Assembly (NCBI GenBank): GCA_951406725.2
Contig: OX597819.1
Location: 65,844,001-65,908,000 of the forward strand
Direction of reading: 5' to 3'
Source: Octopus vulgaris
Taxonomy: Eukaryota
Length of the DNA: 64,000 nt
Part shown: positions 1-64,000 of the stretch, one piece after another
Layout of the letters: the number at the start of each line of letters is the position of its first letter
Numbering within the stretch: position 1 is the first letter of the stretch
The notes under the pieces: model-generated
Database searches by the model: none
Told to the model about the DNA's origin: nothing
Seen by the model: the letters and a program-made list of their open reading frames with translations, nothing else
Position numbers and translations under genes: made by a program

Positions 1-387
1 CCCTTAGTGTTTGACGATTTGTACATCTCTGACCACGAGCAGAAGTAGTGGGGGAGCATCATAGCCGTGTGTTGACAGGAATTCTTAGCGGTTTGGATAA
101 TTCACCTTTGGAAATATCGGTGTTTCGTTCAACATCCTTAAACAATCCTTATTCAGGGACCTTTAGAACGGGATGAACTACTCGACCGGAAGAAAATTCT
201 AACTGGGCCCCACCTGCAAGGTCATGCGCTGTTTATCTTGATATGAGATCACCATGTCACGCACATTTCGTTGTGATGCATGTGCCTGGTGTACCCTTAT
301 CAGACGGGTAGTAATGATGGGTATACTAGGCTTCGTATATTTTACCCCAGTGTCACTTTGATGGCATGCACTTCTCTTTCTCACTCA
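1..387 (+). repeat. Repeat family A (~550 bp, (AAT)n-tailed), 3' part, cut by window edge
   Basis: Aligns to the 8405-8957 copy from CCCTTAGTG onward; ends ...CTCACTC followed by (AAT)n. Confidence 0.9.
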
Positions 388-396
388 ATAATAATG

Positions 397-434
<38 letters not shown>

Positions 435-503
435 GAGGAGAATAATAATAATAATAATGATAAGAAGAAGAAGAAGAATGACGACGAGGATGATGATGAT
501 GAT

Positions 504-788
504 CCTGATACAGTGCAAGGCAGTGACTCTCACGGCTTCTGATCTTAACTGATTGGAAGTGTTATCATGTGCATTGTTTTGTCTTGATATAAAAGACGGG
601 CTATAGCAAATATTCTGCTCAATACCACAGATTTGCTTGTCAGATGTTTGACCTTAACCAGTTGAGCATATCCCTTAGTGGCTGACGATATGTGCATCTC
701 TAATCACGAGAAGAAATAGTGGGGGAAGCATCATAGCCATGTGCTGGGAGGGATTCTTTGGAGTTTGGATAATTTGCCTTTGAAGACA
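504..788 (+). repeat. Repeat family A, 5' half
   Basis: CCTGATACAGTGCAAGGCAGTG...GGCTTCTGATCTTAACTGATTGGAAGTGTTATCATG matches the start of the 8405 copy. Confidence 0.9.
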
Positions 789-1530
789 TTGTCTAGTCAA
801 TCACGTGATCACACGATTACCCAATTCTGTCATACACTTCCATTGTATAAAAGCTTCAATTCTGTTATAAGATGTATTCTTTCTTGCCTAAATCTGAATA
901 TTTCCAGTCCATGTAATTAATTATTGCTAACCAAGCTTCACATATTATGCAGACCCTCAGCGATGCCCAGTTATTCACCTTGATTGCAATTATTTTTGCA
1001 CTGTTTTTAGCGAAAATGTTTCTCTCCTATACTCCAATAATAATTGATTTAGTCTTGGCTTTGAGTCTTGTACTTTTCATCGATTTCTGTTTCATGCCTA
1101 CTTAATCCTTTACCAAATAATCTGAGCTTGGAGTCAAACTGTTTTTTAACTACTAATTGCTGGTAAGGGCTCAATATTTCGTTCTGCAACCATAATATGC
1201 TGCCAAGTACATTAAAAGCTTGTAAGTCAGTTCTGTTAGTGGCGCGGTTCAATCATTTTTTAAAAAGTATCTCAACAGATTCTCTTCAGAACTTACAGCT
1301 GCGATCGCATTATTTACATAAACATATTCGTATATGAAACGCCGTAACTTTCAGGATTTGCTGTAATTTCTATAGAAAATTCGTAAAGATAAGCCTAAAA
1401 GGTGATATGTTTTAATATGTTATATTTATTTATTTATTTTATTGGTGTTCAGAAACAAAGCAACACCAGTTTTCAAACGACGTGGTTAGAACCACACACA
1501 GAAAGATACATACGTGCACACACACATACT

Positions 1531-1891
1531 CCATGCTGGAGCACCGCCTTTCGTCGAACAAATCGACCATAGGACTTATTTTTTTGTAAGCCTAGTACTT
1601 AAACTATCGGTCGCTTTTGCCGAACCGCATCTGTTCAGCATCTGTTGTCAAGCGATGTTGGGGAGACAAACACAGACACACAAACATATATATATATATA
1701 TATATACATACATACATACATACATACATATACAACGGACTTCTTTCAGTTTCCGTCTACCAAATCCACACTGCTTTGGTCGGCCCAAGGCTATAATAGA
1801 AGACACTTACCCACGTTGCCACGCAGTGGGAGTGAACCCGGAACCGTGTGGCTAGTAAGCAAGCTTCTTACCACACAGCCACTCCTGTGCC
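1531..1891 (-). mobile_element. tRNA-derived SINE family B (CORE-like, internal TA/CA microsatellite)
   Basis: Minus strand GGCACAGGAGTGGCTGTGTGGTAAG head, GGTTCA B-box-like motif, GGGTAAGTGTCTTCT CORE-like block, tail ...GGTGCTCCAGCATGG; many copies in window. Confidence 0.9.
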
Positions 1892-2014
1892 TATGGTGAC
1901 TTTTTTATTTAATTGTGAACACACCGTTCTTCCTTCAGTCTGGTTGACTGCGATTTAGCGAGAGTAATTTATTTAATGTGTTCTGTAATTTCAGGTATTT
2001 CATATTTATATTTT

Positions 2015-2432
2015 CTGACTGAGTAGTTAAGAAACTCCGTTTACAAGCTCGTGCTTCTTGGTTCAGTTTCACTACGCAGAAACTTAAATGAGTGTCATCT
2101 GCATTAGCTTCGGCTTGACCAATGCCTTATGAATGAATTTGGTCGACAGAAATTGTGTGAAGCCCATCCTACATAGGTGTGTATGTATGTGTGTGTGTGT
2201 TTGTATATGTGCGCGTGAGTGCGTGTGTATCATTCTGTTTGTGCTTCTAACCACGATGTTTGAAAACTGGTGTTGCTTTGTTTCTGTCCACGAATCTTAG
2301 CTATTCGTCAACACAAAGTGATAGAATAAATACCAAACTTCAAAGCACGTGCTGGAATCGAGCTCTTCCACTAAATGTCTTTCAAAATGATGCTATAGCA
2401 TGGCCGCAGTCCAATGACTGATGCAAATAAAG
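2015..2432 (+). mobile_element. SINE family B, diverged copy
   Basis: Degenerate head, GGTTCAGT, internal (TG)n, tail GCATGGCCGCAGTCCAATGACTGA. Confidence 0.8.
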
Positions 2433-3554
2433 GATAAAGCAAAACGTTATCTTTACCCCAGTCCAGCTTCTTACAGTTGTAGCCTATCTTTAATGGTTTT
2501 ATTTCAGATTCAGAAAAGCTTTCTTTTATTTTCCCAGTTGTACTCTTGTTGTCTTTGGTCGTCATATAAATATATAAGCACTTGTGAGCGTGTACCTATT
2601 TTCTTTTCTAACCGTTGTAACTGCTGCATAAAGTACATCGTTTAATCTGGTGATATTGATGTTCGTGTCTGTTTTCATTAAACCTGTGACAGCTAATTTC
2701 GTTTCCATCTTTATTATTCTAATGTTCTTTTTCTTTTATCGATAATTTTATCCTTGAAAGGTACTTACGTCGATTTTTATGAAGGTCTTTATTTTAATCT
2801 TTTAATTATTTTTCCTTTCTAGATTTTCCTGATCATGATCTATCTTTTGAAATGCCAGTTCTCAAATACGATTTTTTCTTAGTCAGTATTCAGTGATTGT
2901 TCGAGAATGTTTTATAGTGTATTCTAATTTATTTACATTAATTGTGTTGCACTAGTTACACATATGTTTAACGGTTACGCCCCAACTCCTGATATTTTTT
3001 TAATTTCAACTCTTTATTTTCTGTTCGTTATTTGCGCTTGTGACATTTATTCATATACGATTCTGCTCAATTTTTATTCAATTTCCTTTGTTATATTTGA
3101 GGATATATTTTACTTAAATAAATGTCCTATTCAAATTAACATTTCCCTTTACATTCGTTCTAAATTCTAAAAATATTTCTTGCACTTCAGCTTTAAAGTA
3201 AGAAATCATTAATGTAGGTCTGAAATGAATTTCTTTAGCGTGTATTCCTTACCAGATTTATTTGTAACGCAATAGAATGAGCTCTGTTCGGGTACAAGCT
3301 TTTCTTCGACAGTTGGTAACAAGTGGTCACCAAATCACAAAATACTAAATACTCTTAATATACTTTTCTTATATGATAAATTGTATAATAACTTTTTAAA
3401 TTCTTAGTTGCGTAATCTTCTAGCCATTTTTCTTTTCCAATTTTAGACATTCGGTGGTTTTTGAGTAATTATTGTTTATATCGGATGGTTTTTTTAGAAG
3501 AGTCAAGCAACTTTCTCTCGTGATAAAAATCTATATATTATTATAATTATTATT

Positions 3555-4091
3555 GAGTGAGAGAGAAGTGCATGTCATCAAACTGACACTGGGGAAAATA
3601 TACGAAGCCCAGTATACCTATCATGACTACACGTCTGATAAGGTTACACAAGGCACATGCTACACAACAATATGTGCGCGACATGGTGATCTCAAATCAA
3701 GATAAACAGTGAATGACATTGCAGGTGGGGCCCGGTTAGAATTTTCTTCTGGTCGAGTAACCCATCCCGCTCAAAACGTCCCTGAATAAGGGTTGTTTAA
3801 GGATGTTGAACGAAATACCCACGTTTCCACTGGTGAATTATTCAAACATCAAAGAATCCCTCTCAACACATGGCTATGATGCTCCCCTACCATTTCTGCT
3901 TGTGATCAGAGATGCACATATCGTCAGCCACTAAGGAACATGCTCAACTTGTTACGGTCAAACAGCTGACAAGCAATTCTGTGGTATTGAGCAGAATACT
4001 TACTGTAGCCCATTTTTTATACGAATACAAAACAATGTACATAATAACACTTCCAATCAGTTAAGATCAGAAGCCACGAGAGCCACTGCCT
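3555..4091 (-). repeat. Repeat family A, near full-length
   Basis: Reverse complement of 8405-8957; (TTA)n on both sides. Confidence 0.9.
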
Positions 4092-4639
4092 ATTATTATT
4101 ATTATTATTATTAGTAGTAGTAGTAGTTTTAGTAGTAGTAGTAGTGTTGGTGGTGAAGAATTATTGTTGATATTATTACCTAAATAAAAAGCATGTTTAT
4201 CATCGGAAGCTCAATAAACACTCCTAGAATATTCAGCGTTTTCATATCAAACAGTTTTAAAATCGTTTGTTCTCACTTTCACAATATATTCATGTCCATA
4301 TTATCTCTCTCCCCTGCCTCTCTCCTCTCCTCTCTCTTTCTTTCCCTGTCTGTGCCACTCATATATATATATATATATATATATAAACCCATTGAAATAT
4401 AGACAAGCTAGACAAAAATGTTGATATATATACATATATACACTTATATATTAAAGATATGCATATTTGTTATTCACATATAAATATGCCATATGCATAC
4501 ACAAAGATGTATCTATATATATTAATATGCATACATGTATATATATATGTGTGTGTCTACTTGCGATTGTATGTGAGCAAGGTTCAGGTTTATATATATA
4601 TAAGATATATATACTTACACACACACACCCATGTAAATA

Positions 4640-4674
<35 letters not shown>

Positions 4675-4741
4675 TAAAATACATAAATGTATATATATAT
4701 GTGTGTATGTCTACCTGTGATAGTATGTGTGCAAGGTTCAG

Positions 4742-4780
<39 letters not shown>

Positions 4781-4946
4781 CACACACATATACATATACA
4801 TGTATATATTTACATATACGTATATATATATGTGAGTGTGTGTGTATATATACATATATATATACATATATATTAATATATATATGTATATGTGTGTGTG
4901 TGTGTATACATATATATATACATATATATTAATATATATATGTATA

Positions 4947-5001
<55 letters not shown>

Positions 5002-5544
5002 GAATAGAGAGAGTGGGGAGAAATATGTAAATATATGCATACGTACATATATATTGAAAAGAAATACGAATTTAAGGTTGAGTTTGCAGATGAACACACC
5101 TTAGATTTTCTATCTACTGGGTGTGTCCGTGTGTGTGTCTGAGTATCTGTACATGTTGTGTTATGCAATTACAAAAAACGGGCATAAAAAGAATGAGAGA
5201 AAAATCTAGAAAAAAGACGGGAAAACACATGAGCAAAAGAGAAAGCAAGAAAAACTAAAGATGTTTTGGAAGAAAACCAAAGAAATACGAAGAAGAAAAC
5301 TAAAGCAGATTATGGACATGTGAGGACTTCATGAATTATATCATTTGGCGTTAATAAAAGACCTTTGCATCGTGTGTGAGAACGCCTAAGCACTAGGTAA
5401 CCTCGTCTAGTGTTCTTTGAAGTTAAAATATGGCGGACGAAGATGTTGAAAGCCTCTTTAATAAGACTCTCTTGTTCCCGCCTTCCCACGACATCGGAAC
5501 AGCGGGCATTCTCTGAGACTCCGCCTATAACGTGTGCAATAACA

Positions 5545-5583
<39 letters not shown>

Positions 5584-5646
5584 GTATATTTGAATACATA
5601 AATACACACACACATATATATATATATAGATAGATAGATAGATATT

Positions 5647-5700
<54 letters not shown>

Positions 5701-5719
5701 TACATACGTCTTATACATA

Positions 5720-5766
<47 letters not shown>

Positions 5767-5988
5767 CGTGTGTGTGTATTCAAACATATGTATATGTGTA
5801 TACATGAACATATACATACATGTGTGCGCCACTGCGTGTGCTTTACTATAACATGTCTCATTTATTTCATTTCTCTAATCTCTCTTTCTTTATCTCCTTC
5901 ATTCATTTTGTCTTATTCGGGGTTTTTTCTATTCATGGGAAAAATACATTTTGAATAAATTCACCTCTACTACAAAAATAATCACTTT

Positions 5989-6035
<47 letters not shown>

Positions 6036-6109
6036 CATACATATACATATGTCCATGTATATATATATATACATATATATATGTATGTATATATATATAT
6101 ATATGTATG

Positions 6110-6150
<41 letters not shown>

Positions 6151-7279
6151 GGACAAAGGCATATAAATATGCATACATGTACATTTATACATACGTGTCT
6201 TTCTATTATTGTGTGAGTGTGTGTGTGTGCGTGCGTGCCTGTGTGTTCGTGTCTGTGTGTGTACACGTATTTAATGTGTAGACACCTGAGGCACATTGAG
6301 ATTAGATTTGTAATACTTTGAAATTAAATCTATAATTTGAAAAGAGAGAAAATAGTGAAAGAGAAAATTGGATAAATGATGATGATAATGGCAATAATCA
6401 ATGATGGCGTTGGTACGGCTGGTGGGTGGGAGTGTCACGATTACTATTATCATCATCATCATTATTTTCATTTTCACTTTTATTTTTATTTTTATTATTA
6501 TTATCATCATTGTTGTTGTTACGATAATGACTAGTAGAAAAAAATACAGAAAGAGATATTATGGCAGAAAACTGAGATATTTAACGGCTACAATTGCAAT
6601 TGAAATACTACTACAAATATTAATATTTGCAAACGCAACATTTTGCTAATGCATTTTGCCACGAGGGAAAACCAGACGCAAACTTTACTATACGATGTAA
6701 TCTGTGTCAAACGCCATATAATTAAACGCGTAATCCACTCTAGCGATCATACACGGCGCGAGGCGAATTTCACCCATTCACATACACATATATTCACAAG
6801 TGCATACGAGTGTAATAATATCTAAATTTGAAATAGTCTTCTTATCACGTATAATAAGTGTTGCATTTGAATAAATGACGCAGTTATATAGCGTAGAACG
6901 TTTATATAATGCAGACACTGATTTTAAATTTGAAAACTTGAGTTAAGTCTTCGTCAGACAAAATTCTGTTCAATGGTAACTGTTTCACTAGTTTCCCAAA
7001 TTTAAAGCTTGTCGCACAAACATGTACTTGATGGATCACGTCATCATATATGCTTCTACTTCCTCGATTTTGCAAACATTTGTTGCTGTCCAGCTTAAGA
7101 AGTACATCGCAGCTACCGATTACATAAGTGTGTGTGTGTATGTGTGTGAGGCATCTGAGTAATAAACCTTTTGAACTACCACTGCCCGAAATGTACAAAA
7201 TACAAGGTAGAAGTGCAACTTAGTTGCTTTGTTTTCCTTCCGTAGTTTACTTTGTACGACTTTAAACAAATACATTCAT

Positions 7280-7341
<62 letters not shown>

Positions 7342-7968
7342 TAGGTTTTAAGGTAAAAAAAAAGCACAGAAGTCTTAGTTTCTACAGAGTCAATCGCTTT
7401 TTCTTCTTTAATCATATCTCAATGTTATGAAATCATAATAAGTTTTTGCTTTAATCTTGCGTAGATGCAGGTAAGTTACAGTCTTGCGGTTATACAGAAG
7501 AGTGTAGCTCAAGGAGGGTAATCAGTAAATATAATGTTTACATAGATCAACGGGAGATACTACGTCATGAAAGGGTATAACAGAGAATATGTAATAGAAA
7601 TTAGAGAAATAAACAAATAATTAGAGAAATAAAGAACAAACAAATAAATAAATGTTTGGAATCCCAAATGGCGAGGCAGTCCACTTAGGGTAATCTGGGA
7701 TAAACCCCATGCAAAAACCTCAAGGTATCCACAAGGTATGGGAAAAAGCCCTCGCCCAGTTTCTTTCCTCCTGCTTAGAAAAGCATATTCAGAGTCGGTC
7801 CATTCAGTCTCACCATTCTTGCATCTGCTGATCACCTTTTGATAAGGCCATCAACTTCAGGGTAGGGGCAAATCAAGTGCGTGGATCCCGAACTCAAAAG
7901 CTACTTATTTTATCGACCCCGAAACAGATTCCCTGATAGAAAATTAGATTTACAACACCTCCTGAGCT

Positions 7969-8349
7969 TTCCCTATAAAGAGTCGTCGTACTTTTGAAGC
8001 AAAAATACCACCCATGATTATAGAGGACAGAATAAACAAATTGTGTAAGATCATAGACTTTGCAATTTCCTATGAAAGCATGGTTTATAACAAAGAAATT
8101 GAAATTATTGGGAAATGCCAGGATCTAGCTAGAGAGCCAAAAAGTATGTGGGAGACCAGGAAAACAGTTGTTGTTGTAGTTAGTAATTGTTGAGGTAAAA
8201 GACTGAAAGAGACTGCAAATGATACTTCGTGAAAAAGTACCATCCTATATTCTGTAAGAATTCTTGGGGAGATTCTTGAGATTTGAGGACGCTTGTTGTC
8301 AACAATCATCTACATAATGTACCTGCTAACTAAATTATGATACTGTATT

Positions 8350-8350
<1 letters not shown>
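7969..8350 (+). mobile_element. 5'-truncated non-LTR retrotransposon, restriction-like endonuclease (R4/Dong-like) C-terminus, degenerate
   Basis: Hand translation FPIKSRRTFEAKIPPMIIEDRINKLCKIIDFAISYESMVYNKEIEIIGKCQDLAREPKSMW... then KSTILYSVRILGEILEI*, a decayed RxPD..IID..KE.EK..KY.DL..E...W RLE motif; followed by (AAT)n. Confidence 0.75.
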
Positions 8351-8402
<52 letters not shown>

Positions 8403-8404
8403 TG

Positions 8405-8957
8405 CCCTGATGCAGTACCAGGCAGTGGCACTCATGGCTTCTGATCTTAACTGATTGGAAGTGTTATCATGTACATTGTGTTGTCTTCGTATAAAAGATG
8501 GGCCACAGCAAATATTCTGCTCAATACCACAGATTTGCTTGTTAGTTGTTTGACCTTAATCAGTTGAGCATGTCCCTTAGTGGCTGACGATATGTGCATC
8601 TCTGATCACGAGCAGAAGTAGTGGTGGAGCATCATAGCCATGTGTTGAGAGGGATTCTTTGGGGTTTGAATAGTTCACCTCTGGAAACATAGATGTTTCG
8701 TTCAACATCCTTAAACAACCCTTATTCAGGGATCTTTTGAGCGGGATGGGCTACTCGAGCAGAAGAAAATTCTAACTGGGCCCCAACTGCAATGTCATGT
8801 GCTGTTTATCTTGATATAAGATCACCATGTCGCGCATATATTGTTGTGTAGCATGCGCCTGGTGTACCCTTATCAGATGTGTAGTCATGATGCGTATACT
8901 GGTCTTCGTATATTTTACCCCAGTGTCACTTTGATGGTATGCACTTCTCTCTCACTC
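8405..8957 (+). repeat. Repeat family A, full-length, embedded in (AAT)n
   Basis: Four homologous copies within 9 kb; (AAT)n at 8352-8400 and 8958-9012. Confidence 0.9.
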
Positions 8958-9016
<59 letters not shown>

Positions 9017-9624
9017 TAACAACAACATCATTATCAGAAGCACAATTTTCATTATATTTAGCTGATTTTATTATTGCTTGTGGTGATGATAGCTTTGTTT
9101 GTTAGTAACCTCAACAATATGCGCTTTTTATAGTTGATATGGTATTCTATAATCCGATGGATTCCGTGCTACGCGGAACGATATTCAGGTGTGGATTGCG
9201 TTAATAGAAAGATAGACCTTTACTACTGATATTTTTCTCAGTTAAGTAAAGAAAACAACAATATTTTAATTCACGAAGCAAAATTGTATTTCTACCTTTC
9301 AATATTTTTAAAATAGCAAGTAACATAGGATACACCCCCATATATTACAGAAATTAAAAAAACAAAATTTATCCAAAAGTATCCAAAAATATAGCACAAA
9401 TAATTGTAACTTTAAAATGCAATACCGGAAATAATGTAATTTTCAGCGGTAAAAATTATCTCACATCAGAAAAAACTTCAAAATTCTAGGGACTAAAATA
9501 ATAGCAATGTGCTTCCGTTGCCATTAATGACGGTATTTTCAGTAAGAGGACACAAAAATACGACTAAATCCAATGTTTCTGTAGTTAAACTTCTATGACG
9601 GAAGCGGAGCAGCAGCAGCAGCAT

Positions 9625-9672
<48 letters not shown>

Positions 9673-9990
9673 AAGGAGGTGGACCACGTCCATGACTACG
9701 ACGGCGGCGACGATGAAGTCGACGACAAGGAGGAGGATGATGGAGAAGAGGAGGATGGGATGAAGATAATCATGATGAAGATAATGATAATGATGACGAC
9801 GAGGTGGGGGAACGGATTAAGCGAAGATAACAAGTGGAAGACGACTAGACAGAAACATACGTAGAAAACTGTCACCCTTTAAAATACACCACCTGAAATC
9901 TTTGACAGACTTTATTCACCAAAAATACAGAGAGGTAAAAATTTTACGCAATTAGAAATCCGCTATTAAGTATCCATTCTAATAATATAA

Positions 9991-10248
9991 CCATATAGCG
10001 TAGTGGTTAAGAGCGCGGGCTACTAATCCCAAGATTCCAAGTTCGATTCCAGGTAGCGACCTGAATAATAATAATAAGAAGAAGAAGAATAACAACAACA
10101 ACATCGAAAAATACCTTAGGTATGAGAACCCTGGTTCGAAATTTCCCCAAGACACCTCAAGAAGGCTGGAGGGTATATCAGCCGAAACGTTGTGTTAACA
10201 ACAAACAAAATGAGGACAAATATCCGTCGAATGTAGATAATGTAAATA
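9991..10248 (+). mobile_element. SINE family E: tRNA-like head + (AAT)n spacer + hammerhead-like 3' module
   Basis: A-box TAGCGTAGTGG, B-box GTTCGATTCC, (AAT/AAG)n, then GACAC-CTCAAGA-A-GGCTG..CAGCC-GAAACGTT-GTGTT; homologs at 24251 and 42275. Confidence 0.85.
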
Positions 10249-10329
10249 AATAACCAAATGTTTAGTAAAGTGCAATAACAGTATTGCAGTATCGACCAGG
10301 CCATCACATACAGCTCTTATACACCGCTG

Positions 10330-10740
10330 GTCACAATCCGGTTCCAATTCTTTCTTGATTCCACCATTCGTTTCCATCTTGACCAAAATTGTTTAGCTAC
10401 AACGTCTTTCCATCGCTGTGAGGTCCTTCTATATGGTCTTTTTTATCTCTTGGATACCACTCAGCAACTGCCAACTGCATAAGCCCATATGTGGTCTTTG
10501 AACCTTGCGATATGTCCGGCCCAAGCGAATTTCTGCTTTCGGTATTCTGCGATCTGATTGCTTACTCTGCTCTTTAATCATATTATATTTTGAGTATGCT
10601 CTCCTAATGATATTCCTAGCATGGATCTCTCCATAGCAACTTTGAATTGTAGCTAATCAATGCCCTCTCCTTTTCTTAGTAGTCTACGTCTCACTTGCAT
10701 ATAAGTGTTGCAATAAAAGTAACGGATTTAACAAGATTTA
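10330..10740 (-). mobile_element. RTE-clade LINE remnant (ORF C-terminus, frameshifted)
   Basis: Minus-strand hand translation gives LYASET*, AMERSMLGISL, KQKFAWAGHIARFKD, EWYPRDKK, QRWKD, typical of RTE RT C-termini. Confidence 0.85.
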
Positions 10741-11234
10741 ACAAATACGTATTGGAGTCAATTTATTCGATGAAAGCCTTTAAGGCAGTATACCAGCATC
10801 GCCATAGACCAATAACTGGAACAAATAAAAGTTAACAAAGAAGCGTGACAAAATCTCGCAAAGTATTGAAGGTCTCAAAGCTGAGACAGAGAGTATCCTT
10901 GACTTCTGCACGAGAGCAAATCACTCTTAAAAGAACCATATACCGCATGTGATAGAGCAGGTTATGTTAAGTGACTATATAATATGACGTAGCTTATGGA
11001 TTCCTATCTTATCCAAGAAAGACCACAGCTTATCCAAGAAAGCACATATCTGTAGACATAGCAGATATGAGACTTTGATGCACAGGATGTTACTCCAGTA
11101 TTATGAAATGTAAGCAGAAAAGGGTTGGTATAAACATGCAATAGAAGGAGTTTCAGAAAATGAGAATACGGAAATGCGTTTGTAGATGCCAATCGAGATA
11201 CACAGAGAGATGAAGTCTATTACGTTAGATAATC

Positions 11235-11621
11235 TTTTCTACTATAGGCACAAGGCCCGAAATTTGGGGGCAAGTGAGGCAGTCGATTAGATCGACCCCA
11301 GTACGCAACTGGTACTTTATCGATCCCGAAAGGATGAAAGGCAAAGTCGGCCTCGAAGGGAATTGAACTCAGCACGTAACGGCAGACGAAATACCTATTT
11401 CTTTACTACCCACAAGGGGCTACACACAGAGGACAAACAAGGACAGACAATCGGATTAAGTCGATTATATCGATCCCAGTGCGTAACTGGTACTTAATTT
11501 ATCGATCCCGAAAGGATGAAAGACAAAGTCGACCTCGGCGGAATTTGAATTCACAACGTAACGGCAGAAATACCGCTAAGCATTTCGTCCGGCGTGCTAA
11601 CGATTTTGCCAGCTTGCTGCC
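11235..11621 (-). mobile_element. SINE family C (tRNA head, Nin/Deu-like domain), two tandem units with different tails
   Basis: Minus strand GGCAGCAAGCTGGCAAAATCGTTAGC head, TTCAAATTCCGCCGAGGTCGACTTTG..TTTCATCCTTTCGGGATCGATAAA core present twice. Confidence 0.9.
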
Positions 11622-12266
11622 TTCTGTCTGGACAGATATTGTTATCAAAAACACACCAACAAAAGAAATGCCTTCTAATTGCTGCAGCACTCTCAATTGA
11701 TAACTTGCCAGTCTGAGGAATTGAAACTTTTTACCAAACTTGAAAAATGTAGGAGTATATGAGATGTTCAAACAAGAAGTGCCTACAAAAACTTATAAAA
11801 AATACATAACCAAATTGCCAAGGATCTAAAAATATGCACACAATTCAGAATATTGTAATATATGCCACTGCACATACATTGTATAGGGTTATATGTATAT
11901 ATGCACGTATGAATGACTGACTGAATGAAAGAATGGGTGTATGAGTGAATGACTATATGTATGTAGGTAGGTAGATATCTTGTCTGGAGGAGGTAGTTTC
12001 CCTTACACCACAAAAATGCTATTGGAATCTGCTTAGCTGTTACAGGGCGGATACTCTACTCTTTCGATTCACCAAATATTTCCTGAACTAGTGTGCGTGG
12101 GCCTCAGGCACATAAATGATTGAATAGTAATTACAAGAAACAACAAGGAATTTCTAATAAATACATATAAATGCGAAACTTCGTGCATTCGAAACCACAC
12201 ACATATGGGTGTGCATGCATGCAGGATATGCATGATTACATGAACGCATATATGTGTATCATCATA

Positions 12267-12337
<71 letters not shown>

Positions 12338-12549
12338 TGTGTATAAGTATATAGGTGTGCGTGTAAGTATACATATGTATTGGTATATATGCAAGTATTT
12401 AAATCTGTCTCTATATGAATTAATGTAGGTATATTTATGAGTATACATATTAATAAAGAGAGATAAATTGATAGATAGATAAATAGATAGATGTGTATAT
12501 ATATGGATTTATAAACACACACGGGTGTACACATACACACACGCAAATG

Positions 12550-12594
<45 letters not shown>

Positions 12595-13784
12595 ACGTTC
12601 TGCAATTTCATTTCATATAATTGCGTTTTCACATTTTTTTTCATTATTAATAGCATATATTTTTTATAATAATAATAATAATACTTCTTTAATTCTGTAC
12701 TATTTGCTATTATTTGTGGAGTGTATTAAATGTTATGCTGTGTGGGGTGTGTTTTTCCATATCTGTGTGCATTTGTGTGTGTGTGTGTGTGTGTCTGTAT
12801 CCTGTGTAGCAATTCTGTGTAATGGGTGCAATGGGGTTGGTGCTGACTTGTACCATAATTGATTAAATTGACTGAAGCAATACTGAATTTAAATAGTATT
12901 TTCTAATAGAAAAAATAAAATATTTATCAAAAGAAAGGAAAAAAAATGAAAAGATTAGTAAAATAAAAGAGGAGAAATTGAGAAGGAGGGAAGAACGAGA
13001 AAAAAATAATGATTAAACGAATAAAGGAAAGACACAAACAGCAGAAATATACATTGGAATAAAACATGGAAAAAAATATCTGAGAATGAAACAAATGGAA
13101 TGAAAGGTGAAATTGTTCGAGGAAAAAGATTAATGAATGAAAAAGTACGGAAGAATATACAGATGATATTTAAGGAAAGTAAGGTGTGGTGGTTCTATAT
13201 GTGTATAAGTGTGTTTATATATATATATATATATAGGCATGCACACACATATATATATATACATGAAAACAAACAATATTAGATCTATTGACTATAAACG
13301 TTTGTGTGTGTGCGTGTGTGGTGCGTGTGTATGTATGTATAAATATGAATTTATACATACATATCTAGGGAGAAAGATTGCGATTGATAGATGTAAATAC
13401 GTACATATATAAATATATCTGTATACATACACAGGGAGATATAAACATGTATATATATGTATACACACACACATACACACACATATATACATATATACAC
13501 ATGTATATATACATATATGTTTGTGTATGTCTTTATTACGACTCGTCTTGGTTAGGGTAGTGGTCGTGGGAGGATTTGCAGTGATTGCGGTGGGTGAGAG
13601 GGGTTGGTGTAGGCAGCATATTGGTACATTATCTTCTCGCATTTGCATTTTCCTGCAACATGAAGGAACTATAAAGCATAATTGCCGCTCTTTTTATAGG
13701 GGAGGGCATGGAATAGAAATAGCAGTGGGCTGGTGAGGGTGGTGATGGTAGTGATGATTATATATTGTTGTTGTCGTTGTTTAA

Positions 13785-13900
13785 GGCGACGAGCTGGCAG
13801 AATCGTTATCACGTCGGACGAAATACTTTTCGTCCGTCTTTACGTTCTGAGTTCAAGTTCCGCCGAGGTCGACTTTGCCTTTCATTCTTTCGATGTATAA
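13785..13900 (+). mobile_element. SINE family C, 5' part
   Basis: GGCGACGAGCTGGCAGAATCGTTA...GAGTTCAAGTTCCGCCGAGGTCGACTTTGCCTTTCA. Confidence 0.85.
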
Positions 13901-14095
13901 ATTCAACATGTGAAATTGCATTCCAGATAAATGATGAAATACGTGTTAATTTACTTGAAGTGTTACGAGTAATACGTGAAGGCGTGTAGCCTTGGTATCT
14001 AGTTCCCTCCCACCCAAAATTTCAGACATTGTGTCTATAGTCGAAAGTATTGTTGTTGTTCTTATTACCGTTTTTATTATTTAGCTGTGTGAAAA

Positions 14096-14300
14096 CGGCG
14101 AGCTGGCAGAATCGTTAGCGTGTCAGAAAAAAAAAACACTTAGCAACATATTGTTTATCTTTACACTCTGCGTTCAATTTTCGCTGTGTTTGACCTCGCC
14201 TTTCAAGATTTATAAAATAACTACCAGTTGAGCTCTGAAATCGAAATAATTGACTTGCCCGTTACCTAGAATTGCTAGCCTTGTTCCAAAAATTTGAAAC
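14096..14300 (+). mobile_element. SINE family C, diverged
   Basis: CGGCGAGCTGGCAGAATCGTTAGC head, degenerate core, TACCAGTTGAG. Confidence 0.8.
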
Positions 14301-14319
14301 TATTATTCAACTCTAAGTA

Positions 14320-14706
14320 CAGTAGAACCTCGAAGTACGAGGTCGCCGTTGTACGAGGAATATTCTGTAAGAGGCGAGACCCGTGCGAAATTTTGTCTCG
14401 AAGTATAAGCTGGAATCCGCAGTACGAGCACACCAATCGTGCCAACGTTAAAATAATCCAGTTAATGAAACCGGTTTACATATTTCTTTTGTATTCTCTT
14501 TTTTTATAATTGTCATTTTATTTGTAACTACAACATTTCTGTTTTGAAACCCATAAAAAATTATTTGTGAGTGGCTTTGGTGGGATGGAACGGATTCATT
14601 ATATTCTAGTTAATTTCAATGGGGAAAAAGTGATCTGTAAAACGAGTAAGTCGTATAACGAGCTCGGTCATGGAACGAATTAAACTCGTACTACGAAGTA
14701 TCACTG
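14320..14706. mobile_element. Non-autonomous Tigger/pogo-type (Tc1/mariner superfamily) DNA element
   Basis: TA|CAGTAGAACCTCGAAGTACGAG ... CTCGTACTACGAAGTATCACTG|TA: imperfect ~22-bp TIRs starting CAGT and a TA target duplication. Confidence 0.85.
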
Positions 14707-14710
14707 TACG

Positions 14711-14925
14711 GAGGAGATAGGCTGGTGGAATCGTTATCGCGTTGGATAAAAACGTTTAGTGACATTTTGTATGCCTTTACATTCGGAGTTCAAATTCCAC
14801 CGCGGTTGTTATTGCTTTTTATCCTTTCGGGGTTCGTTGAAATAAGCATCAGTCAACTACTGTAGTCGATGTAATCACCTTCTCCCTCCTCTCCTCAAAA
14901 ACTGCTGGCCAAAATTTGAAGCCAT
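14711..14925 (+). mobile_element. SINE family C, diverged
   Basis: GCTGGTGGAATCGTTA, GAGTTCAAATTCCACCG, TATCCTTTCGGGGT, GTCGATGTAATC. Confidence 0.8.
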
Positions 14926-15265
14926 TATTTAACCACAAATAAACCTTAATCTAACAGACTTGCGAGGACAGATTGCAGTTGTGACCATGCACTCGTCTTC
15001 CTAAGGGAAGATAACTCCAGATTCACATTATTCAACTTATTATTCTGTAGCGTGTAATTTGGAGGAAATTTGGTTGCTATTTCTAACTGGTTTGAGTACG
15101 CAATTCTTTGCTTGACCGTGATTAGTATCGCTGGATGAGCCGGTGTTCTTAGTATTAGTATAGGGAACGGTGTGGTTTGAATATAAGTGTGGTACGAGAG
15201 CTAACGGTAGGTGCTGGTGATTGTAAAGGAAAATACTGCCGTGTTGGTAATCGTTAAAGGTACTG

Positions 15266-15482
15266 GTTTCAAATTTTGGCACAAGGCCAGCAATTTTGAG
15301 GAGGAGGGGTTAGCTGGTCGTTTACATCTACCCCACTGTTCAACTGGGACTAATTCTATCAACTCCAAATGGATGAAAAGCAAAGGTGACCTCAGCTGGA
15401 TTTGAACTCAAAACATGAAGACGGGCGAAAAGGCGCAAAGTATTTTGCCTGGGCGTGCTAACCATTCCGCCAGCTCGCTGCC
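15266..15482 (-). mobile_element. SINE family C
   Basis: Reverse complement of family C head (CCGCCAGCTCGCTGCC) and core (GGATGAAAAGCAAAG..ATTTGAACTC). Confidence 0.8.
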
Positions 15483-15542
15483 CTAATCATTAGATATATT
15501 TTTATGGTAAAAAGTGGAGGTAGTTCAAGCAGCAGCAGCAGT

Positions 15543-15886
15543 AGTTAGTTAGTTAGTTAATTTGGCTCAAAAGCAAATAGCAAGGCCATGTAGGGGGACA
15601 TGGAGTTAAGTACAGGGTGGTGTTCATGTAAAGAGTTCCGGCCACTTGAGGTCAAGGGAGACTTTGAACAAAGCGGTCGTCGGCATCTTCACCATCTCGT
15701 CTGACAGCTTGTTCCACGGATCCGCAACCCGGACGGAGAAAGCTCCTCTCCTTCGATTGAGATGAAATCGTCGCAGGTAGAGCTTTTCGGAATGACCCCG
15801 CAGCCGACGCTCTGGAGCAGGAGTGAAGAACAGCTCTTTCGAGAGGTTACACTTTCCGCTTATGATGTTGTGAGCGAGAATGAAAT
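15543..15886 (-). mobile_element. CR1-clade LINE 3' fragment with (AACT)n tail
   Basis: ORF 15624-16016 contains RGHSEKL..RRGAFSVRVADPWNKL..VK....FKVSLD, the CR1 ORF2 C-terminal pattern; short 3' UTR ends in (AACT)n. Confidence 0.9.
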
Positions 15887-16282
15887 CACCACTAGTAGTA
15901 GTAGTGGCGGTAGTGGTGGTAGTGGTGGTGGTGGTGGTGTTGATATTACTGGCTGTAGTGTTGATTGTGGTACCGGTAGTAGTAATGGTGGATAATCTTT
16001 TAATCAAGTCCCCCAAAATGGTGGTGAAAGGTTTCGCGGTGGCCTTGATAAAACCTCTCTTTATTTACCAATTCCGAGAGTGATTGAGAGAGGAACCCAT
16101 ACCTGAACTTTACTGATTTTTTATTGGTCGATCAGAAACAAAGTTTGACAGGGTCGGATTCGAACTCAGAGAGTGGAGAACCGGAACAGTAATAAAAATT
16201 GAGTTTCCATCGGACGATTTAACGCGCAAGCTAATTCGTTTGCAAACAATGTAGTACTTAAGGATAGTATTGATAGAGGCTT

Positions 16283-16319
<37 letters not shown>

Positions 16320-16927
16320 GGTGGTGGTGGTGGTGGTGGTGGTGGCGGTGGTGGTGGTGGCGGTGGTGGTGCTAGTGCTGGTGCTGGTGCTGGTGGTGGT
16401 GGTGGTGGCGGTAGTGGCGGCAGTGACAAGCCGTAATAGAGAAAAAAAGAAAAAGAAGCGAATAAATGTAAACAAAATCAACAAACTGTGAAAATGTGCA
16501 TATATATATATAGAGAGAGAGAGGGAGATAGATAGAAGGGGAAGAGAGGAATAGGATAGCAGAGACAGAATGGAGTTGTAGAAATGAAGAAAGGAAGAGA
16601 GTAGATTGAAAGAGAAAAAGAACGAAAGAAAGTTCGAATGAAAATAAGGAGGAATGAAAGGCAAAAAACTAAAGATAGACAATGATAGAACGAGAAAAAT
16701 AACGAAATATAGGAAGAAAACCAGAGAAACAGATAGAGACATACATAAAATCAAATATATAAAGAGATTATTCACAAAAGGGAATGAGGGGCAGAAAGAA
16801 AGAAAGATAGTTAGGAAGGAAGGTAGAAAACGTAAGATTTATGTATATAGACAGGGAGGTAGTTATGGAAATAAAATAGAGAGAGAGAGATATGTAGGTA
16901 TGTTGGCAGGTAGGTTGGTAACTGGAT

Positions 16928-16984
<57 letters not shown>

Positions 16985-17459
16985 CAGAGAGAGAAAGGGA
17001 GAGATAGACAGATTGACTGACTGATAGACTGATAGATAGACAGGTAGATAAATAGAATGATATGTAGATAGATAGGAATCTAGAGCTCTTAGGCTAGATA
17101 TTCCTTGTGGCTGGCCAGATTGGAGCAGTCTCGAGTATAACCAGCCGAAACTACATAGATGATCTGGAACTCAACTGAGGAAAGAAAACTCCGAATGACC
17201 CTTTTTGTATCATCTGTCTTGATTTTTTTTATTGTCGCCTGTTGCATTATTGTCCCATTTTTCGTATTATTTTTAGACAGACAGATAGATATATAGATAG
17301 ATAGACAGACAGACAAATAGACATACAAACAGACAAATAGACATACAGACAGACAGATAGACAGACAGACAGACAGATAGATAAATAGATAGATAGATAG
17401 TTGGAGAGATAGAGACAGACAGATTTTATATTATATGTATATACATATATATATATATA

Positions 17460-17665
17460 CCGGAGTAAACACATAAATGTGAAACAAGGTGGAAAAAAAG
17501 TACTCAAATACCAGTAGTAGAGTAATATGCTTTATTTAAAGCAGCAGAAAATTCAACAAAACCTGTTACTCTGAGTTTCCCGTTGCCGTTCATCGGACAG
17601 TTTTGAACGGCAACGGGAAACTCAGAGTAACAGGTTTTGTTGAATTTTCTGCTGCTTTAAATAAA

Positions 17666-17666
<1 letters not shown>
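17460..17666 (-). mobile_element. Penelope-like terminal-repeat remnant with a perfect 63-bp foldback, between (TA)n tracts
   Basis: 17530-17592 is the exact reverse complement of 17604-17666 (11-nt loop); hammerhead-like motif on minus strand at 17563-17600. Confidence 0.65.
17563..17600 (-). ncRNA. Variant minimal type I hammerhead motif
   Basis: CTGT-CCGATGA-ACG GCAA CGG-GAAA-CTC A GAG-TA-ACAG; U4C core change and weak stem II. Confidence 0.5.
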
Positions 17667-17756
<90 letters not shown>

Positions 17757-18731
17757 AGACGGAGAAATAGATAACGAAAGAAATTAAGAAAGAAGATAAA
17801 ACAAACGATTTGGAATGAAAACAAAGTTTAAAACGAGGGAAAAAAACATTATGGAAAGAATTAAAGGAGTGAAAGAAGGACTGAAGGAAAGGGAAAGTAA
17901 TAGAAAGATGAAGAATCAGAAAAAGGAAAAGCAAACGATTTTTTTCTTTTTTTTTAATAGAAGAAAGAGCACAGGAGTGAACGAACAAATAAGAATGGAA
18001 AGAATATAGTAAAGAAAGTGAGAAGAAAGAAACGAAAAAAATAAAAATCGTTAAAAAATACGACTAAAAATATATAAATAAAGGAAATAGTAAGAAAAGA
18101 ATGAGATCGTAAAAGAAGAAATAGACAAGAAATGTTGAATTTGAAGATATTGTGAAAGGAAATTGCAGCATTTAACAAAAAGAAATTTTTAAGAATGTAA
18201 AGTAATTAGGAATAATGAAAAGTCTAATTCCTCTGCAGAACCATCAGCTTCACCATCCTACCACTACTACTTGAAAAAATTACTAAAATTTACTAAAGAA
18301 ATAAAGAAGTAATTTGAATTACAAAATAAGAGTAAGCCTTGAATGTTATTAACTCAAAAGATAGATAGGTAAGATGGCAAAGAAGTTCTAGTTTTCCATA
18401 CGTCAACTAAATTTATCTTTGTACATTTACTATGTGGTTCTTTCGTGACTTAGTTCGCGAAGTACAGCGAAAAACTATGCTACGTTGACGAAACTAAAAC
18501 ACTACTGAAACTCGTATGAATGTCGTCCGCCATATAAGTGGCAATCATTTTAGACATTCATATTTAAACACGCATGCACACATACACACATACATATATA
18601 CTGCACCAATAGATACTGGAGATAGCAGTCAATAACATACGACGCTATTGTATAGATTCACTGTATATATATACTGGCAAAAATCGTTAAAGTAAGAATA
18701 TTTAATAAATGTACAACCCAGATGTAAATAA

Positions 18732-18803
18732 TCTAGGACCTAGATTTCGAACTTGCTAAATTACGTTTGTTAACGTAAATTTGATTGGTTCTCATCAGCT
18801 AGA
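18732..18803 (-). ncRNA. Type I hammerhead ribozyme, canonical core
   Basis: TCTAG-CTGATGA-GAAC[..AAATTTACGTT/AACGTAATTT..]GTTC-GAAA-TCTAGG-TC-CTAGA: stems I and II pair, GUC cleavage triplet, near-palindromic stem III. Confidence 0.85.
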
Positions 18804-18966
18804 ATCACCTATAGAAAATTTCAAACGTCACTACATCAATGTCGGTATTACTCGACCGAACGCCTAGCCGTTAACAGACCGAGACAGGGAAAATGTTTCC
18901 AAAGAAAAAATTATTCAATAGTGCAATGCAGTAGTATTGCTTCCCAGAAGAACAAAGCACCATCAG

Positions 18967-19081
18967 GTTAGAGTATAAATATAGGATAGTGGTACAACAA
19001 TGCACCGATTTTTACTCTGTGTCTGTGTGTGTTTGTGTACAGGAAAATAAGTTTTTTTTCTCGCGAGTAGAATTATAAAGA
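18967..19081 (+). repeat. ~115-bp direct repeat, copy 1
   Basis: GTTAGAGTATAAATATAGGATAGTGGTAC...GAGTAGAATTATAAAGA recurs at 20255-20369. Confidence 0.85.
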
Positions 19082-19548
19082 GGAGAAAAATGCTGTAAAC
19101 GCAACTATTGAAAATTTGCTAAATGAAAATTTTTACTCAAAACATTGTAGACACAACTGAAGCTCTTTGGAAGTATATATCTAATTTTGTAAAGGGTGTC
19201 ATTGACCCCTTAGACATCGTACAGACAAGTAACAGGTCACAGACTAAGAGTTGCATCCCGAAAATGTAGAACGGGAATTTGACCTAGCAAGAGGTTATGC
19301 TACTATTTTTAGTTAGAATGTCGTCCTGAGATTTGATAACAAGAAATCTTCTCAAATCTGAAAATCTTTCCCTAGATTTATGCAGAATACAGGAGATTCA
19401 TTCGAATCCTGTTTATTATCCTATGATATTGTAAAACCAATTATCTTATATCGCTTATTTCTCTTCCTGTTCAGTTATAGCTAGGTTTCTTGTTTCAATA
19501 GCTTTAATAGTTTGCTAAGTGTTTATGAGGGATTCCCATAATATCCTA

Positions 19549-19743
19549 GGCTCAGGCCTGGCTGTGTGGTAAGAAGTTTGCTACCCAACCATATGTTTCC
19601 TGGTTCAGGTCCACTGCGTGGCGCCTTAGCCAAGTGTTTTCTACTATAGCCTCGGGCTGACCAAAGCCTTGTGAGGGGATTTGGTAGATAGAAGCTAAAT
19701 GCCCGTCATATATACATATACATACATATATATATACATACAC

Positions 19744-19813
<70 letters not shown>

Positions 19814-20015
19814 TAGTGTACATTTAAACACAAAAGAGGTGAGTCTTAACAGGTCACCTTACATACTAGAAGGAACAGTCAAAATGTGCAAACCACAGTT
19901 AAGAGCAATTTCGAAGTGAATGACAAATGAAAACATTTACCATGTTTTACAGCCGAGCCTTAGGTTTCGTACTTTCATTGGCAAATAAAAATAATTTGCA
20001 AGCCGAAGTTCTCAT

Positions 20016-20071
<56 letters not shown>

Positions 20072-20230
20072 ATATATATATGTATATGTGTGTGTGAGTG
20101 TGTGTGTGTGTGTTTGTGTTTGTCCCCCACCATCGGTTGACAACCGATGTTGGTGTGTTTAAATCCCCGTAACTTAACGGTTCTACAAAAGAGTCGCAGT
20201 GAAACGACTGAAAGAAGTACAAGAATAAAA
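19549..20230 (+). mobile_element. SINE family B interrupted in its (TA)n by a ~210-bp insert (19811-20018)
   Basis: Head 19549-19710, (TA)n, unrelated insert, (TA)n/(TG)n, then family B 3' half TTTGTCCCCCACCATCGGTTGACAACCGATG. Confidence 0.85.
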
Positions 20231-20254
20231 GAGTTATTCTCTTTAGCATCCTTT

Positions 20255-20369
20255 GTTAGAGTATAAATATAGGATAGTGGTACGTCAATGCACTAATATT
20301 TACTCTATGTGTGTGTGTGTGTGTGTGCAGGAAAATAAGCTTTTTTCTCTCGAGTAGAATTATAAAGAT
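20255..20369 (+). repeat. ~115-bp direct repeat, copy 2
   Basis: Matches 18967-19081. Confidence 0.85.
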
Positions 20370-21729
20370 ATACAACTTTTCTGCTAGTTTAAATCCAGAC
20401 TCTTCTAACCTCCCAATGCACTATTTTCGCGACGGAGTAACATATGTTATAATATTCTTTTTGTACCTCCTAACAGCATTTACTTAAGAGATGGATGATA
20501 TATTCGTTTACTTTCCCAAAGCTTCAACATTTGCTCTCTGAGATTTATTCCTCATTTGCATTTATCAAATTCGTCTAAATACCTTGTACCTGGGCGGCTA
20601 TATTTAATGATTCCTTTTTTTTTTTTTTTTGTTTCAAGTTTGCATCTACCAGCTACAAACATCGTTCTTCACTTAAGCTTGTTGCAGGAATTTGCCATGT
20701 CACTTGAAAGCTACTCATACTTCTGCTGCTTCTGTTGAGTTTCCAACTGCTCTAAAGACTATTTTTTTACAAATTATGACTGCCTGTCTTTTTAAATATA
20801 TGAGTGTGCGCGTGTGTGTGTGTGAGAGAGAAAAAGTGACTGTATACATGAGAATAAAAGAGAGTCATAGATTGTACGTATGTGTGCCTGGTGAGTACAT
20901 ATTTATAAATATGTCGATGTTTCCATTAATAATTGTGCTGGAATGATGTTTACTGCTGTTGGGATGATATTTATAATGATGAGAGTAATAGTACTAAATG
21001 ATGCTGCAATATCTCTGCCATCGTCATCTTCATCATCATCATCATCATCATCGTCATCATGGTCTTTATCGTAATTATAGTCATCATTGTCAATAACACA
21101 AAAAGAAGCAAAGTGAATTTTATAGAAACATTTCGAAAAAAGAAAACAAGAGGAAGCGTGCACAGAGGTAATAGAGAACGAATAAATAAATATGATGATG
21201 ATGCGGATATGGCGACGGTGAAGATGTGGGAGGCGAAGGAGGAAGTGAATAAGGAAAGACAAAAGTGTCAGTTAAACTGATAATAATATAACATCAACAA
21301 CAAGAATTACAACAAGAAGCAATGGCAGCAACATCGACTTCAACAACGACAGAAAAAAAAAAACTGTGCAGGAACAGCATGAGCAAAACTAAATTAAGGA
21401 ACATTAAAAAACAAATTAAGGAATTCAAAAGTTGCATGAAGAAAAGTTGCCAGGTGCATTTGTACAATGCAAGGATCACGTGGTTGCATTTTGCTGAAAC
21501 AAATGGAAACGAAGGAGATTGGATATATAAGGAGGAACAGATGTGCCACCAGATACACACGCTCACACACACACACACACACACATACAAACACAAACAC
21601 ACACACACACACCCACACACATATATATATACATACACAAACAAAGGCATATACAAACTCACAAACATATATATCCACATGTCTGGGTGCGCTTTTTTGT
21701 GTATATGCCCATAGATACACAAATTACAA

Positions 21730-21761
<32 letters not shown>

Positions 21762-21961
21762 ACATTTACGTACACTTACATATTCATTAATATATACACA
21801 GAGAGAAACTCATTTACAATCACATACACACACACACATATATAAGTACGTATGTATCTATGTATGTTTGAATTATATATGTGTGTGTGTGTGTGTATTT
21901 GTGCTATATGTATGTATGCATGCATGTATGTATGTATGTATTATGTATCTATGTATGAGTA

Positions 21962-22037
21962 AGCACGGGCATGGTTGTGTAGTAAATAGTTGCTTCCGAA
22001 AAGTTTGAGAGAGCAGGTACCTATATACGCAGGCACG

Positions 22038-22068
<31 letters not shown>

Positions 22069-22434
22069 GCACACACACACATCTTAAGGTTCAATTCCAC
22101 TGTGTGCCTTTTTTTATTAAGTTATTAGTATCTTCCTCTATATTGCTCCGGGTCCCCGGGTCGACCAAAACTTATAAGTAGATTAGATTGATGAAACCTG
22201 AAAGAAACCTGCCGCATACATACACACACGCACACACATATGTTTATCTATTACGGAGATGTACTTGCATAGCAAGCTACCTGATCTGAGATCGTGTGCT
22301 GGAATCAAAACTATTGCAGCGTGGAAGGTGTTTATCAGCCATTTAAGAAACAAACAAAAACCGTTAGATTCACTTCAACATTTAAATTTAATTTGCCAAT
22401 ATTTTCGTCGCTTTATAAACACCTTCCACGCTGC

Positions 22435-22486
<52 letters not shown>

Positions 22487-22845
22487 GAGTATATTCTCTC
22501 TCTATTTTCTCATTTCTTTCTGTCGAAGAGCGTAGACTCGAAACGTAAAAAGCTTTTCCATTTTCCCCGAGACACTTGCTTGTTGTTCCAACATATCTCT
22601 TCCTTTGTTTTTCTACAAATTTGAACTATATTATACTTGCATGTGTTTGTGTGTGTGTGCATCATTGCGTATGTGTTTGTCCTCCACCACTGCTTGGTAC
22701 CTGCAGTTGGTTTTGTTTACATGCCAGTAACGTAGCATTTCGACTAAATATGCCAATAGAATGAATACCATGTTTTGAAAGTAGATTCCTGTATGGATTT
22801 GTTCAGCTAAACCCTTTAAGGCGAGGCCCCAGCATGACTAAAATA
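21962..22845 (+). mobile_element. SINE family B, diverged and interrupted by nested inserts
   Basis: Head GGGCATGGTTGTGTAGTAA, GGTTCAATTCCACTG, GGGTCGACCAAA; 3' half resumes near 22640 and ends GGCGAGGCCCCAGCATGACT. Confidence 0.65.
22488..22640 (+). mobile_element. Short pyrimidine-rich hammerhead-bearing element (family P) next to (TA)n
   Basis: TTT-CTGTCGA-A-GAGC GTAG ACTC-GAAACGTA-AAA at 22517-22550; homologs near 40.0, 45.3 and 56.5 kb. Confidence 0.7.
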
Positions 22846-22852
22846 AAGGTAA

Positions 22853-23175
22853 AGACCCCTTTCCGGTCATAAATGATAATGGGATTGCACCTAGGAAGTT
22901 ACCTTCCTAGGCACAAGCCCGGGCAATGTTGCTAATTGATGACCAACAGACGCCCATCCATATCATGCCACCCCTCTCCACGGCACCGATGTTACCCAAG
23001 GAAAAGGTAAAGGGGCCGATACAGCTTGGCACCAGTGACGTCGCAACTCTATAGCTGAGTGAACTGGAGCAAGGTGAAATAAAGTGTCTTGCTCAAGAAC
23101 ACAGCACACAGCCCGGTGAATGACTCGAACTCATGAGTGTAAGCCCTAACTCTCTGAACACTGAGCTATGCACCT
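22853..23175 (-). mobile_element. tRNA-derived SINE family D
   Basis: Reverse complement of the 62521-62829 copy (GTGTTCTTGAGCAAGACACTTTATTTCAC, CTAGGTGCAATCCC). Confidence 0.88.
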
Positions 23176-23240
23176 TCGCATATGTTAATAACATGATATT
23201 ATTGGTGTTTTTATTCTTGTTGTTGTTATTTTTATTTGAT

Positions 23241-23275
23241 TACTAATTATATTTTTTCTTTTATTTCAGGTAAGT
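23241..23275 (+). promoter_or_regulatory. Candidate recursive splice site (branch point, polypyrimidine tract, CAG|GTAAGT)
   Basis: TACTAAT-TATA-TTTTTTCTTTTATTT-CAG-GTAAGT in apparently unique sequence. Confidence 0.45.
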
Positions 23276-23726
23276 ACACTTGAAGTTTTGTAGAAATAGA
23301 ACTAGTGACATTGTGGTTTACGGTAAGATATGACTATGTACACACATGCATAGAGAAACAGGAAATGGGTGCTGAAGTGTATATGTGCGCGCGTGTGTGT
23401 GCGATTGCGTGTGCGTTTTGAATACATATGTGTAAGTACTACTGTCTACACACACACACACACATATAAACACGCACAAACACACACGCACACATGCAAA
23501 CACACACGTAGAAAGATATGCATACATTTTCAGGTAGAGGTGAATCTATCTATATACCTATGTTGCTCTGTATCTCTGTATGTCTGTCTCTCTCTCGTTC
23601 TCTCATTCCTCTTGATATATATGTATGCATATATATATATTTATATATATATATGAATATATATATATACATATATATATATATATGAATATATACATAC
23701 GTATATGTGCATACTTACATCTATGC

Positions 23727-23773
<47 letters not shown>

Positions 23774-23779
23774 TATGTG

Positions 23780-24130
23780 GGTACAGGATGTCACGAAACG
23801 TGTACAACAGCAAAAAATACGAAGTACCAGTGAATGGAATATGAACTATTTTTTCGAACAACGAACGACACAAATGGAAAACAAGAAAAACAAAATAAAG
23901 AACGACCCTTCATCAGTTGTTGGCAGTTTTTCTACTCTCGTATTTTGAACATTTAACAACAATATACGCTTTTGCTGAATGCAAATTAAATAAAATTTGA
24001 GATTTTGCGGAGGGTCAAAATTGCTAACACAAACAGGACGCTGAAAACAAACAGGAAGGGCTGCTAAACCTAAACGAGGTCGTGGTGGGGAACGTGTTTA
24101 TCAAGCTTGGACAGGAGATAGAAAAGAAAA
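23780..24130 (-). repeat. Interspersed repeat family F beside (TA)n
   Basis: Diverged reverse complement of 34200-34582 (GTACAGGATGTCAC / GTGATGTCCTGTAC; CTTCATCAGTTGT / ACAACTGATGAAG). Confidence 0.7.
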
Positions 24131-24203
24131 AGGGTTTAAGTTTGAAAATAAAAGGAAAAAAAGAATTCGTAAAGTATTTTGTCATTGTTAAGCAGGCGAG
24201 GAG

Positions 24204-24317
24204 GCAACGAGCTGTCAGAATCGTTACCGCACCGGATAAAATGTTTAGCAAGCCCACGTAGTGGTTAAGAGCGCGAGCTACTAACCCCAAGATTCCGAGT
24301 TTGATTCCAAGCAGTGA

Positions 24318-24388
<71 letters not shown>

Positions 24389-25355
24389 TCGAAAAATACC
24401 TTAGGAATGAGAACCCAGGTTCGAAATTTCCCCAACGCACCTGATGAAGGCTGGAGGGTATATCAGCCGAAACGTTGTTAACAACAAACAAGATGAGGAC
24501 AAATATCCGTCAAATGTAAATAATGTAGCAGCATCTATTTCCGCTTTGCTTTCAAAATTCCAGTTTCGCTGAGGTCGACTTTACTTTGTATCCGTTCGAG
24601 GACGATAAAATGAATACTAGTTGAGCACTGGGATCGATATAGTCGACTATTCCCTTCCTCTAAAATTTCGGTCCTTGTGCGTATTGTAAAAAGAATTAGA
24701 ATCAACGAGCTGGCAGAATTATAAGCCCGCTGTACAAAATGCATAGCAAGGTTTTTGTGGCTCTTGACTAAAATCCCGTCGACGTCGACTTGGCCTTTTA
24801 TCCTTTCGGGGTCGATAAAATAAACAGTAGTTGAGTGCTAGGAGTTTTGGAATAGACTACTCCTACTATTGAAATTTCAGGTCTTGTGCTTTTAATAGAA
24901 ACGATTCGAAGGGACTATCAAACTGATGTTTGGAGCATGAAATAGAAATGAAATTTTGACGAACGGTTATTATTCAGTTGACTTAGCACGCCGGGCGAAA
25001 TTTTTAGCGTTATTTCGTCAGCCGATACGTTTTGAGTTCAAATTCCGCCGAGGTCGAGTTTGCCTTTCATTCTTTCGGGGTTGATAAATTAAGTACCAGT
25101 TACGCACTGGGGTCGATGTAATCGACTTAATGTCCTTGTGGGCAATAAAGAAATAAGAATCGTTACCACGCCAGGCGAAATTTTTAGCGTTATTTCGTCA
25201 GCCGAAATGTTCTGAGTTCAAATTCCACCGAGGTCAACTTTACCTTTCATCCTTTCGGGGTCGATAAATTAAGTACCAGTTAAAAAATAGGGTCGATGTA
25301 ATCGACTAACCCCTCCCCACAAATTTCAGGCTCTGTGCTTATAATAGAAACGATT
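24204..25355 (+). mobile_element. Cluster of four same-orientation SINE family C units, the first split by a SINE E insertion
   Basis: Cores GAGGTCGACTTT / CCTTTCGGGGTCGATAAA recur near 24570, 24780, 25050 and 25230. Confidence 0.88.
24251..24527 (+). mobile_element. SINE family E nested in SINE C; hammerhead core intact
   Basis: CGTAGTGGTTAAGAGCGCG head, GAGTTTGATTCC, (AAT)n, CTGATGA-A-GGCTG..CAGCC-GAAACGTT at 24441-24476; TAGCA at both junctions. Confidence 0.88.
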
Positions 25356-26067
25356 ATTTAGATGACTTTAAAACGGAAAGAAAGGATCATAGAATCAAGG
25401 AGGTCTCGAGGAAGATGGTAATAATATGGTTAAAGGAGCTTTCGGGGGAAAATCGTGAGAGGAAATGGCCCCTATATGCCTCATCCATCTCAATACATGA
25501 CTGTTGTGAGTAAAGTCAGTGTGACCAGCGGTAATTTGACGGGGGAGTATATGCTTGTGTGGAACCGTATCTTATCACGTGACTGAAAAAAGTTCACATT
25601 GACTCGAGTACTTTATTTGGCTTCTAAGATTAATGAGTCACGTGTCCGTCTTCACTACCTTGCACCCAATAAAGGATAGAGAGAAAAACAGACTGCCCAA
25701 TAATCACACGATGACGACAAGGCGATGACCATGGTGATGATGATGACGATGATGACAAATGACGACGACGACGACGACGAAGATGATGATAGCAATGACA
25801 ACAACAACAATAACAACGAAGATGACCGTGACAATGCTGATGACGATCATAATGATGATGAGGAGGAGGAGGAGGAAGAGAACAGTGGTGGTAGTGGTGG
25901 TGGCGTCAGTGGCGGCGGCGGTACTAACGGTAATGACGAAGATGATGACGATGATAATAATGAGGATGATCGTGATCGGGCGGAGTGAAAAGCAATATTG
26001 ACAGCGACAATGACGATGATAGATAATGAAATTGATGATGAAGATGATAATGATTTTTCTGATCTTC

Positions 26068-26121
<54 letters not shown>

Positions 26122-26507
26122 ATTAAGACAACGACAACGATGTCGATTCTAAATAGCGCTAAGGGCGAGGTGATAATGGAAGCCAGTAATGCCAGGAAAT
26201 CAACATGGCCTTTTCTTTTGCTTGATTTTTTTCAAGTAGAATCCAGCTGTTCGTGAATGTAGATAATTGTTATGATATTCAAGATGTGTAGAATGCTAGC
26301 TGTATAAGCAACAATCGCTTTCATTCACGCATTGTTTTAGACAACGGACGTCTTTAGTCATGTTATCACGAATTACAAGAAACAAAGACTCGAACAACAG
26401 CCAAATATATCAATACAAAACAAGTAGGAGGCAATAGAAATATATACGTATATAAACATTATATATATATGTATATATGTATGTATGTATATATATATGT
26501 ATGTATG

Positions 26508-26538
<31 letters not shown>

Positions 26539-26737
26539 GTATATATATCTATGTATGTATGTATATATATATGTATGTATGTATGTACGTATGTATGTAT
26601 ATGTGTATGTATGTGTGTCTGTATGTATTTATGTATGCATGTATGTATATGTGTATGTATGTATGTATATATGTATGTATGTATATATATATATAAGGTA
26701 CTTACATGTAGACGAACATATATACATGTAAATATAC

Positions 26738-26801
<64 letters not shown>

Positions 26802-26925
26802 GTATATATATATGTATATATATACATATTCGTGTGTATATACACACACACACACACAAATGTATATTTTTGCATGCGAGACAGTCTTAGTGAATGTACT
26901 ACGTTTGTTGTTTGTATTTGTGTTC

Positions 26926-26957
<32 letters not shown>

Positions 26958-27133
26958 TATCTCTGTATCTGCTATGTATACTCTGTGAATGCATTTAATT
27001 TAGAAATCCGGAGGGCTCTAGAACAATATACTTATAGGATAACACGCTAGAGCGTGCACATACGCATGCGCACACATATTCATGAGTAGACTGCATGCGT
27101 GTTTCTTCTGCTACCGTAAATTTAAATAAAGGT

Positions 27134-27313
<180 letters not shown>

Positions 27314-27940
27314 AACGTGATTTATGTGTGTTTGTGTCAGTGAGTGTCTGCTTTTGTGTGTGTCTGTATGCTAGTGTGTTTGTATATTCAAAGGTATTTA
27401 GAAGCCCGAATATAGTGTATGACAATCTATAAAAGTGTTAGTACGCGTTATCTTTTGCGGCGCGTGTAATGTGTTAGTAACACCATAGTTATCCATTTGT
27501 ATATGAATGTGCGCTCTTGTTTTGTGCGATTGTGTCTAAGCAAGCTCTTCTGTGTACATACAATGACGATGAAAACAAAACAATCAGAATTGATATTAAG
27601 AAATACTTTAGTCAGTTCATTGAACGAAGTGGGGGAATCTCCAAGCTTCAAGAGTATTGCTATAGCATCGCATGTTTGAGTCCTTCAAAGCTAAATAAGA
27701 AATTTTTTTCTTCCTTCTTCTCCCCCTCTCCCCCCTCTCTGTTTTTGTCTGTCTGTCTCTCACTCTCTTCCTTTCTCACTCTCTTCCTTTCTCTCTCTCT
27801 CCCTCTCTATCTCTCTCTCCCTTGCCCTACCGCTATCGGTTTCTCATATTCTCATCAATTTGTTCATTTGTCTCTCTATTTCTCTACCTTTCACTAAATT
27901 TACTTAGGTAAGCAGGTATTAATTTACCCAACTTCATATA

Positions 27941-28173
27941 CCTATTTCTTTACTACCCACAAGGGGCTAAACACAGAGAGGACAAACAAGGACAGACAAG
28001 CGGATTAAGTCGATTGTATCGACCCCAGTGCGTAACTGGTACTTATTTAATCGACCCCGAAAGGATGAAAGGCAAAGTCGACCTCGGCGGAATTTGAACT
28101 CAGTACGTAACGGCAGACGAAATACGGCTACGCATTTCGCCCGGTGTGCTAACGATTCTGCCAGCTCGCCGCC
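27941..28173 (-). mobile_element. SINE family C, young full-length copy
   Basis: Close reverse complement of 29703-29933; ACTTCATATACCTAT repeated at 27931-27945 and 28186-28200. Confidence 0.92.
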
Positions 28174-28304
28174 TTATATACCTATACTTCATATACCTAT
28201 ACACGTACACACACACACGCACATATAACCATATAAGTGAAAGAGTAATAGATATATGTATATACACAACTATATATGTATATGATGCATACATGTTTGT
28301 ATGG

Positions 28305-28337
<33 letters not shown>

Positions 28338-28342
28338 ATCGG

Positions 28343-28669
28343 AGACTCCCTTCAGTTGCAAATGACCATGGGATTGCACCTAGAAAGTTACCCTCCGAGG
28401 CACAAGTCCGAGCAAGGTTGTTTATGGAAGACCAGCAGTCGCCCATGCATACCAGCCTTCTCTCTCCACACCACTGATGTTATCCAAGGGAAAGCAAAGG
28501 GGCCAATACAGCTTGGCACCTGTGAAGTCGCAACTCATTTCTACAGCTGAGTAAACTGGAGCAATGTGAAATAAAGTGTCTTGCTCATGAACACAACACG
28601 CAGCCCGGTCCGGGATTCGAACTCACAATGACACGGTCGTAAGTTCGACGCTCTAACCACTGAGCCATG
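28343..28669 (-). mobile_element. SINE family D, full-length
   Basis: Minus strand TGGCTCAGTGGTTAGAGCG A-box and GAGTTCGAATCCC B-box, body as 62521-62829. Confidence 0.92.
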
Positions 28670-29702
28670 TGTGTATGTGTGTGTGTATGTATGTATGGAA
28701 AGATGAATGGATGGATGGATGGATGGATTGGTGGATGTGTATATATATATATATGATTACATACATATATCTATTTATGGTTTTTCCACTTTTCTTGAAG
28801 AAAATCTCTATGTTGTTGTTCGTCATGTTGTAGCTGCTGAAAGTTTTTTCTATTTCAAAATCAATTTACAAAGGAACTCAGCTCTATGTTTTGTTAGGGA
28901 TAATTAAATTCCCTCTATAAAGCCACCTGTAAACATATCCTCACTAACTGTACAGTGCTGTTGTCTGTGATAAATGTTGCGGTGGTGGTGCTGGTGGTGA
29001 TGGTGGTGGAGGAATAGGTTTGTCAAGAATGGGTCTGGTGTTCGCCGATGTGTTGCTGTTAATGTTGGTGGTGGTTTTGCCTGTGTAGTTATTGCTGAAT
29101 TTAACTGGATTGTTGAGAATGAGTCTGATATCGACACTGCTAATGCTTCTCTTATTAAGGGGAGGTCACTGGTGCAATAGGCAGGAGTGGTCATAGTGGT
29201 AGAGAGATCGACTAGATTTTGTGGTGATAGGACTGCTGTAAACAACGTTGTTGTTTAGCCCTAGGCAAACACTTTCTGAGTAGCTCTCTGATCAAGACAT
29301 TTCAGCTGTGACTGAATCATCTTTTTTACGTCAGAGATATTTATTTTTATTTCTATCGTATTTTTCTCGGAAGCATAGCTTGAGGTCTTTGTAAAGTGAA
29401 GGACAATAAAGAAGGAAAAAAAGAGGGCCTTCAAATTCAAACTGAGTCGATTACTTAAGGAACTGAATATCATAGACCAAAGGAATACAAGATGCAGGAG
29501 AAAAGGATCTATCAGAATAAAAACAGATTTATGATTAACATGATAATCATTAAAAAAATGATGCACTTAACGTTTGACAAAGGGTACAAACAAGAAAGTC
29601 CATCAGTGAAATGGCCATGGCATTACTACATTGGCCAAGATATCCTAAGGCTAGTGATTGTGCAAGTGGAGCTGTTGTTAGGTTAGGGGTTTCCACAATA
29701 AT

Positions 29703-30107
29703 GCGACGAGCTGGCAGAAACGTTAGCACGCCGGGCGAAGTGCGTAGCCGTATTCGTCTGCCGTTACGTTCTGAGTTCAAATTCCGCCGAGGTCGACTTT
29801 GCCTTTCAACCTTTCGGGGCCTATAAATTAAGTATCATTTACGCACTGGGGTCGATATAATCGACTTAATCCGTTTGTCTGTCCTTGTTTGTTCTCTCTG
29901 CGTTTAGTCCCTTGTGGCTAGTAAAGAAATAGGTATTTCGTCTGCCATTACATTCTGAGTTCAAATTCCGCCGAGGTCGACTTTGCCTTTCGGGTTCGAT
30001 GAAATAAGTACCAGTTACGCACTGGAGTCAATGTAATCGACTTAATCCTTTTGTCTGTCTGTGTTTCTCCCCTCTATGTTTAGCCCACCCATGGGCAATA
30101 AAGAAAT
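29703..30107 (+). mobile_element. SINE family C, full unit plus tandem partial unit
   Basis: GCGACGAGCTGGCAGAAACGTTAGC head; GAGTTCAAATTCCGCCGAGGTCGACTTTGCCTTTC twice. Confidence 0.92.
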
Positions 30108-30680
30108 AAATAATGCTGTTGTTGGTTGGGCTTCTTTTTGCAATTGTGAACGAGGTGATGGCTGCACTGGTGATTTTAGTGTTCATAATTACTGTGATGG
30201 TGATGGTTGAAGTGTTACTAGCTACATTCGGTTCACTTTCATCGTGAAGGCTTATAAGGAAAGGCATACTATCCACTGACATACCGTATTTTCCATATGT
30301 CCAGAGAGCTCATAATTCAACGATTTCATTTTTGGTAAGACGATATATTCTGGTTTGATAAATATTGCCTGGGGTTTAAGTGGGAAATGTCCTGATATTG
30401 ATTATTATACGCCATGGAATCCGGGTAACTGACTCTCGTAATCTTAGGAAACGAAGCGATAATTCCTTACACGTATCTACAGCGTATGTATTTACTTGGA
30501 CATTATTTCACGCGTAGGATGTCGGTTGGTGGAACATCTGAAAGCTCCTCGTCGAAACCGACGAAAGCTCATTACAAACAGCTGGTGGTAATGGTAAAAC
30601 CTTTGAAAAAATGTTAATCGTAAATCCTCATTTATCGAAGATTCGATTTATAACCCATATTGACCTTTTATTCATTTATT

Positions 30681-30891
30681 CTTTTACTTATTTCAGTCGT
30701 TGAACTGCGGCCATGCTGGAGCACCGCTTTTAGTCGAACAAATCGACCCAGGACTTATTTTTTGTAAATCTAATACTTATTCTATCGGTCTCTTACGCCG
30801 AACCGCTAGTTTACAAGGACGTAAACACACCAACATCGGTTGTCAACCGATGGTGGGAGGGGACAAACAGAGACACTCACAAACACATGTG

Positions 30892-30926
<35 letters not shown>

Positions 30927-31074
30927 ATGTGTGTGTGTGTGTGTATACAATGGACTTCTTTCAGTTCCTGTCCATTAAATCCACTCACAAGTCTTTGGTC
31001 AACCGGAGGCTATAGTTGAAGACAGATGCCCAATGTGACACGCAGTGGGACTGAACCCGAAACCATGTGGTTGG
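30681..31074 (-). mobile_element. SINE family B
   Basis: GCGGCCATGCTGGAGCACCGC tail through CAGTGGGACTGAACCCG head, reverse complement. Confidence 0.9.
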
Positions 31075-31326
31075 AAAAAAACTGCAGATTATAAAGGATA
31101 GATTCGATCCAGCGTATGACGAGTATATTTGATTCTGATTTAGTTACTTTGTACTTTTATATTATAATTATTTATTTATTTATTTCAAAATCAGGATACG
31201 TAGTGAAAAGCCAAGCTAATTTTATGCACAAACACACACGCACACACACACATACACGCACGCATACACACACACATACACGCACGCACACACACACATA
31301 CACGCACGCACACACACACATACACG

Positions 31327-31376
<50 letters not shown>

Positions 31377-32328
31377 TAGACACATACATATCCATGCATG
31401 TATATATATATATATATATATATATACTGATACACGAAAATGTGCATCCATTTGCATGCAAATATACTTATGCACAAACACACAAATAAACATACACTTA
31501 CACACATACACGCACAAACATGTACATATGCATACATGCACACACATACACACACTTATACTTATGCACAAACATACTTACACACATACACGCGCGCGCG
31601 GACACACACACACACACACACACATATGTGTGGTGGAAGTTAATTCGTGGCCGAGTGAGACTACTTTCAAAACCCATTTCTCTCTAAGAAACATCTAAAG
31701 TTTGTTCTCCGCATCGTTAATGCCGTCTCTTATGGCTTCCAAGCGCTGCAAGGGACTTACAATTCACTCCACACCGAGTACTGTGTATACATACGTCTAA
31801 ATACGCTTATACATGTATATGTATTCGTTACTGTCTGTGAGTATATGTGTGTCTGTTTGTTTGTGTGTGCGTTGATGAGCGTATCTGTCTTTCTGCGTCA
31901 GTATGTGTACACCATACAAACGTGTACATCCCCGTTAGCTACTTACAAATGTCAAGAAACAAAACCAAACGCAGGTGCCCGGCTAAGATTCACCCGTCAA
32001 CATTTCTCCGCTATCAACTGTTTGTTATTTTATAATTATACTTCGGCAGAAAAGTGGTGCTCATGGACAGATAGGTTACACTCTATATATCTCACCATCA
32101 TTCTATCCGTCCAGCCTCCGGTTTCTTCACCTCTCCGTTTTAGCCTCGCTGTCTTTTCTCCTTTTTATTATTCTTATGCTTTTGTGCCGGTTCCACTCTT
32201 GTTTTCTCTTCTTAACGCTCCACTTCACATTTCTTTACCATTTAATTTCACCTAAATTCCGGGATATTATAAGTATGTGTCCTATATTTTGATGCTCACA
32301 CGTATATACATATATACATGTACACACG

Positions 32329-32359
<31 letters not shown>

Positions 32360-32573
32360 ATATAGTAGATGTTTTGTGGTTGAGTGCGTGTCTGTATGTG
32401 TGCGTACGTTTGTGTGTGTATGTGCCTGTGTGTGTACACGTGTGTCTTTATGTACATACATAACAATGTCTCTATATAAGCATGCATGAATATACATATG
32501 GATAGATAGACAGACAGATAGGTAGATAAATAGATAGATAGATAGACAGATGGATGGATGGATGGATAGATAG

Positions 32574-32622
<49 letters not shown>

Positions 32623-33337
32623 ATGGAGGGCGGGCGGGAACAGAGTAGAAATGAAAGTATACGTGTGAGAGACAAACTGAGTGAGCGGGATAGTGAAGGG
32701 GAGTTGTTTTCTTAAAAATATTAAACTGGTTTGAACTAACACGTGTCAGTTTAAAAAAAACAGTTACTTCCAGTTTACTGCATGTATGTATATGTATATG
32801 CACGAATGTATGCGTCTAAGTGTGTAAGAGTGTTTCAAGTTCTTACCTAAACACAGGTATTTCTTTACCGCGAATCTTCCTTTACTGCGGTGACGCCTGT
32901 CGGACTCGAAAGATTAGCAGTTATGAACATCTCCCCGGGGAATGTAAAGACGCATTATTCAAGCAAAGAATAACTTGGAAATAGAGCGAAACGAACGGTT
33001 CTTGCCGCTAGGCCTAACTCGGCGTAATGCAAATGCCATCATTATGGATGTCCAGGCTACAGGCGAAAAGTCAAGCAACTGGATTTGGTGAAAAGGAGGT
33101 GAAGAACGATGGCTGGAAGACAGTTGAGTGAAGCCTAGTAAGCAATTGTTCTAGAGAGTGAGTCTTACTTCAGTGAAGGAAGGCGCTACGCAAAAATGCC
33201 GGCAGAGGGAAGGCCCCGAAACGGCGCGCCTTCTTGCTAACTTCATAAGCCTGCTAGTGGCCGATACGAGAGCTTTCAAATGGTAGCATTTTTAGTTGTT
33301 TGCAAATAATAAATACATACGTTTGTGTGTGTGTGTG

Positions 33338-33462
33338 CATCGAACAGTGAGAATAATTGTTCAATACCACTTTGGTGGATAAATATTCTTTGTTTATGGC
33401 TTAACTAGGTAACTAATTGTTTTATATAAAAAGATCTTCACAATTATTCAAGTATGCCATTT
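33338..33462 (+). repeat. Interspersed repeat family G following (TG)n
   Basis: ATCGAACAGTGAGAAT...CAATTATTCAAGTATGCCA, homologous to 41849-41972. Confidence 0.7.
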
Positions 33463-33691
33463 TAAGTTCATAATGGAGACAAGAACCAACACTTCCATGC
33501 GGTGCACTTGAACAATTGTGAAGATCTTTTTACAAGAAATCACTGGTTATCTTGTTGACCTACAAATAAAGCATATGAGCCTCAAAAGAACGCGGTACAA
33601 GACTTCTGATGAAAGTACAAGGGCTTTAAGGCTCAAAGCTTTTTATGCGTCCCTCATATTTATACGTATATACATACATACACACACACAG

Positions 33692-33729
<38 letters not shown>

Positions 33730-34199
33730 ATGTGTGTATATATATATATATAAATGTGTGTATATCCTGTACACTTATATGCATATATATTTATATATAT
33801 GTATATATATATATACATATATACATATATACTATGACAATAATTACAATAACTATATACATATGTATATATATATATAACATATAAATATATATGTATA
33901 TACGTATAAATTATATATATTATTATTATTTAATTGAACGCCACGCATCTATTCTCAAGTAAGTTTATCTTCACCTTTTTGATGCGACTCTACTCTGTAC
34001 TGTTTATTTCCTCTTTCTCTAATTCTCTTTTCCCTTCCCTCTTTCACCGTTTTCTATCTGTCTCCCTCTCTCTCTCTCTTCCCTCTTTCTCTTTTTCTTT
34101 CTCTCGCTGCTCACACGTGACCATCGTCCATCATTCTTTTCCTCGTGTGACTATCTTTCTTTTCCTGCCCGGACGTTCAAAGGACCGGACGTTTTCTTT

Positions 34200-34582
34200 T
34201 TCTCGCTCTTCTATCTTTTCTCTTTCAAAGAAAATATTTCTCTCAGGTTTCACTATTTACCCCCTCGTTCTGGTTTAACGACTCTCCATGTTTGTTTTCG
34301 TTCGGTTTCCTTGTATGTCTCCACTATCCTGTTTTTGTTCCCAACTTTGATTCTACATGAATCCTAAATTTTGATTTAGAATTTATGGCAGGAGATGTCT
34401 TTGAAGATTCATATTGTCGCTGAATGCTCGAAATGAGGAGCAGATAGACAGGCGACAACTGATGAAGTGTCGTTTCTTTGTTTACTTGTGCTGTTTTCCA
34501 TATTTTTCTCTCGTTGTCTGCGTATTTAATTCGTTTGTTTTCGTATTTCATGTTGTTTACACAGTTGGTGATGTCCTGTACC
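34200..34582 (+). repeat. Interspersed repeat family F beside (TA)n
   Basis: Homologous (inverted) to 23780-24130. Confidence 0.7.
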
Positions 34583-34589
34583 CCTTATA

Positions 34590-34637
<48 letters not shown>

Positions 34638-34670
34638 TGAGAAAGTTGGTGTGTGAAAGCACGTGGTTGA

Positions 34671-35136
34671 ATATATAGAAAATAGTAAAAAGTGAAAAAA
34701 CTACAGAAGGCTTGTTTTAAAAGGTTAAAAAATATATTTGAGTCATTATGTCAGAAGAATGTTATAAAATTTTTCCATACAGTGACATAGTTTTTGAAGA
34801 AATTACCGGTTTCTTGTTAACTTTTCAAATTTCTCAAAACATCGTGTTATGTCTTCGTTATGAAGTGTAAAAAAGAGTTCCAGGTAGGGGAGGTAATAAG
34901 TGATTTCTTCCGGTGTAAGGGAGATAATCGCTTTATATTTCTTGCCTCTTTTATTTAATGGGGCGAGGACATAACACGATGTTTTGAGAAATTTGAAAAG
35001 TTAACACGAAACCGGTAATTTCTTCAAAAACTATGTCACTGTATGAAAAAATTTTATAACATTCTTCTGACATAATAACTCAAATATATTTTTTAACCTT
35101 TTAAAACAAGGCTTCTGTAGTTTTTTCACTTTTTAC

Positions 35137-35150
<14 letters not shown>
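34671..35150. repeat. Foldback with ~185-bp near-identical inverted arms inside (TA)n
   Basis: 34671-34857 is the reverse complement of 34964-35150 with few mismatches; ~105-bp spacer. Confidence 0.92.
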
Positions 35151-35194
<44 letters not shown>

Positions 35195-35993
35195 CCTCAT
35201 CATCTGAGTCTTCATTTCATCAGTGACATTATTCATACTTTTGCCTCCTTTCTTTATTCTGACTAAATCCAGTTATTATAGTCTACGATTCTTTGACAAA
35301 ATTTTCCATCTTAAATACGGAACTTGAAAATATATCCACTGGAACCAGTTGAAGTATTTTGCATTTCTACATGCGATATAAAGCTCTACAGATACTATAC
35401 GTGTTTTGTTATTCTCTTGCTACATACTACATTCTTGCTAATATCTAGATTAATTTGTAAATATTATAATGGAGTTTTCGATATAAAAATCAACGTGTGA
35501 ACAGACATAAACATCAACAGCTTCTTAGATTTTACGCAAGACCTAACCGTTGCAAATTTTCATCTTACAAAAGCAAAGAAAGAATTACATAACATCATTA
35601 GAAATTCTAATTTTTATTTTATTGTTTTTTTTTTTAGAATATTAAGAAAAACCTGTCAGCAACACTAACACAGAGAACAAAAGATATATCTTTCTGAGAA
35701 AGAAGCATTCAATGGTATTGCGTATCTTATAAACACAATATATTAATGAAACGTATGGAAGAGGGTGTAACTATTATGTTGTACTTTATGCATATGTGTG
35801 TGTGTGTGTGTGCCTCTGAGTGTGTGTGTGTGTGTGTGTATTTTAAATCTCTGAGCGAGAGGAATACAGTAACAGTACCGGATAGTAATGTTTATATGCC
35901 AACATAACGACAGTTTTGATTGAGATTTTCAAACGGGAACGTGAGACACTGAGTAACAATTTTTTGTGATGTCTTTGCAGCTGTATTTATACA

Positions 35994-36056
<63 letters not shown>

Positions 36057-36090
36057 GTGCGTGTGTGTGCGTGTGTGTATATAACTAACT

Positions 36091-36368
36091 GGCACGACTA
36101 CGAGGGTTCCAGTTGATCCGATCAACGGGAGAGCCTGCTCCTAAAGTAAATGCGCAAGTGGCATACTCTTCACGAGGTTCTCAGGTAGATTAACGGTGAC
36201 ACAGAGTGGGACAAGGATGGCCCTTTGAAATACAGGTACTATTTATTTTTGCCAGTTGAATGGACTGGTGTCACGTGAAATAAAGTGTATTACTCAAGGA
36301 AACGTGCGTCGCCTGGATTTGAACTCACGACCTTACGATCGTGAGCCGAATAACTACTAAGCTACACA
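36091..36368 (-). mobile_element. tRNA-derived SINE, family D-like head with a different 3' body
   Basis: GTGAAATAAAGTGTATTACTCAAG and TTTGAACTCACGACCTTACGATCGTGAGC match the family D 5' half; the 3' half differs. Confidence 0.7.
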
Positions 36369-36427
36369 CCTACACAGATATGTGTGTGTGTGTGTGTGTG
36401 TGTGTACCGATCTTACTCATAAGGGAA

Positions 36428-36918
36428 TTCGTTTCTACTCTAGGCGCAAGGCCCGAAGTTTTGGGGGAGGGGTCAGTCGATTAGATCGACCTCAGTGCGC
36501 AACTGGTACTTAATTTATCGACCCCGAAAGGATGAAAGGCATAGTCGGCCTCGGCGGCATTTGAACTTGGAACGTAAAGACAACGAAATACCTCTAAGCA
36601 TTTACTCATAAAGCAATTAGTGTAGTACTCCGAATCACGTGCTTACGGAATGAACTACTTAACCATATCTTTTAAGCAGCATCGTTTCAATGAAGGTGAT
36701 ATCAGTTCTCGATTACATAGACTCCAGTAGTTGACTGGTACCTTATTTTATCGACCTCGGAGGGAAAACAAAGAAAATGGTGAAGCTGACTTCGGCGTTA
36801 ACTGAGTGTAAATTTACCTCGGAATGAAGTGAGCGGTTTTTCTTTTGGCGTAAAGTGCCGAGGATAAGCCGCTAAGATTTTAACTCAGTTTGCTAAAAAT
36901 TCGGCCAGTTCGTCACCT
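36428..36918 (-). mobile_element. Two SINE family C copies (36428-36602; diverged 36712-36918)
   Basis: AACTGGTACTTAATTTATCGACCCCGAAAGGATGAAAGGC and a degenerate repeat of it. Confidence 0.8.
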
Positions 36919-37982
36919 TAAGAATTCCATCCCTAGGTGTACGGCAGATAAAATGATGGTGAGAACAAAAACATAAATGATGACGATGTGATAATTTCCA
37001 CGGTTAAAATGCTGATATACCTCACCGATCGTACAACTTTCATTTCAGTGGTGTTCTTATCATATATAACTGTAATTTCGTTTCATCTGACGCGTGAATA
37101 TCCACAGTAAAAGTATCAAAGTGCCCCAATGGGCTTCAGTGTCAATCGATCGTACAGCTTTCTGAATAGAATCAAGTAAATACAAAACTTTTCTACAGAC
37201 ATTTCTTCTGGTAAAAAACCAAGAATAAGATTGATATTTTTTCCAAACATTCTCGAAGTTGGTTTTGTTGAAGACGTATTAAATTTCTCAAGTTAAAATA
37301 CCGATATACCCTAAGGCTATTTATACGTACGGATCGTGCAATATTCTAAATAAAACCTAATAAATATAAAAATTATCCTTAGATATTTCTAATATAAAAA
37401 AAGTAAACAAAATATATAGACTTATTTATTTTTTTCCTGTCATTTATGACTGTAAACGCGTTTTTATGAAAAGCGAATGAATATGTACAGTTAAAATGCT
37501 ATATTGCGTAACTGATTTTAGCACCATCCAAACGTATGAATTCTTGATTACAATCTAGAAAATATTGAAATTTTCAGCAAATATTTTCTTGGAGGAAAAA
37601 CAAAATATAATAAAACTCAAGTTTGCCTAGCTTTCATATATATTTCTTTTTCTTCTGATATCACATGAATTTTTACAGTTAGAATAACCGAATTATATTA
37701 AAGATTTCAGCATCAACACTTACGCATATGAATTTTCTAAGTAAAAATAATGACATAACCTACAAATGTGGTCTGAAACCAAACGTAAGACATGAAGAAG
37801 AACAGCAGAACAGAGTCTAATAAACAAACAAAACAAATAAACAAACAAACAAACAAATATATAGCAAATATTAGATTACTAACAAACAATACATAGCTTC
37901 CAGATATCTAAATATTATCCGCAAAACTTTTGAGTACAATATCGGCGATGCACACTTTCCGTGACTTTCAGTCACACACGTA

Positions 37983-38080
<98 letters not shown>

Positions 38081-39135
38081 TGTATCTATGTATCTATGTA
38101 TGTAGGTATGCATGCATGTATAGCTCAGATATAAATACGATTCATACATGCACACAAACCTAACTTACAACGAACATACTAACGCATATCCATGCATAGG
38201 TATTACATAGTAATGCCATTAATAAGCAACCGTGTAACTAACGGTATGAATGGAACACACAAGATGGCCTCCAGCGAAAGAGGCAACATGGGGTGTGTTT
38301 TCAGATATGGCGTTGGTTGTGATTTTTTTTTCTCTTCCTATTGTTTGATATCTTTACCTGTATGAATGAATGTAGCCACGTGCAAATTAAGTCATCCTTT
38401 ATTTCACACTGTTTTGCTCTTTCTGCCCTCTTAAACCTCCCCTCTCATGCTTTTACTATGTCTGTTCCTGTCTCTCCAGTTTATTCGTTCTCTCGTTCTA
38501 GTGCTAGCGCTTTCTTTCTTTCTTTCTTTCCTTCTTTCTCTGTGTCCTCTTCGCATTTACATCCAAAGTAAGCGACCTATTATGTGCATGCGTCACGGCT
38601 TTGCACTTGTGCAAAGATGTGCTTCCATAAACGCGTGTATATCAGTAAATATATGTATGCAAATTTCTGGTTGCGTGTGTCTGTATGTGTGTGTATGTGT
38701 AGCAGAAGTAACGGAAATATATAGATGTATATATATATATATACTCATGTTTTGAGTTCTTTTCTTCCTGTTTGCAACAGCAAACACAAACACACACATA
38801 CTCACACAGACATACGCACACATATACACATACATACATACACATATGTATTTAGAGACATACATACATATATATATATAGGAACGTATATGCATGCACA
38901 CAAAAACATACACATATGTATGTATGTATGCTTGTATTATGTATGCATGTATGTTTGTATGTATGCATGTATGTATGTATGTATGGATATATGTATATAT
39001 CTATGTATGCTTGTGTGCATGTATGTTTGTATGTATGTTTGTATGTATGTAAGTTTCTATGTATGCATGTATATATGAATGTATGTATGTGTGTGTGTAT
39101 GTGTGTGTATGCATGAGTGTATGTATATATGTATG

Positions 39136-39198
<63 letters not shown>

Positions 39199-39364
39199 GC
39201 AATCACACCCAAATATTTGCAACTTTTCACAATTCCCATTTGCGCTCTGACATTCTTCCCTCTTCTCAAAGAACAATAACGTTTTGAACGCTAGCATACA
39301 TACAGAAACCAGCGACAGCAACCACAATAACAACGTCAACGACAATGGCAACACCACCACTACC

Positions 39365-39401
<37 letters not shown>

Positions 39402-39622
39402 GCAACAACAATAACATCAGCAAGATCTACAGTACTAGAGGCTCCTGATGTGATTAGATTGCAAGTGTAATATTATTTCGTGACACTATTTCTATAAGAT
39501 ATGCCTGTAGTGAATCTCATTCAACTCGAAATGCTTGTATGTAGGTGAACATACACAGAAACACAAACAGATATACATAAATACATACATACACACACAT
39601 GCATACATATACATACATATAT

Positions 39623-39677
<55 letters not shown>

Positions 39678-39710
39678 TGCATGTACGTACGTCTACGCGT
39701 ATGTTAATAA

Positions 39711-39818
<108 letters not shown>

Positions 39819-39903
39819 ATATTTATACGTATAATTTATTTGTCCATACATATACATATCAGTATGTATATACATATATATGCTTGTATATATTCATATA
39901 CGC

Positions 39904-39954
<51 letters not shown>

Positions 39955-39957
<3 letters not shown>

Positions 39958-40170
39958 TTTCAAAATGTAACCACATGTAAATCGTTGGCGAAATTTTTCC
40001 CTCCATCTTCCTTTTCTCTTGGACTTTCTCTGTGTCCTGTTTCTGAAGAAGAGCTTTGATTGAAACGTTAAACCATCTTTCTTTCCTTCCCTGAGCGTCT
40101 GCTAATACATTACATGTACAACGTCCTCGCATTGTTTTTTTTTTGTGTTTGTTCCTCGTTTATTTATTAT
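39955..40170 (+). mobile_element. Family P hammerhead-bearing element between (TA)n tracts
   Basis: GTTT-CTGAAGA-A-GAGCTTTGATT-GAAACGTT-AAAC at 40039-40073, followed by TTCCCTGAGCGT..CTAATACAT as in the 45.3 and 56.5 kb copies. Confidence 0.72.
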
Positions 40171-40191
40171 ATACATATGTGCTATATAAAC

Positions 40192-40282
<91 letters not shown>

Positions 40283-40336
40283 TCTGTGTGTGTGTGTTCG
40301 TGTGTATATATATATATATATATACATATATATAAA

Positions 40337-40486
40337 GGACAGGCTTCTTTCAATTTCCGTCAGCCAAATCCACTCACAGGGCTTTGGTCGACCCGATGCT
40401 ATAGCAGAAGCCAAATTCTCAATGTGTCACTCTGTGGGATTGAACCCAGAACCATGTGGTTGGGAAGGAAGCTCCTTGCCACACCT
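40337..40486 (-). mobile_element. SINE family B, 5' half
   Basis: CCAAATCCACTCACA..GCTTTGGTCG..GCTATAG..GGATTGAACCCAGAACCATGTGGTTGG. Confidence 0.85.
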
Positions 40487-41848
40487 GCAACTCTTAATTA
40501 TTAATTTTTTCTTTGCTTTTGAATATGGTGTAGTCAAAGTTGAAGATCATACGCCTGTGAATTACAAGAGATCCAGTCACCTACATTAGAAATCCCGTCG
40601 TCTTCATTCTTCATGATATCTAGTTTTCTCATCAAATACTCTTAATGTCTCGTCAATAAAAACTTTCGGCCGTCTGAGTATTTTGGTCAGTTCGTATTAG
40701 TAATTTTTCAATATTCATCATCTACTTTGGATAGTTGCAACATTAATCATCATAAATCTTCATTTAACTGGACTAGTTGCAGAATTATTCAAGTTAATTC
40801 GTTGGTCAGATTTTCTCGATGCTAATCGATCGACCAATCAATCAATGAATTAACCAATCAGAGTTTCTGCTCGGTTAATTTCGGAGAGATTATCAGCTAA
40901 TTATGACTGGAATTGATCAATCATTTTGGATAAATGATCTGATCAATCGAAATCATATTATTTAATCAGGTGATTTAAGTGTGTTTGATCAGAAGTTTTC
41001 AGAGTCAGTCACTTTAATTAGCTGGTGTGGCTGTTAATCGTTTCTACCCCCTTATTATTGTTATTCTTGATGTTATTGTTGGTGTTGATCTTGTTCTTGG
41101 TGTTGGTGTCATTATTAGTGTTACTGGGGGTGACAACAGGGGTAGGTGGTACTGAAGAGATGGCGGCGCTGCCGGTACTAATGATGGCTGTGGTGGTGAA
41201 GCTGGGCTGTTGCTTGGACTAGTGGTGGTGTTGGCGGCGGTAGTGGTGGTGGTGGTGGTGGTGGTGGTGATCGATATCTGCTGTGGTTGACCAAATACCT
41301 TCTGAACGCGTTGCTGGTGATGCCGATGATCGCTGTGTTGGTGAAGCTGGGCTGTTGCTAGAACTGGTGGTAGTGATGGTGGTGGTGGTGGTGGCGGGGG
41401 TTAATGGTGATGTTGATGGTGATAGTTGCGGGTTGATCGACATCTGTTGTGGTTGAGCGAATGTATTCTGAACGTGACCATCCCTACTTGTGTCCAAGAT
41501 ACATTCCCATTAGCCAGTAAGACCACTTCGTAGACATCGAATTTATTAACCCACGAATTCTTTCAGTTTAAAAACACTTGTGTAGAATTTACGGTAATTT
41601 CTATAAAATTCATGATGGAATATGTCGAAATGGCAAGAGTGAAGGGGAAATAGATACGTGAACCTCTGCTTTAGAGGGGAAGAAATGTTTCTAATCTGTA
41701 ATAAAGAGTATACGGTTAACACGTTTCGCCATTATATAAGAAAGCTCATGGTTCAATGAGCGTTACTAGTATACCTCAAGCTTTAGTGGGTAACTCTACA
41801 CCGAATAACAAACTGTGTGTGTGTGTGTATGTGTGTGTGTGCGCTAAT

Positions 41849-42079
41849 ATCGAACAGTGAGAATGAGTGATCAACACCGCATTGGTGAATTAATATTTTT
41901 TATTTCCGGGTTAACAAGGCTACCAATAGTTTCATGTAGGCAAAATTATCTCAGCAATTATCAAGTCTGCCACATGGGAATGTTGGTACTCATCTCTAAG
42001 TACCAATGGTCTCATGTGGCAGGCTGAATAATTGTTAAGTGATTTCTCTCTACATGAAGCTAATGTTAGACTCGTTAAC
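41849..42079 (+). repeat. Family G repeat with internal foldback
   Basis: Homology to 33338-33462; 41910-41976 is an imperfect inverse of 42013-42079. Confidence 0.7.
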
Positions 42080-42090
42080 ACATTTATATA

Positions 42091-42144
<54 letters not shown>

Positions 42145-42274
42145 TGTATGCATGTATGTGTGTATTTAAATATATATGTATATACATATATGTTTATATA
42201 CACATGAATATGTATATGTATATATATATAAACATAAGATCATTATCATTCAGGATGCTGCCTGGAATCGAACT

Positions 42275-42308
42275 AACTACAAGATTCGAGTTCGCTTCCA
42301 GGCAGAGA

Positions 42309-42365
<57 letters not shown>

Positions 42366-42406
42366 TAATAATAACGATGACGACGAGAACAACAACAACA
42401 ACAATG

Positions 42407-42437
<31 letters not shown>

Positions 42438-42594
42438 TAATAATAACATCGAAAAATGCCTTAGGAATGAGAACCCAGGTTCGAAATTTCCCTAAAATTC
42501 CAGATGAAGACTGGAGGGGATATCAACCGAAACATTGTGTTAACAACGAACAAGATGAAGGCAAATATCCGTCAAATGTAAATAATGTAAATAA
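42275..42594 (+). mobile_element. SINE family E, 5'-truncated, with inverted 5' duplication
   Basis: GAGTTCGCTTCCAGGCAG..CCTGAATAAT, trinucleotide spacer, CATCGAAAAATGCCTTAGGAATGAGAACCCAGGTTCGAAATTTCC, degenerate hammerhead. Confidence 0.85.
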
Positions 42595-42920
42595 TATTTG
42601 CAACATTATTCATAAAAGACACAATGCTGGAAACATAGCAAAATAAACATTTTAAATCGAGGTTGAAACGACAGATTATGTTTCATGAGAGCTTCATCTG
42701 GCGTTTTATCAAAATCCTAACAAAAAGCGTTTATAAAAATATTGCTTATATACGTTTTTCGCATTACATTGGGTTATATAAGCAATGTGTTTGAAAGAGC
42801 TTTTCTTTTAAAGATTTTGATAAGTCGCCAGTTGAAACCACGAAAATTGTAACCGGCTGCATAAGGGTGTGCGTGTGTGTATGTATTTGAGTGTGGGTGT
42901 GTTTGGGGGTCGTGGTTTTT

Positions 42921-42959
<39 letters not shown>

Positions 42960-43480
42960 TGAGTCAGTGTGTGTGGATAGATAGATAGATCGAGAGAAGA
43001 GATAGATAGATAGATTGAAACATACATACATACATACATACATACATACAGGCATACATACATACAGGCATACATACATACATACATACATACATACATA
43101 CATACATACATACATAGGTAGAGAGACAGCGACAGAGACAGCCAGATAGACAGACAGACAGATAGATAGATAAATAGGTAGCGACAGAAGCAGTATTAAT
43201 ACTGAAAGTAATATTTTCCACCACCTAAATGTGGATGTTATATTAGAATACAGAATACTGCGATACTTGCCAAGGGAGAACCTCTTACACCGACTTATGA
43301 TGCATATAAGCACTCGTGTTTATATCGCTAGCGGAAGATATTCCTCCGCCACTGCTGCCCCTACCACCCCTACCACCAGGTCACGTAATTTTGGCCTTCA
43401 TCAGCTATGACATAGGTGTATGCATGCTGTATATATATATATATATATACGCGAGAATGAAGCAACAAGAATGGATAGGT

Positions 43481-43566
43481 TTTTAGTACAATCGTTTCAT
43501 ACAAGGACAGGTTTTATTAAAAGTTGCAAAAATTACAGCATATAAACTCGTACTCATCAGCTAAAA
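43481..43566 (-). ncRNA. Type I hammerhead ribozyme (inverted copy, 5-nt deletion in stem II)
   Basis: TTTTAG-CTGATGA-GTAC...GTAT-GAAAC-GATT-GTA-CTAAAA on minus strand. Confidence 0.75.
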
Positions 43567-44558
43567 TACATGTGAGTTCTCTAGACATCCTAGTGGTTGA
43601 GGCTATACTCATGAAGTAATGTAGATAATTAAGTAACATAAACAGATTTCAAAAGTTCATTAAAGTTCTTTAAAGATGATGTACAGTCTTATCACAGAAT
43701 TTTAAAAAAAGTCTTAATAGCATCACAGAGAAGGTGACCCAATCCATAGTGCACATATGAATTTCCAGAGATATGATGAGGGATTACATACTCACAGAAG
43801 ACAAATTTATCCATTGTTAATTACAACGAGGTGGGTTTCAATTCCTGCTTATTAGCATTACAGAGAGGGTGAATTAATCATTTGTATAGATGCACAATTT
43901 CCAATGGTGTAGGTGTAAATTTCCAAGGAATTTCATATTCACAGGCGATAAATTTATCAATGGTTGAACACAATGAGGTAGGTATCAATTCTTGCTATAT
44001 GATTAGGTATCTGCCACATTAATCACATTACTGCTATTTACAAGAGGCTGTAGCTATTTAACTTTTAAAGGCTGAAGGGCTTACTAGAGCTGTATAGAAT
44101 AGAAAAGGGAAGGGCATAGAAGAAAAGAGAGAAAATAAAGAGAGAAAATAAAAGAGGAGGGAGCAAAAAGGGGGGGAAGGGGGACTCAAAGAGAAGAGAA
44201 AAGGAAAAAGAGAATAAGAAGAAGAAAAAGAAAAAAGAGAAAAGAGAAAGAAATAGGGAAGGAAGGGAAAAAAAGAAAAAGAAGAAAAAAAGAAAAAAGA
44301 AGAAAGAAGAAAGAAAAAGAAAAAAGAGGGTTCTAGTTATACAGAAGAATTAGTAGACGACAAGTCTGGTTTTAATTTACAGGCATCTAGGAATTAGAGG
44401 AGAATATTATTCTTTGACCAGTTAAAACAGCTAATTTATTGCTGTTGAAATCAGCTATGAATTTAAAGAGAATCTAAAGAGATAACACAGTTAGGGGTTT
44501 CAGGGTCAGATGCTAAAATTACCAGAAAATACATTAGGGAAAACTAGGTATAATCTTA

Positions 44559-44649
44559 TTTTAGCTGATGAGTACGGGACGAGTTTATATGCTGTAATTT
44601 TTGCAACTTTTAATAAAACCTGTCCTTGTATGAAACGATTGTACTAAAA
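44559..44649 (+). ncRNA. Type I hammerhead ribozyme, canonical core, long stem II
   Basis: TTTTAG-CTGATGA-GTACGGGAC...GTCCTTGTAT-GAAAC-GATT-GTA-CTAAAA; 6-bp stem I; GUA triplet ending at 44643. Confidence 0.85.
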
Positions 44650-44796
44650 ACCTATCCATTCTTGTTGCTTCATTCTCGCTTATAATCACCCCACATTACT
44701 GTATTGTTAAATCAGTATAGTTTTTTTTGGTGCATCTAAGTTAGGTACCATATTCAAGTAAATTCATTTAAATTAACTTGAATCTTTATTGCTTTT

Positions 44797-44861
<65 letters not shown>

Positions 44862-45166
44862 ATATATATCACAGCTATGCGGGCTATATATGCGACAGTC
44901 ATTTAAGTAGAGTAAAGTATAATAGAGTAAATTGTTGGTATACAATAGGCTACGAATCGTTTCGTGCACATCAAAGATCACATCACACATCACGCCCCCG
45001 AGACAATATTGCGGAAACGATGGGTGTTCAGTTTTTATGCAATTATCATATAATAACTGCACGAAATTGTCATAATCGAATGTATAACGAGAGTTTTCTT
45101 TTTCAACAAATATGTGCGTGTGTATGTGTGTGTGTGTTTGTGTGTGTGTTTGTGTGTGTGTGTTTA

Positions 45167-45213
<47 letters not shown>

Positions 45214-45224
45214 ATATATATATA

Positions 45225-45390
45225 TATTCTATCCTTTTTTTCTCTCCTTGTTTTCTGTGTCCCTTTCTGTAGAAGAGCGTAGGCTCGAAACGTAAAAGAC
45301 TTTTTCTATTCCTGAGCGTTATACTAACACATCTGTTTGTTTTGTACATCACCTGTCTTCGTCTTTTGTCTTTTTCGTAAACTCTCCCTA
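45225..45390 (+). mobile_element. Family P hammerhead-bearing element between (TA)n tracts
   Basis: CTTT-CTGTAGA-A-GAGC GTAG GCTC-GAAACGTA-AAAG at 45263-45298. Confidence 0.75.
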
Positions 45391-45410
45391 TATATATATG
45401 TTCTTTTATT

Positions 45411-45606
45411 CTTTCGTTTCGGTAATTTGGCTGCAGCGATGCTGGAGCACCACCTTTAGTCGAGCAAATCGACCCCAGGAATTATTCTTTGTAAGCCTAG
45501 TACTTATTCCCTTGGTTCCTTTTGCCGAAACGCTAAGTTACGGGGACGTAAACACACCATCATCCATTGTCAAGTGATATCGGGTCAAACACAACACACA
45601 AACATA

Positions 45607-45643
<37 letters not shown>

Positions 45644-45855
45644 ACACACACACACACACTCATATATGTAAATATATATATACACATATATACGACAAGC
45701 CTCTTTCAGTTTCCGTCTACCAAATCCACTCACAAGGATTTGGTCGGCCCATGGCTATAGTAGAAGACACTTGCCCAAGGTGACACGCAGTTGGTCTGAA
45801 CCCGGAACCATGTGGTTGGTAAGCAAGCTACTTACCACATAGCCACTCCTGTGCC
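45411..45855 (-). mobile_element. SINE family B, full-length
   Basis: Tail ATGCTGGAGCACC through head CTTACCACATAGCCACTCCTGTGCC; CORE-like AAGACACTTGCCCAAGG. Confidence 0.92.
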
Positions 45856-45899
45856 TATATATATATATACATACATATGTGACAATTAGATGATTGTCA

Positions 45900-45962
45900 T
45901 AATAAAACTCAGAGTTTCGGATACCGGGGCTGAAGTCTGCTCCGGCATCTCATCAGTTATTA
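45900..45962 (-). ncRNA. Type I hammerhead ribozyme, canonical core
   Basis: TAATAA-CTGATGA-GATGCCGG..CCGGTATC-C-GAAA-CTC T GAG-TT-TTATTA; 6-bp stem I, 8-bp stem II, GUU triplet. Confidence 0.8.
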
Positions 45963-46775
45963 ATATAAACAAAAACGTTATGAATGAAAAACACCGTTGA
46001 ATAAAGGGAAATTATTACATTAGGCGTGGGGAAAGTAAAACTTCGTTCATAGAATCTGCATATGCACACATATACATACACGCACACGCACACACAAGTG
46101 TGTATATATATATACATACTCACCCACGCGTGTACATATACATAAAGACACACACACACATATATATATATATATGTCTATACATATGTAAACATACATA
46201 CGTACATACAATACACGCATACATGCACATACACACACATACATATACCCATGCACGCATCATTACTTCCATATATGCACATACACATACATACGTGGAT
46301 ATACAAAACGTAGTGTATACGCATATGCACATACATACGTCGACAGACATATATACAAATAGAAACACATACACAAAAATATAAGCTGTAAAAACATTCA
46401 CATTTGCCTGAGAACTTGAAAATACTTCTGATTCATATATGTGTGTACACACATACAAACTCCTGTCTGTCAAACACATTTACACCTGCAGATATATAAG
46501 CGTATATACATACGTATATGTATGAAGGAATGAGACAAGTACAACAGGTAGAGTTTTACACTCCTAGATATATATAATCATTTGTACACATGTATATATG
46601 CGCGCACATACACATCTGATATATACTGCACACGTATATAGTTACACAATTATAAAGGGTAAAAAATAATATACAGAAAAAATATATAAAGCAATAAAAA
46701 ATATATAAGAAATTTGTAAGAAATGAAAGGCTTGTATGTGGACATCATATTAAACGCAGGTTCTATATGTGATCT

Positions 46776-46829
<54 letters not shown>

Positions 46830-46894
46830 TATAAACGGCGGTGCATCAGCATGGCCGCAGCTCTGAGCTGAAACAAGAAAAACGAAAAACGAAA

Positions 46895-46982
46895 TATATG
46901 TATATATATGCATCATATACATATATAGTTGTGTATATGCATATATTTATTTCTCTTTCATTTATATGGATATGTGTGTGTG

Positions 46983-47030
<48 letters not shown>

Positions 47031-47090
47031 TTTGTAGGTATATGTGTATGAAGTTGGGTAAATTAATACCTGGTTAGCTAAATAAATTTA
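46895..47090 (-). repeat. Inverted paralog of 27890-28295 lacking the SINE C insertion
   Basis: GCATCATATACATATATAGTTGTGTATA and TATGAAGTTGGGTAAATTAATACCTG are reverse complements of the flanks of the 27941-28173 SINE. Confidence 0.75.
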
Positions 47091-47584
47091 GTGAATTGTT
47101 ATATAGAGCCTGAATTTGAGATTTGTATAACAAACAAACATATGGCAGAAATGATATTGAACTAGTAAATGAAATTTATCAGTAGGAAATAAGAACAGCC
47201 TTAATTATGGAGGAAAATCGAAGCTATCAGAAAACACTTAAGCGTTATGAAGCAAGTTTGATAGCTACTCTTTGGATGGCGAAAATTATGGAAGAAAATC
47301 ACGACCAAGATAGAAATTTTAAACATAACGTATGATTACAATGACGTGATTATCTATTAATATTTAAATCAAAAAAGAAGAAAAATTACAAGTATTACTT
47401 ACACGATTTCAGATATAAATATACGGCCAATTTCCGTACCGTGCAAATAGCCTTTTCATATCAGAAATTACATTCAGAAAGATTTGGAGGAATGTATAGA
47501 TATAGTAGAAGACATTGGGTCAATATGGAAAACTTTGAAGTCAATGTCAAAACTATTTTGTTAACAAATTATATATATATAATT

Positions 47585-47719
47585 TGGCTGTGTGGTAAGT
47601 ATATTGCTAACCAACCACATGGTTGCGGGTTCAGGGCAAGTGTCTTCTGCTATAGCCCCGGGCCGACCAATGCCTTGTGAGTGGATTTGGTAGACGGAAA
47701 CTGAAAGAAGACTGTCGTA

Positions 47720-47795
<76 letters not shown>

Positions 47796-47999
47796 TTTGT
47801 GCGTCTGTGTCTGTCTCCCTAGCATTGCTTGACAGCCGATGCTGGTGTGTTTACGTCCCCGTCACTTAGCGGTTCGGCAAAAGAGACCGATAGAATAAGT
47901 ACTGGGCTTACAAAGAATAAGTCCCGGGATCGATTTGCTCGACTAAAGGCGGTGCTCCAGCATGGCCGCAGTCAAATGACTGAAACAAGTAAAAAAAAA
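47585..47999 (+). mobile_element. SINE family B
   Basis: TGGCTGTGTGGTAAG head, GGGCAAGTGTCTTCT, tail GGCGGTGCTCCAGCATGGCCGCAGTCAAATGACTGAAACAAGT. Confidence 0.92.
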
Positions 48000-48102
48000 T
48001 ATACACACATACGTACAAATATATGTGTAGTTATATACGTATGTATGTATGTATGTATGTATGTATGTATGTATATATATATGTATGTATGTATGTATGT
48101 AT

Positions 48103-49190
48103 AAGCCCAGCAAAAGTCACCAGTGGTGTCCCTCGGGAGATTGTTTGGGCCCGCTTCTCTTTATAGTCTGTATAAACGATCTTTCCACTGAAAAACAGCA
48201 AAGTGAAAATATACACTGATGACTACAAGCTCCATAAAATTATCAATGGAGAAGACTGGACTGAACTCCAGTCTGATCTACACGCTGTGAGTCAATGGGA
48301 AAACAAAAACAAAATACAGGTAAATGAGGGACAATTTGAGCTGATGCATTTTGGAAAAAAGACTATTCTAAAACAGCCATACTCTCTTCCTTCAGGGGAA
48401 CCACACGCAACATTTGATAATATCAGAGACTTGGGAGTAATTGTTCAAAATAACCTCAGCTGGAGTGCACACATCAACAATAAGGTTGATATAACTCGTA
48501 GGATGAGCTCCTGGATCATTACAACCTTCCGGTCCAGAGAATAAGCTGTCATCATTCTTCTTTTCTTCTCCTTTGTACTGCCACACCTCGAATACTGCTT
48601 CTCCCCATACAAAACAAAACATTTCAGAAATCGAATCACCCAGAGGACATTTATTAAAAGAATCAAGAGCATGACTGATCTCGATTATTAGGACCGCCTT
48701 AAAGCATTGAAACTTTATTCTCTCCAATGCCGCCGTGAGCGATACAGTATTTGCACGATGTGGATAATATACCACCAGCATTGCCCAAATGACCTCAATA
48801 TTAGTTTCAACATTCATCCAAGACTAGGACCACGGGCCATACACCCCTTATCCAATACAAGATCACAGCACATAAAAACACTGCAACACAATTTCTTTTC
48901 CTCAACAGGTCCTCTCTCATTTAACATTGTCCCGAAACAGATCAAAGAGTTAAAGGATTCCGTCACATTTATATGGAATCTGAACAAATTTCTTCAGGGA
49001 ATACCAGAATATGCTACCTATACCTGGATAAAACTCGCTCAATAAGAGCTCCTTACTCGAATGGACTATGATACCACAAAACTTGCCCTAAAATGATTTA
49101 CCTCATCCTATCCGGTGGTACTATTAAGTTAGACATGGCCAGGACCAATCTTTGGTCGAAACGTATCTCAGTTATCTAATGTATCTAAGC
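48103..49190 (+). mobile_element. CR1/L2-like LINE, 5'-truncated, decayed reverse transcriptase
   Basis: Frameshifted segments KVTSGVP, LGPLLFIVCINDL, KIYTDDYKL (YADD motif), DLGVIVQNNLSWSAHI, VLPHLEYC, RLKALKLYSLQCRRERY; 3' stem-loop. Confidence 0.93.
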
Positions 49191-49212
49191 TGATATGTGT
49201 GTGTGTGTGTGT

Positions 49213-49297
<85 letters not shown>

Positions 49298-49631
49298 TAC
49301 ATACATAAAAGTACATATATATATATATATGCACATATAAATACATACATATACAGATAAATATATATACATATATGTGTATATATATGTATATATATAT
49401 AGATAGATTGATAGATATAGACACACACATATGCGCATGCACACACACGCGCATACGCACACGCACAAACACATACGCACACACACGCATGCGCACACAC
49501 GCATATATATATGTATATATATATTCCATGCTATACACATCGTTTTATCCCATAGAATGGAAGAATTAATATATTCTCCGATTCCCATTATTAAAATCGG
49601 TATAGAGAGAGCGAGAAAGAGAGACAGAGAA

Positions 49632-49710
<79 letters not shown>

Positions 49711-50221
49711 ATGAGTGAAGGAGAGAGTAACAGAAGTATGGAGAAGAAGATAGCAATAGAAAAAAAAACAACACCGAAGAGCGTAGAACAACTATAATCA
49801 TGTTTTAATGATGACGGTTCCATTTTCTTTTTCCTTCTCACTTTCCAAATTGCTCACGTTTCATGACAATGTATCCTATTTTATTTAACTAGTTATTGTG
49901 ACTGCTGTCGGGGTTTCTGGTTGCTGATCTTTTTCATATTCTGCTTGTTTTGGAGCGATAGTTGGGTTTTTTTTTTGTTGCTTTTGGGGTTTTTTTTTTC
50001 TTTTCTTATTGACTTAGATTTCTTTCTAAGGAAAGAACTGGTGTTGCTATTATTGACGCTGTGTTCATGTCATTTATTTTTGTAGATTTGCTATCTCTCT
50101 ATGTGCGTGCGCACGTGCGTGTGTATGTGTGTGTATGTGTGTATGTTCATAGTGTATGTCTGTGTGTGGATGCGGTCGGTAAACGATGTTCCTACGCTTT
50201 ATTTCGTTCTAGAACAGCCAC

Positions 50222-50280
<59 letters not shown>

Positions 50281-50448
50281 GCAGATTGCAAAAGACATTA
50301 GTATCTATTAAATATGGAATATACTACAAAGTATACAACACTGACAACGTTAACTACATTTTGAAAGCACACACAGTACCAAACAGAAGCTAAGTATACT
50401 CATACAGTCAAGCTCAGATGATTATGAATGTAAGTTTATATATATATG

Positions 50449-50482
<34 letters not shown>

Positions 50483-50863
50483 CGTAGATAGATATATAGA
50501 TAGAGAGAGAGAGAGAGATAAATAGGTGTGTTTATATATATATACATACATATATATATATATTTATATGCTATATATATTTATATAGATATATAGGTAT
50601 GTACATGTGTAGACACACACAAACACCTATGCACATATGTAGACACACACAAATGCATATGTACATATATTTGTATGTGTGTCGATATATGTATATACAC
50701 ATATATATATATATATTTATTTATTTATTTATACACACACACATTTATGCCTATATTTATATATGTGCCTATGTATATGTCTATATATATATATATATAT
50801 ATTCACATATGTATATGTATGTGTGTATATATATGCATATATATATATATATACATACATTCA

Positions 50864-50895
<32 letters not shown>

Positions 50896-50899
50896 CATA

Positions 50900-51025
50900 C
50901 ATGCATATATGTATATATATATATATATGCATATATGTATATATATATGCATATATGTATATATATATGCATATATGTATATATATATGCATATATGTAT
51001 ATATATGCATATATGTATATATATA

Positions 51026-51030
<5 letters not shown>
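50900..51030. repeat. ~18-20-bp minisatellite (ATATATATGCATATATGTAT)n
   Basis: About six tandem units visible. Confidence 0.85.
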
Positions 51031-51074
<44 letters not shown>

Positions 51075-51264
51075 CACATATGACGATGATAAAGTGTAAA
51101 TACATACGAGAAAGGAACTTCTTTGAGGGAATCATAAGTAAAAAATATAAATGGCGTCCGGAAAATTAACGAGAAAAAAAATCAAACAAGTAATGGATGT
51201 AAGAAAGATTTCTTTCATAGCTGAAAGGTAAAAAAAAGTACAGAAATGTATATTAATAGAATGA

Positions 51265-51304
<40 letters not shown>

Positions 51305-51714
51305 GTAGTGTATGTTTGAAGAAATAAATATCTAGGTAAGAATTGTAAGGCTAACAACATAAATACTTAATTAAACTCGGGAATACAAATATGTGTACAT
51401 GCGTGGGCGTATTAATACGCATATGCGGATATGTGTGTGTATATATGCATGTGTGTATATATCTCTATGAATACATGTGTGAGTGCGTGTCTGTGTGTGT
51501 GTATAAGTATATATATATATATAATGCGTGTGTATATATGTTTATATATGTACATATGTGTATGTGTATTTGTATGTGTATGTGTACATATACATATAAA
51601 TATGTATATATATATATATATATATATATGGAATTTATTAAAGTATCCTCATTGTTATTATTATTGACGATAGCAATAATAATAAAGTGGCCAGCACCTA
51701 AATGGACAAAATAT

Positions 51715-53067
51715 ACAAATAAATTACGATACTGAAATACCAGCTTGCTAGAAACAGTAGTCAAAAAATGTCTCCCTATTATTAAACAAGCACGGTGAAT
51801 GCAACAAATATAATAAAAAATGTTCTTACCTTGTATAAACCACAAAGCAAGAACAGATATCGTGGTATCAATTGATTTCACCGTTTGAGCGTTAGCACTT
51901 AAGGATCATCATCCAAGCTTACAGTATTCATCTAATTTCCAAATATTCATTTCATTGCACCGTACGCAATTGTTCACATGAATTCCCCTGCGACATAAAA
52001 CGAACAGAAACTGAGTAGGCAAAATTCAAATTTGAAAAAGTACGAGGGCGAGTCAAAAAGTAATGCCATTTTATTTAGGACAAGTATAATTACCAACACA
52101 GGAACATATATCATACATTAAAATGAAGCTGGTCCTCTGTGGATACATCTCTACACCTCAACATAGTCAACGATTCTCTCAATAGCAATGTTCCACCTTC
52201 GAATGAGAACATGTATCCCTACTCCGTAAAATTCTGTTGACTGTTCTTTGAGCCACTTCTTCACTAATTTTCACTTCCGCGTCACAGGAATAATGTTTGC
52301 CTCTCAAACTCTCTTTCATGGGGCCGAAGAGATGATAGTCCAGTGACGAGGAAATGAAAACTGTAGTGAAGAAGTGGATGAAAGAACAGTCAACAGAATT
52401 TTACCGAGCAGGGATAAATGCTCTCATTCGAAGGTGGAACATTGCTATTGAGAGAAACCGTGGCTACGTTGAGAAATAGAGATGTGATCCACAGAGGGCC
52501 AGCTTCATTTTGATGTATGATACATGTTCTTGTACTGGTAATTATATCTATCATAAACAAAATGGCATTACGTTTTGACTCAACCTCGTATTATTGCCAT
52601 TATTAAGAATAACAATAATAATAAAGTAGCCAGCAGGTTTAACTTAAATTGGCAAAATATACAAATAAATTAAGGAACTGAAATAATAGCTGACTATTGT
52701 ATTATTAATGTTATTGTTAATAATGGTAATAATACTTTATTAAAATTAAAATTTTATTTTCTCTTCGTTTTTGAATGTCGCAGGGACATTCAAGGGAACA
52801 AACGCGCACGGTGTAAAGAAATGAATATTTTGAAAAATAGACGAATAGGGTAAGCTTGGATATCGATCCTTAAGTGCTAACGCACAAAAGGTGTAATTAA
52901 CTGATACCGAGTTATCTGTTCTTGTTTTCTGGTTAATACAAGGTAAGACCTCTTTTTATTGTATTTGTTACATTCACAGTGCGTGTTTCTTAATAGTGAG
53001 AAATTTATGACTTTGGAGTGTTGACTCCTATTTCTAGCAAGCTCGTGTTTCGGTACCCTAATTTATT

Positions 53068-53070
<3 letters not shown>
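51715..53070. repeat. Old diverged foldback (~350-bp arms) hosting a mariner MITE
   Basis: GCTTGCTAGAAA/TTTCTAGCAAGC, GCGTTAGCACTTAAGGATC/GATCCTTAAGTGCTAACGC and CCTGCGACAT/ATGTCGCAGG are inverted pairs in nested order. Confidence 0.85.
52043..52588. mobile_element. Palindromic mariner-derived MITE
   Basis: TA|CGAGGGCGAGTCAAAAAGTAATGCCATTTT ... AAAATGGCATTACGTTTTGACTCAACCTCG|TA; ~245-bp inverted arms; right arm reads SDEEMKTVVKKWMKEQSTEFYRAGINALIRRWNIAIERNRGYVEK*, a mariner transposase C-terminus. Confidence 0.93.
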
Positions 53071-53149
<79 letters not shown>

Positions 53150-53289
53150 CGTGTTTATACATGTATATATTTTTATTTATGTGTATATATGTGTATCTGT
53201 ATATATATATATATATATACAAAATAAGGAAATGGAGAAATACATCTTAATCAATAAACAACTACCAGATAATACCAACCCCTATCTCA

Positions 53290-53335
<46 letters not shown>

Positions 53336-53939
53336 CTGTGGGGGTATGTATGAGTGTCTGTCTGTGTGTCTGTTTGTGTCTGCGTATGTGTGTGAATCAT
53401 GCGGTTACAGTCTCAGTGACACATTTGAATTATAGGAGTGACCCAAATCTTCCTCGCATTTTTCATCTACAGAGATGCGTGTGCGCAATGCAAGGAGGGG
53501 CGCATGACAATTTTTGTAACGCACACTCGCTGAGTATGTTACTGAATAAGATCTAATCTAAATCATTGTGATTGTGTTTCGAACTCGTAAATCTTCTAAC
53601 CAAACTGAGCTCAAATGCGTGTGTACAATTGCCTGTGTTTGTCACAAAACTGATAAATATACAGCTGTTCCATACACTTCTGTGTCTCCTCAGAGTTAAT
53701 ACTGCAACTTTTATAAAAGAACGGATTCTGTGGCTATTAAAAAAAATTATTAAAATCGATATTATATTTATCTCGTTATTATATCTTTTATTTTGTGCTC
53801 TTATTCTGATATAATATATTGTTTTCTAATAAATTTCATTATAAATTTGAGGAGATGCACAAGTATGTTGAAGCAACTGTGCTTGTTGTCAAGTATTATG
53901 ACACTGAGAAACGATCCATACATACACACATACTTACAA

Positions 53940-54013
<74 letters not shown>

Positions 54014-54119
54014 ACATACACAAACAGAGATACGTTTGACGGGAGACGGATATAAACCGCTCAAAAGAATATCCGATTCGACGTTTCTTCTTTTAGTTAC
54101 AAATACAGACGTAAACTGA

Positions 54120-54480
54120 CAGGCGTGGACATGGCTGTGTGGTTAAGAAACTCTCTTACAAACGCGTGGTTTGGGGTTTAGTCCTATCACGCGACAGATT
54201 GTGCTACTGTCTTTAGCTATAGCACCAGGTCAACCAACTTCTTGTGAATGATTTTGTTAGACAAAAATTGTTAGAAAGCCCGTGGCACGCACGTGTTTGT
54301 ATGTGTGTGTGAGACAGCACCACCACTTGAAAACCGTGTTCATTTGTTTACCTTCCTGTAGCTTACCGGCTGTGTCAAGGAGACTAGTAGAATAATCAAG
54401 AGACTTTAAGATACGTACTGGTGTCGATCTCAGAAGGCGGTGCTGAGGCATGGCCGCTGTCTAATGAATGAAATACGAAA
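54120..54480 (+). mobile_element. SINE family B, diverged
   Basis: GGCGTGGACATGGCTGTGTGGTTAAG head; tail GGCGGTGCTGAGGCATGGCCGC. Confidence 0.8.
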
Positions 54481-54588
54481 TAAGCATGCATTATAAGAGA
54501 GGTGTCATTAATGTGACCTACTAACTTCTTTTACTAATTTTGTTCTTTCTTTAAAAACAGAACGATTGCCTAACTTTTAATTATATAA

Positions 54589-54652
54589 GGTGCAGGAGTG
54601 GCTAAGTACAGGAGTGGCTAGGCGCAAGGGTAACTAGGCGCAAGAGTGGTTT
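54589..54652 (+). repeat. Four 16-bp tandem units resembling the SINE B 5' end
   Basis: GGTGCAGGAGTGGCTA AGTACAGGAGTGGCTA GGCGCAAGGGTAACTA GGCGCAAGAGTGGTTT. Confidence 0.75.
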
Positions 54653-54748
54653 ATATGGCTTATTGCTCTTCCTGTTCAGTTATAGCTAGTTTTCTTGCTT
54701 CAATAGTTTGCTAAGTGTTTATGAGAGATTCTCATAATATCCTAATCT

Positions 54749-55118
54749 CAGGCGTGGCTGTATCGTAAGAAGCTTCCTTCCCAACCACAAGGTTCCGGGT
54801 TCAGTCCCACTGCGTGGCACCTTGAACACGTATTTTCTACTATAGCCTCGGGCCCACCAAAGCCTTGTGAATGGATATGGTAGGCGGAAACTAAAAAAAG
54901 CCCGTCGTATATATATATGTATGTGTGTGTGTATCCCCACCAACATCGCATTACAAACGATGCTGGTGTGTTTACGTCCCCGTAATTAAGCGGGTCGGCA
55001 AAAGAGATCGATAGAATAAGTACTAGGCTTACAAAGAATAAGTCCTGGAGTCGATTTGATCGACTATAGGGAGTGCTCCAGCAAGGCCGCAGTCACATGA
55101 CTGAAACCAGTAAAAGAG
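54749..55118 (+). mobile_element. SINE family B, full-length
   Basis: GGTTCCGGGTTCAGTCCCACTGCGTGGCACCTTG, tail GTGCTCCAGCAAGGCCGCAGTCACATGACTGAAAC. Confidence 0.92.
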
Positions 55119-55804
55119 TAATACAAGACATTTTGAAACGCTTGCCTTTTGTAAGAAGAAAAGAAACATATTCTTTTATTGTCTTTGTATTGTTTGGGCT
55201 TTTTTAGTTTTTTTTTCTTTTTTTTCTTGTTTTAGTTTTTCTTTTCCTAAATTATATTTTTGATATTCCAACAAAAATGTCACTCCGTCTTAAATTGTCT
55301 CTTATGAAAGATATTTAAATCTTTTTCTAATACCAGATTTTCTTTCTCTTCCTCCTTTTCTGAAAGAACACGAAGATTTATATCCGCCATTAACGAATAA
55401 AAAATTATGTATAAAAAAAATTAAAAAAACAGCTAAAACGGAAAGATAAAAGATAAAACAAAATAGAGAAGAGAAAAAAAATAAGGGAAGAATGAAAACA
55501 GTATATATTTCGTATAACATAGTCACTCAGAATGGTTAAATCGATTGCAAAATATCTTCCACGCAAATCTGTAAGAGCTGAAGATGCCAGAGGCAGCCAA
55601 AGTAAGATCGGGAAACACTTGGTCACATGATTAATCTCATGACACGTAACAATAATTTTCGTGCAACCACTAGGCAGTATTTTAAGTTAAAACACGTTAA
55701 TTTTTTTTTTACCTTTTGTGGGAGGTGGGGGTTCTTCTTTCTTTTTCCAAGAAAGGATATTTTCAATGATGTTAGTGAGCTGAAGGGCAATTTAAATTGT
55801 CTAA

Positions 55805-55896
<92 letters not shown>

Positions 55897-56056
55897 ATGT
55901 ATGTATATGTGTATGTGTGTATGTATGTATATGTGTATGTGTGTATGTATGTATATGTATATGTGTGTGTATATGTATATGTGTGTATATATGTATATGT
56001 GTGTATGTATGTATATGTATATGTGTGTACGTATGTATATGTATATGTGCGTGTAC

Positions 56057-56089
<33 letters not shown>

Positions 56090-56409
56090 AATGAAATACT
56101 AAAAATGCGTGAAAGTACAGTAAAAAAGGATTTCGTTATTCCCACGAATATATACATACATACATACATACAACCCCTATTTATATATATATATATTCTT
56201 TTGCACATTTGTAGCATTTCATTCTTTCTATACATATTGTATAGAGTTAATATGTTTTATGGCAATATATGTGTATGTGTGTGTGTATGTGTGTCTGTGC
56301 GTCTGTACATATATATAAGCGTACATACATGCAAACACTCCTACACACACAGATAGATAGTTATGGACATAATTTTACATAACACACGCGCACACACACA
56401 CACACACAC

Positions 56410-56552
56410 ATTCTCTACATATTATTTTCTCTTTCTGTTGTTTCCCTTTTAACATTTTCTGTCGAAGTGCGTAAGCTTGAAACGTAAAAGACATTCCCAA
56501 TCTTCCTGAGCGTTAAACTAATACATTTGCTTGTTGCTTCTACACTTGTCTA
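56410..56552 (+). mobile_element. Family P hammerhead-bearing element
   Basis: TTTT-CTGTCGA-AGTGCGTAAGCTT-GAAACGTA-AAAG at 56455-56490, then TTCCTGAGCGTTAAACTAATACAT. Confidence 0.7.
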
Positions 56553-56565
56553 TATAAATAAAACG

Positions 56566-57070
56566 TAGATAAAACTTAGATATGTTTCGACCAAAGATTG
56601 GTCCAGGCCATGTCTAACTTAATAGCACCACATGATAGGATTATCTACATCCTTTTAAAGTCAAGTTTTGTGCTGTTATGGTCCGTTCAAGTAGTGAGTT
56701 CTTGTTGAGTGAGCTGTATCCAGATATGGGTGTCTTATCTGGTATTCCTTGAAGAAATTTGTTCAGACTCCGTTTAAAGGTGATTAGATTCTTTTCCTCT
56801 TTGATCAGTTTTGGGACAATGTTAAACAGGGCAGGGCCTGTTGAAGACAAGACATTGCGTCGCAGTGTACCTATAGGTGGTGATCCTAAATTGGGCAGGG
56901 GACGTATGGCCCATGGTACCAGCCTTGAATTAACCTTCAAACTAATATTCAGGTCGTTTGAGCAATGCTGGCGGTATATTCTCCACATTGTGCAAATGTA
57001 GTAGAGCTCACGGCGGCGCTGGTGGGAGTAGAGTTTCTAGGCTTTAAGGCGGTACCAGTAATCAAGATCA
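56566..57070 (-). mobile_element. CR1/L2-like LINE 3' fragment, same family as 48103-49190
   Basis: ORF 56641-56988 (MWRIYRQHCSNDLNISLKV..SSTGPALFNIVPK..LNKFLQGIP) is homologous to ORF 48707-49045; shared 3' end. Confidence 0.93.
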
Positions 57071-57407
57071 TCTACATATTTGTACGTGTGTGTGTGTGTA
57101 ATTTCCTATTAATCGCATGAGGTTGACAAAACTGGGTCTATGTAAAGCTTCGTCAGAAAACTTAAGAAACAGAGGTGATAAGATTTCGAAATTAAATCTA
57201 CGCTAAATTCCCTAAAGAGACAGAGCCAGTTTAATGACAGATATTTAGGGTCTAACCTAAAAGACGAACAAGATTTATTATTTTGCAGTATGTTATGCAC
57301 AAGATTTTATTTGGATTTATCATAATAGTTTAGAGATTCTGTGCGTTCTGATCCATTTCTTTGAAGGGCTAAAGCATACAAATCGATACGCAGTACACCC
57401 GGCGTTT

Positions 57408-57459
57408 TGGGATAGTAATCGCAACCCCGCCATTTTGCGGGGTTGAGATTGCTATCCCA
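57408..57459. other. 23-bp hairpin
   Basis: TGGGATAGTAATCGCAACCCCGC-CATTTT-GCGGGGTTGAGATTGCTATCCCA (one mismatch, one G-U). Confidence 0.8.
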
Positions 57460-57889
57460 TTATATATACAATGGGTTTCAGTAAAAGTTTTGTCTATCAA
57501 ATTCGCTCACAAGGCATTGATCGACAATTTTTCTAGTTATTTAATGAGACCGACGTCGAAAACGCGTGGCTGCAAAACAAGCTTCTCAACCACAGAGCAA
57601 AGTTTGCTCACCTTAGATCTTGCATGTAGTCCACTCTCACGCATTGCATCTAGGCGTCTGGTCATGTGCTTGTGTTCACGGGTGCGTGTGAATGAGAGTG
57701 CGTTTGTGCGTGCATGTGCGCGCGTTCACGTGTGTGCGCGCGTGAGCGTTTGGATGTTTGGAAACAATCTGCCAAATGTTTCGCTTCTAATACATTTTCG
57801 TTTGAATAACTCTTGGAAATATTCAAACATGATTCACAAAAAATTTTATAGAATTAAATTTATTGACAGCATCTTGGATTTATATAAAC

Positions 57890-57960
<71 letters not shown>

Positions 57961-59047
57961 TGTTTCTTTATTAGCCACACAGGGCTGCACACAGATAGAA
58001 CAAATTACAAGGTAGAGCTTTTCTTTTGAAGGTTTAAAAAAAAAAAAAAAAAAAAGGAATGGGGAGTTTCGATCAAAAGGGATCGTAAAAGGAGAGAAAG
58101 AGGACAAAAAATAGGGGGGTTAAAAAAAAGGGGGAGAGGAAAAAAAATTGATCAATAGGGATCGTTATCACAGAAATGTCAAAATGAAGTGTAAGGGGGA
58201 GGACAGGTGAGGTTTACCCGTGGAAAGAAAAGCCTACGGAAAAGACCACGGTAACCTCGGTCAATGAAGTCACATTTTATATTTCTTTTTTTTTTTTTTT
58301 TTTGCAAATAAGCAACTCTCTGTTTTCGATTTCTGGGTTCATAGGACTATGCTCAAGGTGGCTTCGTCATTCATACGTGCCATTCTTGCTACATTCGCCC
58401 ATCTTTTTTTAAAACATTCGCTAGACAAAACTTGCCTCTCTACTCTCACTTTCCTTTTCAAGTGGTACTTGAAGAAGTTGATGAGAGATTGACCAGAGAG
58501 GAAAGTGTTTGTCTCCAATCCTTTCAGACGCGTCCACCAGATACATTCTTTGGCCATAGCCACAAGGATGATGAAAATAGCTCTTCCTTCCCGTTTGAAG
58601 GAAGGAGGCGTGACAATATTGACGATAGACTCAGCTGATAAACCGACTCGTCCCACACGTGACAGCAGTTGTTCGACATAAGCCCACAGGTCGGAAATTG
58701 TTGGACACTGAACGAGTGCGTGCAGAACGGTTTCGTCGCTCTGACCGCATCTCGGGCAGGTCGGCCCCGTGTTTCTCGAGCCGTGTCTGTAGAGCTTATC
58801 CCGAACGGGTAGCGCTTCTCGGTAGCACTGCCAGGCCAGGGATCTCTGGAAGTTGTCCATGGGCCCTGGCCCGAAAGTCGTCCTGAACAGGCGGGTCAGG
58901 TACTCCTCGTCGACGTCCAGGTTCGCCCCGAGCTCGTCGTCGTACCTCCCCTCCACTAAACCCCTATAGAATGCTTTGGTTGTGTTGAAGTCACTTAAGG
59001 TCGACCCAGGACGGCAGAGTTGCTTGAGAGCAACGCGACACTCGCGG

Positions 59048-59048
<1 letters not shown>
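57961..59048 (-). mobile_element. Tx1/L1-clade LINE, 5'-truncated, open ORF2 C-terminus with zf-RVT zinc finger, inserted in (GATA)n
   Basis: 58339-59048 reads LAWQCYREALPVRDKL..CPRCGQSDETVLHALVQCP..LW..AKECIWWTR without stops; 3' UTR ends AATAAAGAAAC; (GATA)n on both sides. Confidence 0.92.
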
Positions 59049-59131
<83 letters not shown>

Positions 59132-59406
59132 GAGATAGAAACATACATACATGCATACATAATGCATACATACATATGCATATAGATATGTATATGTATA
59201 TATATATATATGCATGTATATGTATAGATATAGGTAAACTTATACACATGCACATATATATAGGTATCTGAATATTTGTTTAATTGTACATACATAGATA
59301 AATACAAAGGAATAAAGATATACGCACATGCACACGAAGGCACACATGTATACATTTTTATATGTTATTATGTGTAGAGGCACACACACACACACTCACA
59401 CACATA

Positions 59407-59456
<50 letters not shown>

Positions 59457-59504
59457 TTCATATACTTATATATATATATATATTTACACACACACAGTCA
59501 TATA

Positions 59505-59548
<44 letters not shown>

Positions 59549-60417
59549 TTCACATACATGCACACAGTCGTAACCCCCATCAGGCCAACGACAGATTTAT
59601 TTCACGTCCGATATCTCCATCCCACCCTCCCAACTTCCCACCCCTTCCCATCTTCCCCTACCCCGCTCCTCTTCGTCATAACTTCACACGTTACACGTTC
59701 AGAACCAAACCAGAGATCAAAAACCGACATTATTGATCCTTGTTATTCCTAATAGGATGAGCTTAGCTTTCATATCGCTCGTATGCGTTTCAGATTTTAC
59801 TTTGTTTTTTTTTCGTTTTCCTCTTTTAAGTGGTTTAGTCCATTAATTCTACAGGGGTGTGTCGAAGATAGTTTGGACTGATTGCAAATGAATTGCGAAG
59901 GATCATAGGAGTGGCTTATATAATTCTCTGTTACATCGTCTAGCGTTTGAGTTTTGTTTTTCATTGTTTTTTGATAATGTGTTCCCCACCTCCAGCCCGG
60001 TTTTTGTTAGTCTTTCCTTCTGTACTTTCATAATTAGTTGGCTTGTACTAATTAATAGACAATAATTAAATTTAATGTGCATTTTTCAGTGATTATTCCA
60101 GCAAATATATTTCTTTTATCTCTTTTTTTTTCTATTACGTCTGTTTCGTTCATTTCTTTAATTTTATTTTCTTCCCCATATCCATCTCCGATCAAAGTAG
60201 CCGAGAGCTTACATTAAGACTCATAGACGCTCATACCCATGCTTGCGCTAGCACACACACACACACACGCACACACGCACGATACACACACACGAACGCA
60301 CTCACACACACACACACACACTGATTGCATCTAGGAAGTCGAAACATTAGTTTAGCTGAATAACTACGTATCGTTACACACAGATTCACTTACACAAACA
60401 CATATTACGTATAAACG

Positions 60418-60473
<56 letters not shown>

Positions 60474-60533
60474 CTTATGTATATATATATATATATACAT
60501 ACATGTAATGATGTATAGTATGTATGTATGTAC

Positions 60534-60635
<102 letters not shown>

Positions 60636-60794
60636 GTATATACACATATATTCATATATATACGCATATATGTGTCTTAATATATGTATACATATATATA
60701 TATATATATATATGAATATATGCATATATATATAGAGATATATATGTATGTACATATATATATCTATATATGTGTGTGTGTGTGCGTATGTATT

Positions 60795-60839
<45 letters not shown>

Positions 60840-61443
60840 TTGACTAGATATGAGACAAATAATAGATACACATAAGCACACGCGCAAACATGAGTAAGTG
60901 TATGCGTGTGCAAGTGATGTCTGCGTGTGTGTATTTGTGCGTGCATATGTGTGTGTGTGTGTGTGTGTGTGCAGGTAGGTAAGTAGGTATTAATATATGT
61001 ATACATACATTCGTGAATAACAAAGTAGCGGCGGAAATAATTTAAGCTCAGCAATTTTCTCTGATCTGGTGGCCTATGTGCCATTCACGGACATTAATAT
61101 CGACCGATTTACGATAAAGACGGAAAAGATTTTTGTGAACTGAGAACATTTGTTGACTTAAAAGGTTTTAATCAATACTTGGTGCCTAGTGTAGAAAAGA
61201 ACTAACGAGTTCGAAATGCTTCCGCCAGTCCACTAAATAGCACTCTGAACAACCTATGAGGTCTCAACACATTTTTGTCTTACGTGAGGAACGTTTCTCC
61301 ACCACGAGCCCCGGGAGAAAGCTTTATAGGTTCAAATATCACTGAGACACCTGAACCTGAATTGGTCTGAAGTGTTTTTTATATATACATATGACTGACA
61401 GAAAGACAGACAGACAGGGAGAAATATAGGTAGATAGATTACC

Positions 61444-61490
<47 letters not shown>

Positions 61491-61518
61491 CAGACAGACA
61501 GACAGATGGATAAATAAC

Positions 61519-61753
61519 TTTCTTCATTGGCCACACAGGGCTTAATACAGAGGGGACAAATACAAATGTAGAGCTTTTCTTTTCGAAGATGGAAAAAGAA
61601 AAAGGAACAAAAAAAGAAACTAATGTAAAATTCCGATCAAAAGGGATCGTGTATCACACAAACAAAGATTAGGTTCATCCGTGGAAGAAAAGCCTACAGA
61701 AAAGACCACGGTAACCTCAGTCAGGGAGGAAATAAACACGAGAGCAAAGTGCT

Positions 61754-61830
<77 letters not shown>

Positions 61831-62236
61831 ACGATTTACAAGATCGTGCTCAAAGTGGTTTCGTCACTCGCACGCACCAGCTTTGCTACATTCACCCACC
61901 TTTTTTTGGAACTTTCGCGAGACAAAGCCTGCCTTTCCATTCTCACCTTCCTTTTACAGTGGTACTTGAAAAAGTTGATGAGCGATTGGCCAGAGAGGTA
62001 AGTGTTTCTCTCTTATCCTTTCGCTCGGGTCCACCACACACGTCTTTCACCATGGCCACCAGTACGATGAATACTGCCTTGCCTTCCCGGTTGAGGGAAG
62101 GGGGCGGAGCAATTTTCCGGATAGACTCGGCCGACAGGCGAACTCGTCCTGCACGTGACAGCAGCCGTTCGGCATAAGCCCACAGGTCTGTAATGGTTGG
62201 ACACTGCACGAATGCGTGCAGAACGGTTTCGTCGCT
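61519..62236 (-). mobile_element. Second Tx1/L1-clade LINE fragment of the same family
   Basis: SDETVLHAFVQCPTITDLWAYAERLLSRAGRVRLSAESI; shared UTR blocks GAAAAGACCACGGTAACCTC and GCCACACAGGGCT; (CT)n at 61753-61826. Confidence 0.92.
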
Positions 62237-62452
62237 AGATAGATATAATATCCTTACGTATTTCACATCCATTTTATTCCTCCACTTCATTCTGTATTTT
62301 ATATCTTTTCCATAATAACTATTAAACATTTTCTTGCACCGTCTCTAACGAAGATATATATAAAATATCCCAGAAACAGCTGTAAGACCTCTTTATAAAT
62401 GTTCTAGAAACTATTCCCAGCCTTGGACTTTTTATCTCATTCTGTTCGTTCT

Positions 62453-62487
<35 letters not shown>

Positions 62488-62520
62488 TTGTGTGTGTATG
62501 TGTGTGTGTTTGTGTGTGAA

Positions 62521-62829
62521 GGCGCATGGCTCAATGGTTAGAGCGTCGAGCTGACGATCGTGAGTTTGCGAATTCGAATCCCGGACCGCGCTGCATGTTG
62601 TGTTCTTAAGCAAGACACATTATTTCACGTTGCTCCAGTTCACTTAGCTGTAGAAATGAGCTATATCAGTCTTTGCCTTTCCCTTGGATAACATAGGTGG
62701 TGTGGAAACGGGAGGCCGGTATGCATGGGCGACTGCTGGTCTTCCATAAAACAACCTTGCCAGGACTTGTGCCTGGGAGGGTTACTTTCTAGGTGCAATT
62801 CCATGGTCAGTCATACCGAAGGCGGTCTC
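62521..62829 (+). mobile_element. SINE family D
   Basis: GGCGCATGGCTCAATGGTTAGAGCG A-box, ATTCGAATCCC B-box-like, GTGTTCTTAAGCAAGACAC CORE-like block. Confidence 0.92.
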
Positions 62830-62842
62830 AGTGTATGTGTAT

Positions 62843-62972
62843 TCGGTTATAAGAGACCGATAGAATAAGTACTAGGCTTACAAAGAATAAGTCCTGGGAT
62901 GGATTTGCTCGACTAAAGGCAGTGCTCCAGCATGGCCACAGTCAAATGACTGAAAGAAGTAAAAAAAAAAGT
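62843..62972 (+). mobile_element. SINE family B 3' tail
   Basis: AGAGACCGATAGAATAAGTACTAGGCTTACAAAGAATAAGTCC...CAGCATGGCCACAGTCAAATGACTGAAA. Confidence 0.88.
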
Positions 62973-62976
62973 AAAG

Positions 62977-63034
<58 letters not shown>

Positions 63035-63035
63035 C

Positions 63036-63082
<47 letters not shown>

Positions 63083-63654
63083 TACAGAGAAGTATATGGA
63101 CTCTTATCTTCGTGTATGATAATTGTTTACCATTTTCATATTCAAATGTGTCAGATGGTTGCAAATATATGAAGAATGAATGAACCAATATTTTATGTAT
63201 ATGTTTATGTGAGACTATATATACGTGTGTATGTGTATGTGTAGGCGTGCGTGCGTGTTTTTGAGAGCGTTCTGTTCTACATTCTGAGGTCGATAGTTGT
63301 TAAGACAAGCAGAATATTCTAGAAGGTGTCAATGGTACTGCCTGCCAATGGATTTAATGCATCAGTGCGCATGACTAACTTCCAACGTTGATGTGTTTGG
63401 TCGTCATCATAGCCCTTCTATAGTCAGTGATTGGTTTGTTCAGGTTAAGTCTATGTATGCATATATCCACTCACACATACGCATACACACAATCTCATAC
63501 GCACACACATATGCTCACAGACATGACATAGATATAAATATATAAATATATCTTCAAGATTTCCCGTTATGCGACTGGCAGCTGACACGTGTGCATTTCA
63601 CTGTGTTACCTTATGCACAGACATAGGAATATACTTTGTATATATATATATACA

Positions 63655-63679
<25 letters not shown>

Positions 63680-63700
<21 letters not shown>

Positions 63701-63725
63701 CATACATACATATATGTCATGCATG

Positions 63726-63761
<36 letters not shown>

Positions 63762-63786
63762 CATACATACATATATGTCATGCATG

Positions 63787-63820
<34 letters not shown>

Positions 63821-63953
63821 CATACATACATATATGTCATGCATGTGTATATATATATATATATATATTTATATATACATACATGCATATATGTCATGCA
63901 TGTATATATATATATATATTTATATATACATACATGCATATATGTCATGCATG

Positions 63954-63955
<2 letters not shown>
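63680..63955. repeat. ~50-60-bp compound minisatellite built on (TA)n
   Basis: Unit (TA)n-TTTATATATACATACAT(A/G)CATATATGTCATGCATG repeated five times. Confidence 0.9.
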
Positions 63956-63993
<38 letters not shown>

Positions 63994-64000
63994 CATACAT

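Follow-up and report, generated by a model that had tools for sequence, protein, structure and literature searches.

The hammerhead ribozyme at 18732-18803 on the minus strand of the window (the whole 64,000-nucleotide stretch of Octopus vulgaris DNA analysed, from contig OX597819.1) is part of one worn copy of an abundant non-coding repeat of about 400-450 nt. The copy extends over 18602-19016 on the minus strand (about 415 nt, 35% G+C), its left limit being an estimate as the aligned stretch began at 18605. The hammerhead sequence itself is confirmed as genuine from its complete core and by comparison with shuffled windows, and the repeat is read here, with moderate confidence, as a dispersed monomer of an octopod element of non-LTR-retrozyme-like, Penelope-dependent type.

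The hammerhead motif and its surroundings

Every conserved hammerhead core base is present on the minus strand from 18803 to 18732 in the type I order, with the core placed around three helices and open at helix I. In hammerhead numbering C3-A9 occupy 18798-18792, G10.1 and C11.1 are 18791 and 18749, G12-A15.1 occupy 18748-18745, U16.1 is 18738 and C17 is 18737, with the cut predicted between 18737 and 18736. The numbering together with a descriptor scan bears out the canonical core claimed in an earlier note on this DNA, and the cut position predicted there is the same. Its account of the stems also holds, with five contiguous pairs in stem I, a G-C-closed stem II (18749-18791) in which a 4-bp helix is followed by an internal loop and a distal 7-bp hairpin, and a short near-palindromic stem III that is an 8-nt self-complementary stretch (18738-18745) with two G-U pairs. 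Stem I is extended further outward (18723-18815) when the fold of the window copy is combined with the majority letters of the family paired by hand. In the family majority this extension consists of an internal loop, two more pairs, a bulge and three more pairs, and it is weaker in the window copy.

The descriptor scan finds three complete motifs in the window (18732-18803, 43481-43566 and 44559-44649), and the same descriptor gives no motif in any of 200 locally dinucleotide-shuffled windows, by which a chance origin is rejected. The motif had been called unrelated in sequence to the other hammerheads present, and only about 18 nt around the core match the two others (E 0.2-0.9). Comparison with Rfam, proposed earlier as a check, succeeds in part: the best match is Hammerhead_HH9 with 24.9 bits and an E value of 0.0015 that refers to a search of the 1.3-kb neighborhood, and this does not reach the gathering score of 52, so that membership of HH9 (RF02275) is rejected. 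No hammerhead stands among 150 of the 395 rows of an Rfam scan of the whole window. A second hammerhead considered on the plus strand at about 18855-18885 was rejected by eye, being without a matching 5′ core or stem I. Pattern scans gave no viral contig, three prokaryote genome matches judged to be chance and, in metagenome contigs, 0 loci and then one unrelated locus (L004), where a hammerhead-like motif at 1490-1567 on the minus strand has the stem III letters of the window copy and an interrupted stem I.

The window is microsatellite-rich, with about 35% G+C, and holds other repeats. The two other complete motifs lie in an inverted repeat pair (43446-43568 and 44557-44684, 95% identical), each with a hammerhead-like motif of long helix II. 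The left repeat ends at a long (TA)n, and the pair looks like a Penelope-type inverted end, with no Rfam match at E 1 or below and no meaningful Pfam match between the repeats. A near-perfect palindrome at 17525-17671, ending in (TA)23(AG)20, contains the 3′ half of a hammerhead whose stems III and I resemble by eye those of Hydra-2_aMil in the consulted part of PMC8557442. Long palindromes also occur at 34592-35193 and 52041-52590. Translations in 51650-53070 resemble the C terminus of a mariner-type transposase and have no Pfam match. Three copies of a 600-bp repeat with 83-88% identity (1-789, 3536-4143 and 8351-9019), one of them inverted, end in (AAT)n, and the abundant SINE-like repeats have an octopus-like appearance. 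The 3′ end of a LINE ORF with a zf-RVT domain is placed at 58342-59004 on the minus strand, with related pieces at 57890-58740 and 61446-62236; a relative of it, 59% identical across 75% of the query, occurs in Argonauta hians, and the Octopus bimaculoides match covers only 17%.

Extent, copy number and ends of the repeat

The ribozyme is solitary, as it had been described, only within the window; in each of three DNA-type runs 204-417 contigs match. The stretch or part of it is contained in 11 listed runs (6 studies, 4 organism labels), and contigs were aligned on 18605-19440 at 80% likeness in 4 of 24 listed runs, giving 292 contigs in X4, 417 in X7, 16 in X10 and 204 in X11. Summed depth over 18717-18800, which is not equal to copy number, is 1180-1978 in X4 against a flank baseline of 5.64 and 10079-12450 in X7 against 41.3, about 200-350 times the baseline in these two runs that have a single-copy baseline; the ribozyme depth in X11 is 864-1043 in a run without one. 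Where the ribozyme is best covered, the majority letter is found in 31-65 distinct contigs of each DNA-type run. The alignments gave 136 letter rows, 23 joints, 300 loose ends and 987 pieces, of which 40, 15, 23 and 32, respectively, were examined. They report no pile-up of ends, a feature that contigs would not reveal.

High depth begins at about 18614-18633, lasts to 19006 and has given way to the baseline from 19025 on, and in X11 most bins of 19025-19440 are without cover. Skip joints connect a left part (18614-18681), the ribozyme and a right part reaching 19006, and the loose ends indicate about 35-45 other letters in the family near 18681-18694 that are different or absent in the window copy. 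The unit, with its length taken from depth and ends, falls in the range of about 150-450 nt known for non-LTR retrozymes and resembles them in being multi-copy, having less than 50% G+C and carrying a canonical type I hammerhead. The earlier note had placed the ribozyme near a (TA)n end; this run is a mere five TA units (18664-18673) 59 nt away, and because joints and family depth occur on both sides of it, with depth continuing to at least 18614, it is internal to the family. The copy is instead adjoined by a mixed (CA)n/(TA)n microsatellite (18568-18601) at its 3′ end in the minus-strand sense and by a degenerate (TG)n microsatellite (19017-19039) at its 5′ end. These are the places where a retrozyme would have a target-site duplication of more than 4 bp, and no empty site occurs among the contigs aligned. 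A local duplicate of 18967-19081 lies at 20255-20368 on the plus strand (89.6% identity); this 114-bp duplication holds the 5′ tip of the repeat without the ribozyme and also takes in a (TG)n.

The ends of the copy are marked by a 16-nt direct repeat in which 18602-18617 and 19001-19016 on the plus strand are identical at 12 of 16 positions. Taken alone this repeat is weak (E 11, with 9 other places in the window matching at 4 mismatches), but its motif recurs in loose ends of the family, again at the left end. Go-back joints occur among the 15 of 23 joints from 18848 to 18614 (X4) and from 18848 to 18694 (X7), in one contig each with the intervening sequence unseen. The tip at 18974-19006 stands beside a microsatellite in six contigs of X4 and one of X10, with loose ends at 18973-18974, an arrangement that an overrun tail would give; joint rows at the 19008-19043 repeat were left out of the joint table. 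No direct tandem array is seen, the window copy being single and no end-to-start joint occurring among the same 15 joints. Terminal repeat, go-back joints and tips suggest, at the level of sequence, inserts slightly longer than one unit, made on a template that was tandem or circular. The redundancy and go-back signals could alternatively stem from degenerate sub-repeats within the element, and degenerate 45-80-nt sub-repeat copies are seen at about 18673-18717, 18922-18998 and 20414. A 281-nt period (18686-18717 compared with 18967-18998; 10 of 500 shuffles) was set aside as a degenerate sub-repeat, since it does not run through the ribozyme.

By Pfam the repeat has no protein-coding capacity. 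Searches of six read-through frames of 17760-19709, of three minus frames of 19810-21050 and of a 65-aa plus-strand segment in the repeat are blank, and no match to an ORF with a telomerase-like RT and GIY-YIG endonuclease adjoins the repeat in the flanking frames. Among 148 of the 568 stop-to-stop segments of the window, chosen among the longer segments after exclusion of those dominated by microsatellites, one match is above the cut-off, the zf-RVT domain 40 kb away. The tie to a Penelope-type mobile element drawn earlier finds general support for this canonical type I hammerhead, and no parent Penelope ORF lies beside the copy in the frames searched.

Pairing in the window copy and in the family

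Differences occur between the window copy and the family. Among 40 of 136 letter rows, nine majority differences fall in 18726-18814, of which, paired by hand, seven improve a pair (four in stem I, two in stem II and one in stem III), two lie in loops (18755 and 18812) and none breaks a pair. The family letter at 18744 (86-100% of depth) changes a stem III U-G to C-G and makes the palindrome perfect, stem II gains pairs from those at 18787 and 18757, and those at 18804, 18726, 18727 and 18814 add or strengthen pairs of the extended stem I. A small hairpin-like stretch upstream of the ribozyme (18851-18884) also seems by eye to be better paired in the majority letters. The majority letters thus show, as far as sequence can, a decayed window copy in a family that keeps a better-paired ribozyme. 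Cephalopods are known for heavy RNA editing, and editing as the source of the differences was rejected as they are present in DNA-type runs with transitions and transversions mixed.

Some family copies vary within the core. U4 is C at 17-26% of depth in DNA-type runs, a change known to be tolerated by hammerheads, and G5 is A at 2-4% of depth. At G10.1 (18791) each of the four runs has A for 34-42% of depth (6, 9, 1 and 6 contigs), and no compensating change is found among the 40 of 136 letter rows; these copies may represent a subfamily in which helix II is shifted or a dead lineage that was amplified. Loose ends that come from different runs (X10 and X11) imply a subfamily with an apparent double compensatory change, both partners of two stem I pairs being altered. 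X10, guessed to be RNA with DNA carry-over possible, has 16 contigs, one identical to 18777-18950 at a depth of 3.5 and several paralogues with some core changes (G5 to A in two contigs), and these contigs were given no weight as evidence.

The window copy differs from paralogous contigs by about 15-18% (e.g. 21-27 of 132-148 letters). Organisms B and C have almost identical contigs, probably orthologous to the window copy, with 6/265 and 6/274 differences in the element and 6/454 and 8/454 in the unique flank; B and C have several differences in common and are not independent. These counts give no sign of special conservation at the window locus.

Folded alone (72-92 nt), the window copy forms stems I and II with a probability of about 0.9-0.99 (0.5-0.6 for the outermost stem I pair), and stem III does not form in the monomer. 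The self-complementary stem III is instead the predicted dimer interface, with a duplex of -6.2 kcal/mol. The letter at 18744 in the window copy completes a competing 7-bp hairpin on the minus strand (18730-18746), perfect only in this copy, that would put the cleavage triplet in a 3-nt loop and so can bury the cleavage site. Its predicted probability rises from 0.01 for the ribozyme folded alone to 0.16-0.19 in a 131-nt stretch and about 0.3 in the complete unit, in which the probability of stem I falls to about 0.05, and the best predicted dimer uses the inactive hairpin pairing. The models suggest that the window copy would cleave poorly and is a poor representative of its family; they leave aside tertiary contacts and the non-canonical pairs of the core, which makes weak cleavage a prediction only. 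Folded as a circle, the unit of the window copy has a z of 0.29, with 34 of 60 shuffles as stable; the highly self-paired circular monomer of retrozymes is thus not seen in this decayed copy, and intact copies may differ.

Origin of the repeat and relation to known systems

The main rival is close kin of the retrozyme reading and is a real though clearly lesser possibility. Here the repeat would represent the terminal 3′ part (pseudo-LTR) of a Penelope-like element that is autonomous; most of its copies would be 5′-truncated, and the role of the ribozyme would be to process transcripts of tandem elements. According to the consulted part of PMC8557442, Penelope-like elements target (TA)n and have their type I hammerheads some 100-200 nt before the 3′ end, and one such hammerhead is listed for Octopus bimaculoides (Hydra-1_Obim); in the window the motif and the 3′ limit are about 130 nt apart, with a microsatellite adjoining. 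Other Penelope-like ends occur in the window (17525-17671 and 43446-44684), and partial tandems with 30-40-bp tails would give go-back joints too. However, no coding trace is found within or beside the copy, and family depth stops near 19007-19024 at the window locus. The Hydra-1_Obim motif in PMC8557442 differs in all three stems, and a diagnostic motif is not found in the consensus files drawn on from that source, in which a match split over two lines could be missed. Minimal hammerheads of Penelope elements typically have an additional base following A9, according to the part of PMC4209133 consulted, and this base is absent as well.

A hammerhead-bearing repeat of SINE-like or satellite-like type that spreads independently of Penelope, via LINE machinery or DNA-level amplification as for the schistosome hammerhead repeats, is improbable. 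It would account for the dispersed, high-copy behavior, LINE remnants and SINEs are plentiful in the window, and the mobilizing partner of animal retrozymes is unproven in the sections used of PMC7229834; against this, no poly(A) or LINE-like tail is seen, no tRNA-like head is noticed by eye, and the microsatellite-flanked ends suit Penelope targeting. Domestication of the window copy, which would make it a regulatory ribozyme of the host comparable to the HH9 and HH10 motifs in amniote introns, is the least credible explanation. The HH9 match, the intact core and the probable orthologues in organisms B and C are in its favor, whereas the element differences there (6/265 and 6/274 against 6/454 and 8/454 in the flank) mean no extra conservation, the window copy has lost pairs relative to the family, and Pfam gives no host exon in the 148 of 568 segments.

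In the preferred reading, a dispersed retrozyme-like monomer, tandem source copies would be transcribed in the minus-strand sense and cut after each C17, with the help of two palindromic stem III segments that pair with each other (as parts of PMC4209133 and PMC6765202 suggest), and intact copies would cut head-to-tail transcripts to unit lengths. The unit RNAs may be circularized or ligated and then reverse-transcribed by a Penelope-like RT/endonuclease into microsatellite DNA, a route taken from portions of PMC7229834 and PMC7761336, and the outcome would be slightly-more-than-unit inserts such as the window copy. This insert would then have drifted neutrally, now probably with weak or no cleavage. 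Counting against the reading are the lack of a directly seen tandem array, the weakness of the terminal repeat by itself, the ordinary stability of the circle of the window copy and the share of A at G10.1. Dispersed monomers are normal for retrozymes, which derive from Penelope pseudo-LTRs, in the passages used of a vertebrate-centered study (bioRxiv 10.64898/2026.07.22.740005). The 15-18% divergence of the window copy from its paralogues resembles the Octopus Penelope-like expansion at a divergence of about 0.2 in PMC13282606, whose consulted passages leave ribozymes unmentioned; those of PMC8967140 and PMC10886601 add nothing on ribozymes.

A further conjecture, tentative and rather unlikely as a whole, is that this is an uncatalogued cephalopod retrozyme family with hundreds of copies in several octopods, in which helices I and II are both extended, two internal loops rather than a terminal loop make the tertiary contact, and intact tandem loci still yield self-cleaved circular RNAs of about 430 nt. 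Literature searched for octopus or cephalopod hammerheads, ribozymes and retrozymes leaves the family undescribed, repeat libraries and several supplements being outside the search, and it may already stand in a catalogue as a repeat without a name. Short animal repeats and Penelope-like ends are already known to carry type I hammerheads, with one listed for an Octopus element; the addition here is one particular octopod family, abundant and with a helix II that is unusually long and in two parts. If the retrozyme reading is true, it would extend retrozymes to cephalopods and provide a test case for their proposed Penelope origin. The window copy alone is a poor choice for an assay.

The metazoan non-LTR retrozymes have units of 350-390 bp in mussel, 220-245 bp in coral and 330-350 bp in axolotl (Cervera and de la Pena 2020, PMC7229834), and the part of that paper searched, which does not include its supplement, gives no cephalopod example. 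The octopod repeat shares with them, as described there, the canonical type I motif, a short palindromic helix III, a unit of a few hundred bases, G+C below 50%, the lack of an ORF and many copies, whereas its helix II is long with an internal loop. Unlike most retrozyme circles that of the window copy is not unusually self-paired, and whereas tandem arrays, self-cleavage and circular RNA are hallmarks of retrozymes the present family is known here from DNA and contig sequence. With the Penelope-like pseudo-LTR hammerheads, in the portions consulted of Cervera and de la Pena 2014 (PMC4209133) and Craig et al. 2021 (PMC8557442), it shares the type I order, a palindromic helix III, a position near the estimated 3′ end at a microsatellite and the host group, (TA)n-targeting Octopus families being listed in the latter. 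In contrast with those hammerheads it has no nucleotide between A9 and G10.1, an extended helix I and no linked ORF, and its sequence differs from that of Hydra-1_Obim of Octopus bimaculoides. The core and interrupted helix I align with Rfam Hammerhead_HH9 (RF02275, clan CL00010), from which the octopod motif is set apart by a 32-nt insertion in helix II and by being multi-copy and decayed where HH9 is single-copy and ultraconserved.

Follow-up and report, generated by a model that had tools for sequence, protein, structure and literature searches.

The window analysed here, the whole stretch of 64,000 nucleotides (64 kb) from Octopus vulgaris, is microsatellite-rich animal DNA in which positions 43451-44798 hold a non-coding unit set between two runs of (TA)n. 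Its parts are given below with the evidence for each in brackets; X1, X2 and X6 denote public sequencing runs.

43430-43449, no strand: (TA)10, left half of the microsatellite target (sequence)
43451-44559, minus strand: main copy, 5'-truncated, with its 3' end at 43451 (short, tail-less) and no ORF (depth gradient; family-spanned junction at 43569)
43481-43566, minus strand: type I hammerhead of the main copy, lacking 5 bases of helix II; C3 at 43560, H17 at 43487 (motif and fold)
43713-43996, no strand: diverged tandem pair in the family body, 43713-43849 and 43848-43996, with no coding or folding signal (alignment)
44096-44330, minus strand: 235-bp tract, purine-rich on the plus strand and hence rich in pyrimidines when read in the element sense (base count)
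44331-44559, minus strand: 5'-most retained piece of the main copy, also multi-copy (X6 contig depth)
44557-44559, no strand: inversion joint, 3-base microhomology common to the body and the inverted copy (start of arm identity; loose ends)
44557-44798, plus strand: inverted 5'-truncated copy of 242 bp, running to the long 3' end (alignment; contigs)
44559-44649, plus strand: intact type I hammerhead (core motif, full descriptor and fold)
44680-44798, plus strand: 119-bp tail, at the right end only, with predicted hairpins at 44678-44741 and 44752-44783 (shuffle z; joints)
44799-44827, no strand: (TA)14.5, right half of the target, followed by (TG)n (sequence)

Aligned with each other, the two arms of the inverted repeat (43451-43568 and 44557-44679) agree at 118 of 118 bases, the left one having a gap of 5 bases (BLAST of arm against arm within the window, E 7e-53), and a repeat finder could extend them by 5 bases with one mismatch. 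The lack of substitutions between them points to a young insertion. The right arm sits 119 bp inside the element end, so the two hammerhead repeats do not bound the unit in a symmetric way, as a preliminary description of this DNA had it; that description's other landmarks, namely (TA)n at both ends, a diverged tandem pair of about 140 bp, a purine tract of about 240 bp and the absence of ORFs, are all borne out. No target-site duplication is readable within the (TA)n, and no second copy of the 3' end on the same strand (a direct pLTR or partial tandem) occurs in the window. A direct pLTR is not a feature of every insertion of Penelope-like elements (PLEs), several of the consensus entries compiled by Craig et al. 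stating 'no pLTR' (PMC8557442).

Between 43569 and 44556 there is no ORF: each of the six frames holds 18-28 stops, the longest Met-started frame has 40 codons, and Pfam searches with 12 read-through frames returned nothing below E 0.1. With neither an RT nor a GIY-YIG ORF at the locus, and no direct pLTR, the link to Penelope enzymes is purely one of anatomy. The locus works like a PLE insertion and is not a coding PLE; an ORF may lie upstream of the truncation point. The halves of the tandem pair match at 68.5% over 149 columns (E 4e-17), lie in a region of high depth in X1, X6 and X2, and contain no hammerhead core. Their offsets of 135 and 147 are multiples of 3, and in two frames 6 of 13 changed codons are synonymous; a coding origin was rejected on a synonymous-bias control (p 0.12), the blank Pfam result and an 11-base insertion in other copies. 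Also rejected were a tRNA-derived origin (ARAGORN, 0 genes), a structured RNA (fold z +0.32) and a lone phmmer match (P0001, a bacterial type IX secretion repeat protein; E 1.3e-4, 25% identity), which is put down to chance periodicity.

Further along, 224 of the 235 bases of the purine tract are purines. The tail region (44640-44798) folds better than its shuffles (z -3.61; 0 of 200 as good), its two predicted hairpins having z of -3.36 and -3.28. The short 3' end falls at the foot of the first hairpin, beside an AC-rich strand, with TATA directly past it. A scan for bacterial promoters and terminators stayed at chance level and is not relevant here.

Elsewhere in the window, a non-LTR retrotransposon has left two 3'-end remnants, at 58339-59364 and about 61600-62350 (both minus strand), which match each other at 80% over 391 bp and include a zinc-binding RT-associated domain (PF13966 in relatives); the one named relative among nine matches of the frame 58342-58980 (minus strand) is an Argonauta hians protein with 60% identity. 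Decayed frames at 48176-49045 (plus strand), 56641-57036 and 15624-16064 (both minus strand) resemble, by eye, what is presumably the 3' part of another LINE reverse transcriptase. At 17525-17671, a (TA)n run is adjoined by a 93% self-complementary palindrome of about 144 bp.

A dispersed family in public sequencing runs

Part of the stretch is contained in 20 of 24 listed public runs, 18 of them from one organism (shares 0.45-0.69; 7 studies), and the assembly may derive from one of these runs. Contigs, which are assembled sequences and not reads, from 4 of the 24 runs were compared over 43180-44815, and those of three runs (X1, X6 and X2) cover it; run X19, from another organism (share 0.04), had no contig matching over this interval. 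The listings behind these results extend to 24 of 2122 pieces, 15 of 18 joints, 18 of 333 loose ends and 40 of 101 difference rows. For joints a likeness of 82 was used, and those with DNA-run sides of 20-29 letters are flagged as less safe.

Summed contig depth, a rough measure and not a copy number, amounts to 1e4-3e5 in X1 and 2e3-6e4 in X6 over the element outside the purine tract. Single X6 contigs with 0-4 differences have depths of 1695, 2692 and 4237 against 21.6 for the exact flank contig (about 80-200 fold); the first of these, at 44376-44491, has 0 differences. We infer that the entire interior belongs to a family of at least hundreds of copies. The left flank at 43180-43345 is itself a moderately repeated element (summed depth about 1e3-6e3).

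In both X1 and X6, depth declines from 43455 to 44554 and then jumps at 44555 (Spearman -0.64, p 0.007 for X1 and -0.91, p 9e-7 for X6; 16 bins, 4 in or beside the purine tract being left out). This fall fits the 5' truncation predicted for a minus-strand element, and depth and gradient together indicate dispersed copies with variable 5' truncation. At the left arm, X2 records 9 and 10 run from about 43460 to 43605 across the 43569 junction with 5 gap letters, family contigs of all three covering runs have inserted letters at 43547-43549, and in one X2 contig 43569 is linked with 44557 of the opposite strand. The inner junction of the left arm is therefore native to the family, and the 5-base loss is rare. 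On the right, family contigs follow the body to 44559 and continue with other letters (loose ends, among those listed: 5 in X1, 2 in X6 and 2 in X2). Since the contigs leave at 44559 and arm identity starts at 44557, the right junction is a joint with 3 bases of microhomology.

Among the joints listed, other inversions occur in X1 at depth 26-35 (43598-44598, 43602-44680 and 44032-44645), and may be read as this fold-back recurring at further loci with breakpoints of their own. Tail-less ends appear in the joints 44675-44796, 44680-44798, 44670-44798 and 44681-44797 and in one loose end, again among those listed, so short and long 3' ends coexist within the family. No joint going back from the 3' end is among the 15 of 18 listed. 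The purine tract, in which repeats were skipped, and the right junction of the locus are bridged by no contig among the pieces listed; with the tract unbridged, 44331-44559 could belong to another repeat.

X2, presumably an RNA run, has contigs in 27 of 30 bins. Of its 83 difference places, 40 are A-to-G changes, compared with 4 of 47 in X1 and 7 of 54 in X6 (Fisher p 2e-6 and 2e-5), at a level C-to-T count across X2, X1 and X6 (11, 13 and 13) and with only 10 T-to-C changes in X2. The excess lies on the plus strand over 43180-44815, corresponding to transcripts antisense to the main copy. The pattern looks like A-to-I editing of family transcripts; it is a family-level signal, not specific to 43451-44798, and the DNA runs come from other animals. 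Editing of inverted repeats is described as a general rule (PMC5625713).

Hammerhead motifs and predicted cleavage

In both arms a stem I of 6 bp closes a motif made up of CTGATGA, GAAA and the cut triplet GTA. The core starts at 44565 on the plus strand and at 43560 on the minus strand; on the right, GAAA starts at 44632 and H17 falls at 44643, the cut position of the preliminary description. From the predicted cleavage point of the right hammerhead, after 44643, the distance is 36 nt to the short end and 155 nt to the long end; the contigs display no RNA ends. By descriptor, its parts on the plus strand are:

44559-44564 and 44644-44649: stem I
44565-44571: core
44572-44631: helix II
44632-44635: GAAA
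44635-44642: palindromic helix III

The full descriptor (core and stems I-III) has three matches in the window, the two arms and one at 18798 on the minus strand, and none in any of 40 simulated sequences of 64 kb. For the bare core pattern, the 6 matches in the window are not significant, 8 of 100 shuffles having at least 6. Helix II takes up 55-60 nt, with 60 nt between the core halves on the right. An Rfam scan of the window gave 0 matches at gathering; with E raised to as much as 10 it gave 23, none of them to a hammerhead family. Monomers of the motifs fold no better than shuffles (z -0.11 and +0.79). Inverted repeats of about 120 bp with hammerhead cores are thus present as first described, but 'canonical' was too strong a word for motifs with a 60-nt helix II, no Rfam match and a shuffle-like monomer fold, of which the left one is damaged.

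The left motif keeps its core and has lost 5 helix II bases, whereas the right motif is complete. For the left, the ribozyme fold reaches -3.7 kcal/mol against -9.2 kcal/mol for the free fold, a gap of 5.5 kcal/mol; for the right motif alone, the inactive fold is favoured by 1.9 kcal/mol (-12.5 versus -10.6). In the monomer, helix III consists of 2 pairs and a loop, and the 8 bases at 44635-44642 pair with a second copy of themselves at 8 of 8 positions. Two right-arm RNAs cofold into a double-hammerhead arrangement (-31.8 versus 2 x -12.5 kcal/mol); cofolding of the left-arm motif gave no dimer fold. The hammerhead is a feature of the family's 3' region and is predicted to cut only as a dimer, in a tandem precursor or in trans. 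Dimer-type hammerheads have been described for metazoan PLEs (PMC4209133; PMC6765202; PMC3088659).

Among the difference rows listed, 6 of 9 left-arm variants mapped on the ribozyme model fall at paired positions; of those from DNA runs 4 of 5 preserve the pair, one DNA-run variant and one seen in X2 only disrupting it. Because about half of all transitions preserve pairs by chance, these variants lend the model weak support. A common variant at 44637 turns G-U into A-U and makes the palindrome perfect.

Folding of the whole element gives 118 and 117 arm-arm pairs for the two strands, with an arm duplex of -193.8 kcal/mol. In view of the missing same-strand partner, the damaged left copy and the predicted 118-bp arm-arm duplex, the hammerhead at 43451-44798 is likely silent. 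Cutting there is also made improbable by the pairing of the arms in a through-transcript of either strand and by the order of transcription, the antisense arm coming first.

A second, unrelated hammerhead at 18727-18803 (minus strand) is of type I, with a long helix II (43-nt spacer), a 5-bp stem I and a palindromic helix III. It is located upstream of a short TA run, at a distance of about 55 bp; its likeness to the family studied here is confined to 18 bases, and it is likely the 3' end of another Penelope-type family. Short hammerhead-like cores also occur in other dispersed repeats, at 24441 and 40043 (plus strand) and 45956 (minus strand), with related repeats at 9999-10249 and 42409-42594; the full descriptor failed on these.

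Insertion model and alternative readings

Very probably, the locus is a minus-strand 1.1-kb piece of an abundant repeat with a 242-base inverted piece of that repeat's hammerhead-bearing end set head to head against it within (TA)n, the two having likely been made in one insertion by a Penelope-like RT and endonuclease. The interval 43451-44798 is likely a truncated Penelope-type insertion with an inverted, hammerhead-bearing partner, a layout of a known kind, and its two outward-facing hammerheads are likely a by-product of insertion and not a two-ribozyme device. The odd two-ribozyme symmetry is in this way explained as a recognisable insertion product.

Under this model, the palindromic (TA)n target would be nicked on both its strands by the endonuclease. 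From one of the two ends, cDNA would be primed at the short start site (44679-equivalent), at which TATA of the element itself could base-pair with (TA)n, and would extend for 1.1 kb; from the other end, it would be primed at the long start site (44798) and extend for 242 nt; and the two cDNAs would be joined via 3 bases of microhomology. The resulting order would be (TA)n, the short 3' end, the 1.1-kb body running leftward, the joint, the 242-bp inverted copy with its long 3' end, and (TA)n. The two arms may thus represent two primings from both target ends, by analogy with the anole PLE: as reported for the purified enzyme, it cuts and extends both target strands and favours AT-rich DNA, RT starts at two internal sites of an AC-rich stem-loop, these sites bounding the tail, and ribozyme cleavage is not required in vitro (PMC11167929). 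The foot of the tail hairpin, the AC-rich strand and the TATA would be tied to start sites by the same analogy; the structured tail offers a testable pair of RT start sites. The inverted copy starts 8 bases upstream of the catalytic core, and the X1 joint 44032-44645 starts 2 bases past the predicted cut (few cases).

Two models can be envisioned for what this mechanism moves. We incline slightly to the view that the family is non-autonomous. With nearly even chances, the 1.1-kb body is instead the long 3' untranslated region of an autonomous PLE, cut off before its ORF by the same insertion mechanism. This would agree with loose ends that carry the family upstream of 44559, with the steep gradient, which means that most copies are short, and with octopus Naiad consensus sequences that have about 1 kb after the ORF and, by eye, an internal diverged duplication (PMC8557442). 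Conversely, the body runs for 1.1 kb without any trace of an ORF, the Hydra-clade elements, which best fit the hammerhead format and (TA)n target, have only a few hundred bases after the ORF in their consensus sequences, and Naiads are characterized in the same source as being without canonical hammerheads (PMC8557442). Of the non-autonomous Penelope derivative first proposed, the Penelope part stands on the multi-copy interior, the 5' gradient, the inverted partner, the one-end tail, the (TA)n and the sense 3' hammerhead, and the non-autonomous part is plausible.

The preliminary description had also offered a retrozyme, and had a transcript of either strand of the 1.35-kb element meeting a ribozyme near its 3' end. 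A unit-length, two-polarity retrozyme or viroid-like element would move whole, each strand being cut by its own hammerhead to form circles, and would account for the one hammerhead per strand and for the family sequence in runs from four studies that are guessed to be RNA. It is very improbable and largely refuted: family contigs depart at 44559 and invert at other points elsewhere, the left motif is damaged by its deletion, each motif needs a same-strand partner, the arms are predicted to pair together, none of the 15 of 18 joints listed goes back from the 3' end, and head-to-tail hammerhead units are lacking.

Two independent short insertions around unrelated host DNA would explain why the arms differ in upstream sequence and why the tract is unbridged among the pieces listed, but hardly deserve credence, the arms being substitution-free and the right junction having neither (TA)n nor a target duplication; the case of an unrelated interior without other copies, considered at the outset, is contradicted by a high-copy interior on both sides of the tract and a left junction native to the family. 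Equally far-fetched is a non-autonomous DNA transposon, such as a MITE, that inserts at TA and has terminal inverted repeats of 120 bp. Long inverted repeats, TA flanks, ORF absence and high copy number would suit it, as against a right repeat 119 bp inside the end, a one-sided depth gradient, variable inversion joints and, inside the repeat, a full hammerhead with pair-keeping variants.

What the insertion reading leaves of interest is modest and lies in a hammerhead family of high copy number whose helix II is unusually long and which standard searches miss. If the A-to-G differences are editing, they would link Penelope inversions to the supply of dsRNA in cephalopods. A bolder synthesis, offered tentatively and rather unlikely to hold, would make the family an undescribed, very abundant non-autonomous octopod Penelope parasite of more than 1 kb, whose dimer hammerhead with a 60-nt helix II was missed by Rfam and published descriptors, whose two-hairpin tail sets two RT start sites and whose head-to-head pairs are a dsRNA source for cephalopod A-to-I editing, with the hammerhead at 18798 suggesting an overlooked class.

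Comparison with known systems

Motif scans for relatives gave 0 matches in metagenome, viral and prokaryote collections, and no autonomous partner sharing the 3' end was found among these collections and the supplement of Craig et al. An exact search of that supplement with three short motifs had 0 matches, although FASTA line breaks could hide one. In the literature and the supplement searched, neither the family nor an octopus hammerhead with such a long helix II was found. When Craig et al. looked for bare cores, the spacers permitted were 7-17 nt long (PMC8557442). Since 31 Penelope-like families with recent activity are reported in the O. vulgaris annotation (PMC13282606), this one may be in a catalogue already.

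Animal non-LTR retrozymes, as described, are likewise non-coding and low in GC, with a type I hammerhead and a proposed PLE origin (PMC7229834; bioRxiv 10.64898/2026.07.22.740005). By contrast, they form head-to-tail units of 150-450 bp with a hammerhead in each (PMC7229834), whereas the head-to-head element here has a length of at least 1.1 kb and is dispersed and 5'-truncated. The non-autonomous Chlamys PLEs, for example MRC1, set a precedent for ORF-less families moved by PLE enzymes; unlike the present family, they belong to green algae, carry no canonical hammerhead according to their description and have known autonomous partners (PMC8557442).

The minimal and short-helix-III hammerheads of metazoan PLEs treated by Cervera and de la Pena (2014) share type I, a 6-bp stem I, a palindromic helix III and a predicted dimer with the motif described here, whose helix II is far longer than the 4-8 bp given for theirs (PMC4209133; PMC6765202). 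The nearest long-loop cases listed are the Selaginella PLE-X1 hammerheads, with a loop 2 of about 30-35 nt and marked as deviating (PMC8557442). In Schistosoma, opposite-strand hammerhead pairs are reported 100-700 bp apart (PMC4209133).

Hydra-clade PLEs, Penelope-13_HM foremost, have in common with our element the (TA)n target, a sense type I hammerhead near the 3' end and a short palindromic helix III; their helix II is a short hairpin as opposed to 60 nt here, where at least 1 kb of non-coding body lies upstream of the motif (PMC8557442). The combination of (TA)n target and hammerhead format fits this clade, which is defined by RT/EN motifs (RWK, DKT, CxCX5C linker, no CCHH) and by tree position, but occurs in other clades too. 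Compared by eye, Hydra-1_Obim of Octopus bimaculoides differs from the element in the sequence of both hammerhead and 3' end (PMC8557442), and the octopus Naiad ends show no likeness to it.

The closest correspondence is with endonuclease-bearing (EN+) PLE insertions. Relative to those described, the locus has no ORF and no direct pLTR, and its tail of 119 bp with two predicted hairpins is 3-4 times as long as their 30-40 bp. Conversely, in the accounts of Craig et al. (2021, PMC8557442), 5' truncation is frequent, the 5' end bears a copy that is inverted and itself 5'-truncated, a tail stands at one end and the microsatellite target has no visible duplication; one of their elements, Penelope-13_HM, combines such an inverted copy with hammerheads on both strands. 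Arkhipova et al. (2013, PMC3846280) report the head-to-head layout in PLEs along with junctions of microhomology. The 5'-truncated main copy, inverted 5'-truncated partner, head-to-head junction, one-end tail and microsatellite target at 43451-44798 are all shared with such insertions.
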